From IMG/VR virus record IMGVR_UViG_3300045988_133315, positions 1 through 25,271 of that record: 25,271 nt of DNA; one strand, written 5' to 3'. Shown piece after piece: positions 1 to 25,271 of this stretch (position 1 is the first letter of the stretch; each line of letters opens with the position of its first letter). Below the pieces are notes generated by a model. The model was given only the letters and a program-made list of their open reading frames with translations, had not been told where the DNA came from and did no database searches. Source of the stretch: a virus. Made by a program: the position numbers and the translations under genes.

Positions 1-38
1 AGTTTTATTAAACTAAGAAACAAAATAATAGTCAATAT

Positions 39-64
39 AAAAAAAAGTCATCCTAAGATGACTT
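39..64 (-). terminator. Rho-independent terminator downstream of tRNA-Asp
   Basis: Minus-strand hairpin AAGTCATC-TTAG-GATGACTT (perfect 8-bp stem, 45-64) followed by a T8 run (A8 on the + strand, 39-46). Confidence 0.6.
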
Positions 65-75
65 AAATTTCTAAA

Positions 76-151
76 TGGCGGTCCAGATGGGACTCGAACC
101 CACGATCTCCTCCGTGACAGGGAGGCATGTTAACCACTACACCACTGGACC
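76..151 (-). tRNA. tRNA-Asp (anticodon GUC), CCA encoded
   Basis: The reverse complement reads GGTCCAGTGGTGTAGTGGTTAACATGCCTCCCTGTCACGGAGGAGATCGTGGGTTCGAGTCCCATCTGGACCGCCA. It folds by hand into a cloverleaf: 7-bp acceptor GGTCCAG/CTGGACC, anticodon stem CCTCC/GGAGG with loop CTGTCAC, T arm GTGGG-TTCGAGT-CCCAT, discriminator G. Confidence 0.93.
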
Positions 152-167
152 AATATTTAATTTTAAA

Positions 168-186
168 TGGAGCAGATGAGGGGATT
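168..186 (-). other. Orphan 3'-terminal tRNA fragment (T-stem 3' strand + acceptor 3' strand + U + CCA); candidate prophage att core
   Basis: The minus strand reads AATCCCCTCATCTGCTCCA, i.e. end of T loop, CCCCT, CATCTGC, discriminator U, CCA. Upstream of it the sequence (ATATAAATACC...) no longer looks like tRNA. It lies between the phage lysis end and tRNA-Asp. Confidence 0.5.
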
Positions 187-303
187 ATATAAATACCTCA
201 TATCTATTGATATTTGATGTTATTTACATCATTATCTACGTGTTTTGATAGCACTTTGTTGTTTTGTACCCCAAAATGTACCTCACTGCTTCACGCAAGA
301 AAG

Positions 304-332
304 ATAATACAGTATAAACCATATTATGTCAA
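304..332 (-). promoter_or_regulatory. Sigma-A type promoter TTGACA-17-TATTAT facing out of the prophage toward the tRNA fragment and tRNA-Asp
   Basis: The minus strand reads TTGACA (327-332), a 17-nt spacer, then TATTAT (304-309). It is intergenic, downstream of the endolysin stop. No ORF follows before the tRNA. Confidence 0.45.
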
Positions 333-359
333 ACGTTTTTTTATTTTTTATTTATTTTT

Positions 360-1121
360 TTATTGAACCTCAATCAATGGGCCACAGTTTACCCAAACTC
401 CGCCAATCTTTGCGAGATCCTTTTTCACATTGACTTCATCAACACGAATTCTAGTAACGTAGACAATCGCATCTGTGGTATGCAATACGTTGTCATTGTA
501 TCCATCTGAATTGCGTACCTTGTCAACTAAGCTGATTGGAAACCAACCACCTAATTGAGCTAGATATGCACACAAATCATCATTGATTTGTTTCAAACCT
601 TCATCTCCAATTTTCATCTGAACGGATGTCACATAACTACCTGCATGCAAGATCTGGTCAATCGCTTCTTCATGTTGTGGAATACTTGGTTTAGCTGCTC
701 CTGTATTCGCAAAACATTTAGGTCTAAATGCTGTATCGAATGTTGCATAATAAGGTAATTTACAAAGTGTAAATGCTCCATTCTTTCCTCCTTGGTTCTG
801 TCCTAAAAACCAACCGAACTTACCATCAATGTCTGAATCGAAAATTGCAATGTGTGAATACGGTGTCCATCCTGCTACTTCCTTGAATACTGCGATATCT
901 CCCGGTTGCATCACTGAAACCTCGTTGCAGTAGTTCAAAATTCCGTTAGTCTTACGATTGTTCCAAATATCCTTAACAAAGCTACTTGTCGTACAGTGAA
1001 TTGCCTTATAACCTAAGTCAATCATGTACTTCATAGTGCCATCCCAACATTGAGCACCATAGTATCCATCAATGTCATAGGCTTTCCCCATTACTTTTTC
1101 TTTAAAATCATTATAATTCAT
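360..1121 (-). CDS. Endolysin: N-terminal CHAP peptidase/amidase domain plus a C-terminal cell-wall-binding domain of unassigned type
   Basis: CHAP-like catalytic context GAQCWDG (Cys) and YSHIAIF (His). The gene directly abuts the holin stop and is the last gene of the late operon. Confidence 0.85.
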   Translation of the reverse strand: MNYNDFKEKVMGKAYDIDGYYGAQCWDGTMKYMIDLGYKAIHCTTSSFVKDIWNNRKTNGILNYCNEVSVMQPGDIAVFKEVAGWTPYSHIAIFDSDIDGKFGWFLGQNQGGKNGAFTLCKLPYYATFDTAFRPKCFANTGAAKPSIPQHEEAIDQILHAGSYVTSVQMKIGDEGLKQINDDLCAYLAQLGGWFPISLVDKVRNSDGYNDNVLHTTDAIVYVTRIRVDEVNVKKDLAKIGGVWVNCGPLIEVQ

Positions 1122-1346
1122 TTACTCTTCCTCCGGTACACTAATTTCAGGTAATCCGCCAATACTAGTCAATAGCGAAACAACGCCTGACAAAACCGCT
1201 GACGAAATTACAACTCGCCAATCAACGGCTTCCAATAATGCAGATGCTCCAATAACACCAACAGCAGTTTGAGCAATTGTCTTTAATGCTCTGATACTTG
1301 CATAATAGCCATATTGAATCCACCATTCTTTACTATATTTTTTCAT
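1122..1346 (-). CDS. Holin (74 aa, two predicted TM helices, acidic C-terminus)
   Basis: Hydrophobic segments TIAQTAVGVIGASALL and VVISSAVLSGVVSLLTSIGG, tail PEISVPEEE. Strong RBS GGAGG upstream. It sits immediately upstream of the endolysin. Confidence 0.7.
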   Translation of the reverse strand: MKKYSKEWWIQYGYYASIRALKTIAQTAVGVIGASALLEAVDWRVVISSAVLSGVVSLLTSIGGLPEISVPEEE

Positions 1347-1385
1347 TTACAAATACCTCCTATCCTAATGATAGTATTTAAATCG

Positions 1386-1404
1386 TTTGTACACTGTACA
1401 AAAT
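1386..1404. promoter_or_regulatory. 19-bp palindromic box TTTGTACACTGTACAAAAT (copy 1) upstream of the holin; a -10-like TATCAT (1368-1373, minus) lies 20 nt after the dyad centre
   Basis: Identical to the 19-mer at 24001-24019. The core is the inverted repeat TTGTACA-C-TGTACAA. It lies between a terminator and the holin RBS. Confidence 0.5.
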
Positions 1405-1426
1405 AAAAGACCGTATTTAACGGCCT
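1400..1426 (-). terminator. Rho-independent terminator after the accessory cassette
   Basis: Minus-strand RNA hairpin AGGCCGU-UAAAU-ACGGUCU (7 bp including one G.U) followed by UUUAUUUU. On the plus strand the wobble becomes an A.C mismatch, so it is minus-specific. Confidence 0.6.
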
Positions 1427-1908
1427 TATTGATACATATTAAACATGTCTCGTATATGTGTCTTAATCATTGTTTTTTCTTCATCTGAATCAACGCATCC
1501 ATGAATCATAGTTACGATTTGTTGCATACATTTCATAGTCTTATCTAATTCACGATGAGACTTTTCCAAATCCATCTCACCTTTTGTACGCGTATATTCT
1601 TCTTTGAACGCTTTATATTTTTTCAAATGTTCTGCAAGCTTATAAACAATATCTTCTGTTTCTGGATCATGAATATTATATCCATCATTATCTTCTTTTA
1701 ATCTTGCAACAGTTGAAACTCCATCTTTTCCTATCTCAATTTGATATTTATTTCTCATTGCTTCTATAGTTTCAATGTCTTTGATATTATCTAAAGCTTG
1801 AGATAATGCATGGAAATAAGATTCTGCATATCCATATTTCTCTAACATGTTTACTGACTCATGCATTATCTTCTCATTAACTTCCATTGCTTTATGCATA
1901 TATTTCAC
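1426..1908 (-). CDS. Hypothetical helical, acidic His/Cys-containing protein (the more likely start is ATG at 1899, after AGGTGA)
   Basis: Long ORF translationally abutting the upstream gene (stop 1909). No family recognised. Confidence 0.6.
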   Translation of the reverse strand: MKYMHKAMEVNEKIMHESVNMLEKYGYAESYFHALSQALDNIKDIETIEAMRNKYQIEIGKDGVSTVARLKEDNDGYNIHDPETEDIVYKLAEHLKKYKAFKEEYTRTKGEMDLEKSHRELDKTMKCMQQIVTMIHGCVDSDEEKTMIKTHIRDMFNMYQ

Positions 1909-2328
1909 CTACGCAATCTTTTTAATGATAATGTTTGCATTTTGAACAGATAGATCTAAACCACTGTCATTTGCTAATGCAATTGTATAAGATGCGCCAC
2001 ATGGAACTTGAATTAGAGTGTCTCCACTTACATTTCCATACGCACTTGCAGTTGCAACAGTATAAATAGATTGTGTTCCACCAATTGCTTCTCCGTTTAG
2101 TTCAAGCACTAAAGAAACTTGTCCTGCCGCTGCACTCGTAATATCCGCAGTATAAGTTACTTCATAGATACCTGGCTTTGTTAGTGTAAACAATCCACTT
2201 CCTAGATCATGAGCAAGCCAACCTTTACATGGACACTGGCAGGATTTACTTCTTACACGATCTGTAGGAAACAATACATTATTTGAATTATCGACTGTCT
2301 GAACAGCCGTAGCAATACTATTAATCAT
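1909..2328 (-). CDS. C1q/TNF-like (BclA C-terminal-domain-like) beta jelly-roll protein without a collagen stalk
   Basis: Pattern F.L.KPGIYEVTY....AAGQVSLVLELNGEAI.G.......A..GNVSG..LI......YTIAL.N.SG..L.V.NANIIIKKI is typical of clostridial BclA-CTD-like proteins as I remember them. CQCPC motif near the N-terminus. RBS GGAGGA. Confidence 0.55.
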   Translation of the reverse strand: MINSIATAVQTVDNSNNVLFPTDRVRSKSCQCPCKGWLAHDLGSGLFTLTKPGIYEVTYTADITSAAAGQVSLVLELNGEAIGGTQSIYTVATASAYGNVSGDTLIQVPCGASYTIALANDSGLDLSVQNANIIIKKIA

Positions 2329-2343
2329 TTCTTTTATCCTCCT

Positions 2344-2374
2344 ATTAAAATAGGGATAGCCTTTCGACTATCCC
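2344..2374 (-). terminator. Intra-cassette hairpin with GAAA tetraloop and a U-rich tail (attenuator or partial terminator)
   Basis: The minus RNA reads GGGAUAGUC-GAAA-GGCUAUCCC (9 bp including a U.G) then UAUUUUAAU. It sits only about 25 nt before the next start codon, so there is no room for a new promoter. Confidence 0.45.
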
Positions 2375-2415
2375 ATTAAATCCAAAGGCAATTGCCTAAT
2401 CACATATGTGCTAGA

Positions 2416-3039
2416 TTATAAGTTGTTGTAGCCATTACATCCACATCCGTTGTTATAAGCGTAATATGGTGAACATGTAATGTAAGCTGGTTTTGGTGTT
2501 GGTTGCAAAGTATTAATGATATTTGCAGATTGTGCCTGTTGACTTAATTGGAAATTAGCCGTCAATAAATCACGGTCACGATCAGCTAAACGATCACGTA
2601 ATTCTTGCATAGTGTTTGCATTGATCAACGCACGTGTTGCTTCACCTTCTGAATGAATTGCTGTTGTAATGTCACAAGTATTTTTGAAACTTTGAGCATT
2701 TACATTGTCAATTGCTCTTTGAGTGTTGCAGCAGCATTCTTGTTGCTGAGCTTGCAAGTTTTGAAGTCCTAACTGATTAGTATAGCGACTTTCTAATACA
2801 TCACGTTGAGTTTGACAACCTGTTTGAGATACATTTGTGTTTGTGTTAAAAATGTCTCGTTTAATGAATTCTTCATTTAATAAAGAATCATTTGTTAGGT
2901 TTCCATTTCCATATCCTCCATATCCAAATAATACGAAGATTAGCAAGATCCAAATCCACCAACCTCCACCGTTTCCAAAGCCGTCATCTCTTTCAGCTAA
3001 GTTGTAAGTTGGTTGAATTCCCATTCCATTTTCCATCAT
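2416..3039 (-). CDS. Membrane-anchored Cys-rich, Gln/Asn/Thr-rich protein of unknown function
   Basis: Gly/Trp-rich TM segment GGGWWIWILLIFVLFGYGGYGNG (reminiscent of YjcZ-type tiny TM sporulation proteins). CCC triplet, other conserved-looking Cys, and a C-terminal CSPYYAYNNGCGCNGYNNL tail. RBS AAGGAG. Confidence 0.6.
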   Translation of the reverse strand: MMENGMGIQPTYNLAERDDGFGNGGGWWIWILLIFVLFGYGGYGNGNLTNDSLLNEEFIKRDIFNTNTNVSQTGCQTQRDVLESRYTNQLGLQNLQAQQQECCCNTQRAIDNVNAQSFKNTCDITTAIHSEGEATRALINANTMQELRDRLADRDRDLLTANFQLSQQAQSANIINTLQPTPKPAYITCSPYYAYNNGCGCNGYNNL

Positions 3040-3080
3040 ATATGTTCTCCTTTCTTTCTATAATAACGGTTTATCCGTTG

Positions 3081-3323
3081 TTACCTGATTCCAAACTGTT
3101 TTGCCATTTGTTGAAGTTGTTGCTTTTGTTGTGGATTTAAATTACCCATCATCTGATTTAAAATCGCTTGTGGATTTTGACCACTATTCATAAGCATTTG
3201 AAATTGTTGAAATGCTTGTGGATTTTTCTGTGCCAACATATTCATTAACATTTGTTGGGGATTTCCCATATCCATCATATTCATTGGATTCATATTACCC
3301 ATAATACTTTTTAAAGGATTCAT
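3081..3323 (-). CDS. Small Met/Gln/Asn/Pro-rich repeat protein (80 aa)
   Basis: Five NP(Q/M)-type repeats (NPMNMM, NPQQML, NPQAFQ, NPQAIL, NPQQKQ). ATGA overlap with the upstream ORF indicates translational coupling. Confidence 0.55.
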   Translation of the reverse strand: MNPLKSIMGNMNPMNMMDMGNPQQMLMNMLAQKNPQAFQQFQMLMNSGQNPQAILNQMMGNLNPQQKQQLQQMAKQFGIR

Positions 3324-3769
3324 TTTGTTTGTGCTCCTTTCTTTGTTTGCTCATTAGCTTGTTTTGGTGGTTTGCTTAATGCACATATCAAATCATCTAA
3401 TTTCTTTTCGATTCCATTTACACGATTTTCTATACTGTTAGAAGCATCTTCCGTGATTTCTTCAAATTTAAATTTTTTAAATGTTCCATCTAAAGATTTC
3501 ATATAAAAAATAGATTTATTGTTATCAAATAAAATCGTTGGTAAATTTGCATTCGCAAAGTTTCTAGCTTCCTGCTCATCGTTCACCCATTTTCCATTAA
3601 AATCAAAATTACCTTGTTGTTGTGGTGTAATCTGATTATTAATATTGATAGGTGGAATATTTGCATACTGTTGTACTTGCTGAATTTGTTGATCTATCAT
3701 TTGTCTTTGTTGCATCAAACTGTCAATTCGTGCTTGTGCTGGATTATAATTGTTATACATTTCAACCAC
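3320..3769 (-). CDS. Gln-rich N-terminus plus small beta-rich domain plus Lys-rich tail protein (the probable start is ATG at 3760, after AGAGGTGG)
   Basis: The architecture loosely resembles spore coat protein GerQ: a Q-rich N-terminus followed by a ...ILFDNNKSIFYMKSLDGTFKKFKFEE-type segment. This is a resemblance only. Confidence 0.55.
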   Translation of the reverse strand: MVEMYNNYNPAQARIDSLMQQRQMIDQQIQQVQQYANIPPININNQITPQQQGNFDFNGKWVNDEQEARNFANANLPTILFDNNKSIFYMKSLDGTFKKFKFEEITEDASNSIENRVNGIEKKLDDLICALSKPPKQANEQTKKGAQTK

Positions 3770-3840
3770 CTCTTTACGCTTTAATTATATAGTTGCACAA
3801 TAAATAACTTAATACTCGAATAATACTCATAAAATACCCA

Positions 3841-3872
3841 AAATAAAATGAGCAATCACTATAGATTGCTCA
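3841..3872 (-). terminator. Rho-independent terminator ending the tail-fibre/holin-like/sigma4 transcription unit
   Basis: Perfect 9-bp stem TGAGCAATC/GATTGCTCA (3849-3857 and 3864-3872) with a 6-nt loop, followed on the minus strand by UUUUAUUU. It overlaps the last codons of the sigma4-like ORF. Confidence 0.6.
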
Positions 3873-4092
3873 CATATTTATCGAACATTTTTCTTGCTTT
3901 GCATACTCTGTTCCTTATGGTTTGTACTTCCACACATAATGCATCTGCAATTTCCGTGCATGACATATCATACACGTATCTCATAATCAAAACCTGTTCA
4001 TATTTCTTTCTTAATCCAACAGATTTGATAAGTATTAATGCATCATTAGGACGTATTTCTTTTAATCTGTTAGCTTTGTTAATATAAACCAC
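3859..4092 (-). CDS. Stand-alone sigma-70 region 4 (HTH) protein, 77 aa
   Basis: KKYEQVLIMRYVYDMSCTEIADALCVEVQTIRNRVCKARKMF matches the region 4.2 pattern L..R.v..LRY...s..EIA..lg.s..TV..r..RAr..l. GTG start with a weak RBS. Confidence 0.6.
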   Translation of the reverse strand: MVYINKANRLKEIRPNDALILIKSVGLRKKYEQVLIMRYVYDMSCTEIADALCVEVQTIRNRVCKARKMFDKYVSNL

Positions 4093-4100
4093 CGCCTTAA

Positions 4101-4334
4101 TTAAATTCGTTGGTTTGAATTAGCTTCGCAAGAACAATTATTCACATGATTATCTTTCCAATAACCACGACAAACAATAGTAGAATAAAGAACAATAATT
4201 ACTAGGATTAAAACCGTAATAATAGTCCTACTCGTTTTATAGTTTCTATCAATTAATTTTGAACAAAAACAATAAACGTTATCTACTTTTTCTTCTACAT
4301 TTTGAAGTTTCTTGTTTGCATCTTTAATATCCAT
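4101..4334 (-). CDS. XhlA-like small membrane protein (N-terminal coiled coil, C-terminal TM)
   Basis: KKLQNVEEKVDNV coiled segment followed by TM TIITVLILVIIVLYSTIV. The topology matches PBSX XhlA-type lysis accessory proteins. Confidence 0.45.
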   Translation of the reverse strand: MDIKDANKKLQNVEEKVDNVYCFCSKLIDRNYKTSRTIITVLILVIIVLYSTIVCRGYWKDNHVNNCSCEANSNQRI

Positions 4335-4617
4335 TTTTATTACGTTCCTCCAACGCTTCTACACGATTAAACAAAGTTTTTATTTGTTGTTTTAGTTCTG
4401 AAAGCTCCACTTCCATTGAATTGCTTCCTTTTTTTATTTCTGAAATTGAATCTTTAATATCACCTAAATCCGATTTAATATGTTCCAATTCATTCTTCAA
4501 AAATGCCATATTGGATATTTGCTCTCCATCCATCTTTCGTGTGCCACGATTATACGTAATAAATGCAATTACAAGCATGCATGCAGAAATAATAACACTA
4601 AGATATTCACCACTCAT
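4324..4617 (-). CDS. BhlA/UviB-like holin-family protein (N-terminal TM, C-terminal coiled coil)
   Basis: TM LSVIISACMLVIAFITY followed by a heptad-like region (LKNELEHIKSDLGDIKDSISEIKK...LKQQIKTLFNRVEALEE). 11-nt overlap with the next ORF. Confidence 0.5.
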   Translation of the reverse strand: MSGEYLSVIISACMLVIAFITYNRGTRKMDGEQISNMAFLKNELEHIKSDLGDIKDSISEIKKGSNSMEVELSELKQQIKTLFNRVEALEERNKNGY

Positions 4618-4683
4618 ATTCGTTTTCCTTTCAACTTTTCATCCTATTTAAATACAATGATTCACTAAACCTTATTTAGTTAA

Positions 4684-4854
4684 CTACTTTTTATTTTCAT
4701 TCTTTTCGAAATGTATACATCTATGAATTAGGTAACAACAATGATTTGTCATAGTAAACGGATTAGTTGATTCCTCGCATCTATCTTTACCATTTACCAC
4801 AATTTTATGTTTACATTTATCACAGAATAAATTTTCATGTGGGTTTTCTATCAT
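4684..4854 (-). CDS. Small Cys/His-rich protein (56 aa), not in the supplied ORF track
   Basis: ATG at 4854 preceded by AGAGGA. Translation: MIENPHENLFCDKCKHKIVVNGKDRCEESTNPFTMTNHCCYLIHRCIHFEKNENKK. CxxC plus further Cys/His suggests Zn binding. It fills an otherwise empty gap. Confidence 0.45.
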   Translation of the reverse strand: MIENPHENLFCDKCKHKIVVNGKDRCEESTNPFTMTNHCCYLIHRCIHFEKNENKK

Positions 4855-4866
4855 TTCAGTTCCTCT

Positions 4867-7662
4867 TTAACTAATAACAATTTTACAAGTATCTTCGTTA
4901 CCATATTTATCAGTAACTTTAACATAAGTTGTTCCAGGTTTCAAAGCAGTATATTTAGCATTTCCACTTGGTGTATATCCATATTCATTTGTTTTTTGTG
5001 TTGGCTGAATAAAGTTTTCATCATAAATGACTTTGCACGTTTTATCGCCAAAGCTTTTATCACTGTTAGGATAAATTAGAATAGTATCACCAACGTTGCA
5101 ATTTATCTCTTTTTGATTAAATACTAAATAAGGCTGTTTAATTTTATTTTTAGTTGACACTTTCACATAGTCCACATACATTTTCTGATCACTTGAACCA
5201 CTTGCATAATATCTCTCATCAATAGCAAAATTAATAATTAATTTCATTCTATTATATCCTTTAGAAAAAGGATTATAATTTTGATAATATAAATTTTCAT
5301 TAATGTTAAATTTAGCAACATTAATTCCATCCATATAAATATCAATATATTCATTTTCCCATTTCATTTTTACATTATGCCATGTACCGTCGTATAGTTT
5401 ATCAATATATACTGCATCCGATAATGGATAACCACCAGGTAAGTTAACGCATTTAGAAGTATGTTCATTGTTTTCGTTAGCATAATGAATAGTACTTTGT
5501 ACGGTAGCTTTTCTACTAATATCATTCATCCATATTTCAAAAATATCTATTTCACCATGATTTGGCCATGTTGTTTCAGACGAATCTGGTGTATATTTTT
5601 CGCCAACAAGCCAAAGAGCAGGCCAAGCACCACCATATAATCCGTCAAATTTAATTTTTGTTAAAATTTCACATCCATTGCTTAAAGTCAAATTATTAGC
5701 AGTATTAACACTTCCAGATGTCCATGAATATCCTCCTTCATAATTTTCTTTTTTCGCAGTTAAAATTAAACAACTATCCGATATAGATACATTTTCTTTT
5801 TTATAATATTGTTTTTCTATATCTTTATTTCTAACAACACCAACTTCTTTTACCCATACATTGCTCAACGTATCATTATTGAAATCATCATAAAATATAA
5901 CATTACCATCAATTTCATCCCCTTCTGAAATTAATTTGTTAGCTATCTTTTCTATGTAAGATTTATTTACTGATGATTCGCTTTTAAAAATTAATGTTTT
6001 GTTTATAAATTCTGTTAAAAAATTCATTCTTATATATGCACACTTTGGTGGTATTTTAAATGGAACATCGCCAATATAGTTTTTAGCGTTTAAATTATCT
6101 TTATCAGCTGTGATAAGGATATTACTCAATAAAGATAAATTTGAATCATAAAAAGATACAATTTTACTAAATCCGTTAGGGAGTGCATTAATTGCATTTT
6201 TTTCATCATCTGATAAATATGAATAGTAATATTCACCTTCATTAACTTTAATAAAATTTGTGGCAGATGTTTTAGAAGCATTATGTATTGAACCATCTAA
6301 ATAAATAACAGATGGGACTGCATCATATTTATTTATATTGCCATTCCAAACAACTTGATAATTTAATGTTCGCAAATATACTTCTTCATCACTAATTCTA
6401 TTCTCAACATCATAAATTCTTTTTTCTAATTTTTCACCAGACGTATAATAAAAATTAACATTTGTAGCGTTTATTGTAACGTTTGTTGATTTAGTTAGTA
6501 TTCTAAGACTAACAGTATCACCAATATCACAAATTTCATTCAATCTATTAGAATCAAATTCAATATTAATATTTCCTATCAATTCAATATCACTTTCAAT
6601 AGTTATCTCGCCACGTTTTCCTTTAACATTTAATAAAAACACATTATCATCAGTATTTTGTATTAATGCATTAAACGAGTATTTTCCATAATTAGAAAAA
6701 TGTGTAAATCGAATAAATACACCTTTATAATTTGTATCACTTCCATTATAGTTATAACTAAATAAATTATTATTTGAATCATAGCTAGATGTACCTATAA
6801 CATCAGTAGCAACAATGGTTTTAAATTTATGTACATTTCCAATATGATATAAAGGTATATCAAGTAATTCATTATTCAAGTCAACTAAGGCATCAGTCAG
6901 CTGTTCAACTTGGCCACGCATCGCATCACCAGTCGAAGCGTATTTAGTACCATCTGCACCGATACGTGCATCAATCAATTCTGCATCTCCGGTTGTGCTA
7001 CCATCTTTTAAGCTAGTAAATTCACTCATTCTAGTTTGTAATGCGGCAATCTTTGTGTTCTGTTTAGTAGTGATATGGCTTGTAGACGCTTCAATCTTTT
7101 CAATTTTGCTATCTTGAGCTGCCACTTTTTCATCCAATGTATTAATGAAATCTGTTGAATTCTTTAATTCATCCGCACATTCCTTTGCTGTAGTAGCACT
7201 TATTGTTGCTTCCGATGAAGCTTGAGTCAACTTTTCCATTAACGTTGCATAGTTATAGTTATTAATTAAATCTTGTGTTTGGTCAATCAAATCATCCAAC
7301 AAATCATAAGAAGATTGAATGTTTGGGTCTACCGGATATTCCCCACTATCTTTATATCCTTTTGATTCTTTAATATGCATCGCAAACACATTTGATAGCT
7401 TGATAATGCTATTATCGTTCAACTTGCTAATAAGTTGAGCAGATGCTATACCACTATGAGCTGTTAAAGGATACCCAATAATAAATCTATCATTTGTTAA
7501 TGGAACGCAATTTTCAATTCCATCAATTGTGTAGTAAATATACTTCTTATTTGTTCCTACATTCTTCATATTAATGAAATGGATACAAAGAGCGTTATGA
7601 TCTCCTTGTTGACCAATTTCAAACGATTTTTTCTTTTTTAAATCTATAGTTAATGTTTCCAT
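4867..7662 (-). CDS. Tail fibre / receptor-binding protein: BppU-N-like N-terminus, coiled coil, GH16 beta-glucanase-like domain, C-terminal Big_2-like Ig domain
   Basis: GH16 signatures GAWPALWLVG and WPNHGEIDIFE (ExDxxE, DNA about 5534-5556). The domain runs from roughly NVIFYDDFNND (about 5905) to KMYVDYVKVS (about 5155). GDAELIDARIGADGTKY is a fibre motif. Confidence 0.85.
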   Translation of the reverse strand: METLTIDLKKKKSFEIGQQGDHNALCIHFINMKNVGTNKKYIYYTIDGIENCVPLTNDRFIIGYPLTAHSGIASAQLISKLNDNSIIKLSNVFAMHIKESKGYKDSGEYPVDPNIQSSYDLLDDLIDQTQDLINNYNYATLMEKLTQASSEATISATTAKECADELKNSTDFINTLDEKVAAQDSKIEKIEASTSHITTKQNTKIAALQTRMSEFTSLKDGSTTGDAELIDARIGADGTKYASTGDAMRGQVEQLTDALVDLNNELLDIPLYHIGNVHKFKTIVATDVIGTSSYDSNNNLFSYNYNGSDTNYKGVFIRFTHFSNYGKYSFNALIQNTDDNVFLLNVKGKRGEITIESDIELIGNINIEFDSNRLNEICDIGDTVSLRILTKSTNVTINATNVNFYYTSGEKLEKRIYDVENRISDEEVYLRTLNYQVVWNGNINKYDAVPSVIYLDGSIHNASKTSATNFIKVNEGEYYYSYLSDDEKNAINALPNGFSKIVSFYDSNLSLLSNILITADKDNLNAKNYIGDVPFKIPPKCAYIRMNFLTEFINKTLIFKSESSVNKSYIEKIANKLISEGDEIDGNVIFYDDFNNDTLSNVWVKEVGVVRNKDIEKQYYKKENVSISDSCLILTAKKENYEGGYSWTSGSVNTANNLTLSNGCEILTKIKFDGLYGGAWPALWLVGEKYTPDSSETTWPNHGEIDIFEIWMNDISRKATVQSTIHYANENNEHTSKCVNLPGGYPLSDAVYIDKLYDGTWHNVKMKWENEYIDIYMDGINVAKFNINENLYYQNYNPFSKGYNRMKLIINFAIDERYYASGSSDQKMYVDYVKVSTKNKIKQPYLVFNQKEINCNVGDTILIYPNSDKSFGDKTCKVIYDENFIQPTQKTNEYGYTPSGNAKYTALKPGTTYVKVTDKYGNEDTCKIVIS

Positions 7663-7670
7663 GTTATCAC

Positions 7671-8705
7671 CTACTTAAATGTTTTGGCCGGAAGCCAATT
7701 ATTTCCATCAAAATAATACAATCTACAATATTTATATTTACCATTTACAAGTAGCATTGAATAACCACGATCCCACTCATAGCCATCAAACACCCACACT
7801 TCCATATAAGTAAATGTCGTATTGAATTTAAATTTAAATGCCACACTATCTCTATCAAGTGTATCCGTTGCATATACTTCCATTTGATATTCCGTATTCT
7901 TCGGTAAGTTTTCGTATGTAATACTTAATCCATTTACAGTTCTGTAATCTCCACTAGAACCCCACACCGTTTTAACAACGTGAGCATCATCTGTTGTCGA
8001 TACATTTATCGTTACATTATCGACTTTGTCAGATACTTGATTAATTTGAAATGATACACTTTTAATCGATATTTCTTTATAGTTTTCTAACGTTTTAGCC
8101 GTCAACTTCTCTTGATCTAACTTGCTACCACTCAAATCTGCCATAAAAGGCTCAACATAATATTCATATTCAGTGTTTTGAGTCAATCCAGTAATCTTGC
8201 TAGAACCATCCAATTTATTGAGAATGTATTTTTTGTTTGCTACATCATATACTCTTAACGCATATAGATTGTATGGATTTGATTTAAACCTACCATTCAC
8301 AACAATAGAGTTGATATCTATATTGGATACAGAAGCTTCAAATGTCGGTTTTGCTATCTCCGGAGTTTTAAGTATAGCCGTTCCTTCCAAATTTGGCCAT
8401 CCACTACATGAGCATGCCCATGTAAATTCTTTTTGTCTACTACAACCCATCGCTTCATTGATTTCGCCATTCAAACCAATCCACCCAGAATCATTCGTCC
8501 ACTTAGGATAACTCATATTTCCAGCCCAACTTAGACCGCCCATTTTGATTGTATTGTAAGCATATATTGAGAAATTACCGGTAAACTTGACACGTACATT
8601 CGCTTTGTATCTAAGCTTTGGATATTGCCCTTCATAGCGCTCATTATATACATCAAAATGAAGTGACATATATTCGTTATATTTTAAAACTGCAATCTCA
8701 GACAT
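7671..8705 (-). CDS. Baseplate/tail-tip structural protein with FN3-like repeats
   Basis: Position between the BppU-like protein and the fibre. Segments such as KITGLTQNTEYEYYVEPF and ITYENLPKNTEYQMEVYATD are typical FN3 F-G strands. Confidence 0.6.
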   Translation of the reverse strand: MSEIAVLKYNEYMSLHFDVYNERYEGQYPKLRYKANVRVKFTGNFSIYAYNTIKMGGLSWAGNMSYPKWTNDSGWIGLNGEINEAMGCSRQKEFTWACSCSGWPNLEGTAILKTPEIAKPTFEASVSNIDINSIVVNGRFKSNPYNLYALRVYDVANKKYILNKLDGSSKITGLTQNTEYEYYVEPFMADLSGSKLDQEKLTAKTLENYKEISIKSVSFQINQVSDKVDNVTINVSTTDDAHVVKTVWGSSGDYRTVNGLSITYENLPKNTEYQMEVYATDTLDRDSVAFKFKFNTTFTYMEVWVFDGYEWDRGYSMLLVNGKYKYCRLYYFDGNNWLPAKTFK

Positions 8706-8707
8706 AT

Positions 8708-9316
8708 CTAACTCTCTACTTTAATATAAATATCTCCGGCCTTGTCAGTATTTAAAACTGTGGGATCTGTCGTTCCACTACGAACATTTACCGTCAATTT
8801 CAATTGCTCTTGAAAGCGACTAATATATTCATTCAGTTCCGAAATCTTAGCATTGGCTGCATTAATTACTTCAATCGCATTTCTAAATTCTTGCGTAGAT
8901 TTTACATCGACTTGCATTGCGATATTATCAACAACATTAATATAAATATTAAACGTCGTTACATAAGTACTTCCAGACATTAATGAAATTTGTGCCTTAA
9001 CAATACCGGTTTCAGATAACATATTTGCAAATGCATCTGAACCATTAAATTTGACTTCATACGTATCTGTATTGTTGAATCTAATTACCTCATTTGCGCT
9101 TAAAGAAACCATTAATCCACTAGGTTTTTCCGCAAACAACATTGCTGATAAAGTATTATCAACGACTCCGGTTTCACTCGTTACGATATCATCCGTAATA
9201 AAGATATCTAAACCTCTACCATTATCCGCTTTAGGCATGTCAATTACCTGTATATCTGTTTGCTTAGTTAATGATACCGTTACACTTGTGTACACTTGTG
9301 CCATGTTATACCTCAC
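8708..9316 (-). CDS. Baseplate upper-protein-like structural protein (the probable start is ATG at 9304, after GAGG)
   Basis: Position directly after Tal. N-terminal Ig-like pattern and C-terminal coiled coil. No catalytic motifs seen. Confidence 0.55.
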   Translation of the reverse strand: MRYNMAQVYTSVTVSLTKQTDIQVIDMPKADNGRGLDIFITDDIVTSETGVVDNTLSAMLFAEKPSGLMVSLSANEVIRFNNTDTYEVKFNGSDAFANMLSETGIVKAQISLMSGSTYVTTFNIYINVVDNIAMQVDVKSTQEFRNAIEVINAANAKISELNEYISRFQEQLKLTVNVRSGTTDPTVLNTDKAGDIYIKVES

Positions 9317-10895
9317 TTTCTAATACAAGATCTAAATCTTCAGGTCGTTCCGTAATCAAGTTATAGGTCAATTTGTTTAAATAAAACCTTTCTCGTTTTC
9401 CAAAATCAGTCTCTACAAAAATTGAATCATTTATTTTTAACGCCTGTGCATTCGGCACATTGTATGGAAATAATTCTTCAAATTTAACAGACGTTTCCGT
9501 ATTGGGTTCTTGTAACTCTTTTTCTAAAGATTTTTTAGCTTGTATTCTAAGATAGTTTCTTAGGTTCACTTCATTTGTAAATACGCCCAGTGTTGTTTTC
9601 TTTGCTTGTGAATCATCCGCCATCAATTTGATATCGGAATATTCTTTTACATCAATTCTATGAATTTCATCTGTATCCCAATTACTAGCCTTGATAATCT
9701 CGTGATTTGGTAAAATGCGTCCATTGTACGCTTTAGGTATGATTCCTGTAACTACATTTTCCATTGATTTTTTCTGAGTATATTCTGACATTTCTTTATT
9801 ACTTATAAAGAAATCATTTGGCTTCAAATTGGAAGCATAATAATCTGGATTTCCAAAGTAGCAGTCATAATTGTTAAACATCGAAACATATCTGTTATTT
9901 TCACATTCAGGCCATCTGTTCATCATAGAATTTTCTTCTGTACCAAACAAGCATTGAATCAGATTATATCGAACCCAATATGCGGTTTGTGTAGAATCCA
10001 CATCTTCAATCATCCATTTACACGCATTACCAACTTCGGCGGCCCCTCTATCAGCAACAACAACTTTGTTTCCGTTTCCAATGCTTGTTGAACTAGAACA
10101 AATGCCATAATATATGTTTCCATACGGTGCGATTTCATAGTTAGAACCATTATTAATGAACCACCATTTCTCAGAATTATCTGATGGACTTTCAGATAGA
10201 CTTCCTAACACTACCTTTCCTGAATCCAATTTAAGCCATCTACATGAACATAAAGATAAAATTCCATATATATCTCCATATCTATCTGAGCCTACTTTTT
10301 TCAACATGAAAGTCTGTGCAGACGTTCTGTTTTTTTGATACATCTGTAATTGTATAGATGCATCTTCACTTGCGCTTGGAACATCCAAACAATACCCACT
10401 ATTCTGAACATTTCGGAAATAAACGATTTTTTCATCCTCTGCATTAACATTTTCATAATTTGCGTATTCCCCATGTCCATAAATTTTATAAGGATAATTG
10501 GGCCGTGAATTTGTAATAATCTCATTTGCGGTATTCACTGCATCTTGCCACGTACCACTCATAGTACGATCATCAAACACAAACACTTCTTTTTGAGAAT
10601 CAAAGAACACATGTGTTGCATAGCATGTATATGTATCGCTTTGTTTGTTGTATTTTGGATACACAATTCTATATAACTGAGGTTCTTCAAAATTTATATC
10701 CACTTTAAACACGGATTCATCACTGATTTCCATACCCATCAAATCACTTTTTGGAAATTCTATTTCTACGTACCAAACAGAATTTCTTTCAAATACTGCT
10801 TTAGCACTAACACAATGTTTTAAAATTACATCTCCATTACGTTCTTTCATTTGTGCATATGTTGTTTTTTTTCTAGAAAAGAATAAATGAATCAT
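9306..10895 (-). CDS. Tail-associated lysin/tail endopeptidase-family protein (Tal) with an inserted ricin-type beta-trefoil lectin domain
   Basis: Position after Dit. The insert (about 9996-10427) shows three trefoil-like subrepeats: GYCLDV...IQLQMYQKNRTSAQTFML, LKLDSGKVVLG...EKWWF, YGICSS...GNKVVVAD...CKWMIE. Confidence 0.75.
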   Translation of the reverse strand: MIHLFFSRKKTTYAQMKERNGDVILKHCVSAKAVFERNSVWYVEIEFPKSDLMGMEISDESVFKVDINFEEPQLYRIVYPKYNKQSDTYTCYATHVFFDSQKEVFVFDDRTMSGTWQDAVNTANEIITNSRPNYPYKIYGHGEYANYENVNAEDEKIVYFRNVQNSGYCLDVPSASEDASIQLQMYQKNRTSAQTFMLKKVGSDRYGDIYGILSLCSCRWLKLDSGKVVLGSLSESPSDNSEKWWFINNGSNYEIAPYGNIYYGICSSSTSIGNGNKVVVADRGAAEVGNACKWMIEDVDSTQTAYWVRYNLIQCLFGTEENSMMNRWPECENNRYVSMFNNYDCYFGNPDYYASNLKPNDFFISNKEMSEYTQKKSMENVVTGIIPKAYNGRILPNHEIIKASNWDTDEIHRIDVKEYSDIKLMADDSQAKKTTLGVFTNEVNLRNYLRIQAKKSLEKELQEPNTETSVKFEELFPYNVPNAQALKINDSIFVETDFGKRERFYLNKLTYNLITERPEDLDLVLESEV

Positions 10896-10897
10896 CT

Positions 10898-11695
10898 TTA
10901 TTTCTCCCTATAATTACGTATAATTTCTGCACGAATAGCACCAATATCTGTTGTGATCAATACATTATTTGAACCATAATTAAATTTAAGTCCGTCAAAA
11001 GATCCACTTGTTTTTAATGTGTCATATTTATACGTTCCATTTTTATAGTATGTTTTCATATAAGAATTTTCCGTATTGATTTCAACATACAAAATATCCG
11101 ATGTACCATTGAAAGGATTTGTAATCGTAAAATCGTTTCCATTACAATTAATCGTAATGTTTTTCGCATTCATGGAAGTGTTATATAAACGATAGATTGG
11201 ATATGCTGTTTCATAATAATTCGCAAGTTCTACCTTTTTTCCACTTACAATATCGTAAGGTCTTGAATACTTATTTACGTATCTGTAAGGTTCACAAATA
11301 AACGTGATTGTAAATTCACTTCCTCGTCCAAAGTCTCTTGAATCCATATCGAACGTTACATTTTTTACCTTCCAATAATGTTCTCTATCATCACTAGTTA
11401 ACTCCAATATTCCTTTATTTCCATTGAAATATTGTTGGATTTTATAGATACGATCTAGATATTCTTTCTTGCTATTTAAAACAAAGTTGCATTTAATAGG
11501 AATTTTGCGATCTTGATATACACCTGTATGACGATACGATGTAGTACCGTCACCAAGTGTAGATGTTTCTACAATTTCCTCTGCCATAGGAATAACAGGG
11601 CGCTCACTTACCTTTAATAAATACATAATATTTTGCGTATAACGCAGTTTATTTTCAGGTGTAAATCTAAAATGATACATTCTATGAACCTCCAT
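10898..11695 (-). CDS. Distal tail protein (Dit); the probable start is ATG at 11680, after GGAGG
   Basis: Canonical position immediately downstream of the tape measure gene. Size is about 260 aa. Confidence 0.8.
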   Translation of the reverse strand: MEVHRMYHFRFTPENKLRYTQNIMYLLKVSERPVIPMAEEIVETSTLGDGTTSYRHTGVYQDRKIPIKCNFVLNSKKEYLDRIYKIQQYFNGNKGILELTSDDREHYWKVKNVTFDMDSRDFGRGSEFTITFICEPYRYVNKYSRPYDIVSGKKVELANYYETAYPIYRLYNTSMNAKNITINCNGNDFTITNPFNGTSDILYVEINTENSYMKTYYKNGTYKYDTLKTSGSFDGLKFNYGSNNVLITTDIGAIRAEIIRNYREK

Positions 11696-14600
11696 TTCCC
11701 CATGATTTCAACATATCTCGAATTGATATAATTTCTTGTACAGTATCTGTAACAACATTTCCATCCAATTGCATAGGTTGTAGATTGATTGTTAGATCAC
11801 AATTTCCAATCGCATTAATCATTTGATCCAATCTATTTGTGATTGCACTCAAATTTATATTACCTACGCTTCCAACGCTTCGTGATGTAGTTCCACCCAT
11901 AATAGCTGTTGTAGCATTCGCAACAGATGCATACGGACTGATATCAGAATATGTAGCGATTGCATCTGCACTCATTGGCATAATATCCGTGTCAACAACA
12001 GGTTTATCCGCATTAAACAAAGATTGTGGGAAATATTTTTTATTGTTATCACCTTCAACAACTCTTGTCTTTTTTATAGTTGTATGTGTAACCGTGATAG
12101 GATGACTGTCTGCATAACTTTGAGCTTTATCAATATTTGATTTAATATCTGAATAAGCTTTAGCGGAGCTTGTAACCATGTTATCTAAAGACGGTTGCAA
12201 TGCTTTTTCCATTTTTCCACCCATTTTTCCAACGGCCGATGATGTTGTACCATCATTTGCAAATGCATCAGCAATTCCTTTAATGCCGTCTTGGGAATCT
12301 TTCAACATCTTATCACCGGCATCTTTCATATTTTTGTCAGTCAACGACATCATTTCTGCTACCGCTTCACCCACTGTTTCTTGACCACTTGCAACTTTTT
12401 CGGCGATTGTTGGTGGAATCTTTTGTCCTTCCATTCCGGCAGCTTGAACCGCCTGTGCCAATGTAATCAAACTATTCATTGCGTTAGTAGCTTCTGAAAT
12501 GCTTCCACAATTTGCCAGGATTCCATTTGCTACATTCAAAGGAATAGATCCACCAATCATACCAGCTTCGTCAACAAGTTGATTCATATTCATTAAAGTA
12601 GCCATATAGTTAGCTGCTTCTACCGCATTTGCAGTTCCATTAGTTATTCCTTCTTGAATACCAAGTGGAATTTGAATACCTGATTGCGCTGCCTGTGCTG
12701 CAATATCAGTCAACTGTGCCTTCATAGTCGTTCCCATCTGTTCAAACGACTGTGTTTCTAAGTAGTTAGATTGAAGAATGGATTGTGTCTGCGTTTCGTG
12801 CAATTTCGTATAAGAATCCGCTAAATCCGTACATAATGTATTAATTGATTCCTTCAATGCACTTGATTGATTCATATAATCTTGCATTGACATCTTACCG
12901 TTAGCATATTCTGCACTTAATTTTCTTAACGAGTCCGTTGTAGTATTTATACTTTCCGTAAGCTCTGCATTCTTTAATTCCGCTTTTAATTGAGCAGTGG
13001 CATTTTTCTTTGCGATACTTGCTAACGCTTCTTGTTTTGCTTCTTCTTGAATCTGAGTGATTCTTTCTTTGATTGCATCAATACTTTTATAGTGCGCATC
13101 CTCATTTAGATTTAACTTGCCAGTATTCGCATCAATCTCCACTCCCAAATCAGGATAAAGTTGATTTAACTCCCTAACCGCTTCTGCAAGCATAGTCTTT
13201 TGTGTAGCATTTAAAGATTCTTTTGCGTTAAGATCTTCAATTGTTTTCATCAAATGACTTGCGGTTTTGTTGTTTTGCGTATACTGAGTTACAATTTCAC
13301 CCATGCTTGTCTTAACTTTAGACATTGACTTTGCATACTTCTCATAACCATCAACAACTTTTAATGTAACTGCATAATCTGTATCTTTATATGCAAGCTC
13401 TTTATTTGCAGTTTCCATCGCTTCCTTGCGCGTTTTATCCGCCCAAACAACAGCACCTGCGAAAGCACCAAGTGCAACTGTAACAGCAGTGATTGCTGGA
13501 TGTGTTAGCACAAAACCTTTTGCCAAAGAAAGTACAGAAGTATTTGCTAATTTTCCTGCGCTTGCAGCATCTCCAAATCCATCCGCTACTTTTTCTAAGC
13601 TTGGATGGGCTTTAGTAAAGAACTTAACAGCGCTTTGCGTTGCACCAGCTACTTTACTTACACCTTTTGCGGTTGGATAAGCGGCTGCCGTCAACAATAA
13701 CATCTTTGCGATTGTCTGTTGCGTTCCTTCATCTAAATTAGAGAATGCGTTAGCTGCCTTTTTTACTATCTTTAATAGATCTGTTAATGTAGGTGCAAAT
13801 GCTTGACCTAATTCATCACCAGCTTGTTTAATTGCTTCCCATGTTTGAGATAACTGAGATTTCAATGTCGCATAACGCTTTTCTGCTTCGTTTGCCATTG
13901 CCGTATTGTCATTCCAGGCATTTTTAGAAACATTTAATGCACTAGCCAATACATCCGAACTTTGCGCCAAAGCACCCATTGCTTGTGCTTGTCGTACTTC
14001 CTTAATGCCTAATTCATCCAATGTTTTTGTAACATCCGCCGATTTTCCAATACCTTCTACAAACTTTAAGAATGTTCCCGCTTCATCTTCTCCCCAAGCC
14101 TTTTGGAATTGTTGAGAAGTCATGCCAGACACTTCTGCAAACTTCTGTAGTTTCTTATCTCCCGTAGAAACAGATAGATCAATTGTCTTCAACATTTTAG
14201 AAACAGAATTACCACCGGCAGCAGCTTCAATTCCTAATGAAGATAATGCGGTTGATAATCCTAATACTTGGTTAGAGTTAAAGCCTACCATCTTACCTGC
14301 AACACCTAATCGTGTTGCCATTGCCATGATATCTGCTTCAGTTGTTGAGAATTTATTTCCCAAGTCTACGATTGTAGAACCTAAACGAGAATAATATGTG
14401 TTTGTCTTTTTAGACTGCGAAACCATTACATTTGAGAACTTGGCAATACTTTGTGCTGCTTCTTCACCAACAAGATTTGTAGTATCACCCAATTCTGTAA
14501 TAGTTTTAGTAAATCCAACAATAGAATCTGTAGGGATACCCATTTGCCCTGCGAGTTCTGCATAATGTGCAATATCTTGATAGGTACTCGATGTAGTTTG

Positions 14601-15455
14601 TGCAAGATTTTTTAAGCCTGCATTGATTTTTTCAAACTGTTGAGGGGTTGCATTTACTGTTTTTGTAACACCAGTCCATGCATCCTCAAACTCAATAGCC
14701 GTCTTAGTAGCGGCTGCAATACCTGCAAAAGATAACATAGACAATGGTTTTACAGTGTTTGCAAACTGTTCTGATTTTGAGCTTACTTTTCCTAACGTAT
14801 CATACAGTCTTAACAATGTTTCATTCGTTGAAATGAATGATTTTGACATACCTGCCAATTCATTTTTAAGTCCTAAAGCACCTGCTTTTAAACCTAGATA
14901 TGTGCGTTGAGAATCTTCATATGTACTACCTAAATCAACCAATACCTTTTTTTGTTCGGCAATGCCTGAAGTACAATCATCCATTGCTTCTTTTAAAGTG
15001 ACATTTCGTGAAGCTAACCTTTGAATAGCATTTTCACCTTGTTCTGCCGAACGCGTACCGTTCGCAATTGCTTCTTTCCATGCACTTATTTGTTTGTTGT
15101 TGTCTGCATATTCTTTATTCAAAGAATTAAATGTATGATTGTAATTATCAATAGACTTAGTAGCAGAAGAAACCGCATCGGCCCACTGCTTCTGTGTCTT
15201 TGGATAATTCATCAGTTTCTTGTTATAGACTTCCAATTGCTTAGTTGTGCTTTTGATTTTATCTTGTAACAAGTTCTGATATGTCGCAAAGGACTGAAAA
15301 TCTCCTTCGTTGAATTTCATAGAAGATTTCAGTTTTGACATTGTTTTATCTAATCCTGCTGTTTCGGATTTTATTTTATTAATTGCTTTTTGAAAGCCTG
15401 TAGTATCTCCATCAATTTTTACGGAGATACCTCTTACTTGACTGTAACCTGACAA
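11682..15455 (-). CDS. Tail tape measure protein (1257 aa; TTG start after GGAGG)
   Basis: Very long Ala/Gly/Gln-rich helical protein. TP901-type core motif region (...ELGDTTNLVGEEAAQSIAKFSNVM...). Follows the G/G-T chaperone pair. Confidence 0.95.
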   Translation of the reverse strand: MSGYSQVRGISVKIDGDTTGFQKAINKIKSETAGLDKTMSKLKSSMKFNEGDFQSFATYQNLLQDKIKSTTKQLEVYNKKLMNYPKTQKQWADAVSSATKSIDNYNHTFNSLNKEYADNNKQISAWKEAIANGTRSAEQGENAIQRLASRNVTLKEAMDDCTSGIAEQKKVLVDLGSTYEDSQRTYLGLKAGALGLKNELAGMSKSFISTNETLLRLYDTLGKVSSKSEQFANTVKPLSMLSFAGIAAATKTAIEFEDAWTGVTKTVNATPQQFEKINAGLKNLAQTTSSTYQDIAHYAELAGQMGIPTDSIVGFTKTITELGDTTNLVGEEAAQSIAKFSNVMVSQSKKTNTYYSRLGSTIVDLGNKFSTTEADIMAMATRLGVAGKMVGFNSNQVLGLSTALSSLGIEAAAGGNSVSKMLKTIDLSVSTGDKKLQKFAEVSGMTSQQFQKAWGEDEAGTFLKFVEGIGKSADVTKTLDELGIKEVRQAQAMGALAQSSDVLASALNVSKNAWNDNTAMANEAEKRYATLKSQLSQTWEAIKQAGDELGQAFAPTLTDLLKIVKKAANAFSNLDEGTQQTIAKMLLLTAAAYPTAKGVSKVAGATQSAVKFFTKAHPSLEKVADGFGDAASAGKLANTSVLSLAKGFVLTHPAITAVTVALGAFAGAVVWADKTRKEAMETANKELAYKDTDYAVTLKVVDGYEKYAKSMSKVKTSMGEIVTQYTQNNKTASHLMKTIEDLNAKESLNATQKTMLAEAVRELNQLYPDLGVEIDANTGKLNLNEDAHYKSIDAIKERITQIQEEAKQEALASIAKKNATAQLKAELKNAELTESINTTTDSLRKLSAEYANGKMSMQDYMNQSSALKESINTLCTDLADSYTKLHETQTQSILQSNYLETQSFEQMGTTMKAQLTDIAAQAAQSGIQIPLGIQEGITNGTANAVEAANYMATLMNMNQLVDEAGMIGGSIPLNVANGILANCGSISEATNAMNSLITLAQAVQAAGMEGQKIPPTIAEKVASGQETVGEAVAEMMSLTDKNMKDAGDKMLKDSQDGIKGIADAFANDGTTSSAVGKMGGKMEKALQPSLDNMVTSSAKAYSDIKSNIDKAQSYADSHPITVTHTTIKKTRVVEGDNNKKYFPQSLFNADKPVVDTDIMPMSADAIATYSDISPYASVANATTAIMGGTTSRSVGSVGNINLSAITNRLDQMINAIGNCDLTINLQPMQLDGNVVTDTVQEIISIRDMLKSWGNGGS

Positions 15456-15467
15456 TTTTAGTACCTC

Positions 15468-16084
15468 CTAAAATCTGTCAAAGTCGCTTTGGATTGCTTT
15501 ACGAATACGAATTTTGTTTTTTGAATTATTTACTTTGGACTGCATATTTCCACGTGCAATAATCAAATCAAACAATCTTCCTATGCCCATATCCTCTATT
15601 TCATCTATTTTTAATCCTAAATTTAATCCACCTAATACTAAATCAGTGTAGCTTACGCTTCTTTTTTTTTATCATCTGAAACTACTTCATCGGATTCATC
15701 TTGTACCGTTGCTTTATTTGCATTGATAATTTGTTCTAGAATAACAACTCCACTCATTACATAGGTTTGATAATCTTCAATTTCATCAACAAAATCTTGG
15801 AACGCTTTTGTTTCTTTTCCATGATATGTGTCATACGTCTTGATACATGCCCAAACTAACCTTTCAAAAAATAAAGATCCATTTGCTTGTAATAAAGTGA
15901 AATAAGGATCTCGATCAGGATTTCCTTCACGAACATTTTTTTCGATAGCTTCACCAAATTTGATTTGCACTTCCTGAGTATCCACTAACAAATCTCTGTT
16001 GAAACAATCTCTATAAATGCTAGCCGTTTTGCCTTTATACAATAAATTATATTTTTTACCATCAATAGTTAATGTCTGTTCCAT
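15468..16084 (-). CDS. Tail assembly chaperone G-T fusion made by -1 programmed frameshift at A AAA AAA AAG (15661-15670)
   Basis: The -1 frame after the A9 run is open for about 64 codons (RSVSYTDLVLGGLNLGLKIDEIEDMGIGRLFDLIIARGNMQSKVNNSKNKIRIRKAIQSDFDRF) up to a TAG at 15468-15470, just before the tape measure start. It has no start codon of its own. Confidence 0.7.
15653..16084 (-). CDS. Tail assembly chaperone (gpG-like)
   Basis: Position between the major tail and tape measure genes. Acidic C-terminus ending in an A9G slippery run. Confidence 0.8.
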   Translation of the reverse strand: MEQTLTIDGKKYNLLYKGKTASIYRDCFNRDLLVDTQEVQIKFGEAIEKNVREGNPDRDPYFTLLQANGSLFFERLVWACIKTYDTYHGKETKAFQDFVDEIEDYQTYVMSGVVILEQIINANKATVQDESDEVVSDDKKKEA

Positions 16085-16113
16085 ATAACCTCACAAAGAG
16101 GGGGTTGCCCCTC

Positions 16114-16758
16114 TTATAATGTGCTCACTTCCTTTCCATCCTCACTTTGTACAGCTACCGGTGTACCTTCTTCCTGGCTCATTTCACCAACTTTTGGAGT
16201 AGGTAATGTTGGAGCAGTTGTAAAGAAACTCTCATAATTTGTATCGCCTTTACGACATTTTGCCTTTACCCATTGATGATCATCTTTCTCAACAGGAACT
16301 GCTGTAATATCCATTGATGTAGTAGCAGGATCAGTGCTTTCTTCTTTTGTTTCACCTTCTACATTTGGTCGTGCAAATACAACCTTATAGAAGATATGTT
16401 TAGTAGCACTTACATCACCTTCAAACTGGAACATAAGCGCAACATTATTAGGCAATACGTTTGCATCTTCTGCTAAGTTACCTTCTTCTGTTGTCACTGT
16501 ATTGAAAATCATTTTTTCAATTTCTTCAGGAATCTCAGACATTTCCAAACTTCCTGAATATCCATTGTTTGTATTCGTTGTAAAATACGCAGTGTTGTCT
16601 GCATAATATGTATTTGTATCTCCTTCTGGATCTAATGTTAATGATTTAGCACCTTTCCATGCTACAGGTGTTCCATATGTAATTGATCCTGCATTTTCTG
16701 TAATAGGGCATACATGAACATTTCTTAGACCGTATCTTACTTTGTTTTTATCTGCCAT
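16114..16758 (-). CDS. Major tail protein (phi13/TP901-like pattern)
   Basis: N-terminus VRYGLRNVHVCPITE....YGTPVAWKGAKSLTLDPEG....YYADN and position upstream of the chaperone pair. Confidence 0.85.
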   Translation of the reverse strand: MADKNKVRYGLRNVHVCPITENAGSITYGTPVAWKGAKSLTLDPEGDTNTYYADNTAYFTTNTNNGYSGSLEMSEIPEEIEKMIFNTVTTEEGNLAEDANVLPNNVALMFQFEGDVSATKHIFYKVVFARPNVEGETKEESTDPATTSMDITAVPVEKDDHQWVKAKCRKGDTNYESFFTTAPTLPTPKVGEMSQEEGTPVAVQSEDGKEVSTL

Positions 16759-16763
16759 AGTTT

Positions 16764-17174
16764 TTATCCTTTCAAATATTTTTCGATTAAACTTGGCAGT
16801 TCCTTGATTGCGTTTGTTTCTCCATCCTTCCAGTGCTTAAATGCACGTGTACGTCTAGGAGAATTCCATAAATTATGTCCGTTTTCTAGTAAATGAGTTA
16901 ATGAGTATTCATGGCCACTCGCATAAATAACACCGCGTGTATGTGCTAATTCACGTTCTATCTTATATGTTATAGACCTTTTATATTTGCCCTTTCTGCG
17001 TGTGTTTCTATGGTCTACATTGGCCTTAGCTTTAATAATATCTTTAGAATCTTTTGTAGTTTCTTCTACTGCTCTATCAATTTGCGCCAAAGAATGCTCT
17101 TTATATTCTTGAATAATCTTTCTGATTTCAGGCCCAAGCTGCGACATATCGCAATATACATCATTTACGGCCAA
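16764..17174 (-). CDS. HK97 gp10-family head-tail joining protein
   Basis: Size, position and the segment ...RSITYKIE....RGVIYASGHEYSLTHLLENGH, resembling the gp10-family motif. Confidence 0.65.
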   Translation of the reverse strand: MAVNDVYCDMSQLGPEIRKIIQEYKEHSLAQIDRAVEETTKDSKDIIKAKANVDHRNTRRKGKYKRSITYKIERELAHTRGVIYASGHEYSLTHLLENGHNLWNSPRRTRAFKHWKDGETNAIKELPSLIEKYLKG

Positions 17175-17499
17175 CTAATGTCACCGTCCATTCTGTACAG
17201 TGTACTTTTTGAGCTTTTATATCTTCATCTGTGATGGTTTGGTATGGTATTTCTAATTCATCAAACATGTCTTCGATTTTAGCTTCTAATTCAAAGTCTT
17301 TTTGATCAGTCACTAATCTATATATGTAAGTCCCAATCTTACAATACGTTCTATTGTCTGCAAAGTAATTATTTGTATAATCCAATGCATAATTCCCATA
17401 GGGGGTATGGGGTTTTGATTTGAAACTTCCGTATACAAATTGTCCTTCACCTAAAAGTTCAGTGAATTTAGCTACAATCTGTTGTCTTACTGTTTCCAT
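17161..17499 (-). CDS. Neck/tail-completion protein (family not assigned)
   Basis: Co-oriented, overlapping ORF within the connector block. Confidence 0.55.
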   Translation of the reverse strand: METVRQQIVAKFTELLGEGQFVYGSFKSKPHTPYGNYALDYTNNYFADNRTYCKIGTYIYRLVTDQKDFELEAKIEDMFDELEIPYQTITDEDIKAQKVHCTEWTVTLVGRK

Positions 17500-17822
17500 T
17501 CTCCAGCATCCTGTTGAACATATAGTTCAATCGTATCTCCGGATGGGAATGTACGATAAACCGCATACTTTTTGTCGTTGTATTTCACTGTCGTTTCATC
17601 ATTGTAATCAATAGTAGGAATAACAAGCTTATACGCTAACTGTATGCCTGCCTGGTAGGCTTCATTAAATTCTTTTGAATAAATTCCACCAACTCGACAA
17701 AATACTTCCTTCTCCGTTTCATTGACACGTTCCACACCATCTGCATCCACATATCTTTCTTTTTCAATCAGATATGCCACATCGTAGTAAAGATTATTCT
17801 CACGAGTATATTCATATGCCAT
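17487..17822 (-). CDS. Head closure / head-tail adaptor protein
   Basis: Size (111 aa), position, and the pattern ...EVFCRVGGIYSKEFNEAYQAGIQLAYKLVIP..DYNDETTVKYNDKKYAVYR. Confidence 0.65.
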   Translation of the reverse strand: MAYEYTRENNLYYDVAYLIEKERYVDADGVERVNETEKEVFCRVGGIYSKEFNEAYQAGIQLAYKLVIPTIDYNDETTVKYNDKKYAVYRTFPSGDTIELYVQQDAGEWKQ

Positions 17823-17823
17823 A

Positions 17824-18126
17824 CTATTTCACCTTCTTATGAGATTTATCTGTCATAAGAATCTGACGTAAATCCTCATATGTTTTAGCCATTGATTCTT
17901 TATTTGAAGCATCCGTTGTACCAAATTTTGACATTACATATGCTATTACCGCTACTACAATTTCATCTTCTAAATCATCTTCATCAAATAAGATATTTAA
18001 TCTATCCAAATCGTATAAACATGCATTGATATACGTTTTGATTTCATCATCATAAGCATGTGATTTAGCTCTTGTAGCAGCAGTTCTAACACGTTCTAGA
18101 AGGCTTTCAGAAATATTGAACGCCAT
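17824..18126 (-). CDS. gp6-like head-tail connector protein
   Basis: First small ORF after the capsid gene. Helical, 100 aa. Confidence 0.6.
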   Translation of the reverse strand: MAFNISESLLERVRTAATRAKSHAYDDEIKTYINACLYDLDRLNILFDEDDLEDEIVVAVIAYVMSKFGTTDASNKESMAKTYEDLRQILMTDKSHKKVK

Positions 18127-18136
18127 TATCTATCAC

Positions 18137-18300
18137 CTAAGCTTTCTTCGCACTGCTTTTTCGAGTAGTTTTCTTAGGCTCATCATCTAATAAAATAGGT
18201 TCATCATCAGTTCCAACAGGTTCTTCATCATTTAATGATTGTGTTCCTGTTTGACTTTCATCTTTTGTAACATCTCCATTGCTTAAGCTACTTTTTTTTT
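18137..18300 (-). CDS. Putative -1 frameshift extension of the major capsid protein (51 codons)
   Basis: An A9G run (18291-18300) lies two codons before the capsid stop. The -1 frame then reads SSLSNGDVTKDESQTGTQSLNDEEPVGTDDEPILLDDEPKKTTRKSSAKKA up to a TAG at 18137-18139. It contains no ATG/GTG/TTG, in an otherwise unexplained 156-nt gap. Confidence 0.4.
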
Positions 18301-19599
18301 TAACAAGAAGATGTATTGAGGATCTAATACTTTACCATCATTGATAACCAATGCTTGAGTTACTTCCTCATTCTTTTCATAATCCCAGTACTTCTTCACA
18401 CCAAACTGCATATTTGAGTTGATCGCATAGGCTTCTTTTCCAACCCAATACATTCCGAAATATTCACCGTTTTTTGCTTCATCAAAATCTTTGAATGTAT
18501 CATTTTCAACAAAATTAACTGTTCTAGCTTTGAATGTTGCACGTTCTGCACCATCAATAGGATTATATGTTTCTGCATAAACAGGACGATTATTATCATC
18601 GGCCAACGTTTTAATGTTTGCTTCATATGTAGCAGGCGTCATTACGAACTCTGGTTTTAATTTACGCATTGATAAAGGAATCTTTGCGAACAATTTTGTT
18701 TGCCATGATTTCCAATCTTTCATTTCTGCTTCCGTAAATTCAATAATATGATCGGCTTTAATACGACTACCTGATACTTTATTAGCTTCTGTTAAAATAC
18801 CTTCACATTCATTATTTGTAGAGTCACCTGTTAAAATTTCACGATCCATAGCTTCCAAATAAGCTTCTACAATAACTTCTGCTAATTTAGTTTCGAATGC
18901 ATTTACAGTTAATACAGTTTGTAGTAATGTACGTGCTAAACGAATTTCACCAATCAAATATCCAAATTGTACAAATTCTGTAACAGAACCGGCTTTTTGA
19001 CGATCAGACACTGTTGTTTCTGTGATACGTTTAAATGTAGCCTTGAATGAACCGATAGGATATTTAACACCACCACGGAAATTTGTATGTAATACTGCAT
19101 TGTATAAGTAACCACGTGATTTACTTAATTCAGTCATTACTTTCTGAACAATTGTTTCAGGAATTAAAATACCTAGATCAGCTGCCACACCTGCTTCTGC
19201 GCTACGTTGTCTTAAAATTTCTGACTGTTTTCCTTTTTGAACGAATTCCATGAACGCACTACGATACTCCATATCGTCTTCCATTCCTTTTTTACGTTCT
19301 GACAAGTTTGTAGGCATTGATGGATGTGCTTTGCTACGAGCTTGTTCCTGTTGTGTAGCAAAAGCTTCATCTTCATCTACAATAGATTTTGCCATAGTAT
19401 CTAAGAGCGCTTGACGTTGTGCTACCTTGCCTTGTAACTCTTTGTCACGTTTTTGCAAGATATCAAATTCTGCCTGTAACATTTCCAAGTTTGTATTAGG
19501 ATCGTTTTTGTTGACCTCATCTTGAATTTCTTTAAATCTTTTTTGAATCTGTTCGTGATTCATTGCATTGAATGCTGCTAGTTGTTGCTCTGTAAACAT
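18283..19599 (-). CDS. Major capsid protein, HK97 fold, with N-terminal coiled-coil delta/scaffold region
   Basis: Position after the prohead protease, 438 aa, N-terminal coiled coil of about 100 aa. Confidence 0.9.
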   Translation of the reverse strand: MFTEQQLAAFNAMNHEQIQKRFKEIQDEVNKNDPNTNLEMLQAEFDILQKRDKELQGKVAQRQALLDTMAKSIVDEDEAFATQQEQARSKAHPSMPTNLSERKKGMEDDMEYRSAFMEFVQKGKQSEILRQRSAEAGVAADLGILIPETIVQKVMTELSKSRGYLYNAVLHTNFRGGVKYPIGSFKATFKRITETTVSDRQKAGSVTEFVQFGYLIGEIRLARTLLQTVLTVNAFETKLAEVIVEAYLEAMDREILTGDSTNNECEGILTEANKVSGSRIKADHIIEFTEAEMKDWKSWQTKLFAKIPLSMRKLKPEFVMTPATYEANIKTLADDNNRPVYAETYNPIDGAERATFKARTVNFVENDTFKDFDEAKNGEYFGMYWVGKEAYAINSNMQFGVKKYWDYEKNEEVTQALVINDGKVLDPQYIFLLKKKVA

Positions 19600-20210
19600 T
19601 AATTAATAGCCTCCTTAATCTGCAACAACAAACTCAGTCTTTCTCGTTTCTTTTCATTTTCTTTTTTAGTCCGTTCTTCATCCATTAAAGACTTTGCCCT
19701 TGCTTCAATAGATGTTTGATCATTTGCAGGAATCGACACTGCCGAAACATCATAAATTTTTGATACTTTACGTGTTGTCCACATCTTTTTAGATCTATCA
19801 TATGATTCCTCGTCCACCATGTACCTCCATGACATCTGAGTAACCATTCCTGCCTGAATACTGTCGTACAAACGTTTTGCAGCTTCTGTTCTTCCTAAAT
19901 CTGCTGCAACAAACAATCCGTGTTCATCTACTTCAACAATAAGTGAACCATTGCTTGTACGTGCATATACCATCCCTCCATGATCAAATTGGAAGATGAT
20001 ATCACTCATATCAGCGTTGTCCAAACTTGAACGCTCAATCAACTCATATACATCATTACCTTCGTAATCTCGATAAAGAACATAAGGTTCAAATGTTGTA
20101 GCATATCCTTCAACATAGTACTGAGTATCAATCCGTTTATTTTCCGTCACCGGGTTCATTTGGAACGGGATCGAGCGCATTTGGATTTTGCTGTGGTTCG
20201 GTTTCCCCAT
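19599..20210 (-). CDS. Prohead maturation protease (HK97 family); the true start may be an internal Met (20180 or 20159)
   Basis: VEGYATTFEPY... and FQFDHGG motif context. Lies between the portal and capsid genes. 74-nt overlap with the portal if the longest ORF is used. Confidence 0.85.
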   Translation of the reverse strand: MGKPNHSKIQMRSIPFQMNPVTENKRIDTQYYVEGYATTFEPYVLYRDYEGNDVYELIERSSLDNADMSDIIFQFDHGGMVYARTSNGSLIVEVDEHGLFVAADLGRTEAAKRLYDSIQAGMVTQMSWRYMVDEESYDRSKKMWTTRKVSKIYDVSAVSIPANDQTSIEARAKSLMDEERTKKENEKKRERLSLLLQIKEAIN

Positions 20211-21411
20211 TGTAACTAATTCCTCCTTGATTTGATTTAGTTACCTGGATATATTCACCTCGAATAAAACGTTTCTTACCTTCATCATCTGGTAAAGGCG
20301 CTTTGTTCATGATATTTAATGCCCCATTCGTATCAATCATTCCTCTATCGAACATTTGAGTCGCAACATTTAATTTTGTTTGTGTCGAATCATACTGTAA
20401 ACGATCACTTGTAAGAATGATTTCACTACCATTCATAATCTGATTTACGGAATATAACATTCCACTCAACACTTCTCCAACTTCAATAAAAAATGGTTCA
20501 ATAATTGATTCATAAAATGCATTCCATTCATCAGGTTTATATTTATTTTGTAAAATAGCTTCACTAATTCCAAAATAGCTGTATACACTATTTTCAATTG
20601 CTTGTTTCTGCTTGGCATCCACTAATAGTGGTTTACTTTCAATCGGTTTTACTTCATCAAAACGATTATCAACAAGGAATACACCTGTTTCATTTTTGTT
20701 CAGGTTATTTCTTAAGATCATGTTCTGTTGTTCCTTGTAATCCTCATCATCATCAATCGGTGTTGAAATTCTAGCTAAGAATCGAACAATAGAACTCGAC
20801 TTAATCGCATTGATTGCTCCTTCTTCCTGAGCAAGCATCAATTTAGCTGTTGTATCAAATGCATCATTCGTATCACCAAAGTAATCATTTTTATACTGCA
20901 TTTGTCTTAAATGCCCTACTTTACTGTATTCAATCAATTTTGTTTCGCCATAGATAAAATTAAAATAAATATAAACTACACCATTGATTTCTTTTAGTTG
21001 ACACTGACTTGGAACAGCAGGCCATAATCCTTTTATCATTCCATATTCATCTTCAATTGGAATAATGAAAGCATTGTTTTCTGCAAAATAGATAGTTGCC
21101 AATCTTTTATAAAATTGACTAGCTGTCATATAAGGATTTGGCTTTTTCTTAACCAAATAGTTATATATCTTGCTTTTGTAGTCTTTGTTTGTCAGTTCAG
21201 GTGAAGCTTTTCCACATGATGTGGCAATTCGATTGATACATGCTCTGCATAGTCCAATCTCATATATTCCACCATCATATGACGAATACACTGGTGAATA
21301 TCCACCTAAGCTTGCAAACATTGAATGTAATTGATTTTGTTTAGGTGCTGGCTTATTTAGTCCTAATAGACTTCCTAGCAAACCAAATCTTTTTCTTCTG
21401 CTTTTAGCCAC
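20137..21411 (-). CDS. Portal protein (HK97 family)
   Basis: 424 aa, directly downstream of TerL with overlapping stop/start. Confidence 0.9.
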   Translation of the reverse strand: MAKSRRKRFGLLGSLLGLNKPAPKQNQLHSMFASLGGYSPVYSSYDGGIYEIGLCRACINRIATSCGKASPELTNKDYKSKIYNYLVKKKPNPYMTASQFYKRLATIYFAENNAFIIPIEDEYGMIKGLWPAVPSQCQLKEINGVVYIYFNFIYGETKLIEYSKVGHLRQMQYKNDYFGDTNDAFDTTAKLMLAQEEGAINAIKSSSIVRFLARISTPIDDDEDYKEQQNMILRNNLNKNETGVFLVDNRFDEVKPIESKPLLVDAKQKQAIENSVYSYFGISEAILQNKYKPDEWNAFYESIIEPFFIEVGEVLSGMLYSVNQIMNGSEIILTSDRLQYDSTQTKLNVATQMFDRGMIDTNGALNIMNKAPLPDDEGKKRFIRGEYIQVTKSNQGGISYNGETEPQQNPNALDPVPNEPGDGK

Positions 21412-23069
21412 TAATTCACCTTCCTTTTCTTGTTTTCAAGGCGGTATTTAAATGTATCCCACCATTTTTGTCTTACTGTATATGCATCAATAACAGATGC
21501 ATATCCATCAATATGTTTTCTTGGATCAGTTTTAATCATGCGGACACGATTGTCCTCAGCAACTTTCTTTAATGCCACACTAGACATATGTGCTTGTAAT
21601 AATCCATTTGTTCCTGTATGAACAAATCCATCTCTTACATATCCCGTAAATTCATTAATAACCGGTGTAAGGTTAGTACCCTGAATGACATCATCCATCT
21701 TGTATCCATATTTCTTCATATCATCCACAAGATACTGTGCGGAATAACGGTCATATCCAACGACTACACAATAAATCTTGTATTTCTTACGTAGCATTTC
21801 AAACCATTCAGTAACATCTTCATACCGTACAAAGTTTTCCCCACTTGGACTTAAATACCCCAATTGAATAAATCTTGTATATGGTATCTTGTCTCTTTCT
21901 TCTAGCTCCTTGATTTTTAATGTTGGAAGCCAAAAATGAGTAAATATGTAGTCCTGCTCTTGAATTCGTATAACTACAGATGCGGCTGTTAAATCGGTTG
22001 TTTGTGACAAGTCAATTCCACCAACTGCATATGTATGTGCAAAATCTTCAAATCTAAGTTCTTCACCTTTGACTTTGTTAATATCTTCTGCACTAAATAA
22101 TGCTTCCGTTGAATTCTGTTTGATATTCGCATATTTTGTTATAAACTCCGCCTTATATGTAGGTGAGCTATGTGCTTTTAAAATTTCATTCTGCAAATAT
22201 TCATAAGAAACCGATATTCCAAGGTTTGGCATTGCTTTTCTCAATTCAATAGGATCATCCCATTTTTGAATATCATCAATCATATAAAAGAAAGGCAACA
22301 TTTGTTTTTCATCAGACGTACCAAGTAAAACAGATGTTCCACGAACAAATAATTCATCATATAATCCTTCATCAATATAGTTTGCGGTACTTACAGGAAT
22401 ATAAAGTGGATCAGGTCTTGCACCACCTGCCGACAACATAACGTTGTACATTTTCATACCCGCTTCACCTTCCCAGGCTGCAAACTCATCAAAGATTGTC
22501 AAATATGGGTTGAATCCGTCTGACTTTTTAGATGCAAAGGCAATTGGCTCCCATCTACAGTTGTTCTGTTTCATGTAGATATCTGTTCTACGTTTTTTTA
22601 CTCTTTGACTCAACGCTTTAGAGTGTTCCATCATTTGATACAGAACATTGTAAATGATCTGCGCTTGTTTTAACTTTGGCGCAATATTGTATATCTGCAT
22701 ACCTGCTTCATCAGATGTAAATCCAACATCAAGTTCAATACCTGCACAAAGAAATGATTTTCCTTGTTTTCGGCCCATGACCGTAGGTATTTCACGAAAC
22801 TGCCTTTTTCCATTCTTATCAACAAGTCCGAATATGCACGCAATATAGTATTTTTGCCAAGGCTCAAGCTTCACTTTTGTTGTTTTTCCTTCTACGTGAT
22901 GACAAAACGTTTCAATAAACGCAATATGCATTTCCGCTTTTTTCTCATCATAGAAGAAATCTCCATTTGCTAAACCTCTTTCAACATATTGAAGATTAAG
23001 CTTTATCCACTTACCGACTACATCTTCACCCGATTTAATACGTTCTTTATAAATGTCTAGATATTTCAT
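21411..23069 (-). CDS. terL: Terminase large subunit
   Basis: 552 aa. The Walker A-like region MGRKQGKS fits an ATPase domain. Sits in the canonical TerS-TerL-portal order. Confidence 0.95.
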   Translation of the reverse strand: MKYLDIYKERIKSGEDVVGKWIKLNLQYVERGLANGDFFYDEKKAEMHIAFIETFCHHVEGKTTKVKLEPWQKYYIACIFGLVDKNGKRQFREIPTVMGRKQGKSFLCAGIELDVGFTSDEAGMQIYNIAPKLKQAQIIYNVLYQMMEHSKALSQRVKKRRTDIYMKQNNCRWEPIAFASKKSDGFNPYLTIFDEFAAWEGEAGMKMYNVMLSAGGARPDPLYIPVSTANYIDEGLYDELFVRGTSVLLGTSDEKQMLPFFYMIDDIQKWDDPIELRKAMPNLGISVSYEYLQNEILKAHSSPTYKAEFITKYANIKQNSTEALFSAEDINKVKGEELRFEDFAHTYAVGGIDLSQTTDLTAASVVIRIQEQDYIFTHFWLPTLKIKELEERDKIPYTRFIQLGYLSPSGENFVRYEDVTEWFEMLRKKYKIYCVVVGYDRYSAQYLVDDMKKYGYKMDDVIQGTNLTPVINEFTGYVRDGFVHTGTNGLLQAHMSSVALKKVAEDNRVRMIKTDPRKHIDGYASVIDAYTVRQKWWDTFKYRLENKKRKVN

Positions 23070-23440
23070 TTAAATCTGCTCATAAACTCATCCAATTCAT
23101 CACCTTTTTTTCCGGATACTTCTGTTGTCTTTGAGAGTGAAGTAGGTGACAAGCCAAGTTCTTTGCAGTACTTCATGATCTGATCACGTAATTGAACGGT
23201 AATAATGTAGTATGGCGAGCGTGATAAATTCGTTGCACCGCCCTTATTCGTATATTCAACAACCATCTGTAATGATTTGTAGCCATTTGCTTTACTTGAA
23301 TCTCTCCATTGCTTCATTGTTGAATCATATTGGGCCAAGGCATCTGCAAGTGAATCAACTGCAACAGAATATTCAGGAGAAAATGTGCCTAAATTCTCTA
23401 GTTGTGAATTGATTCTTTTTTTCCATGCTCCTTTTTGCAT
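23066..23440 (-). CDS. terS: Terminase small subunit (P27-family-like)
   Basis: 124 aa, 4-nt overlap with terL, strong RBS GGGAGGA. The pattern ...SPYYIITVQLRDQIMKYCKELGLSP is typical of P27-type TerS. Confidence 0.8.
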   Translation of the reverse strand: MQKGAWKKRINSQLENLGTFSPEYSVAVDSLADALAQYDSTMKQWRDSSKANGYKSLQMVVEYTNKGGATNLSRSPYYIITVQLRDQIMKYCKELGLSPTSLSKTTEVSGKKGDELDEFMSRFK

Positions 23441-23841
23441 TCATCATCCTCCCTTCCACATCCTATAAGCATTCCGTTTTCATCAAACTCAAAAGATGGT
23501 TTACGTTTGGAATGTTCTTCGGCATGACATAAGTCACACAACGCTTCCAAATTAGAATCGCCAAATAGAATGTGTATATCTCTATAGTTGTCCTGGTCAA
23601 TGTGCACTTTGTGGTGCACGCAAGTCGACCTGGTATAGATACCTTTTTTCAAACATCTTTCACAAAGTGGATGTGCCTTTCTATACGCTTTGCTTTTCTT
23701 TTCCCAAGCCTTGCTTGAGTAAAATTTTCTAGCATAATTTCTAGCACCTGTTTTTGTTGCTTCTGAACCATAATATTTTTTCATATCGCTACATTCAAAG
23801 TTTTGACCATAACTACAGTTAACAAATTTAAAGGACGACAA
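23398..23841 (-). CDS. HNH endonuclease associated with cos packaging (the probable start is ATG at 23784; the longest ORF starts at TTG 23841)
   Basis: CERC...VHHKVH....N...LC..CH motif arrangement. Immediately upstream of and overlapping terS. Confidence 0.85.
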   Translation of the reverse strand: MSSFKFVNCSYGQNFECSDMKKYYGSEATKTGARNYARKFYSSKAWEKKSKAYRKAHPLCERCLKKGIYTRSTCVHHKVHIDQDNYRDIHILFGDSNLEALCDLCHAEEHSKRKPSFEFDENGMLIGCGREDDECKKEHGKKESIHN

Positions 23842-23881
23842 AAACTAACAGTAAATACTTTGAATGCAGTGATATGAAAAA
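23777..23881. repeat. 25-bp imperfect inverted repeat (23777-23801 / 23857-23881, 55-nt spacer) covering the HNH start codon
   Basis: The left arm TTTTTCATATCGCTACATTCAAAGT pairs with the right arm ACTTTGAATGCAGTGATATGAAAAA. Of 25 positions, 23 are Watson-Crick, one is G.U and one is a mismatch. Confidence 0.65.
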
Positions 23882-23906
23882 GACCCATGTTTCCACAGGT
23901 CTTTTT
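23877..23906 (-). terminator. Promoter-proximal intrinsic terminator upstream of the packaging operon
   Basis: The minus RNA reads AAAAA-GACCUGUG-GAAA-CAUGGGUC-UUUUU (8-bp stem with two G.U pairs, GNRA loop, U5). The wobble pairs become mismatches on the plus strand. Confidence 0.6.
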
Positions 23907-24000
23907 CAACGGGCACTAAAATGAAACAATCCAAGAACTACCTTGTTTGTTCTAGAAGATGTTTTCCAATCTTCACGACTACAGAATATCACGGTTTTTC

Positions 24001-24019
24001 TTTGTACACTGTACAAAAT
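24001..24019. promoter_or_regulatory. 19-bp palindromic box TTTGTACACTGTACAAAAT (copy 2); an extended -10-like TGATATTCT (hexamer 23983-23988, minus) lies 20 nt after the dyad centre
   Basis: Exact 19/19 identity to 1386-1404 in the same orientation, with the same spacing to a TATNNT hexamer. Confidence 0.5.
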
Positions 24020-24035
24020 GAAGAAATTCAGATTT

Positions 24036-24220
24036 TACCCCCTCTCATGCACTCATGACCCAGTTTTTTTGAACTCCCCACGCCGTTCCCCGAAACCCAA
24101 AAAACTTCCGAAAGATAGGGGGGTCTATGCTGATCTGATCCATGCCCAGGGCGCTTTCAGGGTTCAAAATTTGATTCATGCAGCTACCATAACGCCGCAC
24201 CGCTCACGGCTTCAATCATA
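24036..24220. other. GC-rich island; candidate cos (cohesive end) region
   Basis: About 50% G+C by hand count over 24061-24220, against an AT-rich background. Contains CCCCCTCTC / GGGGGGTC, GAACTCCCCACGCCGTTCCCCGAAA, and short repeats (CTCATG x2, TGATC x2). Non-coding, just upstream of HNH-terS-terL. Confidence 0.4.
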
Positions 24221-24437
24221 TGACTATCATATATTTATTATTGTGTTGAAACATCTTTCAACATGTCTTGTTGAAAGCGTTCTTTCATAACATTACTATA
24301 GCTGTATTAATAGAACACGCGCGCACGTTCTTATATATGCAATAAGTCTTTCATCACTCCAATACATTGAATCATGCGCACCCGTTCCATATGTTCAAGC
24401 GTGCTACTTGTCTTCCTGGAACTGAAGCAAACCACAC

Positions 24438-24461
24438 AAAAAAAGGACGGTCAAACCGTCC
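24438..24461 (-). terminator. Rho-independent terminator inside the non-coding region
   Basis: The minus RNA reads GGACGGU-UUG-ACCGUCC followed by U7. Confidence 0.65.
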
Positions 24462-24589
24462 ACACATATATATTTATAAGTCTGATAACTCTATCTTATA
24501 AGACCAAACGCAAACACTAGAGAAAGCCTTACAAATAGGCGCTTGCGTGCACGTTTGCAAAACTAAAAGCTTTTTGAAAAAATGAGCAT

Positions 24590-24625
24590 AAAAAAAAAGA
24601 CGGCTTTATATTTTTGTGCCGTCTT
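24590..24625 (-). terminator. Rho-independent terminator of the HTH regulator gene
   Basis: The minus RNA reads AAGACGGC-(13-nt loop)-GCCGUCUU followed by U9. It overlaps the last codons of the ORF. Confidence 0.6.
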
Positions 24626-24812
24626 CAAATTCAAAATAGCATTTGTATTTTGCGCCTATCGCTTGCGCCATTTTTTCAAGTTCTTCATCTGTGAATTTTT
24701 CGCGTTTGATTCTAGTGCTTACATTTTGCTTGGTGCATCCAAACGCATCCGCGATATCTTGCTGGTTTTTATGAGCATAAGCAAGCGCGGCTATAATTTG
24801 ATTTTCTTTCAT
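24606..24812 (-). CDS. Small XRE/Cro-type helix-turn-helix regulator (68 aa)
   Basis: HTH segment NQQDIADAFGCTKQNVSTRIKR. RBS GGGAGG. It has its own promoter and terminator. Confidence 0.85.
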   Translation of the reverse strand: MKENQIIAALAYAHKNQQDIADAFGCTKQNVSTRIKREKFTDEELEKMAQAIGAKYKCYFEFEDGTKI

Positions 24813-24840
24813 ATAACTGCATGCCTCCCGTCCTATATTT

Positions 24841-24869
24841 ATTTTATAATATCAAACATTATTTTTCAA
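24841..24869 (-). promoter_or_regulatory. Promoter of the HTH gene, TTGAAA-17-TAAAAT, with the direct repeat ATCAAACATT at 24851-24860 and 24872-24881
   Basis: -35 at 24864-24869 and -10 at 24841-24846 on the minus strand. The two 10-bp repeats are 21 bp apart: one in the spacer, one just upstream of the -35. Confidence 0.45.
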
Positions 24870-24896
24870 TAATCAAACATTTATTTTATTTTTTGC

Positions 24897-24925
24897 TTGA
24901 CAATGTAAAACGTTCGTTTTATTAT
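24897..24925 (+). promoter_or_regulatory. Divergent sigma-A promoter TTGACA-17-TATTAT with the dyad AAAACG-TT-CGTTTT (24907-24920) in its spacer
   Basis: Hexamers at 24897-24902 and 24920-24925. Followed by AGGAGG and a GTG-initiated ORF. Confidence 0.55.
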
Positions 24926-24968
24926 GTAAATGTCTTAAGAGACAAGCCACACGAAAGGAGGTGCAAAC

Positions 24969-25136
24969 GTGGCAAAGTATAAACGTAGCAAACCGATGAA
25001 ACGTCGCGATAGAAAAAAGCGCGAAAAAAAAGAGCGCATGATTTCGTACCTATCCAAAACGTTCGAAATTATATACACGCTCTTAATCGGTGAAGCCCTC
25101 AAGCTTCTTGCTAAATATCTAAGTGACTTATTTTAG
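24969..25136 (+). CDS. Small protein (55 aa) with a poly-basic N-terminus and a hydrophobic/amphipathic C-terminus; not in the ORF track
   Basis: AGGAGG (24956-24961) lies 7 nt before the GTG. Translation: MAKYKRSKPMKRRDRKKREKKERMISYLSKTFEIIYTLLIGEALKLLAKYLSDLF. The stop lies in the loop of a 9-bp hairpin (25119-25144). Confidence 0.5.
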   Translation: MAKYKRSKPMKRRDRKKREKKERMISYLSKTFEIIYTLLIGEALKLLAKYLSDLF

Positions 25137-25263
25137 TCACTTAGGTACTTATATTATACCACGTTTTAAAATATGGAACTACTAAAAATAGCGTTATTAC
25201 TATCGTTAGCATTCAATGCATATCTTTTAAAAAAAATGATTGAAAAGTAAGGAGGTAAAGATT

Positions 25264-25271
25264 ATGTGTGA
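25264..25271 (+). CDS. Start of a further plus-strand gene, truncated by the window end
   Basis: GGAGG (25251-25255) lies 8 nt before the ATG at 25264. Only 8 nt are visible. Confidence 0.3.

Follow-up and report, generated by a model that had tools for sequence, protein, structure and literature searches.

A 19-bp near-palindromic box occurs twice in the window, which is the whole stretch of 25,271 nucleotides analyzed here (IMG/VR virus record IMGVR_UViG_3300045988_133315), once ahead of the holin-endolysin cassette and once ahead of the packaging and morphogenesis operon. Our preferred reading, to which we assign a probability of roughly 0.55 on the strength of comparative sequence evidence, is that the box confers specificity on a class of phage late promoters, being used twice and read by a phage HTH activator that is most likely a DUF1492 protein. 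The initial annotation had proposed a phage-specific late-promoter class, and the comparative evidence fits that proposal, since the box holds two late positions, recurs in more than 100 relatives, leaves a footprint in a diverged lineage and accompanies putative promoters with no -35 element. The same annotation had left the reader of the box as either a dimeric activator or an alternative sigma-like factor. The first option now has a concrete candidate, because related genomes encode a DUF1492/LtrB-family protein, whereas the second has become weaker, as the search for a full sigma factor gave only a protein limited to sigma region 4, which appears to have a separate target, and the model of the DUF1492 protein lacks a sigma-2 domain.

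The box and its two late-gene sites

The 19-mer TTTGTACACTGTACAAAAT has exactly two exact matches in the window, both on the plus strand, at 1386-1404 (box 1) and 24001-24019 (box 2). This count was matched by 0 of 100 dinucleotide-preserving shuffles of the window. All genes around both copies lie on the minus strand, and the two boxes have the same orientation relative to them; the exact-match search thus agrees with the 19/19 identity and shared orientation that had been described from the sequence. The core of the box is the dyad TTGTACA-C-TGTACAA, located at 1387-1401 (center 1394) and 24002-24016 (center 24009). Because TGTACA is its own reverse complement, this dyad can be read either as a 7-1-7 palindrome or as a tandem pair of 7-nt units (TGTACAG and TGTACAA).

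On the minus (coding) strand, both sites consist of ATTTTGTACAGTGTACAAA followed by 12 nt and a TAnnnT hexamer. The two 12-nt spacers are unrelated to each other, and the hexamers have only TAnnnT in common, their other bases being different. The distance from the dyad center to the start of the hexamer is 21 nt at both sites, so that the coordinates confirm the spacing given in the initial annotation. Relative to the predicted start sites, the box spans about -43 to -25 with its center near -33, and it therefore occupies the -35 position. A scan with the sigma-70 consensus found no promoter at box 1 or box 2, and neither site has a -35 element, as had also been noticed.

Outside the two boxes, TGTACA hexamers show no enrichment in the window (11 observed against 9.4 +/- 2.8 expected). 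A near-copy at 17194-17206, with one mismatch in 13, was rejected as a chance occurrence: it lies within a coding region, has the opposite orientation and is not accompanied by a hexamer, and about 1.7 chance matches are expected in the window for this 13-mer at up to two mismatches. The folding of the box itself (-4.4 kcal/mol, z -1.7) ruled out a hairpin acting as a terminator or RNA element.

Box 1 (1386..1404, minus strand), an exact match to the 19-mer, lies upstream of a lysis cassette (360..1346) formed by a 74-aa holin of the r1t type (1346..1122, minus strand; PF16945/phrog_443) and a CHAP endolysin (1121..360, minus strand; PHROG and Pfam matches). Its -10-like hexamer, TATCAT (1373..1368, minus strand), begins 12 nt downstream of the box and appears in relatives as TATTAT, TACTAT or TAGTAT, with TAnnnT kept in each case. 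Together, box 1 and this hexamer are the sole visible promoter-like element of the cassette. The late operon that comes before ends in an intrinsic terminator hairpin (1427..1407, minus strand; terminator scan, -10.1 kcal/mol, z -5.1), whose U-tract reaches into the 5' flank of the box, and a hairpin is found at the equivalent place upstream of the box variant in contig L214 too. Since this terminator directly precedes box 1, the lysis cassette can be regarded as an insulated unit. No terminator was found between box 1 and the holin, unlike the situation at box 2.

Box 2 (24001..24019, minus strand), the identical 19-mer, precedes the packaging and morphogenesis operon HNH-terS-terL. The first gene of this late operon encodes an HNH endonuclease (23841..23398), followed by terS (23440..23066) and terL (23069..21411), all on the minus strand and all with PHROG and Pfam matches; the portal, head and tail genes come next. 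These matches, with those of the lysis cassette, uphold the gene identities assigned initially. The extended -10-like element TGATATTCT (23983..23991, minus strand), in which the hexamer TATTCT (23988..23983) is preceded by TGA, stands 12 nt downstream of box 2 and is invariant in all relatives. An antisense ORF spanning box 2 (23921-24058) was ruled out, its frame being broken by indels in relatives.

Between the predicted start site and the HNH gene lies a non-coding leader of about 135 nt (23842..23978, minus strand), which holds the stem-loop GAAGAUUGGAAAACAUCUUC and a terminator. This leader is highly conserved, folds at -38.4 kcal/mol (z -3.45) and has no family match in Rfam. The intrinsic terminator hairpin within it (23908..23875, minus strand), upstream of HNH, has a 15-bp stem, a GAAA loop and a U5 tail (-20.6 kcal/mol, z -6.1). 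Among relatives its stem carries compensatory changes, from GACC..GGTC through GATC..GGTC to GATC..GATC, as well as a change from G.U to G-C. The other leader stem-loops show no covariation, because they do not vary. With a conserved strong terminator separating box 2 from HNH, expression of the late operon may require more than promoter activation, and a simple activation model does not account for this terminator.

The terminator is also where a different reading of the box begins, namely, that a Q-like processive antiterminator is loaded there. The box-2 RNA, of about 100 nt, would then end at the leader terminator unless the polymerase were modified, by a factor bound to the box or by the leader RNA, so as to pass this terminator and those further downstream. 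The position of a strong terminator with compensatory substitutions some 70-100 nt downstream of the predicted start agrees with this, as do the conserved and structured leader, the presence of more terminators inside the late region (3873..3848, 2374..2353 and 1427..1407; terminator scan) and a weak, sub-threshold similarity to Phage_antitermQ (E=4e-4) in the sigma-4 protein discussed below. However, box 1 presents the same element with the same spacing and has no terminator before the holin, no Q-family protein scored above threshold, and the leader lacks both an Rfam match and covariation in its non-terminator stem-loops. We regard a Q-like loading site as quite improbable. Our expectation is just as low for a mixed arrangement in which box 2, leader and terminator would form a Gram-positive analogue of lambda Q/pR'/tR', with termination resistance conferred by DUF1492, the sigma-4-like protein or a put-like leader RNA, and the holin box would be a plain activator site. 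If box 2 did work in such a Q-like or put-like manner, the late genes would be gated by antitermination and not by initiation alone.

Box 2 is downstream of a G+C-rich cos region (24040..24200, minus strand). At the contig ends of L051 and L072, an Illumina adapter is fused directly to GTTCAAAAAAACT / GTTTAAAAAAACT, and contig L034 begins at the same base as the adapter junction of these two. These junctions and the start of L034 map the left physical terminus of the virion DNA to about 24074 (minus strand), and box 2 lies 54 nt inside this end. In lambda-like phages, cosB-type TerS binding sites are found between cos and the terminase genes. The box might accordingly be a terminase (cosB-like) or recombination site with no part in transcription, duplicated by happenstance, and its location only 54 nt from the left end, between cos and the terminase genes, is what such a reading would predict for box 2. 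Yet an identical copy stands 22.6 kb away, upstream of the holin and with the same spacing to a -10-like hexamer, and this holin-side copy is retained in a diverged lineage, at a place where a packaging site has no reason to be. We consider a non-transcriptional box very improbable.

Distribution and conservation of the box

The exact 19-mer is present in 105 IMG/VR stretches, mostly human-gut viral contigs of 40-47 kb, and every one of these occurrences sits in one of the two contexts seen in the window (HNH-type or holin-type). Across all sequences compared, with the window and one GTDB MAG included, there are 62 HNH-type and 50 holin-type sites, and at least 46 IMG/VR contigs carry both. 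The initial annotation had suggested searching the rest of the prophage and related phages for the motif, and the outcome is that more than 100 related phage sequences have the box at one or both of these late-gene positions. In GTDB, represented by one genome per species, the box was found in a single genome, a MAG assigned to 'uncultured Solobacterium sp.' (Erysipelotrichaceae), which likewise has it at both sites. The other three GTDB matches to the 19-mer are unrelated chance contexts. With one prophage and three chance matches, nothing in GTDB points to a host regulon at the 19-mer level. Furthermore, a megablast search of 50,697 phage records with the window returned a tRNA match only, and the best identity of TerL to phage records is 48%, so that the phage has no annotated or cultured close relative among them.

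Within the main family, the whole 200-nt neighborhood of the box is nearly invariant, and consequently the box does not stand out there. Constraint was therefore assessed in loci retrieved by sequences independent of the box, either the leader hairpin or the region of the holin start codon. Retrieval by the leader hairpin yielded 64 IMG/VR loci with the core intact in 64/64; the exact 19-mer was present in 62 of them, and the last base was changed in the remaining two. Retrieval by the holin start yielded 55 sequences, with the core intact in 51. The core has one substitution in the singletons L254 (TCGTACAG..) and L256 (..TGTATAA) and also one in L214/L215, and several other differences within the holin-start set fall immediately beside the core or affect the hexamer (TATCAT, TATTAT, TACTAT).

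L214/L215 represent a diverged lineage in which the holin is 73% identical and the order of late and lysis genes is unchanged. Upstream of their holin, the terminator hairpin is followed by ATTTTGGACAGTGTACAAT, CTTTTTTTTATG and TAGTAT. The box keeps 17 of its 19 bases and the 12-nt spacing is kept as well, but only 4 of the 12 spacer bases are. At the level of sequence, both the box and its spacing from the hexamer leave a phylogenetic footprint here, obtained in one diverged lineage and on the holin side only. Scans of IMG/VR and of a single metagenome for a box-2 site of the L214 variant gave chance matches only. Phages of other architecture that have a homologous holin (L212, L213, L216/217, L259 and L261) have no box, and thus the box tracks the phage lineage and not the holin gene.

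Candidate readers of the box

Four HTH proteins were weighed as the reader of the box: the DUF1492 protein, a 68-aa HTH protein, the CI-type repressor and a 77-aa sigma-region-4 protein. The gene for the 68-aa HTH protein (24812..24606, minus strand) is located just upstream of cos and box 2. It was ruled out as the reader, being present in 15 of 41 box-bearing loci and absent from 26, and its identity ranges from 100% to 37% while the box stays invariant; its distribution marks it as an accessory gene. The phage family's own CI repressor was also ruled out, as the switch region has a different operator, with TACAT-N3/4-ATGTA dyads (L111, 1690-1855). No box-like sequence was found within three mismatches in the L111 switch/immunity region.

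These proteins bear on the possibility that the box is a repressor operator, at which a dimeric HTH repressor, from the phage or from a co-resident prophage, would cover the -35 region of two otherwise constitutive weak promoters and so silence the packaging and lysis genes in the lysogen. A perfect 7-1-7 dyad overlapping the core promoter would suit such a role, and in unrelated gut phages (L121, L187 and at least about 25 more, among the matches listed) the CI-type repressor genes have promoters flanked by TTGTACA-A/G-TGTACAA, which indicates that HTH dimers of the CI-type class do use this dyad. A relaxed dyad scan of IMG/VR gave, among the matches listed, mostly chance occurrences and these unrelated CI-operator phages. 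On the contrary, the switch region of the box-phage family uses TACAT-N3/4-ATGTA instead, its repressor is only 31% identical to that of L121, and its immunity region has no box-like sequence. In addition, promoters with no -35 and a poor -10 would hardly need repression, and the nearby 68-aa HTH protein is missing from most box-bearing phages. We consider repression through the box unlikely and infer activation instead.

The 77-aa protein (3859..4092, minus strand) consists of sigma-70 region 4 only (PF08281, E=5.8e-9, above the family cutoff). Its similarity to PF06530 (Phage_antitermQ) is sub-threshold (E=4e-4, 20.8 bits against 26) and concerns the HTH part only. No full sigma factor, with region 2 and region 4, was found, only this region-4-only protein. 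If it read the box, it could be an LtrA-type activator or could supply a surrogate region 4 in place of the -35 contact, comparable to the working of MotA boxes, centered near -30, in T4. Its Sigma70_r4_2 match is above threshold, its gene occurs in 36 of the 36 holin-side loci long enough to show it, a co-occurrence with the box as perfect as that of DUF1492, and the box sits where region 4 normally contacts DNA. Two phages that retain the box also retain the protein, the P0005 phage at 97% identity and L214 in a well-conserved form.

Nevertheless, the sigma-4 protein appears to have a target of its own. Directly after its gene and terminator there is a separate promoter class that is not the box (3784..3839, minus strand), made up of three RRGTATTW direct repeats with an 11-nt period (3839..3810) and then TATAAT (3789..3784). 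The repeats span about -62 to -33, and the window has this single array, against 0.02 expected by chance. The array is kept after the sigma-4 gene in three lineages (L214, L212 and L210), including L212, whose sigma-4 homolog is 61% identical and whose 20 kb of examined sequence lacks the TGTACA box. This placement after the gene is the canonical Ltr position, and on these grounds the sigma-4 protein more likely regulates the promoter just downstream of its own gene. Moreover, the gene lies inside the late region, so that its product would be needed before the promoter expressing it fires. A role of this protein as the reader of the box is conceivable, although we judge it unlikely.

The best candidate is the DUF1492 protein, because the other HTH proteins were eliminated and the Ltr family provides a precedent. 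This protein of 155 aa (PF07374, E 2e-5 to 9e-5; 23-25 bits against a cutoff of 21.5) is known from related genomes, its gene being outside the window itself. The gene is the last recognizable early gene in L086, L010, L111 and L258, and it lies 4.4-6.8 kb upstream of box 2. It was detected in 9 of the 12 loci with at least 5.5 kb of sequence upstream of box 2 and in all 7 loci with at least 8 kb. DUF1492 and box 2 share one contig in L258, and DUF1492 and box 1 share another, an ENA contig to which L111 and L210 belong as overlapping pieces.

The AF2 model of the protein (pLDDT 85.6) predicts a long helical hairpin and a C-terminal three-helix HTH, and the residues of this C-terminal HTH are invariant across homologs down to 45% identity. 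The model has no detectable sigma-2 fold, and a Foldseek search of it against the PDB gave no match at E<=0.001, with coiled-coil noise only. The subfamily is very narrow, with nine representatives among 1.84 billion proteins, and tblastn of the protein against the 50,697 phage records gave no match (it is a very distant family member). Contig L214 overlaps contig L117 over 1.6 kb at 96% identity, and L117 encodes P0008, a DUF1492 homolog that is 48% identical; this putative link would be consistent with the slightly altered box of L214. The contigs of the P0007 and P0008 lineages stop ahead of the late genes, P0007 was not found in IMG/VR, and in the P0007/P0016 lineage the recognition helix of the DUF1492 protein is CSRNKMFYNIRKELRK.

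DUF1492 corresponds to the LtrB family of the Ltr superfamily, which comprises RinA, ArpU, LtrA, LtrB and LtrC (PMC3753634). DUF1492/LtrB and other Ltr families activate terS promoters via short 7-nt repeats (PMC3753634); in the literature searched, the binding site of the DUF1492 family is not defined. Taken with its position and co-occurrence, the family precedent makes the DUF1492 protein most likely the reader of the box.

Proposed mechanism and known late-promoter systems

We interpret the box as the operator of a late promoter that depends on an Ltr-type activator because the Ltr family activates terS promoters devoid of a -35 via short repeats. According to this model, each box would stand in for the -35 element ahead of a weak -10 (TAnnnT), and the host RNA polymerase with its primary sigma factor would fire only when the phage HTH activator occupies the box, presumably bound as a dimer on the 7-1-7 dyad. 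One factor made early would in this way turn on two separate units, the packaging/morphogenesis operon and the holin-endolysin cassette. The terminator abutting box 1 would insulate the lysis cassette from the upstream late genes, and the packaging operon is probably held firmly off by its leader terminator, which may damp or gate its expression.

If confirmed, the box would be the first defined DNA target of a DUF1492/LtrB-type late regulator. It would also establish a non-textbook Ltr layout, in which one dyad replaces the -35 element and is used twice, and in which packaging and lysis are switched by one factor yet as separately insulated units. The phage family that bears the box is common in human-gut viromes, with over 100 IMG/VR stretches, and for its Erysipelotrichaceae-like host we know of no phage regulation. 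The box with DUF1492 and the GTATT repeats with the sigma-4 protein would constitute compact, apparently orthogonal candidate promoter-regulator pairs, which are possible genetic parts in low-G+C Firmicutes.

Several well-known systems resemble parts of this arrangement. The CI operators of the L121 and L187 groups have nearly the same 7-1-7 dyad, TTGTACA-N-TGTACAA, at promoters, but those sites are in the immunity region, adjoin the repressor gene and accompany promoters with a good -35 and -10. In the lambda Q/pR'/tR' module, the promoter contains a protein-binding element, and a short leader with a strong terminator separates it from the late genes. The succession of leader, terminator and late genes recurs after box 2; unlike the lambda module, no Q-family protein is above threshold here, the second box has no terminator, and nothing shows a constitutive promoter. 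At the lambda promoters pRE, pI and paQ, cII binds as a tetramer to direct TTGC repeats flanking the -35, and the MotA boxes of T4 are centered near -30, MotA needing the co-factor AsiA to remodel sigma region 4. The two late sites share with the cII and MotA promoters an element in the -35 region, a usable -10 and no -35 element, whereas the proteins found here are homologous to neither activator, and no counterpart of AsiA was identified.

The closest parallel is with the Ltr-dependent late (terS) promoters of temperate Firmicute siphophages, which depend on RinA, ArpU, LtrA (Sigma70_r4), LtrB (DUF1492) or LtrC (PMC3753634, PMC3152322, PMC13123087); Phi13 and Alt of the lactococcal phage TP901-1 are related late-activator cases (PMC13123087). 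A promoter of the Ltr type has a -10 but no functional -35, is silent without its activator and has its repeats immediately distal to the ltr gene (Quiles-Puchalt 2013). In the well-characterized late promoters, the -10 is kept and the repeats lie upstream at -107 to -42 or -76 to -32 (PMC13123087). The present system agrees with these in having a predicted packaging-gene promoter with a -10, 7-nt repeated units and apparently no -35, in a putative control that spans packaging and lysis functions, and in a DUF1492 protein above the family cutoff in related genomes. It departs from them in having one 15-bp dyad (or two 7-nt units) at the -35 position, in contrast to three or four direct repeats further upstream, and in the distance of 4.4-6.8 kb between the site and the DUF1492 gene, where Ltr sites are immediately distal to the ltr gene. 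It also has a second, identical promoter-like site for the lysis cassette in place of one long late transcript, and a terminator in the leader of the packaging-operon copy. Judged by these likenesses and differences in sequence and layout, the box system is most likely a late promoter dependent on an Ltr-type activator, which places it in a familiar class of control, although its sites are arranged in an unusual way.

The virion DNA end and the HNH leader

At the ends of contigs from the related phages L051 and L072, the sequence GTTCAAAAAAACT, which corresponds to approximately position 24074 of the window on the minus strand, was found joined to Illumina adapter sequence; the contig of L034 begins at this base as well. 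This junction places the left physical terminus of the virion DNA, generated by cos cleavage, 54 nt upstream of box 2, the copy of the 19-bp near-palindrome that precedes the HNH-terS-terL genes. Between the box-2 promoter and HNH, the minus strand carries a strong intrinsic terminator (23875-23908) with a 15-bp stem and a GAAA loop, which has been preserved among relatives through compensatory base changes and may act in attenuation, in insulation or as an antitermination target. The earliest possible start codon of the HNH ORF itself (23841, minus strand) is a TTG, because a TAG stop stands two codons upstream. Since this TTG lacks a Shine-Dalgarno sequence, translation initiation of HNH, the first late gene, looks weak or unusual.

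Accessory genes and flanking elements

Upstream of cos, a minus-strand gene (24606-24812) codes for a 68-aa HTH protein with weak similarity to both Phage_CI_repr and sigma-r4. It has its own promoter, with two direct repeats of AATGTTTGAT, and its own terminator. Of 41 related phages, only 15 carry the gene, and its sequence is highly variable; thus, it is an accessory regulator. Between the accessory genes and cos, a noncoding stretch of the minus strand (24440-24600) ends in a good terminator (24461..24445), is kept with changes in the more distant phage L111, and may represent a small RNA gene. The plus strand, which runs against the late genes of the phage, contains a 55-aa ORF (24969-25136) that has a good RBS; a 13-bp bidirectional terminator comes after it (25116-25147). 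The ORF product is extremely basic at the N-terminus (KYKRSKPMKRRDRKKREKKER) and hydrophobic at the C-terminus, and in this it is similar to small toxins or membrane peptides.

Next to the endolysin, the minus strand carries, at 76-151 and 304-332, a tRNA-Asp(GTC) gene with its own promoter, a near-consensus sigma-70 element (TTGACA-17-TATTAT) located directly downstream of the endolysin gene. This tRNA may be a phage gene or part of the host attachment site; in L210, a related phage, the gene after the lysin instead encodes an integrase. Additionally, RVT_1 reverse-transcriptase genes adjoin tail-fiber or lysis genes in the relatives L210 (5212-6255) and L261 (777-1874) and are probably diversity-generating retroelements; the window contains no RVT_1 gene.

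Repeats and operators compared with known systems

Three tandem 24-nt iterons (CTGTCCAATGTACAAAAGACAAAT) lie within the replication-gene region of L111 (4745-4800) and L210 (19133-19180) and probably represent the phage origin; the TGTACAA that they have in common with the box is there by chance. In unrelated gut phages (L121, 6145-6159; L187; and some 25 other loci in IMG/VR), the dyad TTGTACA-A/G-TGTACAA adjoins a TTGACA promoter, with a half-site also placed between its -35 and -10 elements. These promoters lead directly into a CI-type (PF07022-like) repressor gene, so that in those phages the same dyad is used as an immunity operator.

Within the late region, the minus strand shows the following order between 4092 and 3784: a 77-aa gene containing only sigma-70 region 4 (4092..3859), a bidirectional terminator (3873..3848), three direct RRGTATTW repeats with an 11-nt period (3839..3810) and a perfect TATAAT (3789..3784), which precedes the 149-aa to 160-aa gene block. 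The repeat array is kept in L214, L212 and L210. Together, the region-4 gene and the RRGTATTW/TATAAT promoter look like a second, canonical regulator/promoter pair of the Ltr type, the late-gene activators of temperate Firmicute siphophages.

Follow-up and report, generated by a model that had tools for sequence, protein, structure and literature searches.

The capsid locus

The window, that is, the whole stretch of 25,271 nucleotides analysed here (IMG/VR record IMGVR_UViG_3300045988_133315), carries a head assembly module. All genes across its capsid part are on the minus strand, and three of them frame the site of interest.

17824..18139, minus strand: neck/connector gene including its RBS-like TAGGTGAT; ATG at 18126; 100 aa; PHROG_5223 neck protein, E = 3.3e-12; PF24829
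18283..19599, minus strand: major capsid protein gene; 438 aa; HK97 type; PF05065, E = 1.2e-13
19599..20210, minus strand: prohead maturation protease of the S78 family, directly upstream of the capsid gene; PHROG_80, E = 2.4e-39

The module is of the HK97 type, as judged from the PF05065 match, the fold of the capsid protein and the prohead protease that adjoins it upstream (PF04586 in the equivalent gene of relatives). The capsid profile had no match in the PDB by sequence search, and the fold search alone succeeded: by Foldseek, the AlphaFold2 model matches the HK97-fold capsids of GTA (6tb9), T5 and HK97 (1ohg). The N-terminal 120 residues of the model are helical and delta/scaffold-like. 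Because the protease gene lies directly upstream, N-terminal processing is implied for both of the capsid forms proposed below. No near-identical phage was found in GenBank by megablast, and the best capsid matches by tblastn are in Bacillus, Butyrivibrio and Terrisporobacter phages, at 27-33% identity. The phage is represented by metagenome assemblies only, and its host is probably a member of the Erysipelotrichaceae, with Solobacterium, Absicoccus or Holdemanella-type bacteria as candidates. Capsid homologues number roughly 1,600. The named public capsid proteins of the group, for which three clusters with about 2,170 member sequences in total were examined, are 437-438 aa long and lack an extension (e.g., 'MAG TPA: major capsid protein').

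A second frame opens at the end of the capsid gene. Its parts are the following.

18292..18301, minus strand: slippery homopolymer A10 (T10 on the plus strand); (TT)A AAA AAA AAA in the capsid frame, then G
18283..18291, minus strand: zero-frame tail GTA GCT TAA (Val-Ala-stop), read from the sequence
18137..18292, minus strand: -1 frame extension; 51 codons and TAG, without a start codon; open in all relatives
18170..18232, minus strand: acidic D-[DE]-E-P-x-x-x units (NDEEPVGT DDEPILL DDEPKK); in the alignment, copy number differs among relatives by 21-nt and 33-nt units
18140..18178, minus strand: basic tip PKKTTRKSSAKKA; 6 K/R, no D/E; best-conserved part of the extension

The capsid ORF closes with ...TTC TTG TTA AAA AAA AAA GTA GCT TAA, and its product with ...YIFLLKKKVA. 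The run, given as A9 in the earlier note, is actually A10, consisting of three in-frame AAA codons and the A of the preceding TTA, and it forms the shift-prone TTA AAA AAA AAA G (18291-18303) two codons ahead of the capsid TAA. The +1 frame after the run stops at once (G TAG). Thus, with stops within two codons in both the zero and the +1 frame, the -1 frame alone continues into the extension. Translated from the last A (18292) onward, the frame reads SSLSNGDVTKDESQTGTQSLNDEEPVGTDDEPILLDDEPKKTTRKSSAKKA and then meets TAG at 18139-18137, a stop that overlaps the RBS-like TAGGTGAT 10 nt ahead of the neck-gene ATG. The predicted long form has 487 aa, 5.3 kDa above the short form, with the predicted junction LLKKKSSLSNGD; ...YIFLLKKKSSLSNGDVTK. 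The start-less 51-codon frame that had been pointed out earlier is therefore present with its TAG at that place, and CTG is missing from it as well as the other start codons: the frame is open from 18331 to 18140, or 64 codons, without any ATG, GTG, TTG or CTG.

It is very unlikely that this frame encodes an independent small protein, translated from a non-canonical start or by re-initiation after the capsid stop. Codons ATT and ATA occur in it, and relatives with an independent small gene at the spacer position exist, but the ATT/ATA codons are only three, none has a Shine-Dalgarno sequence upstream, and the 64-codon stretch offers no better start. In addition, the only ATGs after the capsid stop belong to a 15-codon ORF in the zero frame, and the conserved motif SxLSNG begins right at the run.

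The gap between the capsid stop and the next gene is 156 nt. Neither a terminator nor a plus-strand ORF was found in this spacer, its Rfam matches are at chance level, and the RNA fold of the 165 nt downstream of the run is no better than that of shuffled sequences (z = -0.95). The spacer thus holds no rival element, in line with the previous description of it as otherwise unexplained. The probability of a 51-codon open frame is 0.65% at the measured off-frame stop frequency of 9.4%, and about 1.2% by our own arithmetic from base composition. The frame is indeed unlikely by chance, somewhat more so than the few percent estimated before. The main weight in favor of a real extension is nevertheless carried by its conservation in relatives, as compared at the sequence level, and not by this estimate.

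The extension is acidic and then basic, as the earlier note had described it: DEEP units are followed by the basic tip, and this character is shared by four diverged loci. AlphaFold2 predicts it to be disordered (pLDDT 29-37, no secondary structure), and no match was obtained in Pfam or PHROG. An Ig-like domain (BIG2, I-set or FN3) was considered and rejected, given the lack of a Pfam/PHROG match, the length of 51 aa at low complexity and the pLDDT of 29-37. Tandem Repeats Finder reported nothing above threshold in the window's own extension; in one relative (L046) it detected a 21-nt tandem repeat of 3.6 copies.

A near-identical cassette in the tail chaperone gene

The same genome carries a second slip site, 2.6 kb away and downstream of the capsid site, in the G/GT tail-chaperone gene.

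15653..16084, minus strand: tail assembly chaperone G gene; 143 aa; between the major tail protein gene (PHROG_88) and the tape measure protein gene
15662-15670, minus strand: G/GT slip run A9; GAT GAT AAA AAA AAA GAA GCG TAA
15468..15662, minus strand: -1 frame T extension; 64 aa (RSVSYTDL...DRF); ends on the tape measure RBS

Overlapping ORFs joined by a -1 slippery site between the major tail and tape measure genes identify this as an ordinary G/GT pair. The capsid site is built like a Lambda-type G/GT site, with a run, one or two zero-frame codons, a stop and a -1 ORF that reaches the next RBS. G/GT products are assembly chaperones absent from virions; the extended capsid protein, by contrast, would be a variant of a structural protein. 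Of the first 22 nt, 19 are common to the two cassettes (A9 G.AGC.TAAGC). The run itself, given in the earlier note as the same at both sites, is A10 at the capsid gene and A9 at G/GT. Since the G/GT shift is well established and the same genome uses a near-identical cassette for it, this site supports a shift at the capsid gene.

Conservation among close relatives

The close family comprises 62 IMG/VR relatives with capsid identities of 88-100%. The run and the open downstream frame are kept in 62/62, the frame being 44-65 codons long, in 45 distinct nucleotide versions that encode 39 distinct peptides. The extensions differ by indels of 15, 21, 33 and 42 nt, every one a multiple of 3, and no stop has entered the frame, where the observed substitutions would predict 3.15 (P = 0.034). 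The substitutions number 16 synonymous, 32 conservative and 20 radical, vs. 17.4, 25.0 and 22.5 expected, and an excess at third positions or of synonymous changes is absent within the close family. As these substitutions are indistinguishable from neutral ones, only the kept frame and the avoidance of stops argue for coding at this distance.

The run is A10 in 53 of the 62, A9 in 5 and A11 in 4. In the 9 assemblies with A9 or A11, a simple -1 ribosomal slip would not yield the extension. These may be homopolymer miscalls, comparable with the 3 A8 calls at the A9 run of G/GT, which serves as a control (both counts are from assemblies); otherwise the G/GT run is A9 in nearly all relatives, with four different flank alleles. 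In-frame fusions of capsid and extension, encoded by A11 or A8 runs, are found as rare singletons in public assemblies, in 4/62 IMG/VR contigs and about 19 protein clusters. Their existence indicates that the phages can at least tolerate such a fused product. An attempt to count fused vs. unfused proteins from cluster sizes was dropped, as a 410-member 'fused' cluster turned out to hold mostly unfused members.

Run lengths of 8, 9, 10 and 11 in public assemblies, together with the in-frame fusions, could also mean that the variation resides in the DNA: the run would phase-vary by replication slippage, or A10 would be a miscall of an in-frame 487-aa gene with A11. This is quite unlikely. A10 was called in 53/62 independent assemblies and again in three other loci (L064, L067 and L152), and it is unlikely that many Illumina assemblies would all undercall the run. 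Each of the listed fused proteins comes from one contig, whereas many of the unfused were seen repeatedly, on several and up to 22 contigs. The miscall rate at the G/GT control is comparable, though A8 at that site is non-functional for a -1 slip.

Diverged relatives

Two further scans of IMG/VR with diverged capsids returned mostly the same contigs. The informative loci at greater distance are four. L067 and L152 (65% and 60% capsid identity) carry an A10 run and extensions of 51 and 53 codons, respectively; L068 and L151 (67% and 66%) carry an A9G run, in which A_AAA_AAG is directly followed by the stop, and extensions of 41/42 codons. All four extensions stop just ahead of the neck-gene RBS and all keep the acidic-then-basic character, with tips such as KVSTKKNSKKA (L067), TNTKKSTKKA (L152) and TKTTKSSKSSK (L068). 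Between diverged lineages the extension is almost unalignable at the nucleotide level; the frame, the length and the end point are kept. The pN/pS of the extension is 0.52, 0.51 and 0.59 in three informative comparisons of diverged loci, and the motif SxLSNG, which starts directly at the run, is maintained through synonymous changes (AGT/AGC, TTA/CTG, AGC/AGT). Conservation of the two ends could partly reflect nucleotide constraint, from the slip context on the 5' side and the RBS on the 3' side. The earlier note had proposed that the run and the open -1 frame be looked for in related phages, and both are found in all 62 close relatives and in four loci at 60-67% identity. At the sequence level, the shifted frame is thus conserved with signs of selection, next to a neutral-like pattern in the close family.

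Among 20 tabulated loci, an uninterrupted run of A9 or longer is present in 10, namely in all 5 whose extension is long (at least 41 codons) and in all 5 whose extension is short (about 12-13 residues). The remaining 10 encode LLKK(K) by AAG-interrupted codons, with a longest run of 0-6, and have no extension; at most loci of this kind, a distinct small gene lies between those for capsid and connector. The lineages with the feature form one clade, so that the correlation between run and extension is not built of independent events. The Absicoccus prophage (L066) contributed only its 3' end, because its capsid gene is broken by a mid-gene frameshift.

These small genes of relatives (PHROG_933, 16445 and 2616; 55-64% capsid identity) encode proteins of 60-65 aa at the same position. 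Their tails, like the extension, are acidic and then K/T/S-rich (...IVEDEPKEEKPKKKTTSKK vs. ...ILLDDEPKKTTRKSSAKKA), but they have an ATG of their own and a folded-looking N-terminal domain (MKLKVI.F.DKYTDELY...), both of which the extension lacks. Homology of the extension to these tails was considered and rejected, as BLASTP gave E = 45-57, which is not significant.

The small genes bear on the alternative in which there is no recoding: the run would just encode Lys-Lys-Lys of the capsid protein, and the spacer would be non-coding or the decaying remnant of a small gene, with a frame left open by chance or by recent history. The existence of an independent gene at the spacer position fits this, as does the maintenance of LLKK(K) as protein even where the extension is absent, along with the neutral look of close-family substitutions. 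The three invariant AAA codons of the run are not significant alone (P ~0.1-0.16), because 45-53% of the other conserved Lys columns are AAA/AAG polymorphic; selection for AAA over AAG in the run is thus not significant. Moreover, arithmetic from composition gives about 2 runs of A9 or more by chance in 25 kb of such AT-rich DNA. We nevertheless hold this alternative to be unlikely. A decaying remnant would gain stops at about 9% per codon, yet the frame has none, its indels are all multiples of 3, and it has stayed open in five lineages, as far out as 60% capsid identity, with its length (41-53 codons), phase and end point kept where the nucleotides can hardly be aligned and with a pN/pS of about 0.5. 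Uninterrupted runs, furthermore, occur only in relatives with a -1 extension, long or short.

Proposed slippage by the ribosome or by RNA polymerase

We consider the A10 at the capsid end to be a programmed recoding site, with a probability of about 0.8. Through it, the gene would yield the 438-aa protein and, as a fraction, the 487-aa extended form, which would be built into the shell. Most expression would end at the TAA. In the remainder, a shift to the -1 frame on the run would replace the final Val-Ala by a disordered tail of 51 residues, in which the acidic DEEP-repeat region would act as a spacer and the basic K/T/S-rich segment as the tip. The shift itself could come about in two ways: a backward slip of the ribosome by one base on A_AAA_AAA, or insertion of an additional A by RNA polymerase as it transcribes the run. 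The protein would be identical either way, and the same cassette would serve the G/GT shift. The earlier proposal of a -1 slip that extends the capsid protein is thus supported by conservation as far as the extended form is concerned, and a polymerase slip is an equally possible source of it. Its description of the extended species as minor was only an assumption, and in E. coli reporters with 9-11 consecutive A's the shifted product amounted to 40-63% (PMC3711429).

On runs of 9 A/T, slippage of RNA polymerase is efficient, and runs of 9 or more are classical slippage sites (PMC5009743, PMC3711429). A10 is within this range, so that the slip at the capsid end could equally occur in RNA polymerase. 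A length of 9-10 nt also corresponds to the RNA-DNA hybrid (PMC5009743), and for dnaX genes with 10 A's transcriptional realignment has been given as the mechanism (PMC3711429). No lineage or allele with an extension has a run shorter than 9 (A10 or A9G at the capsid gene; A9 with four flanks at G/GT). A heptamer of only 7 nt is required for ribosomal slippage. With near stops in the two other frames, slipped transcripts in those frames would still give a near-normal capsid protein, and genomes with A9 or A11 would still give both forms. A stimulatory element is common but not universal at ribosomal -1 sites; none was found near the run, where the 30 nt upstream, read directly, contain no SD-like motif and the downstream RNA has no significant fold. 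On the other hand, A_AAA_AAA and A_AAA_AAG also rank with the best sites for -1 slippage of the ribosome, the textbook A_AAA_AAG stands directly ahead of the stop in L068 and L151, and the excess length of the run is not statistically significant given the 75% usage of AAA.

Roughly equal weight is therefore given to the two kinds of slip, and both may contribute. That the long capsid protein is made purely by polymerase stutter on T10 (+1 A), with the G/GT ratio arising likewise, seems to us somewhat short of evenly probable; it is a rival to ribosomal slippage as the mechanism, not to the extended protein. More tentatively still, the short/long capsid ratio and the G/GT ratio might both be set by RNA polymerase stuttering, the 22-nt cassette being a portable module of transcriptional slippage. 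If so, the G/GT paradigm, translational elsewhere, would have a transcriptional counterpart in this phage.

Both forms of the capsid protein would be built into the HK97-type shell, in which a subset of subunits would bear a flexible charged whisker on the outside. Display on the capsid surface is suggested by analogy, as the C-terminus of the HK97 fold is expected to be surface-exposed from T7 10B display and encapsulin fusions. The earlier note had put such a tail forward as a possible decoration or DNA contact.

Comparison with known systems

Capsid proteins extended by a -1 shift are known from T7/T3, Lactobacillus phage A2 and Listeria phages A118/A500 (PMC5009743). In T7/T3 10A/10B, where the long form is a minor capsid protein, the -1 shift likewise falls close to the 3' end of a capsid gene of the HK97 fold, and both forms are expected in the shell, there as here. 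The T7 10B extension has about 50 residues. The slip in T7 gene 10 is not known to involve a long homopolymer such as the A10 here. There is no sequence similarity between T7 10B and the present extension, and T7 is a podovirus of Enterobacteria, whereas the window has a siphovirus-type cassette (tape measure protein, G/GT). The T7 extension is non-Ig-like, as here (PMC5009743).

Closer in kind are A2 gp5A/gp5B and the Cps proteins of Listeria phages A118/A500 (-1) and PSA (+1), from temperate-type siphoviruses of low-GC Gram-positive hosts, as in the present case. The Listeria precedent invoked in the earlier note is sound, as A118/A500 do have -1 capsid extensions (PMC5009743). The order of protease and HK97-type capsid genes is the same as here, and besides the extended major head protein these phages have a second shift in one of their tail genes (PMC5009743), as is proposed here. 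However, that second shift affects the major tail protein in the A2/Listeria type and is an ordinary G/GT shift here. In PSA the shift is +1, at CCC and with a pseudoknot, and the A2 extension is described as Ig-like (PMC5009743), whereas the present extensions are 44-65 residues of low complexity and predicted disorder. No homology to the A2/Listeria capsids was detectable, the best GenBank phage capsids being those of Bacillus and Butyrivibrio (29-33% identity).

A third comparison is with transcriptional realignment in Thermus thermophilus dnaX (A9), dnaX genes with 10 A's and Shigella mxiE/spa. In these, as here, a run of 9-10 A/T lies at the junction of two frames, with nearby stops in the other frames and two products per gene, predicted in the present case (PMC5009743; PMC3711429). 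Those genes are cellular, and heterogeneous transcripts have been demonstrated for them, whereas the present case is read from sequence and fits ribosomal slippage equally well.

Implications

A recoded capsid extension is a known trick, and from the sequence comparisons it is very probably in use here in a new, widespread phage group. The finding corrects the gene model of this uncultivated group, probably of Erysipelotrichaceae, and would add to the few recoded capsid variants one whose tail is non-Ig, intrinsically disordered and charge-patterned. With its two nearly identical poly-A cassettes, the operon offers a natural setting in which to separate ribosomal from transcriptional slippage. 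If the polymerase reading is true, drift of the run at the DNA level (A8-A11 in assemblies) would tune or phase-vary the number of tailed subunits. If the tail is outside, it would provide a ready-made site to study display on an HK97-type capsid of this group, or to engineer it.

Capsid gene and its neighborhood

The capsid gene is located in a standard module, and all genes around it in this part of the window are encoded on the minus strand. Its product matches Pfam PF05065 (E = 1.2e-13), and with its AlphaFold2 model Foldseek retrieves the GTA, T5, and HK97 capsids. The head half of the module is ordered HNH, TerS, TerL, portal, S78 protease, capsid, neck protein, and three small head-tail genes, and the tail half major tail protein, G/GT (the tail assembly chaperone pair), tape measure, Dit, further tail genes, holin, and endolysin.

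18283-19599, minus strand: major capsid gene, HK97-type, 438 aa
18139-18137, minus strand: TAG stop of the extension frame, read from the last A of the run
15653-16084, minus strand: tail chaperone gene G, ending GAT GAT AAA AAA AAA GAA GCG TAA

Several other observations were made in the window. At 19599, the stop codon of the protease gene overlaps the capsid ATG. The listed protease ORF (19599-20210, minus strand) shares 74 nt with the portal gene (20137-21411, minus strand), so that its true start probably lies further downstream. Upstream of the HNH/TerS/TerL packaging genes, the minus strand has two terminator-like hairpins; the one found by scan at 24445-24461 is GGACGG-TTT-GACCGTCC followed by T7, and the second at 24590-24630 is GACGGC, a 13-nt loop, and GCCGTC followed by T9. 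An A9 run at 24590-24598 of the plus strand was rejected as a coding slip site since it is the T-tract of this second hairpin. A further coding-strand A8 run (10865-10872, minus strand) occurs about 25 nt into a 529-aa tail gene (9306-10895). A possible late-gene regulator is the 77-aa protein encoded between the tail/lysis genes (3859-4092, minus strand), which weakly matches PHROG_1740 and PHROG_79 (sigma-factor region 4 / Q-like antiterminator).

Run and open frame at the 3' end of the capsid gene

The capsid gene ends with TTC TTG TTA AAA AAA AAA GTA GCT TAA. An earlier note proposed that a -1 slip on this run yields a C-terminally extended capsid protein. The run, called A9 there, is actually a homopolymer of ten A's (T10 at 18292-18301, plus strand). 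The run and the open -1 frame were confirmed by translation and frame analysis, and reading from the last A reproduced the 51-residue peptide of the note. The frame is open over 64 codons (18331-18140) and indeed start-less, since ATG, GTG, TTG, and CTG are all absent from this stretch. Its stop codon overlaps TAGGTGAT, which is likely the RBS for the neck gene ATG at 18126. With the stop frequency of 9.4% per codon measured in the off-frames of the window's own genes, the probability that a given frame stays open for 51 codons is 0.65%; our arithmetic from base composition gives about 1.2%.

The spacer between the capsid and neck genes has no other explanation among the elements searched. The terminator scan found no terminator-like site in it, its Rfam matches were at chance level, there is no ORF on the opposite strand, and the predicted fold of the 165 nt 3' of the run is not better than that of shuffled sequences (z = -0.95). 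The extension matches no Pfam or PHROG family.

Close relatives

Nothing closely similar was found among GenBank phages, and the close family consists of 62 informative IMG/VR loci with 88-100% capsid protein identity. The run is conserved at the same place in all 62 (A10 in 53; A9 in five, namely L005, L025, L029, L030, and one more; A11 in four, L006, L018, L045, and L052), and the frame after it is open in every one, with lengths of 44-65 codons. At the nucleotide level the extension comes in 45 versions, corresponding to 39 different peptides; where lengths differ, it is by 15, 21, 33, or 42 nt, always a multiple of three. The variable part is built from D-[DE]-E-P-x-x-x units and the 11-residue unit DESQTGTQSLP, which are gained or lost between relatives, with a 21-nt tandem repeat detectable in one locus (L046), and the conserved ends are SSLSNGDV at the start and EPI(L/V)LDDEPKKTTRKSSAKKA at the end. 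The 68 SNVs are about equally frequent at the three codon positions (20, 25, and 23), and the substitution classes match random expectation (16 synonymous, 32 conservative, and 20 radical vs. 17.4, 25.0, and 22.5 expected). The sole departure from expectation is the lack of stop-creating changes (0 vs. 3.15 expected, P = 0.034). At this depth, the close family speaks for an open frame and not for residue conservation.

With a run of A11 or A8, the extension falls in the capsid frame, and databases list the resulting capsid proteins of 475-497 aa (P0002 and P0003, with LLKK-SSLS, are of the A8 type); with A9 it falls in the +1 frame. These assembly variants are most simply miscalls or rare variants, with real heterogeneity in the population as the alternative to miscalls. 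How often homopolymers are miscalled in these assemblies can be judged roughly from the G/GT run, which is A9 in nearly all relatives, in four flank contexts, and A8 in three. The fused capsid proteins listed come from one contig each, and many unfused ones recur on several.

Diverged relatives

The main weight of the evidence comes from diverged relatives. From about 1,600 capsid homologues found by protein search, DNA was fetched for several, and more loci were obtained by IMG/VR scans. Four loci carry a long extension.

L067, 65% capsid identity: end TTG TTA AAA AAA AAA GCG GAC TGA (A10); 51 codons, SGLSNGQ...KKNSKKA
L152, 60%: gene end as in L067 (A10); 53 codons, SGLSNGQ...KKSTKKA
L068, 67%: end TTA AAA AAA AAG TAG (A_AAA_AAG, then stop); 41 codons, VEISTETDE...TKSSKSSK
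L151, 66%: gene-end pattern as in L068; 42 codons

All four extensions are acidic first with a K/T/S-rich end, and stop just before the neck gene RBS. The extension is nearly unalignable between diverged lineages. Its pN/pS is 0.52 (L067 vs. L152), 0.51 (L068 vs. L151), and 0.59 (window vs. L152). The window and L067 share S-x-L-S-N-G through synonymous changes (AGT/AGC, TTA/CTG, AGC/AGT), and the same changes turn the zero frame from VA* to AD*. Such pN/pS values and the synonymously kept motif are the signature of a translated frame, and this comparative evidence supports the -1 slip of the earlier note.

Run length was tabulated against the extension for 20 loci. An uninterrupted A9 or longer is found in the five long-extension lineages and in five short-tail loci (L069, L119, L120, L121, and L129; 56-58% capsid identity); the other ten have the same LLKK(K) from AAG-interrupted codons, a longest run of 0-6, and no extension. 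The feature-bearing lineages form one clade, so that this correlation does not count independent events. Nor is AAA-codon invariance significant alone, as AAA/AAG polymorphism is seen in 45-53% of the other conserved Lys columns. The short-tail capsid genes end with CTT AAA AAA AAA GTA GCG TAA/TAG (A9), and -1 tails of about 12-13 residues after the lysines (SSVSTRAKAAAKK, SSVDKTKQSTKE) fill the 36-41-nt spacer. They may be a miniature of the same recoding, at a length too short for statistics.

In most of the extension-less loci, an independent gene of 60-65 aa (PHROG_933/16445/2616, function unknown) takes this position.

L066 7252-7437, L071 3882-4079, L072 3770-3952, L073 3775-3969: small gene between capsid and connector, 55-64% capsid identity
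L145, L146, L148: small gene downstream of the capsid gene, 55-64% capsid identity

The family shows a weak DUF7210 match, the conserved core MKLKVI.F.DKYTDELY..G..IEVDE.RG.ELL, and charged low-complexity C- or N-terminal tails. The tail of the protein is acidic, then basic; because its resemblance to the extension is not statistically significant, common origin is a lead only.

Proposed mechanism of slippage on the run

A fraction of expression would enter the -1 frame at the run and produce a 487-aa capsid protein. Either the ribosome would slip by -1 on A_AAA_AAA (A_AAA_AAG in L068), or RNA polymerase would insert one A, and both routes would give the identical protein. RNA polymerase slippage is efficient on 9 A/T and is used by Thermus dnaX (PMC5009743), and dnaX genes with 10 A's are attributed to transcriptional realignment (PMC3711429). 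Wherever the extension exists, the run is at least 9, and in the other two frames a stop comes no more than two codons after it; this fits polymerase slippage, and a ribosomal shift is compatible too. We give the two routes of the putative slippage roughly equal weight. In E. coli poly-A reporters, the shifted product was 63% at 11 A's, 40% at 9, and 10% at 7 (PMC3711429), so that by analogy the long form may be more than a minor species.

On the minus strand, the capsid (18279-18300) and G/GT (15649-15670) cassettes have 19 of 22 nt in common, with A9 G.AGC.TAAGC, which could reflect duplication or conversion of the cassette or a shared context requirement. The G/GT alleles of other relatives have different 3' contexts (GAATAG, GATTAA). 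The -1 frame of G/GT covers 64 residues (RSVSYTDL...) and runs to the tape measure gene RBS. The G/GT shift is a conserved requirement of tailed phages, and thus the cassette at the capsid gene, being the same, would likewise be expected to shift.

Proposed extended capsid protein in an abundant phage group

Capsid proteins with a frameshift extension are established for T7/T3, Lactobacillus phage A2, and the Listeria phages A118/A500 (-1) and PSA (+1) (PMC5009743). The capsid site, known here from sequence, has the sequence-level features of this class, although the extension does not have the Ig-like domain of the A2/T3 subgroup. Unlike the known cases, the slip site is a long homopolymer duplicating the phage's own G/GT cassette, the added tail is predicted to be disordered and is charge-patterned, and the phage group is uncultivated and abundant. 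The three capsid clusters examined have about 2,170 member sequences, with named entries annotated as 437-438-aa capsid proteins. Two clues point to Erysipelotrichaceae as hosts. A Solobacterium MAG contains a contig with 94% capsid identity, and a prophage of Absicoccus intestinalis (L066, NZ_JALBUS010000007.1) has 64%. In this prophage, the capsid gene is broken by a mid-gene frameshift at about 6690-6700, and the match resumes in another frame after ...AMDVES*, which points to either prophage decay or an error in sequencing.

The long form is computed to be 5.3 kDa larger than the standard protein. The extension has a 38-residue segment with 12 acidic and 1 basic residues, and then a 13-residue tip with 6 basic and 0 acidic ones. 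AlphaFold2 places the last capsid strand of the fused protein (YIFLLK, 430-435) within the fold and gives residues 437-487 a pLDDT of 29-37 and no secondary structure. Judging from T7 10B display and encapsulin C-terminal fusions, the C-terminus is probably external in HK97-fold shells, and short in-frame S/T/P tails after LLKK are tolerated in other relatives (capsid homologues P0051, P0068, and P0074). From these two points, we infer that a subset of capsid subunits bears a flexible external whisker. Its spacer length would evolve freely, with the basic tip as the conserved business end. Speculatively, such a whisker might bind weakly to anionic surfaces, such as cell-wall polymers and mucus, or to neighboring capsomers.
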